Both the position numbers and the translations under genes were made by a program. A DNA stretch of 64,000 nt from assembly GCA_040767085.1 (NCBI GenBank), contig JAXGPF010000006.1, forward strand, positions 288,001 through 352,000, given 5' to 3'. The DNA is from Kiritimatiellia bacterium (GTDB taxonomy: Bacteria > Verrucomicrobiota > Kiritimatiellia > JAAZAB01). The notes under the pieces are model-generated. The model saw only the letters and a list, made by a program, of their open reading frames with translations, was not told the origin of the DNA and did no database searches. Numbering within the stretch: the first letter of the stretch is position 1; every line of letters begins with the position of its first letter. Positions 1 to 64,000 of the stretch are shown here, in pieces.

Positions 1-1220
1 TGGGCGATGATTTCGGCACAGCGTGTGATTTCTGCCGCGTTTTCGCGGATTGCCCGGTGGTGATCACGGGGGCATCCTGGGGGCAATGGCGCCTGGTTTA
101 TGCCCTGATGAACTCCTGCCCGAACGCCCATCTGGAATGCCATGTCTTTCAAGCCAACCGCGCGGTGGAATATTTTGGCGGACGGTTTGGGATTGACCGG
201 CTGCTGTTCGGGTCGGGATTGCTCCGGCATTCCGCCGGCGCGGCGCGCGGGTTCGTTGACTGGTCGCTGCTGCCGGATGCGGCAGTTGCAAAATTCGCCG
301 GCGCCAACCTGCGGCGGCTTTTGGGCGCGGGGCCGGAATCAGCGCCGGCGCCGCCGGCGGATGCCGACATGATTGTCCGCGCGGCGCGCGCCGGTCAACC
401 GTCGCCGGTGCTGACCCTGGATGCGCATGCGCATGTATTGCACGAGGGCTTGAACGGCGCCGGCAAGCAATATGTAATGGCAAGAGGCGACTGGCCGGGC
501 ATGCGCGAGCTGACCCGGCGGATGGGTGTATCCTTGACCGCGCTGATGAGCTGGAACGGCACGGTCAGCATGGATGTGGATTCGGGCAATGATCTGATTG
601 CCGGGTTGGTGCAGGCGCATGGCGCGGAAGTCGTGGGATTGTCGAGTTGCAACCCGGTTGTCCAGGACGCCGCGGCCATCCGCAAAATGTGCGCGCGGAT
701 GCACCTGGAACTGGGATGCCGCGGCATGAAACCGTATCACACTAACAGCCTGTCATATGCCGATCCCGGCTATGCGCCATGGTGGGAATTCTGCAACGGG
801 CACCGGTTGTACGGCCTGCTGCATGTCAATTCCGGCACGGGCGGGCACGCGGCGGCGGCGGAACTGGCGCGGCGCTATCCCGAGGCGACATTCCTGATCG
901 CCCATGCCGCCGGTTCCTGGCCGGCGGCGCGCGCGGCGGCCGAGTTGATGCAAAAGCACAAAAATATCATGGCGGAAGTGACTTTGACGCCGGTATGCAA
1001 CGGCACGATCGAATATTTGTGCCGGACGGCGGGCGCCGACCGGGTGTTGTTCGGCACGGACGCACCCATGCGCGACCCGCGCCCGCAACTGGGCTGGTGC
1101 GTATATGCCCGACTGAGCCTGGCTGAGAAAAAACAGGTGCTGGGCGAAAATTTCCGGCGTATCCTGCGGCAGGGCAATCTGCCCGGCCATGCCCTGCCGG
1201 CCTGCCTGTCCGCGTCATGA
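1..1220 (+). CDS. Amidohydrolase family protein with tandem amidohydrolase_2-type domains; 5' end outside the window
   Basis: The frame is open from position 3. It has DAHAH (HxH metal motif), GMKPYH, LIAHAA and RVLFGTDAP, plus an earlier RLLFGSG...AGANLRRLL end of a first domain. Confidence 0.8.
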   Translation, partial: GDDFGTACDFCRVFADCPVVITGASWGQWRLVYALMNSCPNAHLECHVFQANRAVEYFGGRFGIDRLLFGSGLLRHSAGAARGFVDWSLLPDAAVAKFAGANLRRLLGAGPESAPAPPADADMIVRAARAGQPSPVLTLDAHAHVLHEGLNGAGKQYVMARGDWPGMRELTRRMGVSLTALMSWNGTVSMDVDSGNDLIAGLVQAHGAEVVGLSSCNPVVQDAAAIRKMCARMHLELGCRGMKPYHTNSLSYADPGYAPWWEFCNGHRLYGLLHVNSGTGGHAAAAELARRYPEATFLIAHAAGSWPAARAAAELMQKHKNIMAEVTLTPVCNGTIEYLCRTAGADRVLFGTDAPMRDPRPQLGWCVYARLSLAEKKQVLGENFRRILRQGNLPGHALPACLSAS

Positions 1221-1266
1221 AAGGTCTTTACGGTAAATTCGGGTTCCTCATCTTTTTGGTGGCGCT

Positions 1267-1845
1267 ATGAAAAATGTTTTAATATTATCCGTTTTAATTT
1301 TGCAATTGGGATGCGTCAGCACGGAAAGGACAAGCATGACCGAGAAACGCGCGGAAAATACCGTTGTAGTGATGGAAACCTCTCACGGCGCCATGGAAAT
1401 CGAGCTGTTCGACGAACAGGCGCCGGTATCCGTCAGCAACTTCCTGGCTTACGCGGACGCGGGCTTTTACAATGGCACCGTCTTCCATCGCGTCATCCCG
1501 GGCTTCATGATCCAGGGCGGCGGCTTCGATGCCGGCCTGCGGCAGAAAGCCACGCAGGCGCCCATCAAAAACGAGGCGCCTAACGGACTGAAAAACGACC
1601 GCGGCGCGCTGGCCATGGCCCGCACCATGGAGATTGACAGCGCCACCGCGCAGTTTTTCATCAATGTGGCGGACAACGCTTTCCTTAATCACGGCGTCCG
1701 CGATTACGGCTATGCCGTGTTCGCCCGCGTCACCGCCGGCATGGATGTGGCGGACAAGATCGCCGCGACCCCGACCGCCACTCAAAACGGCATGAGCGAC
1801 GTGCCGGCCCAGGCCGTCATCATCAAGTCCATACGCCGGAAATAA
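1267..1845 (+). CDS. ppiA: Cyclophilin-type peptidyl-prolyl cis-trans isomerase, probable lipoprotein
   Basis: Cyclophilin motifs [37 protein letters not shown] and YAVF; N-terminal signal ending LQLG-C. Confidence 0.92.
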
Positions 1846-1869
1846 ACCCGGCCGGAACCCCGGCATGAC

Positions 1870-1897
1870 CCACGGCCATCCCTGCGGCGGGCCGTGG
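1870..1897 (+). terminator. GC-rich hairpin downstream of ppiA, possible terminator
   Basis: CCACGGCC (1870-1877) pairs perfectly with GGCCGTGG (1890-1897); no U-tract follows. Confidence 0.3.
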
Positions 1898-1989
1898 ACC
1901 GGCAAGGACAGTCCTTTATAGAGCGCAGCACAATGGCCTGTGCGGCATAACGGCGCACTGGCCTTAACCATGATGCGGAGGGATTGGAG

Positions 1990-3654
1990 ATGGATGCGGC
2001 TTACACGGTTTCGCGTTACATTCTGGACCGGCTGCATCAGACCGGGGTTGGCCATTTGTTTGGCGTGCCTGGTGATTACGTGCTGGATTTTCTCGACGAG
2101 GTTCTAGCCAGTCCTCTCCGTTGGGTGGGGAACTGCAACGAACTCAACGCGGGGTATGCGGCCGACGGCTATGCGCGCATGAACGGCATTGCAGGGGCCG
2201 TAGTGACCTACGGTGTGGGCGGGCTGAGCATTGCCAACGCCGTGGCGGGCGCCTACGCCGAGCAGGTGCCGCTGATCGTGGTATCCGGCGCGCCCCCCAC
2301 GCGGCGGCGGGCATCCGGCGCGCAGGTTCACCATCTGGTGCGCAACTACCAGTTGCAATACGATGTGTTCCGCAAAATCACGGCGGCAGCGGCAATGCTG
2401 ACCGATCCGGCGACTGCGCCAGACGAAATCGACCGCGTGATCGGGCTGTGCATGGCGCGGAAACTGCCGGGCTATCTGGAATTACCGGCCGACATGGCGC
2501 GGGCGCCGTGCCGGCCGCCCGCCGGACGCCTGCAATTGCCGGCGGCTGTTTCCGATCCGGACGCCCTGGCGGCATGCGTCGCCGAAACGGCGGCGCGCTT
2601 CGAAAAAGCAGCGCATCCCGTGGCGCTGGTTGGGGTCAAACTGATGCGCCAGCGGCTGGGCGCCGAGGCGCTGAAGCTGGTCGAGACGGTCGAAATCCCG
2701 TTTGCGTCGTTGCTGAGCAGCAAAAGTCTGCTGCCGGAATTCCACCCCCAGTTCATCGGTATTTATCAGGGCGGCTGGAGCAGGGAGAGTGTGCGCCGGC
2801 AGGTGGAGGATTCCGATTGCCTGTTGTCGCTCGGCGTCTGGATGACCGACCTGGACACGGGATTGTTCAGCACGCACTTCGACCCCGGCCGCGTTATTTC
2901 TGCCGGCGCCAGCCAGGTGCGGATCGGTGAAAAGACATTTGACGGCGTGCTGCTGGGGGATTTTGTCCGCGCGCTGACCGCCGCACTCCGGCCCCGCTCC
3001 TATCTCCAATCGCATCCCGCCCAGCGGAGAGCGATCAAACCGCCTTTTACGGCGCGTCCGGCCTGCCCGCTGACCGCGGCGCGCGTTTATGAATGCCTGA
3101 ATGATTTCCTGGACGACCAGATGGTGCTGCTGGCCGAGCCCGGCGATGCCTTCTGCGCGGCGCCGGACTTCCTGATCGAGGAGGCCGAGAATTTTATCGT
3201 CCAGGCCTATTATGCATCCATCGGGTTCTGCACGCCCGCGGCATTGGGTGTGGGGCTGGCGCGCCCTGCCAAACGGCCGGTGGTATTGACCGGCGACGGC
3301 GCGTTGCAAATGACCGTCCAGGAAATTTCAACTCTCATCCGCCAGCGGTGTCCGGCGATCATCATGGTAATCAATAACGACGGATATCTCATCGAGCGGG
3401 CACTCCACACAGACGGCGCCTACAACGACCTTCAGCCCTGGGCCTATTCCCGGCTGCCCGGCCTGTTTGATCCCAGCGGCAAGGCCGCCTTCGGCGTGCG
3501 CGTGACCACTGAAGAAGAACTGGCGGCCGCCCTGGCGCGCGCGGAACAAGAGAAAGACATGGTATGCCTTATCGAAGCCTGGCTGCCTAACCGGGATTGT
3601 TCCGACGGGCTGCGTCAGCTGGGACAGGCTTTCCGCGGGAAGGTGAAACAATAG
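1990..3654 (+). CDS. TPP-dependent alpha-keto acid decarboxylase (indolepyruvate/pyruvate decarboxylase family)
   Basis: FGVPGDY, NCNELNAGYAADGYAR, YGVGGLS, HH motif and TPP motif GDGALQMTVQE...INNDGY. Confidence 0.9.
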   Translation: MDAAYTVSRYILDRLHQTGVGHLFGVPGDYVLDFLDEVLASPLRWVGNCNELNAGYAADGYARMNGIAGAVVTYGVGGLSIANAVAGAYAEQVPLIVVSGAPPTRRRASGAQVHHLVRNYQLQYDVFRKITAAAAMLTDPATAPDEIDRVIGLCMARKLPGYLELPADMARAPCRPPAGRLQLPAAVSDPDALAACVAETAARFEKAAHPVALVGVKLMRQRLGAEALKLVETVEIPFASLLSSKSLLPEFHPQFIGIYQGGWSRESVRRQVEDSDCLLSLGVWMTDLDTGLFSTHFDPGRVISAGASQVRIGEKTFDGVLLGDFVRALTAALRPRSYLQSHPAQRRAIKPPFTARPACPLTAARVYECLNDFLDDQMVLLAEPGDAFCAAPDFLIEEAENFIVQAYYASIGFCTPAALGVGLARPAKRPVVLTGDGALQMTVQEISTLIRQRCPAIIMVINNDGYLIERALHTDGAYNDLQPWAYSRLPGLFDPSGKAAFGVRVTTEEELAAALARAEQEKDMVCLIEAWLPNRDCSDGLRQLGQAFRGKVKQ

Positions 3655-5685
3655 ATGAACAAGCTTGCTTCGTGTTACGCGCGGTTGGATGGAAACAGGC
3701 TGGCGGTTGGCAACGGCGAATTCGAGCGGACCTGGGAAATCGGCGAAGGCGCGCCTGAGGCCGCTTCCATACTCGACAAGGTCCGCCGGCGCGAGTGGAC
3801 CTGGCAACCGCCCTACCGGGATGTCTTCCGCCGGTCAATCCTGCCCCTCGCCGGCCGGCCGACCGTTCATTTCGCCAGCGCCGAAGACGACCGGAATGGC
3901 TGCTCGGAAAAACACCTGCTGGCGACCATCCGCCTGGCCTACCCCAACGCCGAATTGACCTGGACTCACCGTGTCTGGCCCGGCCTGCCGATCATTCTCT
4001 CTCAATTCACGGTCCGCCTGACCGCGCCGGCGGCGCCGGCGCCGGTGGAATCAAATTTTGACAATGGGACGGGCGGGCTGCACATCCTGATGGTGGACGA
4101 CCGGATCGACACTTTCGGCATCGAACCCATGCACCTGGCGTACCGCGCGGCGCAATTTTCATGTCAAACCGATTGGAACGACAACCATGTCCGGGAAAAA
4201 CACGCCTTTACCTACAACAAGGAACGCATCCGGGAGTCCGGCCATTTCATCCATTTCCGGGACCGCGACTCCGGGGATGGGCTGCTGGCGTTGAAGATCG
4301 CGCCGACGCCGGGCGAGCAGCTCAATTACCCGGGCTATGATTTTGCCTATTGCGGCAAAACTTTTTCCATTGCCGGCTCGGGGATTTCCGACGCGGACCT
4401 GCAGGCCGGCGCGGCCTGGCCGGCCTATGCCAGCGCGGTGGGCGTGACGGACGGCAGCGATGCGGCCGGCATGGAATTGTTTTACCGGCTGGACCGGCAG
4501 CGCCACAAGCCCGTCCCGGAGCGCAATTTCAACATCCTCACCAACAACTGGGGCTCAGGCAACGGTTCCAAGGCCATCTGCGAGAAATTGATGCTGGCGG
4601 AAATTGACACCGCCGCGCGGCTCGGGCTGACCCATGTCCAACTGGATGCCGGGTGGCAGCAGGGCATCCAGCACGGCTGGCTGCCGGTCGAGGAGCGTTT
4701 CCGCAAAAGCGTGTATGAAGTCAATCCCAACTACTGGGAGATTCATGCGGAAAGATTCCCCAACCGATTCACCCCGCTGGTCGAACGCGCTCGCGAAAAA
4801 GGCATCCGCCTGGGCATCTGGTTCGCGCCGGACATGGCAGATGATTACGCCTGCTGGGAAAAGGACCGGGACATCGTCCTGGGCTTGTGGCGCGACTGGG
4901 GTTTCGACGCGGTGAAAATTGACGGCGTCAGCCTCCTCAACAAACGCGGCGAAAAAAACCTGCTGGCGTTTTTGAACGGGATTTTTAACGGGTCCAACCG
5001 GCGGATTTGCATCAACTTTGACATCACCGGCGGCGGCGGCAGCCGCCTCGGCCATTTCTACGAAACTGAATGCGTGGGCAACCTGTTCGTCGAAAACCGC
5101 TACGCGCATGACCGGACGTATTATCCCTACCGCACCACGCGCAGCCTCTGGCATTTGTGCCGTTATTTTCCGAGTTACCGGCTGCACCTGGAATTCGTCG
5201 ACGCGCAGAGCAAGTCCAGCCAGTATGCGGAAGATGACCCGTTCCGCCCGGCGGCGTTCGGCACGGAATATTCCTGCGCCGCGGTGTTGTTTGCCAACCC
5301 GCTGTGCTGGATGGAAACCCAGCATCTGGCGGAGCGGGACAAAAAAGCGCTGGCCGGATTGATCCATGCCTACCGGCCGCACCAGCGGGCTTTACTGAGC
5401 GGCCGGGTGTTCCCGATCGGCGAAGAACCGTCGGGCCGGGCCTGGACTGGATTCCAGTCCGTGACCGGCCCCGGGGAAGGATACCTGATGGTCTTGCGCG
5501 AAATTACCGACCGGCGCCGCGGCGAATTTGCGCTGCACGGCGTGCCGCCGGGCGCGCGGTTGCAACTGGAGCGGATAGCCGGCAAGCTGTCCGCGGCCGA
5601 ACTCAAGGTTGACCGGCGCGGCGTCGCGCGGGTGGCCCTGCCCCGGCCGGCCTCCTACGGCTTTGTCCGCTACCGGGCAGTCTGA
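3655..5685 (+). CDS. Alpha-galactosidase-like glycoside hydrolase (GH36/GH27 clan D)
   Basis: TNNWG, QLDAGWQ, FPNRFTPL, LGIWFAP and VKIDG nucleophile region; starts immediately after the decarboxylase stop. Confidence 0.75.
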   Translation: MNKLASCYARLDGNRLAVGNGEFERTWEIGEGAPEAASILDKVRRREWTWQPPYRDVFRRSILPLAGRPTVHFASAEDDRNGCSEKHLLATIRLAYPNAELTWTHRVWPGLPIILSQFTVRLTAPAAPAPVESNFDNGTGGLHILMVDDRIDTFGIEPMHLAYRAAQFSCQTDWNDNHVREKHAFTYNKERIRESGHFIHFRDRDSGDGLLALKIAPTPGEQLNYPGYDFAYCGKTFSIAGSGISDADLQAGAAWPAYASAVGVTDGSDAAGMELFYRLDRQRHKPVPERNFNILTNNWGSGNGSKAICEKLMLAEIDTAARLGLTHVQLDAGWQQGIQHGWLPVEERFRKSVYEVNPNYWEIHAERFPNRFTPLVERAREKGIRLGIWFAPDMADDYACWEKDRDIVLGLWRDWGFDAVKIDGVSLLNKRGEKNLLAFLNGIFNGSNRRICINFDITGGGGSRLGHFYETECVGNLFVENRYAHDRTYYPYRTTRSLWHLCRYFPSYRLHLEFVDAQSKSSQYAEDDPFRPAAFGTEYSCAAVLFANPLCWMETQHLAERDKKALAGLIHAYRPHQRALLSGRVFPIGEEPSGRAWTGFQSVTGPGEGYLMVLREITDRRRGEFALHGVPPGARLQLERIAGKLSAAELKVDRRGVARVALPRPASYGFVRYRAV

Positions 5686-5700
5686 CTGGCGAGCAACCGG

Positions 5701-6618
5701 TCAATTCGCCAGCGCGCGCCGGTATTTATTCAGCCACCGCGAAAGCGTGGTCTTGTCGGCAAACCCGATTTCAGCGGCCATGCGCTTGCCCGGCGTCTGG
5801 CCCGCCAGCAAGGCCTTGGCGCGTTCCAGCCGGCAGGCGTCAATATACTGGTGGACGGTCTGGCTGGTGCTTTGCTTAAAAACCCTCGCGAAGTGTCCGG
5901 GGCTGTACCCCGCCACCTCCGCCAAACCCGCCAGCGAAACATGGGCGCCGCCGGTCTGCCGGATATGCCCGCAAATCACCGCTATTTTTTTGCGCAGCAG
6001 CGCTTCCCGGTCAATAGTTTCAGCGGGCCGGTGCATGGATTCAATGACCAGGCGCAGTAAATCCGCGAAAAATGCGGTCAACCATAATTGGACCTGCAGG
6101 GCCGCGGCTGGCCCGCCGCCGTCCGCCGCCGCGCGCATCAACGCGAGCCGGCGGCCCAGGTCGCCGACATGTAACAAGCTGCGTTCGCCATACACGCGTT
6201 TGACCCGGCCGCGCCGCACAATGATGAATTGCAGGAAGGCCTGCTCCGCGGCAATGAAACTTATCCAGATGTGATGCAGTCCGTCGTCCGAGGGGTGGTA
6301 GCGGTTGGCATGCGGCTGGTTGGGCGCAATCAGCGCCATGGCGCCCGGCCGGCAAGGGAACACACGATCCTGTACGCCGTACCAGCACGATCCGCCGGCC
6401 GCCAGCAGCACCTCGTAAAAAGGATGCGCATGCTGATGCCGACGCAACCAGGCAGGCATGCCCGGGCGCGCCCGCCCTCCGGCCGGCGGCGGCGCCTGAA
6501 AGGGCGTTACCAGGCGCCAATACCGCGGGCTGGCAAACACGTTCAGGGCGGCGGGACTGAAAAAAGCGCCGTCATCCCGCCAACCCGATAGTTGGAACAC
6601 CTGATCCATTGCCGACAA
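5701..6618 (-). CDS. AraC family transcriptional regulator with cupin sensor domain
   Basis: HQHAHPFYEV...PNQPH cupin; C-terminal HTH SLAGLAEVAGYSPGHFARVFK...RLERAKALL...EIGF. Confidence 0.88.
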   Translation of the reverse strand: MSAMDQVFQLSGWRDDGAFFSPAALNVFASPRYWRLVTPFQAPPPAGGRARPGMPAWLRRHQHAHPFYEVLLAAGGSCWYGVQDRVFPCRPGAMALIAPNQPHANRYHPSDDGLHHIWISFIAAEQAFLQFIIVRRGRVKRVYGERSLLHVGDLGRRLALMRAAADGGGPAAALQVQLWLTAFFADLLRLVIESMHRPAETIDREALLRKKIAVICGHIRQTGGAHVSLAGLAEVAGYSPGHFARVFKQSTSQTVHQYIDACRLERAKALLAGQTPGKRMAAEIGFADKTTLSRWLNKYRRALAN

Positions 6619-6689
6619 TCATGCCCGGCCGCCGCATCCGGACGGGGGCTTGGCCCCAAGGACGGTGCGGACGCAGCCTCGTCCCCGCA

Positions 6690-9140
6690 CTAAAAATCCA
6701 GCGGGATGACCGATAGCTTGTATGCCTGGCTGGACAACCTTGCCAACCACATCTTCCCGGAATCCGACCGCACCGCCAGGTCTGCCAGGCCATCGCCGTC
6801 GTAATCCGCCGGCGCCGGGAAGTAGCCCGGGCCGCCCAAGGGCCAGGGCGCGGCATAGGCCCCGTAATTGATGCCGGAGAGCCTGAAATTCCAAATGCCG
6901 GAGTCGGTATGATAAACGCCCGGGTCCGCGAAGCCATCGCCGTCAAAGTCGCCGGCCACCGGCCACGCGCCCGGGCCGCCGAGAAATGCCAGCCGCGCCA
7001 GATGCGCGTAATTCAGGGTTGAAAGGCAGACCTGCCAATCGCCCGATGCGCGGCCATAGATGCCCGGGTCCGCCCGGCCGTCGCCGTCAAAATCCGCCGT
7101 CACGCCGCTCCAGCCGTTCCCGCCAAATGGGAATGCCAGCGTAGCCAGGTAGTTATAGTTGCTGCTGGAGAACAAGGCGCACCAGGTTCCGGTCAATTCC
7201 TGATAGACAGCGGGGTCCGCCAGGCTATCGCCGTCAAAATCCGCCGACATGGAAGCCCAGCCGCGGCCGCCCAGGCGGTTAAAGTCATAAACCTGTTTGC
7301 GGTAATCATAAGTCGAAGGCATGATGCGCCACGCGCCGGCCGCCTCGCCGTACATTGCCGGATCCGCCAGGCCGTCGCCGTCGTAATCCGCGCTGACGCC
7401 CGAGGATATCCCGCCGCGCCAGCCGGCGGCGTAGGCGCTGAACGCACTGACGGCGCCGCCATTCGTGGCCTGCAGCCAGTAATAATACATCTTGCCCACC
7501 AGCGCGTTGGTATCTGTATAACGCAGGGCAGCAGTCCCCGGCAACAGGATGGCGGCGGCGTCAGGCCGGCTGGAAATGCCGCGCCAGATACGGTACCCAG
7601 CCGCCCCCGGAGCAGCCTGCCAGGAGACTTCCACGCCATCCGCCGATGTTCCGGCGCCGGCCGTCACGGCGCCCGGCGCCGCCAGCGCGTTGGTGGCCCA
7701 GAGCCAGTTGATGCTGGAATCTTCCGCCAGGGCAAACGGGCCGGTGTTGGTGCCGAATCCCGCGGCCGGCACGCTGCCGGAACCGGTCCAGCCGATGCAG
7801 ACATAGCGGTTGCTGCCGGCAATCACCGGCGAGTTGGTCACGGCGCAGACGATGATGGAACCGTTGGTATAAACGGAACTGCCAACGGCTGGACGCGCGC
7901 CGCCATGGGCGGATTGCACCGCCAGGGTGCGCATGACCGGCGGGGTGTAAACCATGTAACATGCTTCGCAGGCCACCCGGGCGGCGGTATAGCGGATGCG
8001 CATGTAACCGTTCTCGCCCCAGCCGCCGCCCCAGCTGTTGCGCAGAATCCAGCACCCGCCGCCGCCTTCGGGAGGGTTGTCATCCCAGCCGACCAGCGCA
8101 ATGGCGTGATTCACCGGTGTATAATAACAGGGATCCTCGTAACAGTCCGTCGCGTCGTCGTCGTAAACGCCACCGGCGTAATCGTTGAATTCATCGCTCA
8201 CATACACCGCCGCATCCACAACGCCGTAAGTCATGATGGCGGTTTTAATGGCCTCCACATCGCCGCAGGGCAACCGATGCCACGAAGTAAACACCTCGCG
8301 CGGACTGCCCCAGTGTGCGCAGCCGCCCGGATCGCTGGTGGTGTACGGGAAAGCGGACTCCAGGCAAACGCCTTCCACTGTCAGCGCCGCCAATTCGGCA
8401 TAATCGTAATCCGCGCCATTGCAGCCGCCGAAATGGATGGCATATTGGGGCAAGCGTCCGAGGCACCACATGATAAACGACTCGGAAAAATCAACGCAGG
8501 CGGCGCCAGACCGCCCCATGGCCCAGTTGAAGGTCCCCTCGCCGGCGGCCGCCGCCGCAAAAGCGTAGCAACTGCCGCAAGGCCCCTGGTCCCGCACGGC
8601 GCCGATATAAGAATTGCCGGCCAGATTCCGCCAATCAAAGGCTGGCGGCAGGGCGGTCCGGCCATCCATCAACCGGTAAATGCGCAGCAAGTCCGCGTCA
8701 TCTTCGGCTCGGCCGCCGTTAGCGGCGGACGGCCATTTGCCAAGCGCGTCCGGCGTGTCATACAGCGGCATGCCTTTCTGCCGCATCAGTTCCATCAGCG
8801 GCACGCCCCGCGCGCCGGCGGCCGCGTTGGCGCGAGCGCCGGCTGGATAACAAACCGCATACTCCCGGCTATAACCGCCGGCATTGGTGCGCACGCACTC
8901 GATGGCATAACCGTGTAACGCGGCGAATGAATATTCCCGGCCAACCTTGCCCTTGAAAAAATCCCAGGCATCAAACTGAACGCCGGGCGCCACCACCGCC
9001 GCGCCCCGCGCGCCGTCCGGTCCGGCCACAATGCGGTATTCGTAGCCCATGCGCTCGCAATAGGCGGCGGCGGGGTTGGGCCGTCCCGCGGCCAACTGCG
9101 CGGTCAAACCTAAAGCAATTAAAAACAGATATTTACGCAT
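6690..9140 (-). CDS. Secreted papain-family (C1) cysteine peptidase with DUF333-like N-terminus, FN3-like domain and C-terminal FG-GAP/VCBS repeats
   Basis: Signal peptide MRKYLFLIALGL; NPAAAYCERMGYEY; catalytic QGPCGSCY, NHAIALVGW and LRNSWG; five DxDGDGxAD repeats. Confidence 0.85.
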   Translation of the reverse strand: MRKYLFLIALGLTAQLAAGRPNPAAAYCERMGYEYRIVAGPDGARGAAVVAPGVQFDAWDFFKGKVGREYSFAALHGYAIECVRTNAGGYSREYAVCYPAGARANAAAGARGVPLMELMRQKGMPLYDTPDALGKWPSAANGGRAEDDADLLRIYRLMDGRTALPPAFDWRNLAGNSYIGAVRDQGPCGSCYAFAAAAAGEGTFNWAMGRSGAACVDFSESFIMWCLGRLPQYAIHFGGCNGADYDYAELAALTVEGVCLESAFPYTTSDPGGCAHWGSPREVFTSWHRLPCGDVEAIKTAIMTYGVVDAAVYVSDEFNDYAGGVYDDDATDCYEDPCYYTPVNHAIALVGWDDNPPEGGGGCWILRNSWGGGWGENGYMRIRYTAARVACEACYMVYTPPVMRTLAVQSAHGGARPAVGSSVYTNGSIIVCAVTNSPVIAGSNRYVCIGWTGSGSVPAAGFGTNTGPFALAEDSSINWLWATNALAAPGAVTAGAGTSADGVEVSWQAAPGAAGYRIWRGISSRPDAAAILLPGTAALRYTDTNALVGKMYYYWLQATNGGAVSAFSAYAAGWRGGISSGVSADYDGDGLADPAMYGEAAGAWRIMPSTYDYRKQVYDFNRLGGRGWASMSADFDGDSLADPAVYQELTGTWCALFSSSNYNYLATLAFPFGGNGWSGVTADFDGDGRADPGIYGRASGDWQVCLSTLNYAHLARLAFLGGPGAWPVAGDFDGDGFADPGVYHTDSGIWNFRLSGINYGAYAAPWPLGGPGYFPAPADYDGDGLADLAVRSDSGKMWLARLSSQAYKLSVIPLDF
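6789..7391 (-). repeat. Five 48-49 aa FG-GAP/VCBS-type repeats, (A/G)D(Y/F)DGD(G/S)xAD
   Basis: DNA units such as gccatcgccgtcgtaatccgc start at 6789, 6933, 7077, 7224 and 7371, giving spacings of 144, 144, 147 and 147 bp. Confidence 0.85.
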
Positions 9141-9321
9141 GCAGCAGCATCGTCCGCCCACTGGGCGGCCCTCCCCGCGGATATGCAATCACCGACATTT
9201 TCCCTCGTGCGGCGCATTTTACCGCCTAGCGCCGGGCAACACAAACTAAATTTCTCACACCTCTGGCCGCGGGCGCAACTTTTTGTTTCAATCCCCCCGG
9301 GAATCAACTATATTAGCCGGG

Positions 9322-10578
9322 ATGCAGGGACAAATCACAGTCGAGCATGTCGGCAAGTCATACCGGCTCTACCGTTCCGCCGCCGACCGCCTCCGGGAAG
9401 CGCTGCATCCGCGCCGCCGCAAGTACCACCAATTGTTCAAGGCGCTGGACGATGTCTCCTGCGCCGTTAATCCCGGCACAACCCTGGGCATCATCGGGCG
9501 CAACGGCTCTGGCAAATCCACGCTCTTGAAGGTCATCGCCGGTATCATCACCCCCACCTGCGGCTGGGCGCGCGCCGACGGCCGGCTGGCGGCGCTGCTG
9601 GAACTGGGCGCGGGGTTCAACCCCGAGCTGACCGGCCTGGAAAACATTTATTTCAACGGCACCATCATGGGATACCGCCGCCGCGACATGCGGGCGCGCT
9701 TGCCGGAGATCACGGCCTTTGCCGATATCGGCCCATACCTCGATCAGCCGGTCAAAACCTATTCCAGCGGCATGTTCGTCCGCCTGGCTTTCGCCGTCGC
9801 CATTAACGTGGATCCCGACATCCTGCTGGTGGACGAAGCGCTGGCGGTGGGCGACATCAACTTCCAGGCTCGCTGCTTCCGCAAGTTGAACGAATTCCGC
9901 CGCCGCGGCCGCACGGTGGTCTTCGTCACCCACTCGCTGGACACCATCCTGCGGTACTGCGACAGGGTGATCGTGCTGAATCAAGGCCGCAAGATGACGG
10001 AAGCCGATCCCAAGACGGCGGTGGATGCCTATAAGCAATTGATGGCCGAGCGCGATCAGCGCCGCATCGCCCCGGCCGCGCCGGCGGCCGCGGGCCCGGC
10101 GCCGTTGTCATATCGCGGCCATTTTCAACGCCATCCTGACACGCTGGCCTACGGCAACGGCGCGGCCGAAATCACGGATTTCGGGCTGTTCGACGAAGCC
10201 GGCCGGCCGGCGCGGCTGCTGACTTGCGGCGAGTTTTTCAGCGTCCGCATGGAAGTCGCCTTCCAGGCGCCCTTGACCGATCCGATCTTCGCCTATACTA
10301 TCAAGGACTTAAAAGGCTTGGAACTGACGGGCGCCAACACGCTTTTCCAGGAAATCGCCACCGGCGCCTACCAGCCCGGCCAGCGGGCGGTGGTGCAATT
10401 CCGGCAGCGGCTGACACTGCAGTCCGGGCGGTATGCGCTTTCGCTGGGCTGCACCGGCATGCACGGCGACACGCTGCTGGTTTACCGGCGGCTGTACGAT
10501 GTGCTGTTGTTCGAAGTCGCCGCGCCCCGGCCGGTGGTGGGATTGTTCGACCCGGACACGCAAATCGAAATCACATGA
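9322..10578 (+). CDS. wzt: Polysaccharide ABC exporter ATP-binding protein with Wzt_C carbohydrate-binding domain
   Basis: GRNGSGKST, LLELGAGFNPELTG, YSSGMFVRLAFA, LLVDEALAVGD and a C-terminal Ig-like extension. Confidence 0.9.
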   Translation: MQGQITVEHVGKSYRLYRSAADRLREALHPRRRKYHQLFKALDDVSCAVNPGTTLGIIGRNGSGKSTLLKVIAGIITPTCGWARADGRLAALLELGAGFNPELTGLENIYFNGTIMGYRRRDMRARLPEITAFADIGPYLDQPVKTYSSGMFVRLAFAVAINVDPDILLVDEALAVGDINFQARCFRKLNEFRRRGRTVVFVTHSLDTILRYCDRVIVLNQGRKMTEADPKTAVDAYKQLMAERDQRRIAPAAPAAAGPAPLSYRGHFQRHPDTLAYGNGAAEITDFGLFDEAGRPARLLTCGEFFSVRMEVAFQAPLTDPIFAYTIKDLKGLELTGANTLFQEIATGAYQPGQRAVVQFRQRLTLQSGRYALSLGCTGMHGDTLLVYRRLYDVLLFEVAAPRPVVGLFDPDTQIEIT

Positions 10579-10590
10579 GCGGACTTCAAA

Positions 10591-11502
10591 ATGGCGGTAC
10601 TGGATACAAGCTGCTATAAGGGCGCGGATGCCTATACCGACGGCCCGATTGAAGACGAGATGCTGGAACTGGCCGGCGCCGGGCCGGCGGCGCCGGCCTG
10701 GCTGGCGCGCGACAACCGCTGGCCGCTGCTTTGCCATTTCGCGCCCGAGCGGCGCAACCTGCTGGAATGGTTTCCCTTCCATCCCGCCGGGCGTTTGCTG
10801 GAAGTCGGCGCCGGCTGCGGCGCCCTGACCGGGCTGTTCTGCGAGAAAGTCGCCGAAGTGCAGGCGGTGGAACTGTCGCTCAAGCGCAGCCGCATCCTGC
10901 AGACGCGTTATGCCGGTTGCGCCAACCTGCGGATACGCGTGGGCAACGTGCTCGATCTGCCGCCGGACGGCGGCTTCGACTATATCACCCTGATCGGCGT
11001 CCTGGAGTATGCCGCCGCCTTCGTTCCCGAACCGCAGCCGCACCTGGCGCTGCTGCGGCGGCTGGCCGGCCAGCTCAAGCCGGAGGGCGTGTTGTTGCTG
11101 GCAATCGAGAACAAATTCGGCTTGAAATATTTCGCCGGGGCGCCGGAAGACCATACCGGCCGGCTCTTTGAAGGCATAGAAGGCTACCCCGGCGGCGGGG
11201 CGGTCCGCACATTTGCGCGGGATGAGTTGGACCGGCTGCTGGCGCAAGCCGGGTTCCAGCGCCGCGATTTTTACTATCCCTACCCCGACTATAAACTGCC
11301 CCGCGAAATTTTTTCCGACGCCTGGCTGCCGCCGCCGCATCACGTACTGCCGGACGCCCCCAATTACGACCACGAACGCCTGCGCATGCTGAGTGAAACC
11401 CGCGCGTGGGAAAACATCATCCGCGCCGGATATTTCCCGTTGTTCGCCAATTCGTTCCTCGTGGCGGCCAGCCCGCGGGAGACGCCGCCACGGGCAGATT
11501 GA
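10591..11502 (+). CDS. Class I SAM-dependent methyltransferase of the surface-glycan-cluster type
   Basis: LLEVGAGCGALT, FDYITLIGVLEYA, IENKFGLKYFAG and YYPYPDYKLP. Confidence 0.85.
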   Translation: MAVLDTSCYKGADAYTDGPIEDEMLELAGAGPAAPAWLARDNRWPLLCHFAPERRNLLEWFPFHPAGRLLEVGAGCGALTGLFCEKVAEVQAVELSLKRSRILQTRYAGCANLRIRVGNVLDLPPDGGFDYITLIGVLEYAAAFVPEPQPHLALLRRLAGQLKPEGVLLLAIENKFGLKYFAGAPEDHTGRLFEGIEGYPGGGAVRTFARDELDRLLAQAGFQRRDFYYPYPDYKLPREIFSDAWLPPPHHVLPDAPNYDHERLRMLSETRAWENIIRAGYFPLFANSFLVAASPRETPPRAD

Positions 11503-11560
11503 GGCGGGCGGATTTGTGTGTTGGTATGTGGGTTAGCGAGCATGGGAGGGCGGGAGAAAT

Positions 11561-12217
11561 ATGAAAACGAAAATTCGAGACATGCAAAGTCAAATTGCCG
11601 CTTCCATCGCCTTGAAACGCCGGTTGCTGGCCCAGCCGCGGATTTTAAACCAACTGGCGGAATTGGCGGCGGCGGCGGCGGCGGTTTTCCGGAACGGCGG
11701 CCGGCTGCTGCTGGCCGGCAACGGAGGCAGCGCCGCGGATGCCCAGCACATCGCCGGCGAACTGGTGGGCCGGTTCATGCGGGAGCGGGGCGCCCTGCCC
11801 GCCCTGGCGCTTTCCACCGACAGCTCCATTCTCACCGCACTCGGCAATGATTATGCCTTCGATATCGTCTTCGCCCGGCAGGTGGAAGCCCAGGGCCGGC
11901 GCGGCGACATGCTGCTGGGTATTTCCACTTCCGGCAATTCCGCCAACGTGGTTCGGGCGCTGCAAACCGCCCGCGCCATGGGTTTGATTACCGCCGGCCT
12001 GACGGGCCAGGGCGGCGGCAAGATGGCGCCGCTCTGCGATTACTGCATCCGCATCCCATCCCGCGAGACACCGCGCGTACAGGAAAGCATGCTGCTGCTG
12101 GAACACATTTTCTGCGGGATGATCGAGGATGCCCTGTTCCCGGCCGCGGCCCCAAACCCGCGCGGCAGAGGCCCGGCGCGGCGGCCGGCGGCGGCGCGCC
12201 GCTCCGGGAGCCGCTAA
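11561..12217 (+). CDS. gmhA: D-sedoheptulose-7-phosphate isomerase
   Basis: GNGGSAADAQH, GNDYAF, ISTSGNS and TPRVQE. Confidence 0.92.
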   Translation: MKTKIRDMQSQIAASIALKRRLLAQPRILNQLAELAAAAAAVFRNGGRLLLAGNGGSAADAQHIAGELVGRFMRERGALPALALSTDSSILTALGNDYAFDIVFARQVEAQGRRGDMLLGISTSGNSANVVRALQTARAMGLITAGLTGQGGGKMAPLCDYCIRIPSRETPRVQESMLLLEHIFCGMIEDALFPAAAPNPRGRGPARRPAAARRSGSR

Positions 12218-13242
12218 TCCGCGGACCGGGGCCAGATCAAAGCCTGCATGGCCTGTTTTAATTCCGCGAGTCCCGTTGCCGCGCGGGCGGAGATGGGCAG
12301 CGGCTGGATGCCGGTCGCGCTTTGAAATTCCGCCAGGTTGGCCGCGGCCTCCGGCAAGTCCATTTTATTGGCGGCCACCAGCCGGGGGCGTTGTAGCAAA
12401 TCGGCGCGGTAGAGGCGCAGTTCTTCCAGCAGGTTGCGGTAATCATCCGCCGGCGGCCGCCCTTCCGTGCCGGCCATATCCAGCACCAACAGCAGGGCGC
12501 GCGCTCGTTCCACGTGGCGCAGAAAATCGGTGCCCAGTCCGGCGCCGGCGTGGGCGCCGGGAATCAAGCCGGGTATGTCCACCACCCGCAGTTCCCGGTA
12601 GCCTTCCTCATACTTGACCGTGCCGATCACCGGGTTCAGGGTGGTGAAAGGATACGCGGCGATGCGCGGGTGGGCATGGCTGATTTTGCCAATCAGCGTT
12701 GATTTGCCGGCGTTGGGGAAACCGATCAGGCCGATATCGGCGATGATTTTCAGATCGAAGCGGAGTTGCCGGGCTTCGCCCGAGGCGCCGCTGGTATGTT
12801 CGCGCGGCGCCTGGTGCGTGCTGGTTTTCCAATGGCAATTGCCCAGCCCGCCCCGGCCGCCGGCGGCAATCTGCAGCCGCGCGCCATCCTCGAGCAACGT
12901 TCCTATCAGGGTCTCCGATTCCAGGTCGCGGATTTCCGTGCCACAGGGTACTTTGATCGTCAAATCCCGGCCGTTGCGCCCATATTGCTGCTTGCCCCGG
13001 CCATGCTCGCCATCGCCGGCGCGCTGCTGTGGCTGGAAATACAAGGCGACCAGGGAATCCACGTTGCGGTCGGCCTCGGCAAAGACATGCCCGCCGCGTC
13101 CGCCGTCGCCGCCATCGGGGCCGCCGCGCGGAACAAATTTTTCACGGCGGGAACTGGCGCATCCGTCCCCGCCCGCTCCGGCGGCGACGCGGACGGCCAC
13201 GGAATCAACGAACCGGCGGCTTTTTAACCTGCGGGGGCACAC
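12214..13242 (-). CDS. obgE: GTPase ObgE/CgtA
   Basis: [33 protein letters not shown] and NKMD; follows rplU-rpmA. Confidence 0.95.
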
Positions 13243-13481
13243 GCGTTAATCCGGACCCTTTTGCCGTTTTTTTCGAATTTCACCAGGCCGGCCTGCAAGG
13301 CAAACAGGGTGTTGTCGCGGCCCTGTCCCACGCCGAGGCCTGGCAAAATTTTCGTGCCGCGCTGGCGGACGATGATGCTGCCGATGGTGACGCACTGCCC
13401 GTCAAAACATTTCACGCCCAACCGCCGGCCGGCGCTGTCGCGGCCGTTGCGGGCACTCCCGCCGCTTTTTTTCGTTGCCAT
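13224..13481 (-). CDS. rpmA: 50S ribosomal protein L27
   Basis: [24 protein letters not shown] and IIVRQRGTK. Confidence 0.97.
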
Positions 13482-13526
13482 GGAAAAATGCTCCCAGTTG
13501 CCCCGCGCCGGCGGCGCGAGGCCCGA

Positions 13527-13838
13527 TTACACGCTTTCGATTTTTAACACGGTCTGTTCCTGGCGATGGCCCTGCTTGCGGTTGTAACCCTTGCGCCGTT
13601 TCTTGCGGAAGGCCACAACCTTGCCGCCGCGCAGGTGCTCCACCACCGTGGCCACTACTTCCGCCTGCTCGACATACGGACGGCCGACAGTCAAAGTCGC
13701 GCCATCCGACACCGCCAGCACCGGTTGGATGGTGATCCGCGCGCCCACTTCCGCCGGTAAACGCTCAACGCGCAAGGTGTCCGACGCCTGTACCCGGTAT
13801 TGTTTTCCGCCGGTTTCCACAACTGCATAAGCTTTCAT
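13527..13838 (-). CDS. rplU: 50S ribosomal protein L21
   Basis: MKAYAVVETGGKQYRV...KKRRKGYNRKQGHRQ; GGAG RBS upstream. Confidence 0.97.
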   Translation of the reverse strand: MKAYAVVETGGKQYRVQASDTLRVERLPAEVGARITIQPVLAVSDGATLTVGRPYVEQAEVVATVVEHLRGGKVVAFRKKRRKGYNRKQGHRQEQTVLKIESV

Positions 13839-13995
13839 GATCACTCCTGCTTGATTCCGCCTGGGCGGCGGCAGACAAACATGGCACAGCCGCAATTGCA
13901 ACGCCGGATGCCTGGCCCGCGCGCCGGCGGTAACCGCGCGCGCCGTTGGCCGCGCCCGGCTCCGGATCCCTGCCGTGTCATTCAGTAAAGCGTTA

Positions 13996-14023
13996 AAAGT
14001 AGCAAAAAGGCGTAAAATGTCAA
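13996..14023 (-). promoter_or_regulatory. Sigma70-type promoter for rplU-rpmA-obgE
   Basis: Minus strand TTGACA, 16 bp spacer, TACTTT with extended TGn, in an AT-rich intergenic region. Confidence 0.65.
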
Positions 14024-14037
14024 TTATGAAAATTTTA

Positions 14038-14065
14038 TTGCTTTGCGGACGGGAAACCGTATCTT
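14038..14065 (+). promoter_or_regulatory. Candidate sigma70-type promoter for the 14117 gene
   Basis: TTGCTT, 16 bp spacer, TATCTT; divergent from the rplU promoter. Confidence 0.4.
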
Positions 14066-14116
14066 GTCCAACACTGGTGTCCGGCTTGTCCCGGCGTTGA
14101 TGACGGATCCTGCCGT

Positions 14117-14626
14117 ATGAGTCCATTCGCACATGTCGCTGTTTCCACCGCGCTGGGGGGCGTCCTCTGGCTGGCGTTAAAATCCTTCCCGGCGGGGCTG
14201 GCCTGCCTGCTGGCAGGCGTGCTGGTGGATTTGGACCACCTGCTGGATTACGTTTACAATCACGGTTGGCGGCCCCGGCCCCGCCATTTCCTGAAGACTT
14301 TCAAAAACGACATCCTGCGGCGCATCATCGTTTTGCTGCACTCCTGGGAACTGGCGCCCCTGGCCGTGCTGGCCGTCTGGCGCAGCGGCTGGCACCCGGT
14401 CGGCATCGGCCTGCTGGCGGGCGCGCTGACGCACCTGGCGCTGGACCAGATCTGCAACCGCCATAACCCGCTGGCTTATTTCCTGATTTACCGGCTACGC
14501 CACCGGTTCGCCAGCCGGCCGTTTTACGGCCGGGACGAATACCGGCGCCGCCTGCGCCGGCAGCGCGAACATGACCGCATCCGGCAGGGCGCCCCGCCGC
14601 CAAACCGGGTTCTGCCGCCGCCGTAA
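14117..14626 (+). CDS. Small membrane protein resembling membrane-bound metal-dependent hydrolases
   Basis: Hydrophobic segments with H, DLDH, LHSWE and THLALD motifs. Confidence 0.65.
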   Translation: MSPFAHVAVSTALGGVLWLALKSFPAGLACLLAGVLVDLDHLLDYVYNHGWRPRPRHFLKTFKNDILRRIIVLLHSWELAPLAVLAVWRSGWHPVGIGLLAGALTHLALDQICNRHNPLAYFLIYRLRHRFASRPFYGRDEYRRRLRRQREHDRIRQGAPPPNRVLPPP

Positions 14627-14722
14627 CATCCAGCAGCCGGCGGCCAACCTGCCGGCAACGCCGCCATCAATCAAAAGACCGAAAGAGCAGCAGCATGCGT
14701 GATATCAACCAGGAGGTTTCAA

Positions 14723-15757
14723 ATGTCGAAGCTGACCGCACCCAGAATCGCCGCCGCCGGGATTTCAGGCCTGACACTGCTGACCGCGCTGAACGCGCCG
14801 GCCCAGTGGCCGGCACACGTCGCGGAAGTAAAAATCGCCAGTTCGGCCGACGGCGCCGAACAGCCCGCCATGTTTTACGCGCCGGCCGGAACCAACCCCG
14901 TTCCCTTGCTGGTGTCGCTGCATACCTGGAGCAGCAATTACCGGCAGGTTGCCGCCGCCCGCGCTAACTGGTGCCTGGCTCGCGATTGGGCCTTCGTGCA
15001 TCCGAACTTCCGCGGGCCGAATAAAACGCCGGACGCCATGGGCTCGGAACTGGCGGTCCAGGACATTCTCGACGCCGTGGCTTACGCCAGAACCCGGGCC
15101 GCCATTGACGGCTCCCGGATTTACCTGTTGGGATTTTCCGGCGGCGGTTATGCGGCCCTGCTGCTGGCCGGGCGCGCCCCGGATGTCTGGGCCGGCGTAT
15201 CCGCCTGGTGCGGGATCTCCGATCTTAAAAAATGGCATTCCCAGAGCCGCGGTTACGGGCGCAACATCGAAGCCGCGGTTCAGGGCAATCCCCAGGATGA
15301 TACCCGGGCCGCCGCGGAATGCCTGCGCCGCTCGCCCGTGGCCTGGCTGGACCAGGCCCGCGGCATTCCCATCGATATCGCCGCCGGCATCCATGACGGC
15401 CACACGGGCAGCGTGCCGGTCAGCCAAAGCCTGGAAGCCTTCAATCTGCTGGCCGATCCCGGCGCCCGGCTGGCGGAAGCGGATATCGCCGTCATCACCC
15501 GCGAGCAAGCCGTTCCAGCCCACCTCCAGGCGGAGGGTGGCGGCCTGTTATTAAAATTAAACAAAATACCGATCCATTTCCGACGCCAGTCGGGCAATGC
15601 GCGGGTCACGATATTCGAAGGCGGACACCAGGGCCTGGACGGAGTGGCGCTACCCTGGCTCGCCTTGCAGCGCAAGGGCGCATCGGCGATTTGGACCGCC
15701 GCTGACCCGCCCGCGGACGCGCCAGTGGATTTGGATGCGGCTGCCACCGGAAAATAA
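14723..15757 (+). CDS. Secreted alpha/beta hydrolase (prolyl oligopeptidase/esterase family)
   Basis: AGGAGG RBS, signal peptide, LHTWS, nucleophile GFSGGG, HDGHTGSV and FEGGH. Confidence 0.8.
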   Translation: MSKLTAPRIAAAGISGLTLLTALNAPAQWPAHVAEVKIASSADGAEQPAMFYAPAGTNPVPLLVSLHTWSSNYRQVAAARANWCLARDWAFVHPNFRGPNKTPDAMGSELAVQDILDAVAYARTRAAIDGSRIYLLGFSGGGYAALLLAGRAPDVWAGVSAWCGISDLKKWHSQSRGYGRNIEAAVQGNPQDDTRAAAECLRRSPVAWLDQARGIPIDIAAGIHDGHTGSVPVSQSLEAFNLLADPGARLAEADIAVITREQAVPAHLQAEGGGLLLKLNKIPIHFRRQSGNARVTIFEGGHQGLDGVALPWLALQRKGASAIWTAADPPADAPVDLDAAATGK

Positions 15758-15805
15758 CCCCCCGGCAACGGATACCGCAAACGGCCAACAACGGCGGACC
15801 ACCGC

Positions 15806-17059
15806 TCAACGTCCGCAACAATGTTTGAATTTCCGCCCGCTGCCGCAGGGGCACGGCGCATTCCGTCCCGGCGGCATGGGGGCCGTCTCCGCCGGCGGGC
15901 CGGCGCTGACAACTGCGGCCAGCCGCCGCAATTCCGGCAAAGCATGCCGAAAAAAAACACGCCAGCCCGCGCAGAGCCGGCTGATTTCCTCGCCTGACGG
16001 GCCGCGGTGCTTGGGGCAATCGCCCGCGCAGAATTCCAACCACGGACAAGCATCGCAGGCCGCCGGAAGGCGCCGCTTGCGCCGGCCGAATTCCTCATAA
16101 CGCGGAGATTGGCGGAGTTGTCCCCAGGTATCCTCGTTTATGTTGCCCAGCCGCCAGCGCGGTTCCGCGAAAAAATCGCAGGGATACACATCGCCATTAT
16201 GTTCCACCATAAAGTATTGCCGGCAATCGTCTTCCATGGCGCACAGCCCGGCCGGCTGGCGCAGAATGCGCGCCAGCATCGAGTCGAAAAGGCGGATCGA
16301 AACCCGGCCGGCATCCGGCCGCCAGCAATCGAACAACTCGCAGAGGAAATCGCCCCATTCCGCGCCGGTAATGGCAAACGGCTGCCGCCCGCCCTGCGTA
16401 TCATATTCGACACACGGAATATATTGCTGATAAGCAAACCCCGCCCCGCACAAATACCGGTAAACCGCAGATGCCCGGCGGACATTGGCCGCCGTGACCA
16501 GGGTGAGAATGTTGAACTCCGCGCGCTGGCGGCGCAAACAGGCGATTCCGCGCATCACCGCGGCATGCGACCCGGAAGCCGGCGCCGCGGCGCGGCGATA
16601 ACAATCGTGAATTTCCGGCGGACCATCCAGGCTGACGCCCACCAGGAAACGGTACCGGGCCAGGCAGGCGGCGAAAGCATCATCCAGCAGCATGGCATTG
16701 GTTTGCAAGCCATTGGCGACCACGGCGCCGCGGCGTCCGTATTTTTGCTGTAAACGCGTAACAGCCTGAAAAAAATCCAAGCCCATCAGCGTGGGTTCCC
16801 CGCCCTGCCAGCCGAAAATGTGCTGCGGCATATCCAAGGCCATGTATCCCGCAATCAACTGTTCCAGCGTCGCCAGGCGCATGCGCGGTGCCGTTTCCCC
16901 GGGATACAAAGCGGCGCAGCGGCGGTAAAAGCAATACGCGCATTGCAAATTGCAGTCAGCGCCCGCCGGCTTGACCAGCAGGGAAAAAGTTTTCGGGTGC
17001 GGCTTGGCCGCCGCCGATCCATCAGCCGTCTTCAGCGGTCCATGTGATTCACCGTTCAT
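15806..17059 (-). CDS. Anaerobic sulfatase maturase (radical SAM/SPASM) with C-terminal SEC-C motif
   Basis: KPAGADCNLQCAYCFY, WQGGEPTL, LQTN, SLDG, GDVYPCD, CxxCxxxxxCxxxC and GRNAPCPCGSGRKFKHCC. Confidence 0.9.
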   Translation of the reverse strand: MNGESHGPLKTADGSAAAKPHPKTFSLLVKPAGADCNLQCAYCFYRRCAALYPGETAPRMRLATLEQLIAGYMALDMPQHIFGWQGGEPTLMGLDFFQAVTRLQQKYGRRGAVVANGLQTNAMLLDDAFAACLARYRFLVGVSLDGPPEIHDCYRRAAAPASGSHAAVMRGIACLRRQRAEFNILTLVTAANVRRASAVYRYLCGAGFAYQQYIPCVEYDTQGGRQPFAITGAEWGDFLCELFDCWRPDAGRVSIRLFDSMLARILRQPAGLCAMEDDCRQYFMVEHNGDVYPCDFFAEPRWRLGNINEDTWGQLRQSPRYEEFGRRKRRLPAACDACPWLEFCAGDCPKHRGPSGEEISRLCAGWRVFFRHALPELRRLAAVVSAGPPAETAPMPPGRNAPCPCGSGRKFKHCCGR

Positions 17060-17132
17060 GGGGTGCAGTGTTCAGGATGCATGTCCTCTGTGCCTTTGCC
17101 CCTTTAACACAGCGTTCGGCGTTCAGCGGCAC

Positions 17133-17164
17133 AAAACCTTAAAACCGTAAAACTTTAAACCTTT
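17133..17164. repeat. Degenerate 8-bp tandem repeat, four copies
   Basis: aaaacctt aaaaccgt aaaacttt aaaccttt, preceded by gcgttcg/gcgttca 7-mers. Confidence 0.55.
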
Positions 17165-17326
17165 ATATCCATTCAACGGCGCTTGCTGTTGCAAAATACG
17201 CTTGGGCGGCTGTAAGCGTCAAGCAATTTGCGGCAAAGCCCTTGCAAAGTGCGCGCCGAAAATGTAAATTGCAATCCAGATTTTGCCGCATTGAAGCGAC
17301 CGCTGCCGGAAAATGACGGGGAGCAT

Positions 17327-18844
17327 ATGAGCAGCCGCATTGGCTTTGACAACCAGCGTTATCTGCGGGAGCAAACCCAGGCCATCCTGGAGCGCGCGGA
17401 CCATTTCGGACAGAAACTCTACCTGGAATTCGGCGGCAAGCTGTTTTTCGACTACCACGCCGCGCGCGTGCTGCCGGGTTATGACCCGAACGTCAAAATC
17501 CGGCTTCTGCACGGGCTGCGCGAACAGGCCCAGATTCTGCTCTGCATTCATGCCGGCGCCATCGAGCAGAAAAAAATGCGCGCCGATTTCGGCATCACCT
17601 ATGATACCGATGCCCTGAAACTGATTGACGACCTGCGCGACTGGCAAATCGAGCTATGCGCGGTGGTGATCACCCGCTACGATGATCAGCCCGGCGCCGT
17701 GCTATTCAAAAATAAACTCGAACGCCGCGGCGTACGCGTTTGCACGCACCGCCCCACCCGCGGCTACCCGACGGATGTGGACCTGATCGTCAGCGAGCGC
17801 GGCTACGGCGCCAACGAATTCATCCCGACAACCAAGCCGCTGGTCGTCATCACCGGCCCCGGCCCGGGCAGCGGCAAACTGGCGACCTGCCTGAGCCAGA
17901 TTTACCACGAGCAGAAACATGGCGTGCAGGCCGGCTACGCTAAATTTGAGACCTTCCCTATCTGGAACCTGCCCCTCAATCACCCGGTGAACATCGCCTA
18001 CGAAGCCGCCACCGCCGACTTGCAGGACGTCAACATGATCGACCCGTTCCACCTGGAAGCCTGCCAGGTCACCGCCATTAATTACAACCGTGATATCGAA
18101 GCCTTCCCCATCGTCCGGAAAATCCTGCGGCATATCGCCGGCCGGGAGCCCCTGTACCGCTCGCCGACAGAGATGGGGGTCAACCGCGTGGCCTGCGGCA
18201 TCACCGACGACGCCGTGGTCAGAGAAGCCGCCGGCGCGGAGGCGATCCGGCGCTATTTCCGCTATGCCTCGGAATACGCCATGGGATTCGTGGATAAACC
18301 CACGGTCGCCCGCGCCGCCCGACTCCTGGAAACGCTGCACCTGGCCCCCGAAGACCGCCCGGTAGTCCTCCCCGCCCGGCAAGCCGCGCGCGATGCGCAA
18401 GCGTCCGGCAAGGGACATGACGGCATTTATTGCGGCGCCGCCATGGCCCTGCCCGACGGCGCGCTGGTGACTGGCAAGAATTCACCCCTGATGCACGCAG
18501 CTTCCAGCCTGATTTTAAACGCCGTCAAACAACTGGCAGGCATGCCGGACAAACTGCACATTCTTTCCCCCAACATCACCGAGGCCGTCGCCCGCCTGAA
18601 ACACGACATCCTCTCCGGCCGCAACCCCAGCCTGGACCTTGACGAAACCCTGATCGCCCTCAGCATCAGCGCCACCAATAACCCCACGGCGCAATTATGC
18701 CTGGAAAAACTCAAAGACCTGCGCGGCTGCGACGTGCACATGACCCATATCCCCACCCCGGGCGACGAAGTGGGTTTGCGCCGCCTGGGCGTGCACCTTA
18801 CCACCGATCCTAATTTCTCCACCAACGACCTTTACGTCGGTTGA
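17327..18844 (+). CDS. DUF1846 / UPF0371 family P-loop protein
   Basis: KLYLEFGGKL.DYHAARVLPG, GPGPGSGKLATCLSQ, GYAKFETFPIWNLPL.HPVN.AYEAATADL and NYNRDIE.F. Confidence 0.85.
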   Translation: MSSRIGFDNQRYLREQTQAILERADHFGQKLYLEFGGKLFFDYHAARVLPGYDPNVKIRLLHGLREQAQILLCIHAGAIEQKKMRADFGITYDTDALKLIDDLRDWQIELCAVVITRYDDQPGAVLFKNKLERRGVRVCTHRPTRGYPTDVDLIVSERGYGANEFIPTTKPLVVITGPGPGSGKLATCLSQIYHEQKHGVQAGYAKFETFPIWNLPLNHPVNIAYEAATADLQDVNMIDPFHLEACQVTAINYNRDIEAFPIVRKILRHIAGREPLYRSPTEMGVNRVACGITDDAVVREAAGAEAIRRYFRYASEYAMGFVDKPTVARAARLLETLHLAPEDRPVVLPARQAARDAQASGKGHDGIYCGAAMALPDGALVTGKNSPLMHAASSLILNAVKQLAGMPDKLHILSPNITEAVARLKHDILSGRNPSLDLDETLIALSISATNNPTAQLCLEKLKDLRGCDVHMTHIPTPGDEVGLRRLGVHLTTDPNFSTNDLYVG

Positions 18845-18943
18845 TTCTGATCTTTCATAATGCCATGACACCCCCAACCTGTTTCCGGTCAAATGTGAGA
18901 AAATGAAAAAACTCTCATGTTACATCGGGACCAAGGGATTTAA

Positions 18944-18956
18944 TATCAACTGATTG
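18944..18956 (+). promoter_or_regulatory. IHF-type binding site
   Basis: TATCAACTGATTG matches WATCAANNNNTTR exactly, about 40-50 bp upstream of a sigma54 motif. Confidence 0.55.
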
Positions 18957-18995
18957 CCCAATAAAACACTGGATTAACCATGTCATGATCTGACA

Positions 18996-19011
18996 TGGCA
19001 TAATTTCTGCT
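18996..19011 (+). promoter_or_regulatory. Sigma54 (-24/-12) promoter for the minor-pilin cluster
   Basis: TGGCATAATTTCTGCT has the GG-N10-GC spacing of TGGCAC-N5-TTGC. Confidence 0.65.
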
Positions 19012-19070
19012 CTTAAAGCGGTGTAAGGTTTCGTTTGCCTTTTCCCGGTGTCCGGTCTATATTGTTCATT

Positions 19071-19493
19071 ATGAAGAAAGGTTTTACGCTGGTGGAAGTG
19101 TTAATTGCTGCGGCGTTGCTGGCGATTACCATCGGGGCTCTGCTCACGGCAATCATGACGGCGCGACGGTCGGCGCTGGTGTCGGGCACGCGTTTGGCGG
19201 CAATGCAGGTGGCGCGCCAGCAAATGGAGACGTTGTTGAATTATCCTTTCAGCGCGGCAACGCAATTGAGTTTCGGCGCGCACACGATTCCGCCGGTAAC
19301 GCAATTGATCTATGGCACGCATTCTACCGCCACCGGTGTGTTTTACGGGAATTATATCGTTTCCAGTAATGCGCAGTTTTCAAGCATGTTGGTTAAAAAC
19401 ATCAGTTTGACGATTTTCTGGACGAACGCCGGCTTGCGCTGGTCGTCCAGCGTCAGCCTGAATGGTTCCATCAGCAGGCCATTGCACCCATGA
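19071..19493 (+). CDS. Prepilin-type protein, PilV/GspI-like (triplet 1)
   Basis: MKKG-FTLVEVLIAAALLAI class III signal with E5; about 140 aa. Confidence 0.85.
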   Translation: MKKGFTLVEVLIAAALLAITIGALLTAIMTARRSALVSGTRLAAMQVARQQMETLLNYPFSAATQLSFGAHTIPPVTQLIYGTHSTATGVFYGNYIVSSNAQFSSMLVKNISLTIFWTNAGLRWSSSVSLNGSISRPLHP

Positions 19494-20110
19494 TCAATTT
19501 ACGGCACATTTGGCGCCGCGCCGGCCGGCCGACGCGGCGGCGGCGCGCTGGTTTTACCATGACGGAACTGATGGTTGCCGCCGGCATTTTCAGCCTGGTG
19601 TCAGCGGGCGCCATCAGCCTCTACCTGGTGTGCCAAAGGGTCTGGCATGCCACAACCATGAACATCCATGCCACGCGCGAAGTCAGCCTGGCTTTGAACA
19701 AAATAGTTTACGGAATGGGCACCAACCTCGGCCTGCGGGCCGCCATCCGCGTGACGCTGCAAACCAATTGCAGCGGCTGGCGCGCCGGCGCGGGGTATCC
19801 CCTGGCGGCCAACAGCACGTCCCATGGCATCACCGCCGCCGGCACGCCGGACGGCAGTTGGCGGATGGTGGTGCTGAACACCAACGGCACCCAATGGATA
19901 GACTACAATATCAAAGCGAGCAACCTCGTTTTCTGGCCCGTCCCCAACGCCACCAACAGCCGGCTGCAGCTCGGTAATTATATTGCCAGCGCGCAGGTGG
20001 CGACAAACCTGGACGGGGTCAACATCAGCCTGACGGCCGTGCGGCGGCATGGGCAGTTGCGCGGCGCTTACGGGGCATCTACCTTCATCAATTTGCGCAA
20101 TCGTAATTAA
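19490..20110 (+). CDS. Prepilin-type protein, PilW/GspJ-like (triplet 1)
   Basis: RRRRAG-FTMTELMVAAGIF; overlaps the previous stop (ATGA). Confidence 0.82.
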   Translation: MINLRHIWRRAGRPTRRRRAGFTMTELMVAAGIFSLVSAGAISLYLVCQRVWHATTMNIHATREVSLALNKIVYGMGTNLGLRAAIRVTLQTNCSGWRAGAGYPLAANSTSHGITAAGTPDGSWRMVVLNTNGTQWIDYNIKASNLVFWPVPNATNSRLQLGNYIASAQVATNLDGVNISLTAVRRHGQLRGAYGASTFINLRNRN

Positions 20111-20132
20111 CCCAGACCATGCGTTGCATCCG

Positions 20133-21806
20133 ATGAAAACACAGGCGACAAATTCCGGGGCGGTTTTAGTGGCAGTCATCAGCTTTACCGCGCTGGCGGC
20201 CATCCTGGCCGCCAGCATGCTGTCCGACGGCATGACGCAAATCCGGCTCGCCCGGCGCCAGGTTCTGATGGAGCAGGCCTTTTACCTGGCGGAAGGCGGC
20301 GCGGAACAGGCCGTGGCTTATATCCGCAACGGCCAGAATGTGCCCGGCGTGGTCACGGGCGCGTTTATTTACCCCAACAACACCACCGGCAAATTCACGG
20401 CAGTGGTCGTCCAGGCGTTCGACACCGCTAACGGCGGTTCAACCGGGACGAATTCCGTATCTGGCAGCCTCCGCATCAACCCCAACAATTCTTCCCAGCA
20501 CGAGTTCCTGCTGGTCAAACCCGACGGGACCACCATCACCCGCGACGACTTGCAGGGCGACACCACGGCTTACACCAGCACGCCTTGCGTCTATTACACC
20601 GGACCGGCGGTGATGATCCGGGTCAAGCCTATGGGCAACGGCAGTCAGAACACTCTTGTGGTCAATGGCGCCGTCTATCCCCTGCTCAATGCCAATACCT
20701 ACGACCTGGTTTCCCTGGACATGCGTGTCCAGGTTTACAATGACGGGCGCAACCAGGGGAACGGGCGCGCCAACGGCCAGTGGTGGCTCGGCAGCATTGA
20801 CGGCGACGAGGTGACGATCGGCGAGCAGACCAGCGGCGGCGGCGGGCCGATCTCGCGTCAATTCACGATCTTTTCCACCGGCCGGATCGGCGGCGCCACC
20901 CGGGCGGTAATCCTGGAAGGTGTACAGCAACAGGCCTGGTCCCGCTTCGCCCTTTGGTACAACAACTCCGCCGGCCCGATCTGGATCGGCAGCGGCGAGG
21001 TTTTCAACGGGCCGGTCCACGCCAACACCCTGATTTACCTCGACGGCAATCCGATTTTCAACGAATTGCTGTCTTCCACCGCGGCCAACTGGGGGCCCGG
21101 CAGCGATTTAGCGCAGGTGCAATTCAACGGCGGCACCTGGCTGAACGCGCCGGCCGACACCATGGCGACCGTGGTGTTCACTAATTTGCGGGCATCCGCC
21201 ACCATGACCGTCACCGGCCTGACCCACATGACCATGGCCGGCACAAATCTCTTCATCACCAATGCCCGGATGGGCTGGAACAACTACCGCCTTGACTCGC
21301 CGTCCAACGGCATGCTCTACGTGGAAACCGCCAACAGCGGCTTGAATCGCAGCGGCATTATCAATATCGGCGGCCAACTGGACGGGCGCCTGACGGTCGT
21401 GGCGGACAACAGCATCCAGATCACCAACCACCTGACTTACGCGGTCCACCCGACCAACAACTCGAATGACGCCCTGGGGTTGATCGCCCGGAACGACGTC
21501 GAAGTCCGCGCCAACGCGCCCGCCAATCTCAATGTATTCGCGCACATCATCGCCTGCAATACCGACAACAGCACGTACGAAAGCGGCTTTTTCGTCGAGA
21601 ATTACAGCACCCGTTTCGGCTGCGGCTTCCTGAACGTCTATGGCGGCATCGTGGAAAACAACCGCGGCGCCGTCGGCACCACCGCCGGGCGGGGTTATTC
21701 CAAGAATTACACTTACGATGAACGGTTCCGCTTCGCGCCGCCACCCAATTACCCGACGGTGCTGGACACCTATCAATGGAACAATTGGAGGGAGAAAGCG
21801 TTATGA
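20133..21806 (+). CDS. PilX/GspK-like large minor pilin with DUF4900-like C-terminus (triplet 1)
   Basis: NSG-AVLVAVISF lacks E5; QAFYLAEGG, FNGPVHAN and GYSKNYTYDERF...PPNYP. Confidence 0.8.
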   Translation: MKTQATNSGAVLVAVISFTALAAILAASMLSDGMTQIRLARRQVLMEQAFYLAEGGAEQAVAYIRNGQNVPGVVTGAFIYPNNTTGKFTAVVVQAFDTANGGSTGTNSVSGSLRINPNNSSQHEFLLVKPDGTTITRDDLQGDTTAYTSTPCVYYTGPAVMIRVKPMGNGSQNTLVVNGAVYPLLNANTYDLVSLDMRVQVYNDGRNQGNGRANGQWWLGSIDGDEVTIGEQTSGGGGPISRQFTIFSTGRIGGATRAVILEGVQQQAWSRFALWYNNSAGPIWIGSGEVFNGPVHANTLIYLDGNPIFNELLSSTAANWGPGSDLAQVQFNGGTWLNAPADTMATVVFTNLRASATMTVTGLTHMTMAGTNLFITNARMGWNNYRLDSPSNGMLYVETANSGLNRSGIINIGGQLDGRLTVVADNSIQITNHLTYAVHPTNNSNDALGLIARNDVEVRANAPANLNVFAHIIACNTDNSTYESGFFVENYSTRFGCGFLNVYGGIVENNRGAVGTTAGRGYSKNYTYDERFRFAPPPNYPTVLDTYQWNNWREKAL

Positions 21807-22201
21807 ACGGCGCCTCCAATAGCGGCAGAACCGATGCTCCCGCCCCGCTGGTGATTTTCACGGCCGTGGTTTTGATCGCGGCGGGCGTGGGCGCTTCGGT
21901 TTGGACGTTGTGGCAATCCCTGCGCAGCGCGCCTGTCGCCCCGCCGGCGGCCGATGCGCCGGCGGCGCCGTTGCTGGCTTCGCCGCTTCAGCAGTCCTCC
22001 GCCTCCGGCGCGCCGGCGTCAACCTCGGCCCCGTTGCGGGGTGGCGAATTCAACACGGACTTTGAGCAGATGCGCCAACGCGAAGCGACTGGGCAGGCGG
22101 CGGCAGCCGTCCTGCGGCGCGCGCGGAAGGCCGGCGCCGGTTCACCCTGGACCGAGGATCAGGTCCAAGCCGTGGAACGCGGGGACTTGGCCATCCGTTG
22201 A
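21803..22201 (+). CDS. Small single-TM hypothetical protein inside the pilin cluster
   Basis: ATGA overlap with the PilX1 stop; one hydrophobic helix followed by an Ala/Pro linker. Confidence 0.6.
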   Translation: MNGASNSGRTDAPAPLVIFTAVVLIAAGVGASVWTLWQSLRSAPVAPPAADAPAAPLLASPLQQSSASGAPASTSAPLRGGEFNTDFEQMRQREATGQAAAAVLRRARKAGAGSPWTEDQVQAVERGDLAIR

Positions 22202-22244
22202 GAACTGCCAGCTCCGCGCGGCCACAGGCCACACTGTAAGACTT

Positions 22245-22655
22245 ATGCGCCCAAACGCTAAAAATGGATTCACCATGGTGGAGATGATGGTCGCCGGAAC
22301 GATTTTCCTGTTGTTCTGCGCGGGATTCTTCTCCGCCTATATCGCGGCCATCGGCGCGCAGCGAATGGCGGCGAACCATTACCGCGCGCTTTGCCTCGCC
22401 CGCAACCGCATCCAGCACGCGCGTGCCTCGGAGTATTCCAGCCTGGAATTGCTGGCGGAAACCTCCAACGCCGTTGACGTCGTCGGCAATCCCGACCCGG
22501 CGGGCGGATTCCGGCGCAGCACCACCATTATCCCGGACACCAACACCACCGCCAATATTTCGCAATTTATCGTGCAGGTGTGGTTTCCAGCGCACCGCGG
22601 GCGTTTAAGCTCCACCCCGGTGGAACAGACCACCTTGATTGCCAACCCGATGTGA
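22245..22655 (+). CDS. Prepilin-type protein, PilV/GspI-like (triplet 2)
   Basis: MRPNAKNG-FTMVEMMVAGTIF; about 136 aa. Confidence 0.85.
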   Translation: MRPNAKNGFTMVEMMVAGTIFLLFCAGFFSAYIAAIGAQRMAANHYRALCLARNRIQHARASEYSSLELLAETSNAVDVVGNPDPAGGFRRSTTIIPDTNTTANISQFIVQVWFPAHRGRLSSTPVEQTTLIANPM

Positions 22656-24742
22656 TGCAAAATATGCCTTCTTACGCCAAATCATTGCCGCTGGTTTACC
22701 GCGCCGGTTTCACCGCGGTGGAACTGATTATCAGCGCCGCCATCATGGCGCTGGTCATCAGCGGCGCCACCGCCACTTTCATCTACGGGCTGCGCACCTG
22801 GCGCGCCGAAACCATCACCAGCGAGCTGCACCAGGACCTGGAAGAGGCGATGGAGCACATTCGCCACGATTTGCGGCTCTCCAGCGTGGGCGTGGGCCTG
22901 ATGTCCTTTTACCCCACCAACGCCGCCGAATACACCGCCATCAGTTTCCCGCTCTCATCTCCCGCCGGGGACAACCTCCTGCGGCGCGATTTGAACACCA
23001 ACAGTCCGAATTACGGACGCATCATCTGGGATCAAACAGTGATTTACCATGTCCGGCCCGGGACCCCCGACGAGCTGCTGCGGACGGTTTTCACGCCGCG
23101 GAACAGCAATGCCGCGCCGCACGATTTTTACACTCAATTGCAGAAAGTGGCCCTCAGCACCAATTTCGCCGGCGTGCAGGCTGCCGGCCTGGCGGGAGAG
23201 AGCGCCAGCAGCCGGGTAGTGTTCCGGAACCTGGTGAGCCTGCGCATCCGTCCCCCGGAATTGCTGTTTGACGGCTACGCTCCCGCCTACCAGCGCGCGC
23301 GGAACTTGAACTGGGGCAGTGTCGTTCTGGGCGGCGGGCACAACATTTTAACCTTCACCGTGGTGAACAAAAACACCAACAGCACCGGTTACAAGGTCGG
23401 CATTGACTGGTTTTCGCTCAGTCCCAGCGCCAGCCGGCGCGAAGGCGAAATTTTCCTGCCAAACGACAGCCACCCGGCGGCGCCTTATTTCCAGCACACG
23501 CTCAGCGGCGGATCGGTTTCGGCCCAGGACATGTCCGCGCACGGCGCCGGCTGGAGCGGCAACTGCCAGTTGACCTATGACGCCGGCGCCGCCGGCAATT
23601 CCATCGCCTTCAAGGTCTTCAACGACCTCTGGTGCGACTCCCAGTTCGATGCCCCGCCAGGCATCCTGGCCAGCAATCTCAGCCGGAAGTGCGACACCAA
23701 CTTCCTGGCCCAGCCGCCCAATATCACAGACTTTGTCATGGACATGGATAAAGGCGTTGCATGGATGGCCGATTACTGCGCGGTAGCCAACCCCGGCGGC
23801 ATCTCCCTTGCAGCCGATGCGCCGGTGGTCAATATCATTTATGGCGGCAGCAGCAACATACCGGGCAACATCATTTACAACGGCGCCCGCGCCCGCCTGA
23901 ATTTTCAGGCTTCCACCAACGGCCAGCTTTTCATCGAAAACGTGCAGATCATGCAACAGGCATCCGGAATCACCCCGGTGTCCGGCAGCGCCAGGGCGGT
24001 AACCTTCGGCGGCAACTCCTCCACCCATGTCAACCTGGGCGGATCGGCCTGGAGCGATTGGGTGGACTTTGCGGTGGACCGCAACATTTCCTGCCTGGTC
24101 AGTTTCACCCTGAAAACGGAGGCATCGACGCTGGCCAACGCCAAGACCTGGCCGGCCGCCTCGGCGACGCCGCCCATGTCGTACCTGAATGGCACGCCGC
24201 ACCACGAGATCATCGGGCTGGGCGCCATCGAAGTTTCGTATCCCTCCAACGCCGTTTACCTCTCCGGCATTTTTGACACCCGCCTGGCAAATCCATCCTA
24301 CCGCCGGCTGAACTGGACTGAAGCCACCCCTTGGGGGACCGACATTGACATCCGCCTGCGCTCGGGCGACCAGCGCGACTTGAGCGATGCCTGCGCCTGG
24401 GAACCGTATTCCTACTTCCAAGGCTACCAAGATAATTACATCGGCGGCATTGCTGGCGGACGGTACGTCCAATACGAAGCTTTGTTCCGCTCGTCATCCC
24501 CGTACCAGACCACGCCCAAACTGCGCGATACCACCATCACCTGGCATGGGGCCACGGGCCTGGTGGACCTGGTGGTCGGGTTCGCCCGCGGACCGGACTA
24601 CGGGATCGTCAAGGCCGAGGTCAACGGCCAGCAGTTCATCAAGGGGATCGAGGTGGAAATGGAGATTTTCAAAACCGGTCCGTTCGGCACTAACCGCGTG
24701 GCCGGCCTGATGGAAGTCCGTCCGTTGAACACCGGGAAATAA
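22655..24742 (+). CDS. Very large PilW-like prepilin with inserted beta-rich domains (triplet 2)
   Basis: RAG-FTAVELIISAAIMALV; TGATG coupling; AMEHIRHDLR helix; about 695 aa. Confidence 0.8.
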   Translation: MQNMPSYAKSLPLVYRAGFTAVELIISAAIMALVISGATATFIYGLRTWRAETITSELHQDLEEAMEHIRHDLRLSSVGVGLMSFYPTNAAEYTAISFPLSSPAGDNLLRRDLNTNSPNYGRIIWDQTVIYHVRPGTPDELLRTVFTPRNSNAAPHDFYTQLQKVALSTNFAGVQAAGLAGESASSRVVFRNLVSLRIRPPELLFDGYAPAYQRARNLNWGSVVLGGGHNILTFTVVNKNTNSTGYKVGIDWFSLSPSASRREGEIFLPNDSHPAAPYFQHTLSGGSVSAQDMSAHGAGWSGNCQLTYDAGAAGNSIAFKVFNDLWCDSQFDAPPGILASNLSRKCDTNFLAQPPNITDFVMDMDKGVAWMADYCAVANPGGISLAADAPVVNIIYGGSSNIPGNIIYNGARARLNFQASTNGQLFIENVQIMQQASGITPVSGSARAVTFGGNSSTHVNLGGSAWSDWVDFAVDRNISCLVSFTLKTEASTLANAKTWPAASATPPMSYLNGTPHHEIIGLGAIEVSYPSNAVYLSGIFDTRLANPSYRRLNWTEATPWGTDIDIRLRSGDQRDLSDACAWEPYSYFQGYQDNYIGGIAGGRYVQYEALFRSSSPYQTTPKLRDTTITWHGATGLVDLVVGFARGPDYGIVKAEVNGQQFIKGIEVEMEIFKTGPFGTNRVAGLMEVRPLNTGK

Positions 24743-24860
24743 CGCAAGAGGCAAAGAACCAAAGGAACAAAGCCGTGTGGCGCCAAGCCGGCGGCGCGGC
24801 CCTGATCATCCGTGCCTTCGAAACCTGGCAAAGCAGCGCCGCGCCAGGGGAGGAACAGCC

Positions 24861-25961
24861 ATGTTTAACAACACTTTATCGCGCAGCCGCGCCGGCCGCC
24901 GCGGCTCGGCGCTGGTGACCGTGATGTGCGTATCGGCGGTGCTGCTGCTGGCCAGCATGGTCATGGCTTACATGACCCGGCAGGCGCTGGCGCGGGCGCA
25001 GCGGATCAACACCGGCGCACGGGCCCTGGCCGTCGCGGAAGCCGGCATTGCCGACATGGTTGCGCTGCTGAGCACCAACTACCTCATGTGGCGCAACACC
25101 AACCACAGCGCCCAGTTCGGCGGCGGCGTCTACACGGTGAACAGCCAGACTCAATCCAACGGCAATGTGCTGCTGGTCAGCACCGGCGTGGTCGGCAGCG
25201 TCGCCCGTTCCACGATTATGGAACTGCTAGGCACTTACCAGGATTGGAACGATTCCCTGTTCCGCCTGGACGGCGTGATTCTTTCCGGCGGCGATGTGCG
25301 TTTTTCCTCGGCCGCTTACGCAATCAACGGCAACGTGCATGCCAATGGCAGCGTGCTGGCCAGCGGCGGCGCGAAAAACGGCGATTTCATCAGCAATGCG
25401 GTCGTCACGGCCGTGGGTTCCGTCGCAAACTTGAATAATGTTGACGCCGACAACCTTATCGGGGGCGAACCTAACCGGGTGCTGCCGGCCTTCGACTTCG
25501 ACAGTTACCGCCAGATGGCTCTCTCCAACGGCCTGTATTACAGCAATTCCATGACCTTCAACGGCTGGGACGCCCGACCCTCCAACGGGGTGGTCTACGT
25601 CAACGGCGATGTGGTGATCGCCAATCACAGTTCTTTAGTAGGCACGCTCGTGGCCAACGGCAACATCCAGGTGCAGAATAATTTCACTCAGACCAACTTC
25701 CCGGGGCAGACCAACTGGCCGGCCTTGCTGAGCACCGGCAACGTCACGCTGCAAAACAAGGAAACTTACCATGGCATCATCTATGCCGCCTTGAATGTCA
25801 GCATCCAGAACAACATCACCTGCAATGGCGGTATTATCAGCGGCGGTTACACCGAAATTCAGAACCACGGCACGATGAACCAGCCCCCCGGCTACCCCCC
25901 CTGGGATCCGCTTAATCCCTCCGTGCCGCCGGAAGTGATCGTCGGCGGCTGGCTGAAGTAA
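24861..25961 (+). CDS. PilX/GspK-like minor pilin with beta-solenoid C-terminus (triplet 2)
   Basis: GGAGG RBS; RRG-SALVTVMCV lacks E5; ALAVAEAGI; GNVHANG, GVVYVNGDV and GIIYA repeats. Confidence 0.8.
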   Translation: MFNNTLSRSRAGRRGSALVTVMCVSAVLLLASMVMAYMTRQALARAQRINTGARALAVAEAGIADMVALLSTNYLMWRNTNHSAQFGGGVYTVNSQTQSNGNVLLVSTGVVGSVARSTIMELLGTYQDWNDSLFRLDGVILSGGDVRFSSAAYAINGNVHANGSVLASGGAKNGDFISNAVVTAVGSVANLNNVDADNLIGGEPNRVLPAFDFDSYRQMALSNGLYYSNSMTFNGWDARPSNGVVYVNGDVVIANHSSLVGTLVANGNIQVQNNFTQTNFPGQTNWPALLSTGNVTLQNKETYHGIIYAALNVSIQNNITCNGGIISGGYTEIQNHGTMNQPPGYPPWDPLNPSVPPEVIVGGWLK

Positions 25962-25992
25962 ACGGGCGCGCCATGCTGCGCCCAAAATACTT

Positions 25993-26940
25993 TTAATTAA
26001 TGATATCCGCTGGGAGTCCGGCGGATGCCAGCCGGGCATACCCCGCGCGGGTAAGTTTCCGGATCAGGCATCGGCATTTATGCGTTATGCCGGCCGCCTC
26101 GATTTTAGCGCGCAACCTGGAACAAGCCGGCGTTTTTCCCAAATGCACTCCCGCCTGTTCGAGCAGCATCAGATATGGCAGCGTGATATGCAAATGCGGA
26201 TTGGGCGGGGCGCCGGGCGCGAAATCGTCCAAGTCATCGCGTATCTGATAGGCCTGCCCCAACCACCGGCCGGCATCGGCAAGCATGGATAATACGATTT
26301 CCGGCTTGTCGGCCAAGACGGCGGCCGCCTGCAAGGGGCAGGCGAAACTGTAACTGGCGGTTTTAGCGGCAAACAGCCGCAGCGCCCGGCCGGCATTCAG
26401 CCGGCACAAGCCGGCAGCCGCGCATAATTCCGCCGCCTGCCCCAACGCCGCGGTTTCGGCGGCGCCGGCAACCAGCCGCATAATGCGGATGCTTTTCCGC
26501 GCGGGTATCGGCAGTTCGGCCACCAGGCGCATGGCATGCGCAAACAGCCAGTCGCCGGCAGCCAAGGCCATATCCGTTCCGGTCAGGGCCGTGTTATGCA
26601 GCAGGGCGTTGAAACGGCAATGCGCGGCAGGCGCGCCGCGCCGGTAACATGCGCGATCCACTATGTCGTCATGGATCACGGCAAATTGGTGAAGCAATTC
26701 CAACGCCACCGCCAACTGCCGGCAGGCAGTGTCAACCGGACGGCCATAGGCGTGGACCGCGGCCAGAAACAGACGCGGCCGCATGCGCTTCCCGCCGCGG
26801 CAGATATAATCGGCCAGCACCCGCCGTACCTTTTCCGGAAGCGCCGGACCGCCCGGGCCGGCGCGCGGAATCCTGTCCAGATGGGCTCGCAACTGGTTTT
26901 CAAAATCGCTGTTATTTCCCATTCTGTCCTTTTTGCGCAT
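25993..26940 (-). CDS. Polyprenyl diphosphate synthase with short-chain/GGPP-type signature
   Basis: GGKRMRP, FARM FAVIHDDIVD, RRG, GQ, KTA and SARM QIRDDLDD; start overlaps the menA stop. Confidence 0.85.
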   Translation of the reverse strand: MRKKDRMGNNSDFENQLRAHLDRIPRAGPGGPALPEKVRRVLADYICRGGKRMRPRLFLAAVHAYGRPVDTACRQLAVALELLHQFAVIHDDIVDRACYRRGAPAAHCRFNALLHNTALTGTDMALAAGDWLFAHAMRLVAELPIPARKSIRIMRLVAGAAETAALGQAAELCAAAGLCRLNAGRALRLFAAKTASYSFACPLQAAAVLADKPEIVLSMLADAGRWLGQAYQIRDDLDDFAPGAPPNPHLHITLPYLMLLEQAGVHLGKTPACSRLRAKIEAAGITHKCRCLIRKLTRAGYARLASAGLPADIIN

Positions 26941-27821
26941 CAACGGGGCGCCGCCAATCCAGCCGCCAGCAGCAATCCAAACACCATCAACCCGCGGGCG
27001 GCATGAATGTCTATGTCCGCCGGTATTTTTTCCGCAAAAGACATGCGCGCCGGCCGCCACAGGAAGGGCAAGGCGGCCAGCGGAAAAAACACGCCGGGCA
27101 TGTCAATGCCGCCAACCCCGTAAAGCGGCGCCAGCGCCAGAAAGGCGGACGCCACCAGGAACGCATAACCGAACGGCGCCGCCCGGCCCAGGTGTTGGGC
27201 CATGGTCCGGCAGCCGGCGTCGGCATCGCGGCGGCAATCGCGCAGATTGTTGGCATATAGCAGGGCGGCGGCCATGAATCCGGCCGGCATGCCGCACCAC
27301 CAGGCGGAGGCAGTCAGACGCGCGGTCAGGCCATAAAACACGGCGGCGGTCAGCCATGGCCCCGTCAGCGCGAACACCAGCAGCTCGCCGCTGGCGCGGT
27401 ATTTGAGTTTAAGCGGCGGCGCGGTATAAAAGAATCCGCCGGCCAGGCCGATTGCTCCGAATCCCCACAGCCAGGCGCCGCGGGCGATCAGCGCCGGCAA
27501 GGCCACCACTGGAGCCGCCAGCAGCAGGATTACACCCAGCCGCAGCGCCTGGCGCGGACGAAGCAATTGTTCGGCCAACGCCCAGGTGGAAGGCGCCGCA
27601 CCCGGCTGGTCCAGGCCGGTGCGGAAATCGTAATAGTCGTTGATTACATTCGTGCCGCCATGCAGCGCCAGCAATGCCAGCAACAGCAAGGGCAGGTATT
27701 GCCAGTCCGCCGGCATGTCTGACCGGGCGGCCAGGATGGCCGCCTGCAATCCCGGCAGCGCCGCCACCGGGAAGGCATAGGCTCTCAGAATCAGCAGCCA
27801 TTTGCGGATGCGGGACATCAT
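26940..27821 (-). CDS. menA: 1,4-dihydroxy-2-naphthoate prenyltransferase (UbiA family, MenA/DmkA-like)
   Basis: NVINDYYDFRTGLD, YTAPPLKLKY..GE and ANNLRD...D..AG.RT; multiple TM helices. Confidence 0.85.
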   Translation of the reverse strand: MMSRIRKWLLILRAYAFPVAALPGLQAAILAARSDMPADWQYLPLLLLALLALHGGTNVINDYYDFRTGLDQPGAAPSTWALAEQLLRPRQALRLGVILLLAAPVVALPALIARGAWLWGFGAIGLAGGFFYTAPPLKLKYRASGELLVFALTGPWLTAAVFYGLTARLTASAWWCGMPAGFMAAALLYANNLRDCRRDADAGCRTMAQHLGRAAPFGYAFLVASAFLALAPLYGVGGIDMPGVFFPLAALPFLWRPARMSFAEKIPADIDIHAARGLMVFGLLLAAGLAAPR

Positions 27822-28255
27822 CCCTTCTTGCGGCCGGCAATCAAAACATCCAACGACCACCGGCCGCCACCCTTCAACATGAACAGCAATGCCGGAAAAA
27901 GATACAACAACGCCATTTCCCGGCCGGCAAACGGGGCGCCGGCATGCGCCACGAAGGCGGCCACCGCCATGGTAACAACAATCAGGAACGATGCCGGAAC
28001 CGTGCAGGCGCCCAACATCAGCAGGATGCCGCCAATGCCTTCGGCGGCGGCGGCCATGAATCCCCAGAACTCCGGCGCGCCGGGCATGCCTGTGCCGCTC
28101 ATGATGCCGCCCACCCCGCGCCAGGTTTCAACGCCGCCGGCCAGTTTCGGCAAACCGTGCGTCATCATCCCCGCGCCGATAAAAACGCGCAGCAAAAAAT
28201 ACCCCGCATCGCCGCCCGCTCCGCCTAACCACGTCCCCATCAGTATTTTTTTCAT
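27818..28255 (-). CDS. DoxX family membrane protein
   Basis: LLRVFIG..M..HG..K, AEGIGGILLMLG, M.VA...H and GGGRWSLD; GGAGAGG RBS. Confidence 0.88.
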   Translation of the reverse strand: MKKILMGTWLGGAGGDAGYFLLRVFIGAGMMTHGLPKLAGGVETWRGVGGIMSGTGMPGAPEFWGFMAAAAEGIGGILLMLGACTVPASFLIVVTMAVAAFVAHAGAPFAGREMALLYLFPALLFMLKGGGRWSLDVLIAGRKKG

Positions 28256-28274
28256 CCTCTCCTCCTGTTCCTGG

Positions 28275-29444
28275 TTACACCGCTGGCCCCGCACCGCGCC
28301 AGCCGCGCGGCGCCAGCGCATGTTTGGCAAAGAACATAAAATTTAAAAAGCTGAAATTGCGCAAGCCGCACATAAAATAATGCAAACGCAAGCCCGTACG
28401 CCCGCATAGCGGGAGCGCGTCAAAGGCCCGGCCCACGCTGTCATCCGCCAGCGGTATCACCCACCCCAAATCCAAGGGATAAAAACGACGGGGCGGTTGG
28501 CCGGCAAGGGCGCGGGCAATATTGGCGCCGGCGCGCGCGCCGGCGTAGATGGAGAAATTCACCGCCTTGCGCAAATAACCCTTCCGGTCTTGCACCGCCG
28601 CCGCATCGCCGGCAAAAAAAACGGCGGGGTAGCCCGGCGCCGCCAGAAACTCATTCACAATGACCCGCCCGTCCGGCAGGCGTTTGATCCGCCCCTTGAT
28701 CCGGTTGATGGCGGCGGTCGTGCCTTCCGTGCGACACAGGAAGACATCCGCAAAATTTCTGCCCGACGCCAGGTGCGCGCTTTTTCCGTCGTATAATGTA
28801 ATTCTGTCGTTAACCAATAAATCGAAATCATTGCGCGTCAGCCAGCGTTGCACGCGCGCCGCCTGGCCCGCAGAGAGAAACGGCAAGATTGATGCATTGC
28901 GTTCCACCAGCGTGAACCGACAGGTTTTGTGCGCGCGGCGCGCAGTATCCGCAAGATTGGCGGCCAGTTCCAAAGCTGTATAGCCCGCGCCATGGAACAG
29001 GCAATGCGGCGTTGATGCGCGGGCAAGATACCGGGGGAATTCGCATCGAATCCGCTCGGCTTCCTCAATGTCCGCCATGGGAAATGTGGGCCCGCTGAAT
29101 TGCGCCGGGTCGCCTGGACGGCTGACCGACCCGGCGGCGCAAATCAGATAATCATAAGCAATTTTCCCCGCCGGCGTGTCCACCGTGCGCGCATCAAGGT
29201 CCACCGCTTCAGCCGCAGTCTGCCGCAGATCAATCCCGGCCGGCAAACGCCGTTCCAGCCGGCCTTCAAGCCGGCGCCGATCCAAGCGCCCGGCGGCATA
29301 TTCGGGCAGCAAAGGCAGCATGACGGATTGGCCGCGCGGGTCCAGCAGAATAACCCGGCATTGCCGCCGCCGCTGGGCGCGGCGTAAAGCGTGCGCCGCC
29401 GCCACGCCGGCAAAGCCGCCGCCGAGTATCAAGACCAACGGCAT
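28275..29444 (-). CDS. Type II NADH:quinone oxidoreductase-like FAD-dependent oxidoreductase
   Basis: ILGGGFAG, PLLPEYAAG, YDYLICAAGS, GAGYTALELA and VFFAGDAA; the start could extend to 29492. Confidence 0.8.
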   Translation of the reverse strand: MPLVLILGGGFAGVAAAHALRRAQRRRQCRVILLDPRGQSVMLPLLPEYAAGRLDRRRLEGRLERRLPAGIDLRQTAAEAVDLDARTVDTPAGKIAYDYLICAAGSVSRPGDPAQFSGPTFPMADIEEAERIRCEFPRYLARASTPHCLFHGAGYTALELAANLADTARRAHKTCRFTLVERNASILPFLSAGQAARVQRWLTRNDFDLLVNDRITLYDGKSAHLASGRNFADVFLCRTEGTTAAINRIKGRIKRLPDGRVIVNEFLAAPGYPAVFFAGDAAAVQDRKGYLRKAVNFSIYAGARAGANIARALAGQPPRRFYPLDLGWVIPLADDSVGRAFDALPLCGRTGLRLHYFMCGLRNFSFLNFMFFAKHALAPRGWRGAGPAV

Positions 29445-29624
29445 CAGTTTCACTCCGGGTTGCATCCATCTCGCCCAAACGCTCATCAGCATTTACATGC
29501 ACCATGGCCGGAATTTACTACATTAAACTACAGCAACTGCTCAAAATAACAAGAAAAATCCGAGACCCGCTGCCGCGAGGACTGCGTCATTCTCGGGAAA
29601 GACGGCTCGGTTGGAGATCACGCC

Positions 29625-29849
29625 CATAACCCGCCCGCGCCAGGTTGCGGCGCTACGGGCAGCAATCCGGATTCGTGTTTCGTCAAAACCACCATAATCC
29701 AGACATTCCGAACCAAAATCCTGATGACGGGAATGCAATCTTCGTCTATACTGAACGGCATGCAAACAGGAATCCATGCCTGCCTCAAAGGCCTGGCGCT
29801 GGAATGAAAGACCGCCCGCGGCCTGAGCCGATGCGTCGGCGGGGTTATG
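29625..29849. other. Approximately 225-bp intergenic element with nested inverted repeats (structured RNA or MITE-like)
   Basis: CATAACCCGCC pairs with GGCGGGGTTATG; GCGCCAGG (29637) pairs with CCTGGCGC (29792); internal hairpins GGCATG/CATGCC and GCCGA/TCGGC. Confidence 0.4.
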
Positions 29850-29950
29850 ATATCTATATGGTTGCCCTTCTGTAAACTGATGTTAAAATATTGACCATGA
29901 TCAAAGCCGCTCCAGGCAATTTTACCGGCGCCGGGCGTGCCGGTGATTCC

Positions 29951-30805
29951 ATGCGCAATAATAGTTTATGGCGCTTAACCCGCCGCCGCGCCCGTTGCCC
30001 GGGCAGAAAAAGCGCCAATCATTTGTCCGCCGTATTTATCGCCTTGACCAGCCTCGCGCTGAATCTGGCCGCCGTCAATGTCGGCCTCGTGGACGCCGGC
30101 GGGGCCGGCAGCGACCTGGACCTGCTGGCGGCAACCATCCAGGGGCTCGGGCATCAGTCCGAAAAACTGCCTGAATCCGACCTCCCGCGCCCCACGGGCT
30201 TGCTGCATTACAACTGCATCATACTGGCGCATCGCAGCGGGCCGCTCACCGCCGCGGGCTACCAGGCGCTTGCCGGATACGTCAATGATGGCGGAACGCT
30301 GTTACTTACCGGCCTGGCCGGCTACTGGATGAAAACTCCCGGCGGCGACCGGGATCGGGCTCAAATTCGCGGCGCGGGCCCGTTAAAAGACGTCGCCGGC
30401 GTCCGCATCACCGCACCGCATGAAATGCCCATCCGGCAATTGATCGTCCGGGAAAAATCGCCCGCGGTCATGGGACTGCCCGAATCCTTCGCGTTAAAAA
30501 CCACGCCGCCTTACGATATCAATAACCCGGCCGCCTGGAAGCATTGCGGCGCATTCGGCCTCCAGGCCGAGTCCGCCGCGTCCCTGATCATGCTGCAGAC
30601 GATCAACGCGGAGGGCAAGCCGGCGGAAAGCGTATTCCTGACCGTCAACCAGCATGGCGCGGGCCAATGTTACCGGCTGGCATTGTGCCGGATTGCGCCT
30701 TTGGTGCTTGAAAAAAAGGAGCACAACATCACGTTGATTTTGCAGAATATTCTGCGTGATTCGGCAGGCCATCAGCCTTTCGCCCTGAAAGCAACGCCGG
30801 AATAA
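29951..30805 (+). CDS. Probably exported protein with a class I glutamine-amidotransferase-like (beta-galactosidase trimerisation-type) domain
   Basis: Hydrophobic signal-like segment; LLHYNCIILAH...LAGYVNDGGTLLLTG...NQHGAGQCY resembles the N-terminal domains of the 33829 protein. Confidence 0.55.
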   Translation: MRNNSLWRLTRRRARCPGRKSANHLSAVFIALTSLALNLAAVNVGLVDAGGAGSDLDLLAATIQGLGHQSEKLPESDLPRPTGLLHYNCIILAHRSGPLTAAGYQALAGYVNDGGTLLLTGLAGYWMKTPGGDRDRAQIRGAGPLKDVAGVRITAPHEMPIRQLIVREKSPAVMGLPESFALKTTPPYDINNPAAWKHCGAFGLQAESAASLIMLQTINAEGKPAESVFLTVNQHGAGQCYRLALCRIAPLVLEKKEHNITLILQNILRDSAGHQPFALKATPE

Positions 30806-30911
30806 TTCACCACAAAAGCACGCAAGGAACGCATAGACCTGGTTGTAATTTCTGGAGGGCAAACGCCTTCTCAAGCCTATGTTATGCTTTTATGCGTATT
30901 TTGTGGAGGAA

Positions 30912-32300
30912 ATGATGCATATACGATTTATATTCATGTTCGCCGCTCTGTTTTTCATCCCATACCTCGCGCTCGCCTGGGGCGGGCCGGAGCATTCATC
31001 CATCACCGCCGCCGCGGCCGCCGTATTGGCGCCGGCGGCGCTGGCGTTCCTGGGCGCGGAAACGACGCGCCTGATCAAGGCTTACTGCATCATGCCGGAT
31101 TTCAGCAATGCCGCCTATCACGGCGTCTGCAGCCAAGGCAAAGACGGACAGGCGCGGACGCCGGACCAGCGCCGCGATCTGAATGTGCCATATTATTGCG
31201 ATTACGACAGCCTGACCGGCGCGGGAGAATATTTCGGGCACGGGCCCGCCATCGCCTTTGCCGGCGCCGCTTTGCCCTTGCCGGACGAGCATTCCACGGA
31301 AATGTTCGAAAACAACCGGTTTTGCGAAGCCGCCGTGTATAAATTCCTGAATAGAGCACAGCAAGCATTCCTGCATAACAGTTATTTTGACGCCATCCGG
31401 TTCATGGGCGTTGCCGTGCATTACCTGCAGGATTGCACCCCGCCCCCGCATGTCATGCGCGTGCCCAACAACGACATGGAACTGCACCACGCCATGGAAG
31501 CGATCGAAGACCACAGCCGTATAAACTTATCCGGCTATCAACCGCGGATTCTGGGCGGCACCCCGGAGGCCGCCATGAATGCCGCCCGGTCGTTGGCGAT
31601 AGACATCTCGCTTGAATCGCACCGCCTGGCGGAGGAAATCCTCGCCCTGATCCAGGCCGGCCAACGCCCGGCAGCGGCCTCAAAAACCATTGCAGCCGCA
31701 AATTTGGCCGCCCGCGCCACGGCCGATGTAATCCACACCTTCTGCTCGCTCAACCAGGGCAATATGCCGCAAATTCCGGCCGCCCGCCACGGCGTCAATC
31801 TGCTTTACAATCCGTCGTTCGACCTGGATGCCAACCGCGACCTGCATCCCGACGGCTGGGTGCGCGAGTGGCATGACCTGGCCTGCCCACGGGATATGCA
31901 TCTCTGGGACCGCGTGTCCACCCGCGGCCGGGGCGCATGCGTCCGGCTGTACCGGGTCAGCCCCGCCGGCGCCGCCTGGCGCACCGCGCGCTCGCACGGC
32001 ATCCCTGTCGCGCCCGGCCAAACTTACGCGCTTTCAGGAATGATCCGCCTGCAATGCGCCGGCGGCAGCAATTACATCGCCTTGCGGTTCCAGAACGCGG
32101 GTTATGAAACTATCGCTGAATTCTCTTCGCCGGCACTGAATGGCAATGCCGCCTGGCAGCCCATCCGGGTCGCCGGCGCCGCGCCGGCGGACGCGGTAGA
32201 TGTCCTGGCCGTCTGCGCCTCATTCGACAATCCCGGCTCGGTGCTGTTTGACGATCTGAAGTTGGTTTTAAATGAGCACGGACACAGAATAAATGCTTGA
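30912..32300 (+). CDS. Secreted zinc-dependent phospholipase C/S1-P1-like domain fused to a carbohydrate-binding-like domain
   Basis: GGAGG RBS; signal ALA followed by W-GGPEH; MPD, HYLQD and HHAME Zn ligands; C-terminal NLLYNPSFD...PDGW...FDDLKL. Confidence 0.72.
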   Translation: MMHIRFIFMFAALFFIPYLALAWGGPEHSSITAAAAAVLAPAALAFLGAETTRLIKAYCIMPDFSNAAYHGVCSQGKDGQARTPDQRRDLNVPYYCDYDSLTGAGEYFGHGPAIAFAGAALPLPDEHSTEMFENNRFCEAAVYKFLNRAQQAFLHNSYFDAIRFMGVAVHYLQDCTPPPHVMRVPNNDMELHHAMEAIEDHSRINLSGYQPRILGGTPEAAMNAARSLAIDISLESHRLAEEILALIQAGQRPAAASKTIAAANLAARATADVIHTFCSLNQGNMPQIPAARHGVNLLYNPSFDLDANRDLHPDGWVREWHDLACPRDMHLWDRVSTRGRGACVRLYRVSPAGAAWRTARSHGIPVAPGQTYALSGMIRLQCAGGSNYIALRFQNAGYETIAEFSSPALNGNAAWQPIRVAGAAPADAVDVLAVCASFDNPGSVLFDDLKLVLNEHGHRINA

Positions 32301-32361
32301 GCAACCGAACATGGTTCGGGCCGTAACGCCGAAAAATCCGCTACTAATGGGAGGAATCAAG

Positions 32362-33780
32362 ATGCAAATTATCCGCCGGCTTTCAGGAGTAGTTTGGTTC
32401 TTTTTGATCGCGACCTGTCCCGCGTCGGCGCAGACCACCTGGCATGTGGCCGAAACCGGGTCGGACAGCGCCCACACTGGATCAAATTACTGGACCAACG
32501 CGTTTGCGACGATCAGCAATGCCGTCAGAGCCGCCGGCGATGGCGACACCATTCTGGTCTCCAACGGCACGTACACGCTGACAGCCACCATCAATATTGC
32601 CAAAGGACTGAGCCTGCACAGTTGGCATAACGGCGCGCTGGACCGTACCAACACCATTATCAACGGCAACAATGCCGTGCAATGCTTTTATCTGAATCAT
32701 TCCAATGTGCTGGTGGAAGGCTTTTCCATCATCAACGGCAATACCGCCAGCAGCGGCGCGGGGATTTACATCCATTCCGAAGGCGGCACGGCGCGCAACT
32801 GCATTATCAACGGCTGCCAGGCGACGACGAATTCTTCTTACGGCGGCGGCATATTTATTTACAACGATAAGGGCAGTGTGCTGGATTCCAAAATTCACGG
32901 CAACACCGTCCCAAATCCGACTGGCTCGCGCGGGGGCGGCGGGGTATGTTTGCGAGATGGCGGCCTGGTCAGGAATTGCGCCGTGTTTTCCAACTCCACT
33001 CCCTTTTACGGCGGCGGCATCACTATCATCAACGCGGGGTTGGTGGACGGCTCCGTCATCTCGGACAATGACGCTGATTACGGCGGCGGATTACATCTAC
33101 AGCAAGGCGGCACAGTCCGCAACAGTTTGATTGCCGGCAATTCCGCCAGCCAGCGCGGCGGCGGGGTCTTCATATATAGCGCCGGGTACATTGATAATTG
33201 CATTATATCCAACAACGCTGCGATAGTGCGCGGCGGCGGAATCATGTTCCGCGACGCCAGCGGCGGATTGGCGCGCAACTGCCTGCTGGTGGAAAATAAC
33301 GCCAGCGGCGGTAGCGGCGACGGCGGCGGCGCTTACCTGGACCAGGGCACGGGCGTGCTGGCCAATTGCACGATCGCCGCCAACAACGCAGGGCAGTATG
33401 CCGGCGGCGTTTTTATGAACGGCGGGGCCTATGTCACCAACTGCATTATTTATGACAACACCGCAGTAAGTTATCAGAATTACCGCGTTGCCGCAGCCGG
33501 GGGCATCACGGGCGTTATCAGTTATTCCTGCACCACCCCCCTGCCGGCCGGAGACGATTCCAATTTCACGAATGCGCCGGCCTTTGTCAACCCCGCCATC
33601 GGCAATTACCGGCTGGAACACGCTTCGCGCGGCATCAATGAAGGACTTAACCAGGCCTGGATGCGGACGGATAATGCCGCGGATCTCGACGGCCGTACGC
33701 GGATTGACCGGTTTTCGGACCTGGTTGACCTGGGCTGTTACGAATACACGCCCGGGGGCGTCATGTTCCGCGTAAGATGA
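32362..33780 (+). CDS. Secreted right-handed parallel beta-helix protein with choice-of-anchor Q-like C-terminus
   Basis: GGAGG RBS; signal peptide; repeated GGG(V/I)x...NCxIxxN; NYRL...S.GIN.G...DLDG.R...DLGCYE. Confidence 0.85.
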   Translation: MQIIRRLSGVVWFFLIATCPASAQTTWHVAETGSDSAHTGSNYWTNAFATISNAVRAAGDGDTILVSNGTYTLTATINIAKGLSLHSWHNGALDRTNTIINGNNAVQCFYLNHSNVLVEGFSIINGNTASSGAGIYIHSEGGTARNCIINGCQATTNSSYGGGIFIYNDKGSVLDSKIHGNTVPNPTGSRGGGGVCLRDGGLVRNCAVFSNSTPFYGGGITIINAGLVDGSVISDNDADYGGGLHLQQGGTVRNSLIAGNSASQRGGGVFIYSAGYIDNCIISNNAAIVRGGGIMFRDASGGLARNCLLVENNASGGSGDGGGAYLDQGTGVLANCTIAANNAGQYAGGVFMNGGAYVTNCIIYDNTAVSYQNYRVAAAGGITGVISYSCTTPLPAGDDSNFTNAPAFVNPAIGNYRLEHASRGINEGLNQAWMRTDNAADLDGRTRIDRFSDLVDLGCYEYTPGGVMFRVR

Positions 33781-33828
33781 CTCAAGACCGGATCGGAGTC
33801 AGCACCATTCAACTATAAGGCAATCAAC

Positions 33829-36474
33829 ATGCAAAACAACCGCGGATTCAAGCAGATAGCGGCCAAGTTAGCCGCCATTCTGGCGGCCGGCGCCCTCCAA
33901 AGCGCCGAGGTCGGCATTTACGTGGCGGCCGCTGATGGCGGCAAATCGGTGGGCAACATGGCCATTAAAAACACCCTGGCCGACGCCGGCATCACGGTGG
34001 ATGAATTTTCCAGCATGTCCATGGCAAACCTCCTGCAATTCCGGGCGGTTATCATTCCCAATACGCCGGTGCTGGCCCAGCACGAAGACCCGCGCTGGAG
34101 CGACAACTTGCGCGCATACGTCTCCGAGTGCGGCGGAGCCATTATCTTTAACCATGACGCCATCGGCGCGGAACGCTCGCCGTTCGGCCAATTGCCCCTG
34201 TTCCCGGAAATCGTCGCGCCCGGCAGCGTGGAACGCGCCGCCGCCGCGAAAATTAAAATTGTCGTTCCCGACGCCTTGAACGCGGATTTCGATTATCTGC
34301 CGGGTTACCAGGCCGGCCAGGAAGCCGCGCACATGTATAGCGACCATTTCATGTTCGAACAAAATGGCGGCACGGCGCTGCTTGCCGACATCGCCACCGA
34401 AAAAATCGTGGCGGCGGCCGGCACGGTCGGCGCCGGCCGGGTGGTGTTCAACGGCCTGTTCGGCGGCCACCCCGCCGGCCTGGCCGCCGCCCTGGAAGGG
34501 CTGGACCGGGAGCTTATGCTGAACACGGTCAAGTGGTGCCTCGCGGGCAAGGGATTGGTTATCACCGACCCGGCCCGGGCGAAAGTGTCGGAATGGCGGC
34601 CGGAAATTACCGGGATGACCGCGGCGCGGAATAGAATTGCCATGATCGGCAGCGCGGGATTCGATATCCGCAATCGCGTCGTCCCGAAGATCGAACGGAG
34701 CGGCCTGGCGGTTGATTTCATTCCGGTGCATTTTTTGAATGTCCGGGATTTGAGTCCGGATGATTACAAGCTGATATTGTTCTTTGCGCCTTTGCGTTGG
34801 GAAGAAGACCATGTTCCGGCCGCCACCTTCGAAAAAATCAACCGCTTCACGCAGGCCGGCGGCAAAGCGATAATATTTTTACAGGGCGGCATCGGCAAAA
34901 AAGTCCAGGCATACCTGCTGGATCCCGCGGGCATCACGCCGGCCGGCCAACTGGTCCGGGACAACCCGGCAAATCTGCGCGCGGTGGAATGGACGGATAC
35001 GGCCGGCCATACGCGCCGCGTCAAGGAAATCCCCGACAATTGGATCACCCCGCTGGGCGAGCCGGAGGCCGGCAAGGCGCAAACCATCGGTTACTGGCTC
35101 GATTACAAGGAAGAACGCCGCTCGCCGGCCATCTTCCGGACCGGATACGGTTATTTGCTCAACCTGAATATTTACGGGGATTGCCGCATGTTTCTGGCCG
35201 ACGCCGCGGCGGCGCTGCTGCCGGAAAGCGCGCCGGACATTTTTAACAAACTCCTGCAGGAATACCAGGCCAACGTCAAACAGACCGGCGATCGCGCATT
35301 TTCGGGGCCAGGCCGGAACATGCGGACGCGCGCCGATGAGTTGCGCGGGATGGCGGCGGCCGCAGCGGCGGCCGGCGAACACGCGCAGGCCATCCAATTG
35401 ATTTTACAGGCGGAATCGGAACTGGTGCGCGCTTACGCCGTTTCCATGCCAGCCGCCCAAGGCGAAGAGCGCATTGTCTTCACCTTTGCGCGGAGTCTGC
35501 CCGACCCGGAAATAATCTGCGCGCGGCTGGCCGGCGCCGGATTTACCGGCATCGCCGTCACCCATCTGGAAGGCCATTATCCCAGCAAACTTTATGGAAA
35601 AAATGTTCAGCCGGGCGAAACGCATCCCGGAGCGGACGACACCGATTGGATGCAAAAGTGGGTGGACACCGCCCATAAACATGGTTTGAAAATCGGCCCG
35701 TCGTTTTCCGCCTTCAGCGTTTATGCTGGTTCGCCGGAATACGCCCGGGCAATGGCGGAAGACTGGCGAGTGGTCCCGGGCGGCCAGGTCGGCAAGCCGC
35801 CCAAACCATTCCCCGAATCTCCGCGCCTCGATCCCTGCCGGTCGCGCCGGGAGGTCCCGGATTACGCCATCGCCAAGGCGCGGGAAATCATTGAAAGGTA
35901 TCCGGTGGATTACATCTTTTACGACTATATCCGCTGGTCGGAAACCTGTTATTGCAATTATTGCATGGAGAAATTCCAGCAGGATACCGGCGTGAAAATT
36001 GAAAAGTGGCCGGATGACGTCATGGGTAAATACCAGGAAGCATACAACGACTGGCGCGCCCGCCCGGTGACCCGGGTGATCCGGACAACCGCGGCCAATA
36101 TCGCCGGGATCAATCCGCAAATCAAACTGGGCGTCTTCACCTTCCGCGGCCAGCGCGAATCATGGGGCAAGGGCCAGTACTGGTGGGAATGGACCAATGA
36201 CACCGATTACGTCATGCCCATGGTTTATGCTCCCGATAATCGAACCATGGAAGAACTCTTCATCGAAATCAACGGCCTGCTGCCCGCCGGCGGCCGGGCG
36301 CGGCTCCTGCCGGCATTGGCGCCGCCCGGCGTCAAGGGCGGCAGCGATCTGACCCGTCTGCAGCAGCTTGACCTGCAACGCCAATACGCGCCCGCGGGCG
36401 CGATCTATTTCTCCTATTACCTGGTTTCCGACGCTTTTCTGGATTGGCTGCGAATGGGGCCGTGGCGCGATTGA
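33829..36474 (+). CDS. Secreted GHL10/DUF187-like glycoside hydrolase with N-terminal GATase-like domains
   Basis: Signal peptide; C-terminal TIM barrel AHKHGLKI, LDPC, YPVDYIFYDYIRW, CYCNYC..KF and DYVMPMVY. Confidence 0.7.
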   Translation: MQNNRGFKQIAAKLAAILAAGALQSAEVGIYVAAADGGKSVGNMAIKNTLADAGITVDEFSSMSMANLLQFRAVIIPNTPVLAQHEDPRWSDNLRAYVSECGGAIIFNHDAIGAERSPFGQLPLFPEIVAPGSVERAAAAKIKIVVPDALNADFDYLPGYQAGQEAAHMYSDHFMFEQNGGTALLADIATEKIVAAAGTVGAGRVVFNGLFGGHPAGLAAALEGLDRELMLNTVKWCLAGKGLVITDPARAKVSEWRPEITGMTAARNRIAMIGSAGFDIRNRVVPKIERSGLAVDFIPVHFLNVRDLSPDDYKLILFFAPLRWEEDHVPAATFEKINRFTQAGGKAIIFLQGGIGKKVQAYLLDPAGITPAGQLVRDNPANLRAVEWTDTAGHTRRVKEIPDNWITPLGEPEAGKAQTIGYWLDYKEERRSPAIFRTGYGYLLNLNIYGDCRMFLADAAAALLPESAPDIFNKLLQEYQANVKQTGDRAFSGPGRNMRTRADELRGMAAAAAAAGEHAQAIQLILQAESELVRAYAVSMPAAQGEERIVFTFARSLPDPEIICARLAGAGFTGIAVTHLEGHYPSKLYGKNVQPGETHPGADDTDWMQKWVDTAHKHGLKIGPSFSAFSVYAGSPEYARAMAEDWRVVPGGQVGKPPKPFPESPRLDPCRSRREVPDYAIAKAREIIERYPVDYIFYDYIRWSETCYCNYCMEKFQQDTGVKIEKWPDDVMGKYQEAYNDWRARPVTRVIRTTAANIAGINPQIKLGVFTFRGQRESWGKGQYWWEWTNDTDYVMPMVYAPDNRTMEELFIEINGLLPAGGRARLLPALAPPGVKGGSDLTRLQQLDLQRQYAPAGAIYFSYYLVSDAFLDWLRMGPWRD

Positions 36475-36662
36475 TCATAAAAACGGCGGTTATTTCACCA
36501 CGCCGGGCAAGAAGATATGCAGGGGCGAAGAATTGCAAGGAAAGGGAGAATCCGCTTGGCCCAAGCGACAGCCGTTAACCAGGCAAAAATTAATTGCATA
36601 CTCTGTGATTGCTGCAAATCATTTCAACGCCGATTTTCATGAAAAATACAGGTGATAATTCC

Positions 36663-37333
36663 ATGCAAACGCTAAATCAACAACTTGGCCGGCTGAAGTT
36701 CTGCGGATTAATCGGCACTGCGCGGATATTGTGCGCTTGTGTTTGTGCGCCGGGCATTGGAGCGGCCAATGGAAACCTGCCCGCTGATTTGACGAATATC
36801 ACGGGGGCGAGCGTCGCCGAGGTGCGGCCAGCATTCTGCGGGGTTGCCTGATCATGGGCAATGTGTCCAGCAACGAGGGCGGCGGCGTCTATGCCAACCA
36901 GGGTTATATCTCGAATTGCACGATCGTCGGCAATACTTCGCTGCCCGGCGCCGGCAGCCTGGGCGGCGGGCTGTGCATCCAAGGCGTGAATACGCGCATC
37001 AATAATTCGATTATTTATTACAACATTGCCTCCACCGCCAACCGTTCCAATTGGTACCAGTATGACAAGGCGCAGTTTACCAACAGTTGCACGGCGCCCA
37101 GCGGCGTAAACGGGAGCGGAAACATCTTCATCGACCCGCTCTTCACGGACACCAACGCCGCTGATTACAGTTTGCTGCCAAATTCGCCGTGTATCAATGC
37201 CGGAATCAATGCCGCGTGGATGAATGGCGCCCGGGATGTGCGAGGACATAATCGCCTGGATGTTTTTACCCGCATCGTGGATATGGGTGCCTGCGAATTT
37301 TTCCGGGAAGGTTCCATGTTCACTTTCAGGTGA
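36663..37333 (+). pseudogene. Internally deleted or frameshifted beta-helix protein remnant, paralog of 32362-33780
   Basis: A signal-peptide-like ORF stops at 36851. A different frame carries ASILRGCLIMGNVSSNEGGGVY...ISNCTIVGN...SPCINAG...VDMGACEF, which is only the C-terminal third of such a protein. Confidence 0.6.
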
Positions 37334-37355
37334 ATGCCGGCAGCGGAGATTGCTT

Positions 37356-38717
37356 ATGAGCTATAAAGCGAACACCCCTTCCTTCGGCGCTTTAGGAGAC
37401 GGCAAAACAATCGCCACCAAGGCGATCCAACAGTCCATTGATGAATGCCACGCCGCGGGCGGCGGCGAGGTGCTCGTCCCGGCGGGAACGTATGTTGTCG
37501 GCACGCTGGAATTGAAAAGCCATGTGACCCTGCGCCTGCTGGCCGGCGCGCGCCTGCTGGGCAGTCCCGACCGGAACGATTATACAATTGTCAGCCGCCC
37601 CTTCCCGGATGAGCAATTGGTGTCGCAGTCAAGCGTGCCTTTTGCGCGGACGCATTTGATCTATGCTAAAAACGCCCGGCATGTCTCGATCGTTGGCGAG
37701 GGCATCATTGACGGCAATGGCCCGGCCTTTTTTGGGCCGATCCAGGAGGAGCATCCCTTGAAACGCTTCCGCGTCCGCGGCTGGCGCCCCGGTGAAATGG
37801 TTGCGTTTTATGATTGCGAACACATATTAATTCAAGGCATTCATCTGTGCCATTCGCCGATGTATAACATCATGGCGTATTGCTGCACGGGCGTCCGTAT
37901 CGTGGATGTTAACATCTCCAATCATCCTTCCACGCCCAACGGCGACGGCATTGACCCGATTTGCTGCCATGATGTCCATATCCACGGGTGCACCATTGAT
38001 ACGGCGGATGACAGCATTGCCATTTACAGCGGTTTTGCGATGGCGGCCAATGATGTCCGGTCATGCGAGAATGTCGTCATCTCCGATTGTATCCTGCGGT
38101 CGCGTTGCAACGCCATCCGGATCGGCTATGCCGGGGACATGCCGATCCAAAATATTGTGGCTCACGATGTCATAGTTGAAGCCCGGGCGGGGGTCGCGAT
38201 TCAGTCGGTGTGTCCGTTTAACGTAAAGCAGGGCACCCCGATTGAGCATATTATATTGTCCAATATGATCATGCATGTCGCCAGGCCGTTGCTCGTCATC
38301 ATCGATCCGCGTTCGATAAAACCGGCCGGCATCCGCCACCTGGCGATGGATAACTTGCGCATTTATGCCCGGATGGGCATCGGGATGATTGGCAGCCCCG
38401 CGATCCCGATTGAAGACGTCACCCTGAATCATCTCAAACTCCATCTTGCGGGAACGATGCGCGCGGATGGGGTTGGATCGCCCATTCCCGAAAAGGTCAA
38501 TTTTATGGGCAACGATGCCGACAAGATACCCCACGCCATTTATTGCCGGCATGTCCGGAATGCCGCCATGACGGACGTACGCGTGGAATGGGGCGCCTGT
38601 TCGGGGCCTTGGCAAAGCGCCTTGCATACGGAACAATGCGCCGACATGGCCATTCAGAACTGCATTCTCCCCGCGGCGCCGGCGTTGCCGGCGCCCTGTG
38701 CGGCTGGCTCTGAATAG
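37356..38717 (+). CDS. Glycoside hydrolase family 28
   Basis: FGALGDG..ATKAIQ..ID, VPAGTY..GTLELKS, PNGDGID, TADDSIAI and NAIRIG. Confidence 0.85.
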   Translation: MSYKANTPSFGALGDGKTIATKAIQQSIDECHAAGGGEVLVPAGTYVVGTLELKSHVTLRLLAGARLLGSPDRNDYTIVSRPFPDEQLVSQSSVPFARTHLIYAKNARHVSIVGEGIIDGNGPAFFGPIQEEHPLKRFRVRGWRPGEMVAFYDCEHILIQGIHLCHSPMYNIMAYCCTGVRIVDVNISNHPSTPNGDGIDPICCHDVHIHGCTIDTADDSIAIYSGFAMAANDVRSCENVVISDCILRSRCNAIRIGYAGDMPIQNIVAHDVIVEARAGVAIQSVCPFNVKQGTPIEHIILSNMIMHVARPLLVIIDPRSIKPAGIRHLAMDNLRIYARMGIGMIGSPAIPIEDVTLNHLKLHLAGTMRADGVGSPIPEKVNFMGNDADKIPHAIYCRHVRNAAMTDVRVEWGACSGPWQSALHTEQCADMAIQNCILPAAPALPAPCAAGSE

Positions 38718-38798
38718 TAAAGCACAGGATTTTAAAGATTCCTGAAGTTTGGTTTGCCCCGCGCAAATTTGGCTCAGGGCAAGCCGGATGGAGTGTGT

Positions 38799-39923
38799 AT
38801 GACCTCCCGTGAACGGCTATTGGCGGTATTGCGCGGCGAAATCCCCGACTGCGTGCCGTGCTGCCCGGATATTTCCAACATGGTTCCGTGCCGGCTGACC
38901 GGCAAGCCTTTCTGGGATATTTACACTCGCCAGGATCCGCCGCTTTGGAAGGCTCATTTGGATGCCATCAAGTATTTTGATATAGACGGCGGGTTTGAAT
39001 TATATTCTTTCGGCGATTTGTTCGACGATCAACCCCGGCTTGAATGGCGCGTGGTGCATCGCTATTCCGACGGCCGTTTCGTGACCCGGTATTTCAATCC
39101 GGCTACCGGGAAATGGCATAACCGGGTGGAAGTGCATACCAGCGACAATCCTCCCGCGCGCCACGTGGATCCGGCCAAAATCGGGCTGCCAGCCGCGCCA
39201 GCCACCTGGGAACCGCTTACCGGCGTCAAACCATGGCCCACCGGTATGCAACTTTGGCGTTTGATCCGTGAGGAAATGGGCGGGCACGGTGTGCTTGGCA
39301 TGGATAGCGGCGGCCATACCCTGGTGCTGGAATCCCCGGAAGATATTTACGCTTATTATGATAATCCGGCGCCGTTTTACGAAAAGCGCGACCAAACCAT
39401 TGACACGGTCCGGCGCCGCATGGCCATTATTAAAAACCTGGACATCAAGCCGGACTTCGTCTTCTGCGGCGGATCGGGCTCCCTGATCTTCCAGAGTCCC
39501 GCCATCTTCCGCGAACTGGCCCTGCCGATCCTCAAGACCGTCACCGATTTGGCGCATGCGATGGGCATTCCCACCCACGTCCATTCCTGCGGGCCCGAGG
39601 CGGCGCTGGTCAAAATGGCGGCGGAGGAAACCAGGCTGACCGTGATTGATCCGCTGGAGCCTCCGCCGATGGGCGACTGCAACCTGGCCGAACTCAAACG
39701 CCTTTACGGCAACCGCATCGTCCTTAAAGGCAATCTCCACACAACGGAAATCATGCTGCGCGGCAAGCCCGCGGATGTGATTGCCGCCTCGCGCCAGGCC
39801 ATTGACGCGGCCGGGGCGGGCGGCCATTTCATCCTCTCCACCGGCGACCAATGCGGCCGCGACACGCCGGACGAAAATATCCGCGCCATGGTGGAAACCG
39901 CCCGGAGTTACGGAAAATACTGA
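38799..39923 (+). CDS. Uroporphyrinogen decarboxylase family (MtaA/CmuA-like) protein
   Basis: MTSRERLLA, SPAIFRELALP, HVHSCG, LKGNL and FILSTGDQCGRDTPDENI. Confidence 0.85.
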   Translation: MTSRERLLAVLRGEIPDCVPCCPDISNMVPCRLTGKPFWDIYTRQDPPLWKAHLDAIKYFDIDGGFELYSFGDLFDDQPRLEWRVVHRYSDGRFVTRYFNPATGKWHNRVEVHTSDNPPARHVDPAKIGLPAAPATWEPLTGVKPWPTGMQLWRLIREEMGGHGVLGMDSGGHTLVLESPEDIYAYYDNPAPFYEKRDQTIDTVRRRMAIIKNLDIKPDFVFCGGSGSLIFQSPAIFRELALPILKTVTDLAHAMGIPTHVHSCGPEAALVKMAAEETRLTVIDPLEPPPMGDCNLAELKRLYGNRIVLKGNLHTTEIMLRGKPADVIAASRQAIDAAGAGGHFILSTGDQCGRDTPDENIRAMVETARSYGKY

Positions 39924-40011
39924 ACCATCATCATGATTTTCCAACGCCATTTTTCAGGCCGTGAACCTTGCCGTTCCGGTATTCAATCTTTGATCTGATT
40001 TTTCCCGCACC

Positions 40012-42666
40012 ATGAACTCCATCGCAATATCCCGCACCGGCGCCTGGAAAATACTCGGTCTCGATCCGGACGGCACGCCGGCGGAAAACATCATCCTGCC
40101 CGACCCCCGCCGGCCGGATTGGCGGCCGGCACAAGTCCCCGGCGACATCAATGCCGACTTGCTGCGGCATGGCCGGATTCCCGACCCCCGCCTGGACGAC
40201 CGCGCCCGGCAATGTTACTGGGTCACCGCGAAAGACTGGTGGTATTGCGCCGCGTTTGACGCGCCGGCGCCCGGCGCGCCGGATGCCGCTCTGGTTTTCG
40301 AAGCGCTGGACGGCACGGCCGATGTGTTTTTAAATGGAAAATTCCTGGGCACCGCCGACAACGCCTTTCATCCCTGGCGCTTCCCGGCGGCGGGCCTCTT
40401 AAAACCCTGCCGGAATCAACTGTGCCTCCGGTTCCGTTCCATTGATCGTTATTTCGGCGGGCCGCGCGCCGATGACCTGGCCGGATGGCCCGGCAAGCGC
40501 GCCTTCCTGCGCAAGCCGCAATTCTGTTTCGGCTGGGATTGGGCGTTGCCATTGCCTTCGATGGGCATCGCCGGGGCAGTCCGGCTGGAATTCAACAATG
40601 CCTTGTATTTTGCCGACTTCAGCCTCCAGCCCTTTGTTTCCGGCCGCGTTGACTTCGGTTTTGAGGTCTCGCCCGCCGCCCGCCGGCAGGGCTATGAGAT
40701 CGCAATTTCCGTGTCCGGCCATGGGGCCGATGTGCAACGCCGGCTGGACCGGCGTTCAGGCATCAGTTTTTCCGGCCATGGCGCGGACGGCGCGGAAAGC
40801 CCGGCCGCGCCGTTCAAATCCTATTGTTCATTGATCATTCCTGATCCGCAACTCTGGCAGCCTAATGGATTCGGCCGCCAGCCGCTTTATGATTACACCG
40901 TCCGCCTGCTGGTTGACGGCCGGGAAGTTGACGCGCGGCATGGCCGCCTGGGCTTGCGCGAAACCGCCATCATCGAGGAGCCGTTTACCCCTCCCTTTGA
41001 CGGCGGCATGTCGTTCCATATCGCCGTTAACAGCGAAAAAATATTCTGCAAGGGGTCCAACTGGGTGCCGCTGGAATTATGGCCCGCAACGGCCGCGGAA
41101 GAGCAGTACCGGTTCTACCTGAACATGGCGCGCGCCGCCGGGTTCAACATGCTGCGAGTCTGGGGCGGCGGCATTTACGAGCGTGATATTTTTTACGATC
41201 TCTGCGATGAATACGGCATCATGATCTGGCAGGATTTCATGTTCGCCTCCTGCGGCTACCCGCTGCGCCTGCTGCGCGATAAAATTATCCGGGAAGCGGA
41301 ATATCAAATCAAACGCCTGCGCTCTCATCCGTGCCTCGCGCTCTGGTGCGGCTGCAATGAGGATATTTATTCCTGGCAGCATCCCCATGATCAGGCCGCG
41401 CCGGATGCCGTCAACCAGCAGGACACGGGCGGTTATGCGGCAAAAGCCCAGGCCGCCGAAAAATGGGAAATCAACCGGCTTCGTGACGATCCGGAGCTTT
41501 ACGGCATCCTGCTGCGCGGGCTGGTCGGCCGCCTGGGATTGAATATTCCCTACGTGGAGTCCAGCCCGGCTTCGCGCGACGACTGCGGCAATGTCCCCTT
41601 GTCCGGCAACTGCCATATCTCGGCCTGGAAATACGCCCTGTTCCAAGCCAACGGCCAGCCGGAAAATTTTCGCCGGCATTTCGAGCAAATCTGCTCGTTC
41701 AACTCCGAATTCTGCGACCAGGGACCCTGTTCCGCCGCGGCGTTCCGGCGCTTTTTTTCCGGGCAAAATCTCTGGCCGCCGAATGACGTCTGGACTTACC
41801 ATATCCAGCGCGGACACAAGCAACTCCCGCATCATGAACAGACCCTGTTCATCGCCGGCGGAATTTTCGGCCCGATCAAATCGCTGGAGGACTACGTCAA
41901 ATTCGGCCAGGCGGCCCACCTGGAGATGACCCGCTGCGAATTCGAGGCCGCGCGGCGCGACCGGCCAAACTGCGGCGGAACCATGTCCTGGATGTTCAAT
42001 GACTGCTGGCCGACGTCCAATTGGTCCATTATTGATTACTACCGCGCGCCCAAACCGGCGTACTATGCGTCAAAACGCGCCTGCGCTCCGATTTTGCCGG
42101 TCGTTTTCCCGCGCGCCGGATTTTTCGAATTCTTTGTGGATAATCAAACGCCGGACGCCGCTGACGTCCGGGTGATTTACGGCATGGAAACCCTGGCCGG
42201 CCGGCGCTTGCTGGAAAAGTCGCAACTCCTTACCCTGCCGGCCAACCGGAACCTGGTGTTTGACCGCCTGCCGGAGGCGGGACTGGGCGCCCCGCTTGAC
42301 GCCTATTTGTTCATTGACGCCGAAGTCAACGGGACGCCCCTGCCGCGCCAGTGCTGGTTCCCGCATGGCTGGCGGGAGGTCCCCTGGCCTGATCCGACGA
42401 TCTCGGCAACATGCGCGTCCGTCCGGCGTCATCCGGATGATGCATGGTCGGCGGAAATATCCCTGGCGGCCGACGCCTTTGTCCGGCTCTGCCATGTTGC
42501 GCTGGCGGCCGGCCCGGCCGCCGGCCGGGCCGCGCCGGCGGCGGAGTATTCGGATAATTATTTCGATTTGCCGCCCGGCCATGCTCATGTCATTACAATC
42601 ACGTCCCCGCGTGAAATCAGGCAGGCAGACCTTCGCGTCGGGCATTGGCAAGGGGCGTGGCTGTGA
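40012..42666 (+). CDS. Beta-mannosidase-like glycoside hydrolase family 2
   Basis: LRKPQFCFGWDW, KGSNWVP, NMLRVWGGG, WQDFMFA, WCGCNE, SEF and WMFNDCWP. Confidence 0.88.
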   Translation: MNSIAISRTGAWKILGLDPDGTPAENIILPDPRRPDWRPAQVPGDINADLLRHGRIPDPRLDDRARQCYWVTAKDWWYCAAFDAPAPGAPDAALVFEALDGTADVFLNGKFLGTADNAFHPWRFPAAGLLKPCRNQLCLRFRSIDRYFGGPRADDLAGWPGKRAFLRKPQFCFGWDWALPLPSMGIAGAVRLEFNNALYFADFSLQPFVSGRVDFGFEVSPAARRQGYEIAISVSGHGADVQRRLDRRSGISFSGHGADGAESPAAPFKSYCSLIIPDPQLWQPNGFGRQPLYDYTVRLLVDGREVDARHGRLGLRETAIIEEPFTPPFDGGMSFHIAVNSEKIFCKGSNWVPLELWPATAAEEQYRFYLNMARAAGFNMLRVWGGGIYERDIFYDLCDEYGIMIWQDFMFASCGYPLRLLRDKIIREAEYQIKRLRSHPCLALWCGCNEDIYSWQHPHDQAAPDAVNQQDTGGYAAKAQAAEKWEINRLRDDPELYGILLRGLVGRLGLNIPYVESSPASRDDCGNVPLSGNCHISAWKYALFQANGQPENFRRHFEQICSFNSEFCDQGPCSAAAFRRFFSGQNLWPPNDVWTYHIQRGHKQLPHHEQTLFIAGGIFGPIKSLEDYVKFGQAAHLEMTRCEFEAARRDRPNCGGTMSWMFNDCWPTSNWSIIDYYRAPKPAYYASKRACAPILPVVFPRAGFFEFFVDNQTPDAADVRVIYGMETLAGRRLLEKSQLLTLPANRNLVFDRLPEAGLGAPLDAYLFIDAEVNGTPLPRQCWFPHGWREVPWPDPTISATCASVRRHPDDAWSAEISLAADAFVRLCHVALAAGPAAGRAAPAAEYSDNYFDLPPGHAHVITITSPREIRQADLRVGHWQGAWL

Positions 42667-42684
42667 GCCGGACGCCGGGCCGGA

Positions 42685-42712
42685 TTGACAAATCGCCGGT
42701 GGAAGGTAATAT
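42685..42712 (+). promoter_or_regulatory. Sigma70-type promoter for the 42733 gene pair
   Basis: TTGACA, 16 bp spacer, TAATAT. Confidence 0.55.
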
Positions 42713-42732
42713 GCCTCCCGGAGCAACGGATT

Positions 42733-44232
42733 ATGTCGCATTTTAACTGTACTACCAGCACGCATGGCCGGCGGCACTTGGAGCTTGAAATTACGTATCC
42801 CCTGGACCGCTCCGCCCGGGGCCGCGAAACCTACCGGCTGGATGCGTGGTTCTTCATCCCCCCGCCCCTCCAGCACTGGTACGAATTCAATCCGCGCGAA
42901 CAGTTTTTCCGCGACTTGACCGCCTATACCCGCTTCCAACCATTTCCGCTTTCCCTGGGCGCCCTGGCCAATATGCTGGACGAGCGCAATCCCATGTGCC
43001 GCATCCGCAGCCTGGCGGTGTTTGCCGCGCTGGATACCGAGCCGACGCAGAAAAAAATCATCTATGAAATGCGCATGTTGATCAATGTTTTCCAAAGCCA
43101 GTTCCGCGGCCAGTGCGCCTTGATCGATGAAATGGCCGATGGCAAAAATTACCCCGCCGCCAAGGTGGCCGTGGTTGTCCGGCGCCTGCTGAACGAAATC
43201 TCACTGATCTTGAAACATTTCGCCGAGTTGGAACCGCTCATTCTCGCCCCGCACGTTCCGCCGATTGTCCGCAACCATTACCGCTGGGCGGACGAATCCT
43301 TCAGCATCCGGGCGGAAAAAAACTTTTACCGGCTTTACCGCTCCCTGTCCAAGGCCGGCATATTGCCGGAGCTGGCGGCGCTGTGCCGCGCCGAAATCGC
43401 CGCGCAAATCGCCCACCGCCGCGGCCGCCAGTACGAAACCGTGGTGGACCCGCGCAACGACCGCACGAACGAGCTGTTCAGCTTCCGCGAGCATCAGTTG
43501 AAAAAATGGGCCGAAAGCGTCATGTACATGACCGTCGCCCGCAGCCGCCTGCCGCAGCATGTGCTGCATCTTTCCTTCGGCATCGCCGCTGCCGTGGCCA
43601 TGGCCGTCGCCGTCGCCGCCGCGGTGGTCGCCGAAACGTATTTTAATGTGCACAGCTATCCCTGGGCCATCCTGGCCGTTGCCGCCTACGTGTTCAAGGA
43701 CCGGATCAAGGATGTCCTGCGCAACTGGGCGCAACACCTCCTGCCCCGCTTCATCGCCGACCGCATGCAGCGCCTGATCAACCCCTACTCCGGCCGCCGC
43801 GCCGGTTTGACGCGCGAACGCGTGCGCATGACGCACATGGAAAACCTGCCGATGGAAGTGCGCCGCCTCCGGCACAACCGCCAGCATCCCTACCGCGGCT
43901 TGACCCCGCCGGAGGATGTCCTGCATTACCACAAGGAAGTCAAGTTCCATTCCGACCGCCTGCGCGCTACCGAAAACCGGTTGACCGCACTTTGCGAAAT
44001 CCTGCGGCTGGACATGCGCCACTGGTTCTACAAGATGGACAAAGCGGATGATGACCTGACTTGCGTGGAAGGGGAAAAGGTCCGGTTGATCAAATCCCGC
44101 CGGGTATATCACATCAATGTCATCCTGCGCCTGACGCACAACGGCGGCAGCCGTGAACCCCCGGCGCTCTACCGCTACCGCCTGGTGGCCAACCGCGCCG
44201 GCATTGTCCGGATCGAGGAAGCGTCGGGATGA
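42733..44232 (+). CDS. Hypothetical membrane protein: large helical N-domain, two TM helices, soluble C-domain
   Basis: About 500 aa with native codon usage; TM hairpin LSFGIAAAVAMAVAVAAAVVA / WAILAVAAYVFKDRIKD; no recognisable catalytic motif. Confidence 0.75.
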   Translation: MSHFNCTTSTHGRRHLELEITYPLDRSARGRETYRLDAWFFIPPPLQHWYEFNPREQFFRDLTAYTRFQPFPLSLGALANMLDERNPMCRIRSLAVFAALDTEPTQKKIIYEMRMLINVFQSQFRGQCALIDEMADGKNYPAAKVAVVVRRLLNEISLILKHFAELEPLILAPHVPPIVRNHYRWADESFSIRAEKNFYRLYRSLSKAGILPELAALCRAEIAAQIAHRRGRQYETVVDPRNDRTNELFSFREHQLKKWAESVMYMTVARSRLPQHVLHLSFGIAAAVAMAVAVAAAVVAETYFNVHSYPWAILAVAAYVFKDRIKDVLRNWAQHLLPRFIADRMQRLINPYSGRRAGLTRERVRMTHMENLPMEVRRLRHNRQHPYRGLTPPEDVLHYHKEVKFHSDRLRATENRLTALCEILRLDMRHWFYKMDKADDDLTCVEGEKVRLIKSRRVYHINVILRLTHNGGSREPPALYRYRLVANRAGIVRIEEASG

Positions 44233-45701
44233 AGCAGCGCATCCGCATTGCAATTATCGCCGACTTGCACCGCCAGACATACGATCCCGGCGGCGCCGCT
44301 CAACGCCAGGGATATTTTGCCGATATCTTCCTGCTGCGGACCGTTCATCGCCTTAACCGGTTCATCCGCCCCGATGTCACCCTGGTCCTGGGCGACCTCC
44401 TGGATGAACCTAACGCCGGCCGGGCCGCACGCCTGCTGGCCGGACTGCGGCGGATTCTGGACCTCCTGGAATCACCCTGCATCGTCCTCCCCGGCAATCA
44501 CGATCCGGCCCCGGATGTTTTTTACCGGACCATGCCCCGTCCGCCGGAACAGATGGACGTCCAGGGCGTCCGGCTCCTGCCTTTTGCGGATCAGCAAACC
44601 GAAGGATACAACGCCCGCCGCAGCGCGCCGGACATCGCGCGCCTGGCCGCCGCGCGCCGTGATTTCAACGGCCCGATTGTGACAGTCCAGCATGTGCCGC
44701 TTTCGCCGCCCGGCCGGTCCGCCTGCCCCTACAACTACGCCAACGCGCCGGATATTATTTCCGCCATGCGCGCCCAAGGCATCAACTTTGCCATCAGCGG
44801 CCATTATCACCGGGGCATGGAACTGGCTGATGCCGGCATGACTTTTATTGCCGCGCCGGCCTTGTGCGAGCAGCCTTTCCAATTCCTGGTGGCGGACATG
44901 CATGACGGCATGATTGATCTCACCCGGCATGCGCTGGCCAACCCCGCGGAACTGGGCCTGGCGGATTTCCACGTGCATACGCCCTACGCTTATTGCAATG
45001 AAAACATGGATATCTGCCGGTCGTTGAAGCTTGGCAAGCTGTTCGGATTGAAACACATGGTCTTCACCGAACATTCCGGCCATTTATACTTCGGTAAAAG
45101 CGATTACTGGTCGGGGAATTTTTTGCGCGGCACGGCGCCGCTGCCGGCCGGTCGGGCGGCGGCTTATTTCGCCGACACCGCGCGCCTGGATTCGGCCTTC
45201 GCCGCCGCCGGCATGGAACTGGACTGCGATTTCGCAGGGCGGCCGGTGATCCGGCCGGAGCATTTCAAGGCGCTGCGCCTGCCGATCGGCGCGGTGCATT
45301 TTCTGCCCGGCCTGCCGGCGCCGCAGCCCGATCCGGCGCGGGTGCAGGATGAATTTCTGGGGATGCTCCGCCGGTTTCTGCGTTCCGGCATCGTCAGCCT
45401 GGCGCATCCGCTGCGCATCTTCCAGAAAAACCGGCTGCCGCCGCCGGCCGCCATCTTCCCGCAACTGGCGCAATTGCTGCGGGCAAACAACGTGGCCGCC
45501 GAGCTGAATTTTCATACCAACCATCCCGACCCGGAATTTTTCCGGGTGTGCCTCGACCGGGGCGTGAAAATCGCGCTGGGCAGCGACGCGCACAACCTGT
45601 ATGAAATCGGCGAATTCTACCCGCACCTGCGGTTCCTGCGGGATGACTGCGGCTATGACGGCGATTTGGCCGATGTGCTGCTGGCCCCCGATGCGAACTG
45701 A
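44229..45701 (+). CDS. Calcineurin-like metallophosphoesterase fused to a PHP domain
   Basis: ADLH, GDLLD, GNHD, H and GHYH; then DFHVHT, TEHSGH, AHP and LGSDAH; ATGA overlap with the upstream gene. Confidence 0.85.
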   Translation: MKQRIRIAIIADLHRQTYDPGGAAQRQGYFADIFLLRTVHRLNRFIRPDVTLVLGDLLDEPNAGRAARLLAGLRRILDLLESPCIVLPGNHDPAPDVFYRTMPRPPEQMDVQGVRLLPFADQQTEGYNARRSAPDIARLAAARRDFNGPIVTVQHVPLSPPGRSACPYNYANAPDIISAMRAQGINFAISGHYHRGMELADAGMTFIAAPALCEQPFQFLVADMHDGMIDLTRHALANPAELGLADFHVHTPYAYCNENMDICRSLKLGKLFGLKHMVFTEHSGHLYFGKSDYWSGNFLRGTAPLPAGRAAAYFADTARLDSAFAAAGMELDCDFAGRPVIRPEHFKALRLPIGAVHFLPGLPAPQPDPARVQDEFLGMLRRFLRSGIVSLAHPLRIFQKNRLPPPAAIFPQLAQLLRANNVAAELNFHTNHPDPEFFRVCLDRGVKIALGSDAHNLYEIGEFYPHLRFLRDDCGYDGDLADVLLAPDAN

Positions 45702-45712
45702 TTGTCCGCAGG

Positions 45713-46504
45713 TCAGGACGACAGAAACTCCGTCATCAACTTAACGCACCTGTCCGGCGCCTCGGCCAGGCTCATGTGCGCCGCGGGCAGAACCGCGAGC
45801 TGCGCCCGCGGCAGGCGCTCCGCCAGCGCCCGCGCATCCTCCGGCGGCGTCAGAAGGTCCTCGGCCCCGGCCATTAACAACGCCGGCGTCCGGATTTGGT
45901 CAAGCCACTCCCGGGCGTCAAAGGCAACCATGGCAGCCAGTTGCCGCTCGAAATCCGCCGCAGTCTGCGCCGCCGGGAGGGCGGCGACAGCATCCATTAA
46001 CGCTTGCGCCCGGGATTGATCCGCCAGCCAGGCCTCGGAAAACAACCAGGGCATGATCACCGGGAAAATCCGGCCGGCGGAAAGTCCGGCACGCCATAAA
46101 TGCGCATTGGTCCGGAAAACAAATTCGCTGCGCGCCCGCAGCCGGACGCAGGGATTGCATAAAATCAACCGCGCCACCCGCGCGGGGTGCCGGCGGGCGG
46201 CGGCCAAGGCAATGGCGCAGCCCATGGAATGCCCGGCCAGGCAGGCCGCCGGCACAGCCAGGGCATCCAGCAGGGCGCAGGTGTCATCCGCCAGGCAGTC
46301 AATGTCAAACGGCGCGGACGGCGCGCGCGTCCGCCCGACACCGCGGTTGTCGAAAACGATCACCCGGAATTTTTCCGCCAAAGGCCCGCGCACGGGCGCC
46401 CAGGCGTCATGCGCCGCCCCCAGCCCGGCAATGCAAACCAGCGGCGCGCCCGTCCCCCGCTCCTCGTAATATATTTCCAGGCCGCCGGCGGCGATCATTG
46501 GCAT
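45713..46504 (-). CDS. Alpha/beta hydrolase (3-oxoadipate enol-lactonase-like)
   Basis: FDNRGVG, GHSMG, GAEDLLTP and AAHM. Confidence 0.85.
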   Translation of the reverse strand: MPMIAAGGLEIYYEERGTGAPLVCIAGLGAAHDAWAPVRGPLAEKFRVIVFDNRGVGRTRAPSAPFDIDCLADDTCALLDALAVPAACLAGHSMGCAIALAAARRHPARVARLILCNPCVRLRARSEFVFRTNAHLWRAGLSAGRIFPVIMPWLFSEAWLADQSRAQALMDAVAALPAAQTAADFERQLAAMVAFDAREWLDQIRTPALLMAGAEDLLTPPEDARALAERLPRAQLAVLPAAHMSLAEAPDRCVKLMTEFLSS

Positions 46505-46670
46505 GCTGCGCCCCCAATTCAGTAATCGTGTTCGGCAACTGGAATATTCTCACACGAAGTCACAAGAACACCAAGAAAAAACTTTCAGACAATGGTGGAA
46601 CTTGGCGCCAGTTTATGCTACATTGAACTAGCGTCCGGCATAAACAGCCCGGCGCGCGGAAAGTCTACAT

Positions 46671-47999
46671 ATGTGGTTTGTATATAATTGCGTTTTTACG
46701 CTGGTCTACCTCCTGATGCTCCCGTATTTCTTCCGCCGCATGTGGCGCCGGGGCGGCTACCGCCGCGGTTTCCTCCAGCGCCTCGGCCGCTACGATGCCG
46801 CCACCCTCGCGCAGCTTGACGCCCTTCCGCCGGCGCAGCGGATATGGGTGCATGCCGTCAGCGTGGGCGAAATCCGTGTGGCGCTGGATTTCATCGAGGC
46901 CTTGCGGCGCCGGCGCCCGGAGTTGCGCTTCATCCTCACCACCACAACCTCCACCGGCCATGCGCTGGCGCGTAAATATTTGTCCCCGCGCGATGTGCTG
47001 CTGTATTACCCGGCCGACTTCCCGTCTGTAGTGCGCCGGACAGTCAACCGGTTGCAGCCGCGGATGCTGGTGCTGGTGGACGGCGAATTCTGGCCTAACC
47101 TGCTGCGCGCGCTGCACGCCCGGCGCATTCCAACCGCCTTGATCAACGGCCGGGTCTCCGCGCGTTCGTTCCGCGGCTACCGCCGGATTCGCCCCTGGGT
47201 GGCCCCGGTGCTGGCCGGCCTGGATTTCTGCGGCATGCAAAGCCGGGGAGACGCCGAACGGCTGACAGTCCTGGGCGCCAACCAGGATCGGGTGCATGTC
47301 CTGGGTTCAGCCAAGTACGACGTGGCACTGGCCGCGCGCCGCGCGCATGACGGCGCCGCCGTCCGCCGGGCGCTACAGGCAGCCGGCCTGGGCATGGACC
47401 GGCGTTTTCTGGTGGGCGGGTCAACCTGGCCGGGCGAAGAAACGGTCCTGCTGGAAACATTTAAACGCCTGCGGGAAGAGGACCCGTTGGCCCAATTGAT
47501 CCTGGTGCCGCGCCACATGGAGCGTGCCGGCCCCGTGCTGGAGGATATCCAGCGCGCCGGACTGCCGGCGGCGCGATGGAGCCTGGTGCGCCCGCGGCCG
47601 GGCGGGCCGGCAGCCGCTCCGTCCGCCGACCTCAACGGCAAGGTGTTGTTGGTGGACACTACCGGCGATCTGCCGGAATTTTACGCCCTGGCCGAAGTCA
47701 TTTTCGTGGGCAAAAGCCTCTGTCAGCACGGCGGCCAAAATGTGGTCGAGCCCGCGGCCTTCGGCAAGGCGGTTGTGACGGGACCGCATATGGAAAACTT
47801 CTCCGGCGTGATGGAAGACTTGCTGGCTGCGAACGCCGTGATCCAGGTGCGGGACCGCCAGGCACTGGAAGACGCGCTGCTGCGGTTGTGGGGCAATCCG
47901 CAACTGCGCCGGGAATACGGCGACCGGGCCCGGCAACTGGTGGAAGCCAAGGCCGGCGCGGCGGATGCCAGCGCCGCGCAAGTATCTGAATTGCTTTGA
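46671..47999 (+). CDS. waaA: 3-deoxy-D-manno-octulosonic acid transferase
   Basis: IWVHAVSVGE, EFWPNL, INGRVS, GSTWPGEE, VPRH, DTTG.L and GGQNVVEPA. Confidence 0.93.
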   Translation: MWFVYNCVFTLVYLLMLPYFFRRMWRRGGYRRGFLQRLGRYDAATLAQLDALPPAQRIWVHAVSVGEIRVALDFIEALRRRRPELRFILTTTTSTGHALARKYLSPRDVLLYYPADFPSVVRRTVNRLQPRMLVLVDGEFWPNLLRALHARRIPTALINGRVSARSFRGYRRIRPWVAPVLAGLDFCGMQSRGDAERLTVLGANQDRVHVLGSAKYDVALAARRAHDGAAVRRALQAAGLGMDRRFLVGGSTWPGEETVLLETFKRLREEDPLAQLILVPRHMERAGPVLEDIQRAGLPAARWSLVRPRPGGPAAAPSADLNGKVLLVDTTGDLPEFYALAEVIFVGKSLCQHGGQNVVEPAAFGKAVVTGPHMENFSGVMEDLLAANAVIQVRDRQALEDALLRLWGNPQLRREYGDRARQLVEAKAGAADASAAQVSELL

Positions 48000-48021
48000 T
48001 TGATTTTACGGGGAATAAAAC

Positions 48022-49296
48022 ATGAAAATCCTGATTATCGGCGGCGGCGGCCGTGAACATGCCCTGGCCTGGAAACTCGCCCGCGACAGCGCGCGGCCGG
48101 AAATCTTTTGCGCGCCGGGCAATGCCGGCACGGCCGCGCTGGGTGAAAATCTCCCCATCCGGGCCGACGATCTGCCGGCGTTGTCCGCCTGGGCGCGCGG
48201 CGCGCGGCCGGCCCTGACGGTGATCGGCCCGGAAGCCCCGCTCTGCGCCGGCCTGGCGGATTTGTTGCATGCCGCCGGTTTGCGGGTGTTCGGGCCCGTC
48301 CAAAGCGCCGCCCGGCTGGAAGGCAGCAAACTATTTGCCAAGGAAGTCCTCGCCGCCGCCGGTGTACCCACGGCCGCGGCCCGGCCTTTTGACAGCGCGG
48401 CCGAAGCCAGGGCGTATCTCCGCGATGCGCGGCTGCCGCTGGTGGTCAAGGCCGATGGCCTGGCGGCAGGCAAAGGCGTGTTGATCTGCCAAACCGCCGC
48501 CGAAGCCGACGCCGCCGTGGATGCCGCCATGGTGCGCAACGAATTCGGCGCGGCGGGGCGCCGGGTACTGATCGAGGAATGCCTGGCCGGCAATGAAATC
48601 TCCGTCCTCGCGCTGGTGGACGGGCGGCGCGCCCTCCTGCTGCCCCCCGCCCAGGACCACAAGCGCATCGGCGACGGCGACCGCGGCAAGAATACCGGCG
48701 GTATGGGCGCCTACTCACCCGCGCCGTGGGATACCCCGGACTTCCGCGCCATGGTGCTGGACACCATCTTCAACCCCACCCTGCGTGAATTGAGCCGGCG
48801 CGGTATCGAGTACCGGGGCGTGCTGTATGCCGGACTGATGCTGACCCACGCCGGACCGCAGGTCCTGGAATTCAACTGCCGGTTCGGCGACCCGGAAACG
48901 CAGGCAATCCTGCCGCGCCTGCAGTCGGACCTGCTCCCCGCCCTCGCAGCCTGCAGCGCTGGCAGCTTGGACGACAGCCTGCTCGAGGTCAACCCGGCCG
49001 CCTGCGCCTGCGTGGTGCTCGCTGCCGGCGGCTACCCCGACCAATACCGTAAAGGCGACCTCATCACCGGCCTGGAAGCGGCGGCGGCGTTGCCTGACAC
49101 TGTGATTTTTCACGCCGGCGTCAAACTCGACGCCGGCCGTCCGGTCACCGATGGCGGCCGGGTGCTCAGCGTCTCCGCTCTGGGCGCCGACCTGCCGGCG
49201 GCCGTGACGCATGCTTACCGGGCGGCGCAATTGATCAAATTCAACGGCGTCCATATGCGGAAGGATATTGGGGCGCGGGCGCTGAACGCGGGGTAG
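48022..49296 (+). CDS. purD: Phosphoribosylamine-glycine ligase
   Basis: GGGGREHAL, VKADGLAAGKGV, QDHKR, NTGGMGAY and EFNCRFGDPE. Confidence 0.97.
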   Translation: MKILIIGGGGREHALAWKLARDSARPEIFCAPGNAGTAALGENLPIRADDLPALSAWARGARPALTVIGPEAPLCAGLADLLHAAGLRVFGPVQSAARLEGSKLFAKEVLAAAGVPTAAARPFDSAAEARAYLRDARLPLVVKADGLAAGKGVLICQTAAEADAAVDAAMVRNEFGAAGRRVLIEECLAGNEISVLALVDGRRALLLPPAQDHKRIGDGDRGKNTGGMGAYSPAPWDTPDFRAMVLDTIFNPTLRELSRRGIEYRGVLYAGLMLTHAGPQVLEFNCRFGDPETQAILPRLQSDLLPALAACSAGSLDDSLLEVNPAACACVVLAAGGYPDQYRKGDLITGLEAAAALPDTVIFHAGVKLDAGRPVTDGGRVLSVSALGADLPAAVTHAYRAAQLIKFNGVHMRKDIGARALNAG

Positions 49297-49345
49297 CCGG
49301 CGGCATGGGCTGCGCTCTGCGAAGTTTTGTGATAAGGGAGGAAAT

Positions 49346-49867
49346 ATGAAATCCAGGCATAAACCAGCCGTTGCAGTGGTCATGGGCAGCGATTCGGATT
49401 GGCCGGCCATGCAGCCGGCCGTCAAGACACTGGCGGAATTCGGCATCACGTGCGAGGCGCATGTGATGTCCGCCCACCGCACGCCCCGCCGGGCCGCGGA
49501 ATTCGCGGAAAGCGCCGCGCGCCGCGGCTTGCAGGTCATCATCGCCGCCGCCGGCGGCGCCGCCCACCTGGCCGGCGTGCTGGCCGCGCATACCACCCTG
49601 CCGGTGGTCGGCGTGCCGTTGAAAGGCGGCGCCCTGGACGGTTTGGACTCCCTGCTGGCCACCGTGCAGATGCCGGCCGGCGTGCCCGTGGCCACTGTCG
49701 CCCTGGGTTCGGCCGGCCCGGTGAATGCCGCCATCCTGGCCGCGCAGATCCTGGGTTTGTCGCGCCCGGGCGTGGCGGCGGCGTTGCGGCGCCACAAACA
49801 AAAACTGGCTGCCAAAGTGGACCTTGCCGACCGGCGTATCCAAAGCGGAGCGGAGGTGCAGGCATGA
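49346..49867 (+). CDS. purE: N5-carboxyaminoimidazole ribonucleotide mutase
   Basis: MGSDSD, SAHRTP, AGGAAHL and QMPAGVPVATV. Confidence 0.97.
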   Translation: MKSRHKPAVAVVMGSDSDWPAMQPAVKTLAEFGITCEAHVMSAHRTPRRAAEFAESAARRGLQVIIAAAGGAAHLAGVLAAHTTLPVVGVPLKGGALDGLDSLLATVQMPAGVPVATVALGSAGPVNAAILAAQILGLSRPGVAAALRRHKQKLAAKVDLADRRIQSGAEVQA

Positions 49868-51162
49868 GCTGGCTCCCACGAATCATGTTGATCGGCCTGC
49901 TGGCGGCCGGCCTGGCGGCGGAGCCGGACGCGGGCGCGGCGGCGGCACCCGGCGATCCCGACAAAATCGCCGCGGATTTTTCCAGCCTGATCAATCTGCT
50001 GGCCGGGCAGGGCGCGCTTCGGGATGACGGCGAACTGGCCGGACGCTTGCGCCTGGCGGTCTGCCGGGCGATCGATCCCGGGTCTGAAATCCTGGATCAG
50101 GCTGCAGCGGACCGCCGCCGGGAGGAAGAGTCCGGCATCTTCTTCGGCATCGGCGTGCAAATGGAAATCCGCGATCGGCGGCCGCGGGTACTGCAGGCGC
50201 TGCCCGATGGTCCGGCCGCCGCCGCCGGCCTGCCGGCCGGCGCGTTGATTGAAAAAATTGACGGGGCCGACACACTGGACCTGCCGCTGGCCGATGTCGT
50301 CGCTCTTCTACGCGGGCAACGGGATCAGCCCGTGACGTTGGAATACCGTCCGCCGGCCGACGCCAGAGACCCGGACCCGGCCGACGTCAATTCGGCGCCA
50401 GCCGCACCGCCGGAAAGCCGCACCATCCAGTTAACGCGGTCGCTCATACATATGCCGATGACGGGCATGACGGAGGAATGGCCGCTGCAACTGGCCTACA
50501 TGAAGATCAACGGCATTTACGACGGCTCCGGCGCATATGCCGTCCGGCAATTGCAGGATTGGGCCACCCAGGAGGTCGCCGGCGTCATTCTCGACCTGCG
50601 CGGGGCCGACGGCGCCGACCTGCCTTCCGTCGCGGAGATCGGCTCCCTGTTCGCGCAGGAAGGCCAGCCGCTTTTCCGCGTGCAGGCCGGCGGCGGCCGG
50701 GAAGCCGCGGCGTATTCCGCCAGTCAGCCGAAGCCCCTGCCCATACCGGTGATGGCGCTGATAGACGCCGATACACGCGGCGCGGCGGCCTGGCTGGCAG
50801 CCGTGTTGCGGAATTGCCGGGGCGCGATGCTGATCGGCGCGGCCTGCCCGCATGACCTGGCCGTGCGGACGCCAGTTCCGCTCCCGGATGGCCGCGTCCT
50901 GTTTATCGCCACGCAACGAATCGAACTGCTCCCGCCGGCGGACACACCCGCCATGCTCGCGCCGGATGTGCAAATCCCGGCCGGCGCCAGCCTGCCAGCG
51001 CCGCCGGAGACCGAGAAATCCGATAACGACATCTTCGTTAAAATCACCGACCAGGAACGCCAGGAGCGCGCCCTCTCGGAGCGCATCGGCCGGGACGCCG
51101 TCCTGCGCCGCGCAGCGGATATCCTGCTGGGCCTGAAAGCCCTGGGCATCAAGACGGAGTGA
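49864..51162 (+). CDS. Exported PDZ + S41 (CtpA-like) protein lacking the catalytic residues
   Basis: Signal peptide; GIGVQM PDZ; ILDLRG; TRGAAAW where SASASE is expected; D.VL.RA..L tail. Confidence 0.75.
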   Translation: MSWLPRIMLIGLLAAGLAAEPDAGAAAAPGDPDKIAADFSSLINLLAGQGALRDDGELAGRLRLAVCRAIDPGSEILDQAAADRRREEESGIFFGIGVQMEIRDRRPRVLQALPDGPAAAAGLPAGALIEKIDGADTLDLPLADVVALLRGQRDQPVTLEYRPPADARDPDPADVNSAPAAPPESRTIQLTRSLIHMPMTGMTEEWPLQLAYMKINGIYDGSGAYAVRQLQDWATQEVAGVILDLRGADGADLPSVAEIGSLFAQEGQPLFRVQAGGGREAAAYSASQPKPLPIPVMALIDADTRGAAAWLAAVLRNCRGAMLIGAACPHDLAVRTPVPLPDGRVLFIATQRIELLPPADTPAMLAPDVQIPAGASLPAPPETEKSDNDIFVKITDQERQERALSERIGRDAVLRRAADILLGLKALGIKTE

Positions 51163-51172
51163 TTGGCCGGCG

Positions 51173-51260
51173 GTAGCGGCGCAACTGCTTGTCCTGCGTA
51201 GTCTGACAAAGCAGGACGTTGCGCTCCCCATCCGGATGTCCGGCAAAGCCGGACCGCTAC
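51173..51260. repeat. GTAG-type REP/REPIN-like palindromic element between convergent genes
   Basis: GTAGCGG...CCGCTAC termini; inner GCGCAAC/GTTGCGC, GTCCTGC/GCAGGAC and GTCCGGC-AAA-GCCGGAC hairpins. Confidence 0.6.
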
Positions 51261-51303
51261 AGGCGCGCCGGATCGGATCCCGATTCCCATCCTCCGGCAA
51301 CCT

Positions 51304-53568
51304 TCAACCCAATTCTCCGCCCCGCCGCCGCAGCCGCAGCGAATTGAGCACCACGGTGATGGAACTGCCGGCCATGGCGATTTCCGCCAGCACGGGATGC
51401 ATCATTCCCAACATCGCCAGCGGCAGCATGACCAGGTTGTAAATAAACGCCCAGAATAAATTCTGGCGGATGGTGGCGAAAGTCGCGCGGCTCAGTACCA
51501 CGGCCTGCACCACGGCCTCCAGACCGCCCCGGACCAGCACAATGCCGCCGGCTTCGACCGCCACATCCGTGCCGGCGCCAACCGCCAATCCGACCTCGGC
51601 CTGGGCCAGGGCGGGCGCATCGTTGATGCCATCGCCCACCATCGCCACAATTTCGCCTTGCGCCTGCATCTGCCTCACGGCCGCAGCCTTATCCACCGGC
51701 AACAATCTGGCGATGACCCGGTCAATCCCCACCGCCCGGGCCACCGCCTGCGCGGTGCGTTCGTTATCGCCGGTCAACATGACCGGCGTCAGGCCCAGGG
51801 CGCGCAAGGCTGCCACAGCTTCACGTCCGCCCGGCTTGATCGGATCGGACACAGCCAGCACGCCGGCCGCCCGGCCGTCCACCGCCGCCACGACCGCGGT
51901 TTTCGCCTGGCTTTCCAATTCCGCCAGGGCTCCCTCCAGGCCAACCGGCATGGTTACGCCCAATTCTTCCATCCACATGCGGCTGCCGACGGCCACCCGG
52001 CGGCCCGCCACCTGCGCGCGGACGCCGCGTCCCGGCAGGGCCTGAAAATCCGATGCCGGCGCCGGAGTTATCCCGCGCTCCCGCGCCGCGGCGGCAATGG
52101 CCGCGCCAAGCGGATGTTCGGAGTTGACCTCCACGCCGGCCGCCAGCCGCAGCAATTCCGGCCCGTCCCATCCGGCGCCGGGCTGGAGATCGGTGAGGGC
52201 CGGCTTGCCGGCCGTAATCGTGCCGGTTTTGTCTATCGCTATCACAGTCGCATTCCGCATGAGCTGGATGGCGGCGCCCTGGCGGATCAGGATGCCCCGC
52301 TCGGCGCCGAGGCCGGAGCCGACCATCAGCGCCGTGGGCGTCGCCAGACCCAGCGCGCAGGGACAGGCCGCCACCAGCACCGCGATTGCCGCGTAAAGCG
52401 CCAGCGCGGCCGGACCCAACTGCGGATTGACCCACGGCAAAAATCGCGCCGTCCGGGCGGCCAGGCCCGCAAAGCTGTCCGGCCACAGCAGCCAGGCCGC
52501 CAATGTCAGCCCGGCCAGCACCATCACCGCCGGCACGAAAATCGCCGTCACCCGGTCGGCCAGCGCCTGCACCGGCACCTTGGACATCTGGGCTTCCTCC
52601 ACCAGCCGGATAACCTGGCTTAAGAAGGTCTCCGCTCCCACCTTTTCGGCGCGGACGCGCAGGACGCCATGCTGGTTGATGGTGCCGCCGATCACCGGGT
52701 CACCCGGCGCCTTGCGCACCGGCATGGGTTCGCCGGTGGCCAGCGATTCATCCACGCTGCTCAGTCCGTCCGCCACCGCGCCATCCGCCGGGATTTTCTC
52801 GCCCGGCCGGATGATCATGATATCGCCCTTCCGCAGTTCGGCGATGGGTATGCGCTGCTCTGCGCCTCCCCGCTCCACGCAGGCTTCTCTCGCCGCCTGC
52901 TCCGCCAGCCGGCGGATGGCCTGGGAAGCGCGGCCGCGCGCCCGCGCCTCCAGGTACCGGCCGGTAAGATGAAAAGCCATGATCATGCCGGCCGCGCCGG
53001 CAAATCCATGCAACGCCGGGCCGCGTCCATAATGGTACGGCAGCGCCAGCCAGCCCGAACTCCAGGCTGCCAGTGTTCCCAGCGCGATCAGGGCATCCAT
53101 ATTCGGCGCGCCGCGCCGGATGGTGCGCCAGGCGCCGCGCAAGGTTTCCCATCCCGGAACGAAAACCGCCAGCCCCGCCAGCGCCAGCATGCCCCAGGCA
53201 TGCGGCAAATGACCCAGCAGCGGCCGGGCCAGCAGCATGTCCGCCAGCATCCAAAACATCAAGGGCAGCGTGAACAGCCAGGCCAGCCGCATGCGGCAGC
53301 GGGCAGCGTCCAGCCGGCGGCGGTCGTCCGCCGCCGCATCGGCCGGGGCCGCCGCCGGAGCGGCGGCGTATCCCAGGCGCGCCACGGCCGCCGCCAGCAC
53401 TGGCAGGCCGGCCTGGCCGGCGGCGTGCTCCACCCGCGCGGAGCCCAGCGTCAAATTAACCGCGGCGGACCGCACGCCGGGCACTTGCATCAGGGCTTTT
53501 TTAACAGCCGCGGCGCACCCGGCGCAGTGCATCCCGCCAATCCGCAAGTTTGTAATCTGTGTCCGCAT
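51304..53568 (-). CDS. copA: Cu(I)-type heavy-metal translocating P1B ATPase
   Basis: [44 protein letters not shown] and MAGSS. Confidence 0.9.
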
Positions 53569-53662
53569 GGCGGCATCATAAACCGCGTCTACGGCGACAG
53601 TCAATCCGGAAAGACAGCCGGTGACAGCTCCGGTCCGGCCAGCCGGCGAATCGGGCTTGGTC

Positions 53663-53690
53663 TTGAATATCCTGCTGGATATGCTATGTT
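53663..53690 (+). promoter_or_regulatory. Candidate sigma70-type promoter for the Gfo/Idh/MocA gene
   Basis: TTGAAT, 16 bp spacer ending TGc, TATGTT. Confidence 0.45.
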
Positions 53691-53729
53691 GCCGGCATTT
53701 TCACCATGCGGATCAATCATGGAGCACAT

Positions 53730-54743
53730 ATGATCAAGGCGGCGTTTATCGGCGTGGGCGGTATTTCGGCAGCGCATTTGCGCTGCCTGCAGGGGCGGAA
53801 AGATGTAAAAATCGCCGGCCTGGCCGACCCGAACCGCGCCAATGCGGAAAAGCGGCAGGCGGAATTCGGCGGCGATATTTTCACCGATTACCAGACCATG
53901 CTCGAGCGGATTAAGCCCGATGCCGTGTGGTTGTGCACGCCCTCCACCGTGCGCCGGGAACCGCTGCTGGAATGCGCGCGGCGGCGCATTCCGGTGTTTT
54001 GCGAAAAGCCGGTGGAACGCCGGGTGCCCGTCGGAGCGGCCATCGCCGCTGAACTGGCGCGGCTGAAGGCGCGCGTCCAGGTGGGGTACGTATTCCGCTG
54101 CATCCCGCTGGTGGATGAACTGCGCCGGCGGATGCGCGGCGACCGCATTCACCTGGTCCAGTCATTCTACTGCTGCGGCATCAGCCTGGCCATGAGCATG
54201 CCGAAGTGGTTTTACAACAAGCGGCTTTCCGGGGGCGCGCTGGCGGACCAGGCGACGCACAATTTCGATCTGCTGCGCCACCTTTTCGGCGAAGTCCGGC
54301 AAGTCCGGGGCATGCGGCACAATCCCGTCCATCCGCGGCGCGGGGATTATACCGTCGAGGAAACCCTGGGCGCGTTGCTGATGTTTGACAACGGCCTGAT
54401 CGCCGCGCATGTGCATACCTGGGTCGGCGACAGCTGGCGCAATGAAATCGTGCTGAGCGGCGAAAAACGGGTCTACCGCCTGCAACCGTCCCGGGGAACG
54501 CTGGTGGTCGAGGACCAGCAGACCCGGTCGGCCAACGACCCCCCCGTGGCAGGCAAATCCGGCGCCGCCAAACCCGCGCCTTTCCGCTACGATCAACCGG
54601 CGGGCTCAATTTACGGCTACGAGAATCAAATATTTCTCAAGCAGGTGCAATCGGGCGACTGGAACCGCAATCCCTGCTCTTACGCCGACGGCTTGAAGAC
54701 GCTGGAATTGACCGCCGCCTGCGACCGGGCCATTTCCCGGTAA
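53730..54743 (+). CDS. Gfo/Idh/MocA family oxidoreductase
   Basis: IGVGGIS, CEKP and GGALADQATHNFD. Confidence 0.9.
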   Translation: MIKAAFIGVGGISAAHLRCLQGRKDVKIAGLADPNRANAEKRQAEFGGDIFTDYQTMLERIKPDAVWLCTPSTVRREPLLECARRRIPVFCEKPVERRVPVGAAIAAELARLKARVQVGYVFRCIPLVDELRRRMRGDRIHLVQSFYCCGISLAMSMPKWFYNKRLSGGALADQATHNFDLLRHLFGEVRQVRGMRHNPVHPRRGDYTVEETLGALLMFDNGLIAAHVHTWVGDSWRNEIVLSGEKRVYRLQPSRGTLVVEDQQTRSANDPPVAGKSGAAKPAPFRYDQPAGSIYGYENQIFLKQVQSGDWNRNPCSYADGLKTLELTAACDRAISR

Positions 54744-54767
54744 CATTCCCGCCGCGGTCGGCGGAGG

Positions 54768-56846
<2,079 letters not shown>

Positions 56847-56880
56847 ATCGTCCGCCTCTTGTTTCCCTTTCCCGGAAAAA

Positions 56881-56906
56881 CGGGGTAATATGCACGGATT
56901 ACCCCG
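56881..56906. promoter_or_regulatory. Perfect 9-bp inverted repeat in the divergent fusA/eno promoter region
   Basis: CGGGGTAAT-N8-ATTACCCCG. Confidence 0.45.
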
Positions 56907-56947
56907 CGACTGCAAGCAAAATCCCGCAAATTCCCGCATAAAATTGA

Positions 56948-58327
<1,380 letters not shown>

Positions 58328-58401
58328 GCCGTCATCTCTGGTTGGCGCCGGGACCTTTGCCGAACGGGCCAAGCAGCTTTTCACGGCCGGATTAAGCGCC
58401 C

Positions 58402-58719
58402 ATGAATGTCTGGCTGACAGTCTATCGCACGGCAACGGCTGTGTTTCTGGGCTTGGTTGTCATCGGGCTGGTCAGCCTGTTTCTGCCGAAAATCCGCGAA
58501 ATCCGCGCCCTCCAGGGCGTGGTCACGCGCATGACGGAGGAGAAGCTCGCGGTCGAGGAAAGCAAGCAGATGTACATCTGGCAGCGGGAGCGTTTCGCTA
58601 CCGACCCGAGTTTTGTCGAGCGGATAGCGCGCGAGGAATTGGGCAAGGCCAAGCCGGGCGAAATTATCTTCCGCTTTTCCGAAACCAATGCCAGGGAGTC
58701 AAGCGCGCCGACCCCATGA
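58402..58719 (+). CDS. ftsB: Septum formation initiator, FtsB/DivIC family
   Basis: TM plus coiled coil and DPSFVERIAREELG.KPGEIIF; lies downstream of eno. Confidence 0.8.
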   Translation: MNVWLTVYRTATAVFLGLVVIGLVSLFLPKIREIRALQGVVTRMTEEKLAVEESKQMYIWQRERFATDPSFVERIAREELGKAKPGEIIFRFSETNARESSAPTP

Positions 58720-58859
58720 AGACCGGCATGAAAGCGCCTGAGCGCATCGTCACCGGACCGGTCGAACAACTGCCGATTTCCCGAGGTATGCTTTGTCCGC
58801 GACTGCCGGCAGGGCGGGCAGGCCCGGACCGCGCCGTCTGACCGCCGCCGGCAGGCCCG

Positions 58860-60701
58860 TCAGATCCGGCTCAGCGCCGTCAGGTGCGCCTTGTGGTAAT
58901 GCTCGGCTAATTGCTTCCAATCGAACTGCTCGGCCAGTTCCTGGGCGTGAAATCGCATGGTAATGCGTTCGCGCAGGTCCATCCCGGCGAAGACCTGCAT
59001 GATTTCCGTCAACTCTTCGGCGGACTGGCTGTAGTCCACATTGCGGCGGTGCACGACGTACAGCCCTTTTTTAACGCAATCGGGTGTCTGGCTGAGGATG
59101 TAGCTCCCGAATCCCGAGAGATCGGAAGCCACGGCCGGGATGCCGCGCGCCAGGCATTCCAGGGGCGTATAGCCCCACGGCTCGTAATAACTGGGAAACA
59201 GACCCAGGTGGCAGCCGCGCACGAACTGGTCGTAATCCAGGCCGAACAGCGGGTTGCTGGCGGTGACAAAATCCGGGTGGTACACCACTTTCACCGGGTC
59301 CTCCGCCCGGTTGATCAGATTGGTGGCGCGCAGCTGGTTCAACACCTCGTCGTGCTCGTTGTCCAGCATATCATGCGTCACCACGTACGGCAGGCGGGCG
59401 GTGCGCCAGGACTGCATGTTGCGCCGCAGCCGCAGCCGCCAGTACTCATCCACCAGGTTGTTCAAGTCGGGCATCTGGCCGGCGGCGACGGATTTAAACA
59501 GGCGTTCGCCCAGCTGGTCCTTCAGCGCCATGCAGGTGTTGTGCAATTCCTCCAGCATGACCTTGCTGTTGAGGACTTCAGCGTTCAGCGTGCGGTAAGG
59601 CCGGCGCGTAATGATAAAGAGCACAACCGTAAGGCCCTGGTTGGTCATTTTCAGCCGGTGATTCAGGCGCGCCAGGGCCTCGATTGTCAGGTCGAACCCC
59701 TTGTTGCGGTATTCGTAACGCCCGGAGGTAAAGCAATAAAGCGTACGGTTGAGGTTGAAATGGTAGCTCGGGAAGAAATGCCCCATAACAAACTTGTGGA
59801 TTTTTTCCTTGTAAACTTTGTGCAGATTTTCCGATTCATGCCGGGCGATAAACCGCTCGATGTTCAAGCCGTTGGGCAGCACGGCGTCCACCTGCCGCCC
59901 CAACATATGCTCGCATTCCTGGGCGGTGACGGAGCTGACCGTGGTGAAAACATGGGCGCCATGCGCCGCGGCGCGCTCCAGCAACACCCGCGATTCGATA
60001 TTGAACCGCCGGGCGTCCGCCTGCCAGTTGATGTGGGGCAAATGATCGTAAAACCATTTGTCGCCCGTCGCCAGGTAGCGGCCCAGCAGCGTGGCATGCG
60101 TGGTGAACACCGTCGCCGCCGGCAGCTTCAGCCGGCGGATTTCCGGGATGGCGGCGGCGCCCATCCACTCGTGGAAATGCGCCACCACCGGCGGCAAGGG
60201 CGGGCGCTGCTCGGCTAACAGGCGCAGAAATTCGCACACCAGGAAGCCAAACGCCAGCACGCCTTCAACCTCGCTGTCTTGCGCAGGCGAGCTGATCTTG
60301 TGGTGTTCCCACATGTAATACTTGATTTCCGCGATGCGGCCGCGCAAGCAGGCCGTATCCAGCAGAATCACCTGCGGCCGGCCGGTCACCAGCCAGCGGC
60401 CGTAATACGCGGTGAAGCCCAGCGCCTGGAAGGCCTTGACGGCCGGGCCCAGAGGCGCGGCGGGATACGCGGCTTCGAATTCCACCGCGGCGGTGGCGGG
60501 ATTGTAGGGGCCGATCAGGCAATATTGGTTCCCCCAGCGCTCGACCATGGTCGGCGCCTTGGAACGGATCACGGTGTAAATGCCGCCCAGTTGCTGGCAA
60601 ACCTCCCAGGCGATCTCCAGGAGCAGGGCGTGCGGACGCCGCGCCGCGGCGCCCGCTGTTTTAACCGGACCCGAGCTTGTTTCCTTTTTTGCAGCGGACA
60701 T
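58860..60701 (-). CDS. Glycogen synthase, GT3 family
   Basis: EIAWEVC..LGGIYTV, HFHEWM, FTTHATLLGR, SGRYEYRNKG, RGCHLGLFPSYYEPWGYTPLE and SDLSGFG. Confidence 0.92.
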   Translation of the reverse strand: MSAAKKETSSGPVKTAGAAARRPHALLLEIAWEVCQQLGGIYTVIRSKAPTMVERWGNQYCLIGPYNPATAAVEFEAAYPAAPLGPAVKAFQALGFTAYYGRWLVTGRPQVILLDTACLRGRIAEIKYYMWEHHKISSPAQDSEVEGVLAFGFLVCEFLRLLAEQRPPLPPVVAHFHEWMGAAAIPEIRRLKLPAATVFTTHATLLGRYLATGDKWFYDHLPHINWQADARRFNIESRVLLERAAAHGAHVFTTVSSVTAQECEHMLGRQVDAVLPNGLNIERFIARHESENLHKVYKEKIHKFVMGHFFPSYHFNLNRTLYCFTSGRYEYRNKGFDLTIEALARLNHRLKMTNQGLTVVLFIITRRPYRTLNAEVLNSKVMLEELHNTCMALKDQLGERLFKSVAAGQMPDLNNLVDEYWRLRLRRNMQSWRTARLPYVVTHDMLDNEHDEVLNQLRATNLINRAEDPVKVVYHPDFVTASNPLFGLDYDQFVRGCHLGLFPSYYEPWGYTPLECLARGIPAVASDLSGFGSYILSQTPDCVKKGLYVVHRRNVDYSQSAEELTEIMQVFAGMDLRERITMRFHAQELAEQFDWKQLAEHYHKAHLTALSRI

Positions 60702-60759
60702 GCACACACCTCGTCCCGGGGGTTGCTTGCGGTAAACATGCCAATCAGCTACTTGTAGC

Positions 60760-60787
60760 AATTTAACCTGAATCGGCGTTTTGTCAA
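60760..60787 (-). promoter_or_regulatory. Sigma70-type promoter for the GT3 glycogen synthase
   Basis: Minus strand TTGACA, 16 bp spacer, TAAATT. Confidence 0.55.
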
Positions 60788-60865
60788 TCACGGAGAATGC
60801 AATGTTACGGAATTTGGTTTTCCGGTTGGATTTGGCCGGCGGGTTGCATATAATGATTTTTCGAT

Positions 60866-61990
60866 ATGCATTGGAAAAAACATTTGTACTGGATCGTCCC
60901 GTTGCTGCTGCTGGATACGGCCTGCCTGACCGTTTATCTGCGCTGGGTGCAAACCCGTCCGGCGCCGGCGCCAGTCGCCGGCGAGATGGAACTGGAAACG
61001 CAACCGCCGCCCGCGCCGGTCTCCCAACTGCGCGCGCTGGCATTTCCCATACGCCGGGCCGGGCCGCTGGAGCCCGGGGCGCTTGATCCCGAAACGCCCG
61101 GCATTTTCCAGCCTACGGCTTCCGGCCGGCCGGAATCCGCGCTCTACGGTTCCACCCGCACCGGCCGGCGGGGCAAATACCTCCGCGCTACTTTCCATGA
61201 GGGCGTTGACCTGGCGGCCGGCCGGCGCGATCGACGGGGCCGCCCCCTGGATGAAATCATCGCCATCGCGGACGGTCAGACAGCTTACATCAACCGGATT
61301 GCCGGCAATTCTAATTATGGCAAATACGTGGTATTGAAGCATGCCGACCCGCTCGGGGAAATTTACAGCCTGTACGCCCACTTAGCCGAAATTCCGTCCG
61401 GCGTGCGCGCCGGCCGGCCGGTCAAGGCCGGCCAGACCATCGGCCGCATGGGCCATACCTCTTCGTCTCCCATTCCCATGCCGCTGGCCCACCTGCACCT
61501 GGAGATCGGGCTGATTTTGAACAGCCGCTTCCGCGCCTGGTACCGCGGGCAAAAATTGATTCCCGACCATGGCAATTTCCACGGCTGGAACCTGCTGGGC
61601 ATTGATCCCCTCCGGGTGTTTGCTGCGCAGCGTCAAACACCGGATTTCAACCTGCAGTGCCACCTCGCGAAAATCACGCCCGCCTTCGAAGCCGTAATGC
61701 GGACGGCGGCTTTGCCGGATTATTTCCAGCGCTATGCGGGGCTGTGGCACGGCGCGGCGTTTGCGCCGCCGGCATTCACGATAGTCTGCTCGGAAAACGG
61801 TGTGCCACTGGCCGGCCGCAATGCCGATGCCGGCGAACTGGCGGCGCTCGGCGGCCGGACCGGCATGGTGCAAAATGTCAACCTGGCGGCGCTGGGCCGG
61901 AACGGCGCCCGCCTGATTTACCAGACTGACGGCCGCTGGGAACTGAGCCAGGCCGGCGAGAAATGGCGGGCCATGCTGCTGCACCGCTGA
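60866..61990 (+). CDS. M23 family metallopeptidase, membrane-anchored
   Basis: N-terminal TM; FHEGVD, YG.YV...H, SLYAHL and AHLHLE; TTGGAT-17-TATAAT promoter at 60826-60854. Confidence 0.88.
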   Translation: MHWKKHLYWIVPLLLLDTACLTVYLRWVQTRPAPAPVAGEMELETQPPPAPVSQLRALAFPIRRAGPLEPGALDPETPGIFQPTASGRPESALYGSTRTGRRGKYLRATFHEGVDLAAGRRDRRGRPLDEIIAIADGQTAYINRIAGNSNYGKYVVLKHADPLGEIYSLYAHLAEIPSGVRAGRPVKAGQTIGRMGHTSSSPIPMPLAHLHLEIGLILNSRFRAWYRGQKLIPDHGNFHGWNLLGIDPLRVFAAQRQTPDFNLQCHLAKITPAFEAVMRTAALPDYFQRYAGLWHGAAFAPPAFTIVCSENGVPLAGRNADAGELAALGGRTGMVQNVNLAALGRNGARLIYQTDGRWELSQAGEKWRAMLLHR

Positions 61991-62323
61991 CACCGCCATA
62001 AATATAAGTTAATTTGAAAAGTCGCCCCCTGCCACCTTGCGTGGCAGGAGCGAAAGGTTAGGCAAAAACACAACACTTTGTTTTTTAACAACATGCGGCG
62101 TTTTACATAGACTTGGTCTCCGGCAGGCTTGTCCGCCTCAGGTGGAACAAGCCCGTCTCGCGACTTGTGCAATTGGTTCAAATACTAGAATACGGGACTG
62201 ACCCCTACTCCCTCCTCTGTCCTGGTTGACAACCGGTCAAAACAGGAGTAATTATTAATTAAGGATCGAGCACCGGCAGTCCAACGTCCGCATTTACAAC
62301 CAGCAGTCCAAAAGGAGCGCCCC

Positions 62324-62713
62324 ATGCAGGAACTGATCAATGAACTCGTGGCGAAACTGGGAGTGCAGCCCGGTCAGGCGCAGGGCGGGGCCGGCCTGAT
62401 TTTCAAACTGGCCCAGGCCAAGTTGGGAGGCGATTTCAGCAAGATCGCGGCGGTGTTGCCCGGGGTGCAGGAACTGATCGCGGCGGCGCCGCAGGCCGGC
62501 GGGATGGCAAAACTGGCCGGCGGCTTGCTGGGCGCCATCGGCGGCGGCAAGGCGAAGGGCCTGGCGGACTTGGCCGGGCTGGCCGGCGGCTTCGCGAACC
62601 TGAAACTGGACAGCGCGATGGTGTCAAAATTCATCCCGATCGTCCTGGAGTTCGTGCAAGGCCGGGGCGGCGCGGGCGTCATGGAACTGCTGAACAAGGC
62701 GCTGCAGAAATAA
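62324..62713 (+). CDS. DUF2780-like small Gly-rich protein
   Basis: AAGGAG RBS; LV.KLGV...QA.GGAG..F..A; L...F..L.LD..MV.KFIP. Confidence 0.7.
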   Translation: MQELINELVAKLGVQPGQAQGGAGLIFKLAQAKLGGDFSKIAAVLPGVQELIAAAPQAGGMAKLAGGLLGAIGGGKAKGLADLAGLAGGFANLKLDSAMVSKFIPIVLEFVQGRGGAGVMELLNKALQK

Positions 62714-62780
62714 CACAGGCCGACGGATGCCCGGTAGTGCCGGCGCCAGCGCGTCATAAAACGATGCGCACTACAGCCAT

Positions 62781-64000
62781 TTAATCCTTCCCATTCAAGG
62801 CCACCCTGATTTTCGCTTCCAGTTCCTTGATCAAAAACGGCTTCTGGATGAACGGCGCGCGCGGATTCAGCATCAGCAGGCCGGGCGAGTAACCGGACAT
62901 GAAAAGGCAGCGCAGACCGGGCCGCAGGGCGGCCAGGCTCTCCGCCAGCTTCCGGCCGTTCTGCCCGGGCATCACGACATCGGTGATCACCAGTTGGATT
63001 TCGCCGTCGTATGTCCGCGCCCGTTCCAGCGCCGCCTGGGGTGAGTTGGCGGTCAGGACCTTGTAGCCCAGCACGGACAACATATGGCTGATGAGTTTTA
63101 ACACCATCTCCTCGTCTTCCACCAGCAGAATCGTTCCGCTGGACGGCGGAGCTCCGGCAGCCTCCGCCGGTATCTCGGCGGGGGCTGACGGCGCCGCCTG
63201 CCGGGGCAGGAAAATCTTCACGGTGGTGCCCCGCCCCTCCTGGCTCTCGATCTTGATCATGCCGCGGTATTGCCGGACAATATCCTGAATGGTGGCCAGC
63301 CCAAGGCCGGTGCCCTTCCCGGGAAGCTTGGTGGTATAGAAGGGCTCGAAGATTTGCGCCAGGACCGCGGGCGGCATGCCGCAACCATCATCGCTGACCG
63401 ACACCCACACGTATTCCCCCGGCAGGTAGTCCGGGTGCGCGGCGCAATACGCGGCATCGCAAACCAGCGTGCCGGTTTCAATGACCACCCGGCCGGTATC
63501 GGCGATGGCGTCGCGGGCATTGACGCAAAGGTTCGCCAGGATCTGGTCGACATGGACGGGATCCATCAGCACCGGCCATACCTCCGCGGCAGGCCGCCAT
63601 GCCAGCTCGATGTTTTCCCCGATCAACCGCCGCAGCAGTTTGAGGGAACTCTCGACGGCCGTATTCAGGTTCAGCGTCTTCGGCGTCGAAGTCTGCTTGC
63701 GCGAGAAGGCCAGCAACTGCCGGGTGATGTCGGTGGCGCGCACGGCGGCGTGGTAAATCTCATCCAAATCGTCATGCAACTCGTCGCGTGGCGCCACGCG
63801 TTCCAGGGCCTGTTCCGTGTAGCCTATGATCACGCCCAGCATGTTGTTGAAATCGTGGGCCACGCCGCCCGCCAGGCGTCCCATCGCTTCCATCTTCTGC
63901 GCGATGATCAGCCGTTCCCGCAATTTCTGTTTTTCCAGGTCGGCGACCCGGGCCGCGGTAATATCCATGACGTTGCCGTTCACCCGCAGCACCCGCCCGG
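62781..64000 (-). CDS. Hybrid sensor histidine kinase/response regulator (CckA-like); 5' end outside the window
   Basis: H-box LAGGVAHDFNNML, N-box NLCVNARDA, DDGCG, FYTTK..GKGTGLGL and REC LVED...TDVVMP. Confidence 0.92.
   Translation of the reverse strand, partial: GRVLRVNGNVMDITAARVADLEKQKLRERLIIAQKMEAMGRLAGGVAHDFNNMLGVIIGYTEQALERVAPRDELHDDLDEIYHAAVRATDITRQLLAFSRKQTSTPKTLNLNTAVESSLKLLRRLIGENIELAWRPAAEVWPVLMDPVHVDQILANLCVNARDAIADTGRVVIETGTLVCDAAYCAAHPDYLPGEYVWVSVSDDGCGMPPAVLAQIFEPFYTTKLPGKGTGLGLATIQDIVRQYRGMIKIESQEGRGTTVKIFLPRQAAPSAPAEIPAEAAGAPPSSGTILLVEDEEMVLKLISHMLSVLGYKVLTANSPQAALERARTYDGEIQLVITDVVMPGQNGRKLAESLAALRPGLRCLFMSGYSPGLLMLNPRAPFIQKPFLIKELEAKIRVALNGKD

Follow-up and report, generated by a model that had tools for sequence, protein, structure and literature searches.

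On the minus strand of the window (the whole 64,000-nucleotide stretch of DNA that was analysed), positions 25993-29444 hold four co-oriented, translationally coupled genes in the order ndh-doxX-menA-synthase. A reading made earlier from the sequence alone (hereafter the sequence-only reading) had described four tightly packed genes with stop/start overlaps and had named their products as NDH-2-like, DoxX, MenA-like and prenyl synthase; the ORF listing and the sequence bear out the arrangement, and Pfam agrees with each of the family names (Table 1). The ndh stop codon is separated by 19 nt from the doxX start, upstream of which lies GGAGGAG; ATGA contains both the doxX stop and the menA start, and the menA stop and synthase start have one base in common in TGATG. 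None of the four proteins reaches its NCBIfam equivalog cut-off, and for this reason their substrates are not secured. The earlier impression that the codon style of the genes is less native is not supported: ranked among 1025 long ORFs from the host genome, their GC3 and a CAI-like index fall at the 30th to 72nd percentile.

Table 1. Genes and candidate signals of the module, with positions counted from the first nucleotide of the window.
Feature	Position	Strand	Remarks
NDH-2-type FAD flavoprotein P0001	28275-29444	-	389 aa; Pfam Pyr_redox_2 83 bits
DoxX four-helix membrane protein P0002	27818-28255	-	145 aa; Pfam DoxX 54 bits
MenA/UBIAD1-type aromatic prenyltransferase P0003	26940-27821	-	293 aa; Pfam UbiA 97 bits
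trans-prenyl diphosphate synthase P0004	25993-26940	-	315 aa; Pfam polyprenyl_synt 132 bits
Promoter-like site TTTACA-18-TATCAT	29847-29876	-	10/12; ~400 nt upstream of ndh; consensus scan only
Long 5' leader or intergenic region	29445-29846	-	contains dispersed repeat
Terminator-like GC-rich hairpin	25963-25984	-	directly 3' of last stop; weak

The signals flanking the genes are candidates from consensus scans. The promoter scan returned 5 sites where 2.0 were expected in shuffled sequence, and is no evidence of function; the terminator scan returned 8 hairpins against 6.6 expected. Comparison of the leader with Rfam gave no family at threshold. Its dispersed repeat, 30-38 nt long and located at 29578-29617, has 13 more copies across the genome, and metagenome contigs break at this position.

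The flavoprotein belongs to a separate NDH-2 subfamily

P0001 contains two dinucleotide-binding motifs (GGGFAG at residues 8-13 and GAGYTA at residues 152-157), matches both Pyr_redox_2 and Pyr_redox in Pfam, and has a two-domain flavoprotein fold. When its family profile was compared with the PDB, the best match was a bacterial NDH-2 (5na1, 1.4e-51), and NDH-2 enzymes (1e-51 to 1e-40) were followed by FSP1 (~1e-28), CoADR (1e-25) and SQR (~1e-22). The AF2 model (pLDDT 92) aligns to NDH-2 over its full length, with a TM score of 0.82 to the S. aureus enzyme (5na1), and ends in helices at residues 348-383. By sequence profile and modelled fold, P0001 is a true NDH-2, with a predicted NADH:quinone activity. 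The classical enzymes of S. aureus, C. thermarum and B. subtilis (YjlD) are both the best profile matches of the family (1e-51 to 1e-45) and the best full-length fold matches (TM 0.80-0.82), and share the two dinucleotide-binding motifs; however, P0001 is only ~20% identical to them, and its subfamily measures ~385 residues. The search found ~85 close homologues (E 1e-110 to 1e-49) and then a sharp score gap before classical NDH-2 (E 1e-18 and worse). In precomputed Pfam annotation, the NDH-2 C-terminal domain PF22366 is listed for classical NDH-2 but not for the P0001 subfamily, which has invariant motifs of its own, among them R292/A294/N296/F297, which we take to stand in for the usual NDH-2 quinone-site residues. 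As judged by these comparisons, P0001 is a member of a distinct, easily recognised and new NDH-2 subfamily.

The prenyltransferase and synthase resemble enzymes of menaquinone assembly

The best NCBIfam models for P0003 are all MenA models, at scores below their cut-offs (115 vs 264 bits for NF004751; 61 vs 102 for TIGR00751). UBIAD1, the vertebrate menaquinone-4 synthase, was the sole match in a PDB sequence search (5.7e-20), and P0003 aligns at full length with both UBIAD1 and E. coli MenA and keeps both Asp-rich motifs, such that NDYYDFRTGLD and NNLRDCRRDADAG align with the corresponding motifs of the two enzymes. Identity to E. coli MenA is 28%, and P0003 lies below every MenA equivalog cut-off. 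P0003 thus falls in the MenA/UBIAD1 branch by these alignments, with a substrate that is predicted only.

The Asp-rich motifs of P0004 are DDIVD and DDLDD, and D91, D92, D95 and D236 are invariant in the family alignment. A short-chain (C15-C20) class of trans-isoprenyl diphosphate synthases is defined by a bulky aromatic side chain five residues ahead of the first DDxxD (position -5), together with the absence of an insertion in that motif. P0004 has a Phe at -5 and no insertion (LLHQFAVIHDDIVD), making the short-chain assignment of the sequence-only reading plausible under this rule, with a predicted product of ~C20. A C20 tail is also what UBIAD1 uses. The Phe is not universal in the family, however, being Cys or Ala-Ser in some modules, and the PDB sequence matches of P0004 are a mixture of long- and short-chain enzymes.

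DoxX is coupled to the dehydrogenase

P0002 is the sole DoxX protein of the host genome (PF07681, against a cut-off of 23.6 bits), and its AF2 model (pLDDT 84) has four long helices at residues 17-39, 61-81, 85-103 and 109-127. The DoxX family has been connected with quinones in the literature; to our knowledge, it is a very large family of membrane proteins for which no mechanism is defined. Although P0002 has a DoxX domain in common with the DoxD/DoxA thiosulfate:quinone oxidoreductase, the DoxD model PF04173 gives only 18 bits on it, below the cut-off of 22.7. No solved DoxX structure in the PDB matched P0002 by sequence, and the best fold match of the model, the eukaryotic DoxX-type protein NACHO/TMEM35A (Z 11.6), is uninformative on chemistry. 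Coupling of DoxX to the dehydrogenase is seen in three distinct proteins (P0028, P0125 and P0134; 43-60% mutual identity) in which the DoxX subfamily of P0002 is fused to an NDH-2-like protein. In P0188, a further relative of the subfamily, the fusion partner is a secreted domain that contains CxxCH. DoxX is missing from 14 loci that retain NDH, MenA and synthase genes, and is thus not essential to the core function.

The gene neighbourhood recurs in distant anaerobic phyla

Related loci were collected from many anaerobic phyla, and 77 of the 80 were kept after dropping 3 with the NDH gene at a contig edge. Within 2.5 kb of the NDH gene, 55 of these have a MenA-like gene, 27 DoxX, 27 a synthase and 12 all four genes, while 15 have none of the three partners. 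Where at least 2.5 kb of flank was available on both sides (49 loci), the corresponding numbers were 40 for MenA, 19 for DoxX, 21 for the synthase and 44 for any partner. The neighbourhood is therefore conserved well beyond chance, with the same partners in distant phyla. Judged by their labels, all carriers are anaerobes; among them are Kiritimatiellia, Lentisphaerae, soda-lake spirochaetes, Oscillospiraceae and Clostridium, with Tichowtungia aerotolerans and Clostridium rhizosphaerae as cultured examples.

The composition of the module varies with lineage. Modules of PVC bacteria include DoxX, and in 13 spirochaete loci a YceI-like gene (PF04264) lies directly 3' of the module. Six Firmicutes loci link the module to cydABDC, in the order MenA-CydA-CydB-ABC-ABC-NDH in three Clostridium loci and NDH-MenA-IDS-CydA-CydB-ABC in three loci of Oscillospiraceae/Eubacteriales; this linkage requires the product there to be a quinone open to oxidation by cytochrome bd. 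A survey of 28 module-bearing entries, counted as 27 distinct genomes since the hits of G016 were identical to those of G061, found MenB over its cut-off in one genome and MqnA/D in one, and cytochrome bd was not found in 24 of them, the host included. MenB exceeded its cut-off in one of five more genomes. UbiE/MenG did so in 6 of 30 distinct module-bearing genomes, such that some carriers would make true menaquinone, and narrowly missed it in a further 3 (154-155 bits). Our literature search found no description of this four-gene combination, in agreement with the sequence-only reading, which knew of none.

The host lacks genes for the quinone head group

The host is a fermenting, oxygen-avoiding diderm anaerobe, and its genome is 95% complete. 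Neither MqnA/D (PF02621) nor MenB gave a match in this genome, no MenD-like match exceeded 67 bits (cut-off 244), and the best UbiE/MenG match was 57 bits against 158. Absence of DHNA-biosynthesis genes and MenG, noted earlier for the locus, thus extends to the whole genome. P0003 is the sole MenA-type gene, the other UbiA-family genes being decaprenyl-phosphate phosphoribosyltransferase-like, and the module menA is not part of a complete ordinary pathway. Two trans-prenyl synthase genes are present, P0004 and an FPP synthase. Cytochrome bd, NqrA and fumarate reductase (searched for as an SdhB/FrdB-type subunit) were not found in the genome, and its two NuoH-like genes both lie in Ech-type hydrogenase clusters; no quinol-oxidising enzyme was therefore recognised in the host.

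Discussion

We consider it somewhat more likely than not that the four genes act as a single operon that makes a membrane quinone for itself and loads it with electrons, using a scavenged naphthoquinone head group, NADH as the reductant and DoxX as the membrane partner of the dehydrogenase. P0004 would extend cellular FPP or IPP to a short prenyl diphosphate, predicted to be ~C20, and P0003 would join this tail to DHNA or a similar naphthoquinone head group, which would have to be imported because both the men and the futalosine pathways are missing from the host. As MenG is absent, the product would be a demethylmenaquinone-like lipid. P0001 would reduce it with NADH at the inner membrane face, allowing the fermenter to re-oxidise NADH, and P0002 may handle quinone or quinol beside the flavoprotein as an anchor, a quinone site or the place of quinol re-oxidation. 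This revises in part the minimal quinone kit proposed by the sequence-only reading. Its prenylation of a scavenged head group and reduction by NDH-2 remain the most economical interpretation, since the module has the sole MenA of a genome without men, mqn or MenG genes; its assignment of DoxX as a quinol outlet replacing EetA/EetB/PplA stays conjectural, and what the three fusions show is a coupling of DoxX with the dehydrogenase itself.

Import of DHNA by free-living anaerobes of many habitats is an assumption of this model, and a head-group pathway of another kind in the carriers is possible. In one study, quinones were reportedly growth factors. Genomes with the late men steps only (menA with or without menG) are a known pattern, for which exchange of soluble DHNA has been proposed among gut bacteria (PMC4746308). 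The host resembles such genomes in having late steps and lacking early ones, but its MenA shares an operon with a dedicated tail synthase, a dedicated NADH dehydrogenase and DoxX, and the host has neither MenG nor a recognised quinol-consuming enzyme.

Among the closest described arrangements is the quinone branch (Ndh2, DmkA and DmkB) of the FLEET locus, known from Listeria monocytogenes and Lactiplantibacillus plantarum; in L. plantarum the DHNA head group needs an outside supply (PMC9888254). Compared by Pfam family, three of the four module proteins match this branch, with genes for a dedicated NDH-2, for a homologue of MenA and for a prenyl diphosphate synthase grouped together, although the flavoprotein is of a separate subfamily. 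It is conceivable that the module is likewise a kit for extracellular electron transfer, passing electrons from NADH through short-chain demethylmenaquinone to DoxX, in place of EetA/EetB/PplA, and on to iron minerals, humics or partner cells; the short predicted tail, the failure to find an internal quinol oxidase in the host, the spirochaete YceI-like genes and the CxxCH domain of P0188 would all fit. We nevertheless regard this as unlikely. The Pfam families of the flanking ORFs gave no sign of EetA, EetB, PplA, FmnB or FmnA in or near the operon, which has DoxX instead, nor of any gene for an FMN-binding protein, ApbE or a cytochrome; the host's single ApbE gene and two FMN_bind genes are located on other contigs, where the FMN_bind genes belong to Rnf and Nqr-like clusters. 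The four proteins contain no [ST]GA[ST] or CxxCH motif, the fusions bind DoxX to an electron-input enzyme rather than to an outward-facing acceptor, and no route across the outer membrane was seen in this diderm host.

A small naphthoquinol pool might alternatively defend the membrane against oxygen and oxidative stress, either by reducing O2 through cytochrome bd or by trapping lipid radicals and protecting periplasmic thiols, with the animal FSP1/vitamin K system and the mycobacterial DoxX complex as models. This appears improbable, because cytochrome bd is missing from most of the module-bearing genomes surveyed even though six Firmicutes loci join the module to cydABDC, and because bacterial NDH-2 is far closer to P0001 than is FSP1, despite the presence of the latter among its solved relatives. 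The carriers are anaerobes, one of them is named 'aerotolerans', and a quinol lacking a respiratory consumer in the host would suit such a role, but the flanking ORFs include no peroxidase, superoxide dismutase or sulfurtransferase by Pfam.

Still harder to sustain is ordinary quinone salvage, in which P0003 and P0004 supply the sole general pool, for example to an Nqr-like complex, with the NDH-2 as one more entry point and the clustering meaningless. The host does have an NqrB/C/D/F-like cluster, the late-men pattern is established, and UbiE/MenG in some carriers is in keeping with true menaquinone; however, the cluster lacks NqrA, each of its subunits scores below the NCBIfam cut-off, and the complex would be a second quinone reducer rather than the quinol-oxidising enzyme that was not found in the host, while the tie of the NDH-2 subfamily to MenA across phyla argues for a dedicated pairing. 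We find it barely credible that the system does not involve a quinone, P0003 prenylating another self-made acceptor (aromatic or not) and the flavoprotein modifying a lipid or head group, for instance by reducing a precursor before prenylation: scores below the equivalog cut-offs, the replaced quinone-site motif and the near-universal lack of head-group genes, natural if DHNA is not the substrate, would agree with this, but the only solved relative of P0003 makes menaquinone-4, the MenA motifs and the full-length NDH-2 fold are kept, and the cytochrome bd link in Firmicutes needs a real quinol.

A broader and doubtful extension of the preferred reading, that of a private quinone charged by its own NDH-2, is an undescribed 'orphan quinone loop' common to fermentative anaerobes of many phyla, in which a short-chain naphthoquinone made from a scavenged ring would be reduced inside by NDH-2 and re-oxidised at the outer face by DoxX (YceI or MauE-type proteins in other lineages), delivering electrons to periplasmic or external acceptors. 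If so, DoxX would be a cofactor-less quinol-oxidising outlet, the first defined mechanism for this large family, and fermenters would gain an NADH sink that resembles respiration but needs none of its classical enzymes. At the more limited level of the preferred reading, DoxX would gain a concrete partner, the dehydrogenase, whether fused or adjacent, and the cultured carriers make the idea directly testable. Should that reading be correct, many supposedly pure fermenters would keep a small self-assembled quinone system fed by ring precursors from their neighbours, and models of anaerobic digesters, sediments and guts would need to include this dependence on cross-feeding as well as a hidden NADH sink.

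Organization of the operon

Open reading frames, sequence and Pfam families showed that the sequence-only reading had correctly placed and described the four genes of the module. All four Pfam families were confirmed, and all four proteins scored below the NCBIfam equivalog cut-offs. The 19-nt gap between ndh and doxX contains a ribosome-binding site (GGAGGAG), doxX and menA overlap by 4 nt (ATGA), and menA and the synthase gene overlap by 1 nt (TGATG). A promoter-like site ∼400 nt upstream of the operon and a GC-rich hairpin after its last stop are consensus matches only, and an Rfam scan of the operon and its leader returned just two sub-threshold matches, at chance level. The codon style of the genes had also been described as less native, which did not hold: ranked among 1025 long ORFs from the genome, the four genes lie between the 30th and 72nd percentiles in GC3 and in a CAI-like index.

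The genes flanking the operon have the opposite orientation and carry no related Pfam families; the large plus-strand genes upstream encode pseudopilin-like proteins, of a kind common in PVC bacteria, and have no relation to the module. Two short dispersed repeats lie in the operon leader. One has 13 more copies on 10 host contigs, all of 91–97% identity but for a short one of 100%, and the other has 2 more copies in the genome; at both, metagenome contigs of three runs break off and depth goes up.

Coordinates of the module, its surroundings and other loci named in the text
Feature	Location	Strand	Description
NDH-2-like flavoprotein (P0001)	window 28275-29444	-	389 aa; ORF and sequence, Pfam
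DoxX (P0002)	window 27818-28255	-	145 aa; ORF and sequence, Pfam
MenA-like prenyltransferase (P0003)	window 26940-27821	-	293 aa; ORF and sequence, Pfam
Prenyl diphosphate synthase (P0004)	window 25993-26940	-	315 aa; ORF and sequence, Pfam
Leader repeat, first	window 29578-29617		dispersed, 30-38 nt
Leader repeat, second	window 29523-29558		dispersed, short
Pseudopilin-like proteins	window 20049-25961	+	
Large gene	window 20049-21806	+	585 aa; DUF4900 domain
Large gene	window 22580-24742	+	720 aa; prepilin-type N-terminal methylation motif
Variant segment of MenA-like gene	window 27405-27717		second contig in one landfill run
Ech-type cluster	G000:C25:197000-214000 (L117)		six genes
Ech-type cluster	G000:C22:370000-387000 (L118)		six genes
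Nqr-like cluster	G000:C22, ∼526.1-530.3 kb (L134:4135-8278)	-	without NqrA
Synthase with NDxxD or NDxxx	L039:3450-4352		
Synthase with NDxxD or NDxxx	L041:6063-6956		
Synthase with NDxxD or NDxxx	L043:82-1005		
Synthase with NDxxD or NDxxx	L044:6000-6926		
Synthase with NDxxD or NDxxx	L051:6018-6935		
Synthase with NDxxD or NDxxx	L059:6021-6956		

Conservation of the module across phyla

Using the flavoprotein family as bait, we fetched 80 loci, one genome per species, and left out 3 in which the bait gene lay at a contig edge. Greedy ORF picking mislabels genes at GC-rich loci, missing the window's own DoxX and MenA, and synteny counts were therefore based on six-frame ORFs, which were identified by BLAST comparison with the four proteins of the window. 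The ndh neighbourhood recurs elsewhere: 62 of the 77 remaining loci have at least one partner within 2.5 kb of the bait (MenA-like 55, DoxX 27, synthase 27), 12 have all four genes, and 15 have none of the three partners. Among the 49 loci with at least 2.5 kb of flank on both sides, a MenA-like gene was present in 40, DoxX in 19, the synthase in 21, and any of the three in 44.

Carriers are labelled as Kiritimatiellia/Verrucomicrobiota, Lentisphaerae, BRC1/Sumerlaeota, Fibrobacterota, Elusimicrobia, Wallbacteria, Muiribacteriota, many Spirochaetaceae, Oscillospiraceae and Clostridium, and the layout differs by lineage. Tichowtungia aerotolerans and Clostridium rhizosphaerae are carriers in culture. 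PVC bacteria mostly have a divergent synthase upstream of NDH-DoxX-MenA, and BRC1 and Wallbacteria keep the gene order of the window. Spirochaetes have NDH-MenA-synthase without DoxX, followed in 13 loci by a YceI-like gene (Pfam PF04264; L083, L091, L094-L096, L101, L105, L109-L112 and L114 are such loci), and two Lentisphaeria loci (L067, L072) have, in DoxX's stead, a gene for a MauE-like membrane protein ahead of MenA-NDH. The YceI-like and MauE-like genes are lineage-specific accessories at the place held by DoxX in PVC modules. The order is MenA-CydA-CydB-ABC-ABC-NDH in three Clostridium loci and NDH-MenA-synthase-CydA-CydB-ABC in three from Oscillospiraceae/Eubacteriales. This linkage to cytochrome bd shows that the product of the Firmicutes modules is a quinol usable by a terminal oxidase, with the flavoprotein as the electron input, so that the core function, quinone synthesis and reduction by NADH, is well grounded.

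The module has a patchy distribution among the relatives of the host: MenA-like matches were found in 31 of the 61 genomes, with the host counted, in 8 of the 32 of its family and, weakly, in 1 of the 4 of its genus, and the sole close copy of the module among them, in genome G016, has 49–59% identity.

The flavoprotein and DoxX, its probable membrane partner

Searched against the PDB, the family profile of the flavoprotein retrieved solved NDH-2 enzymes of bacteria (1e-51 to 1e-40) well before FSP1, CoA-disulfide reductases and sulfide:quinone reductases, and a role like that of the last two was rejected on this score order. Its AlphaFold model (pLDDT 92) superimposes over the full length on the NDH-2 of S. 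aureus and C. thermarum (TM 0.80–0.82). About 85 database clusters match at E values of 1e-110 to 1e-49, followed by a drop to 1e-18 at classical NDH-2, and the family alignment contains invariant residues of its own. The flavoprotein belongs to a separate NDH-2 subfamily.

The firmest observation on DoxX is its link with the flavoprotein: it adjoins the flavoprotein gene in 27 loci, and three natural NDH-2::DoxX fusions (P0028, P0125 and P0134; mutual identity 43–60%) exist, two of which, P0125 and P0134, were the second and eleventh best matches in an exhaustive search with a DoxX subfamily profile. A word-indexed search for longer fused forms of the two window proteins was blank, and is of low sensitivity, since the exhaustive profile search found the fusions. 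Because of the adjacency and the fusions, DoxX can be regarded as a probable membrane partner of the dehydrogenase. The fusion order sets the DoxX N-terminus at the cytoplasmic side, as does the architecture of P0188, a member of the DoxX subfamily from a public collection, which has a signal peptide, a secreted domain of ∼400 residues in which the CxxCH heme-binding motif occurs once, one membrane helix and then DoxX. P0188 hints that some DoxX proteins may interact with a periplasmic redox domain. DoxX might serve as an anchor, as a quinone site, or as a re-oxidizer of quinol toward the periplasm; the quinol outlet proposed in the sequence-only reading is likewise possible.

The DoxX model is a four-helix membrane protein (pLDDT 84). 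Its profile had no match in a PDB sequence search at E ≤ 1, and the model had none in Foldseek at E ≤ 0.001. VIA-align placed NACHO/TMEM35A best (Z 11.6), with VKOR and vitamin K carboxylase at only Z 5.6, which is noise level for helical bundles, and no function was drawn from these fold searches. Complex prediction for the flavoprotein and DoxX, both supplied as alignments, scored 0.00 and gave no answer.

Prenyltransferase and prenyl diphosphate synthase

UBIAD1, the animal menaquinone-4 synthase, is the sole solved relative of the prenyltransferase found by sequence (5.7e-20, full length), and identity to E. coli MenA is 28%, with both Asp-rich motifs in register. One landfill run contains, besides an identical contig, another that shows 30 differences over 313 nt of this gene; a relative at strain or species level that has the same MenA-like gene lives in that sample.

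Both DDxxD motifs are intact in the synthase, and a Phe stands five residues ahead of the first. By a chain-length rule for this position, at which Ala-Ser is the long-chain pattern, the host enzyme would make a product no longer than about C20. Across modules, Phe occupies the position in most PVC and spirochaete loci and Cys in three; Ala-Ser occurs in both aligned cyd-linked Firmicutes loci (L087, L092) and in two others. In Pontiellaceae-type modules, the divergent synthase has NDxxD (or NDxxx) replacing the second DDxxD (six loci in the table), a change that is unusual in an active trans-prenyl synthase.

Source of the quinone ring and fate of the electrons

The host assembly, which is 95% complete, amounts to 4.08 Mb on 28 contigs. 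The lack of DHNA-biosynthesis genes and MenG, noticed earlier around the operon, extends to the whole of this assembly: the MqnA/MqnD family and MenB gave zero matches, MenD gave acetolactate-synthase-grade matches at best (67 bits; cut-off 244), and the best UbiE/MenG match had 57 bits (cut-off 158). Two further real UbiA-family genes are both decaprenyl-phosphate phosphoribosyltransferase-like, leaving P0003 as the only MenA-type gene; trans-prenyl synthases number two, P0004 and one FPP synthase, and DoxX genes one. With no ring-pathway genes and a single MenA-type gene, the module is the cell's sole visible prenylquinone route, and the ring must be imported or made by a pathway not yet recognized.

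Ring pathways are missing from module-bearing genomes as a rule. The 28 genome entries surveyed for MenB, MqnA/D and cytochrome bd represent 27 distinct genomes, and the 31 surveyed for UbiE/MenG represent 30, as G016 and G061 gave identical matches. MenB and MqnA/D each exceeded the cut-off in 1 of 27, and MenB in 1 of 5 additional carriers. Cytochrome bd subunit I did so in 3 of 27, all Firmicutes. UbiE/MenG passed in 6 of 30, with 3 more just below, so some carriers go on to menaquinone and the host would end at the demethyl form.

In the host genome, searches for cytochrome bd, NqrA and an SdhB/FrdB-type subunit found none. Two NuoH-like genes were rejected as complex I, both being inside similar six-gene Ech-type clusters with group 4 hydrogenase-like subunits; each cluster encodes two antiporter-like, one NuoH-like, one fused 30/49 kDa-like and one 20 kDa-like protein with 4Fe-4S, and an IS200-like transposase gene adjoins one of them. 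An Rnf cluster is present, as is an Nqr-like cluster with NqrB/RnfD-like, NqrC-like FMN-binding, NqrD-like and NqrF-like (2Fe-2S, FAD and NAD domains) genes, all under the NCBIfam cut-offs; this cluster is a candidate for a second quinone reductase of unusual type, not a quinol consumer, or for an Rnf/Nqr hybrid. The single ApbE and two FMN-binding proteins of the host are encoded far from the module. No recognized quinol consumer was found in the host, and where the chain ends is the gap of greatest interest.

Relation to described systems

Among described systems, the quinone branch of the FLEET locus comes nearest; it comprises Ndh2, DmkA and DmkB, and L. plantarum is reported to get its DHNA from outside (PMC9888254). 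In contrast to FLEET, the module has a separate NDH-2 subfamily and a DoxX partner, lacks FLEET's flavin parts, and resides in diderm, strictly fermentative hosts, and modules of other phyla have alternative accessories (cydABDC, YceI, MauE-like). Genomes with late men steps only have already been described, and an exchange of precursors has been proposed (PMC4746308). Full-text searches combining DoxX with menaquinone, NADH dehydrogenase, prenyltransferase or quinone oxidoreductase, and flavinylation with dmkA/ndh2, found no description of the cluster, and judged by title, no literature on quinones of Kiritimatiellota or Tichowtungia was found. Metagenome surveys, known by title, that score dmkA, dmkB and ndh2 automatically may include such genes uncommented.

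Metagenomes from landfill, sludge and anaerobic digesters contain near-identical DNA: 7 runs from 4 studies share half or more of the sampled words, and in two of them contigs span the whole stretch with zero differences. No clear RNA run was among the carriers; one run labelled as possible RNA, probably DNA, has a single identical contig of 260 nt. The dense communities of such habitats would make a scavenged ring plausible. The MenA-like enzyme would prenylate an imported naphthoquinone ring and the flavoprotein would reduce the prenylated product with NADH; we favor this reading of the whole chain as a dedicated module, with some reserve. The core of the sequence-only reading, dedicated prenylation of a scavenged ring and NADH reduction, agrees with the synteny, the cyd linkage and the missing ring genes. 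The module is conserved across phyla and, by full-text literature searches, apparently undescribed.
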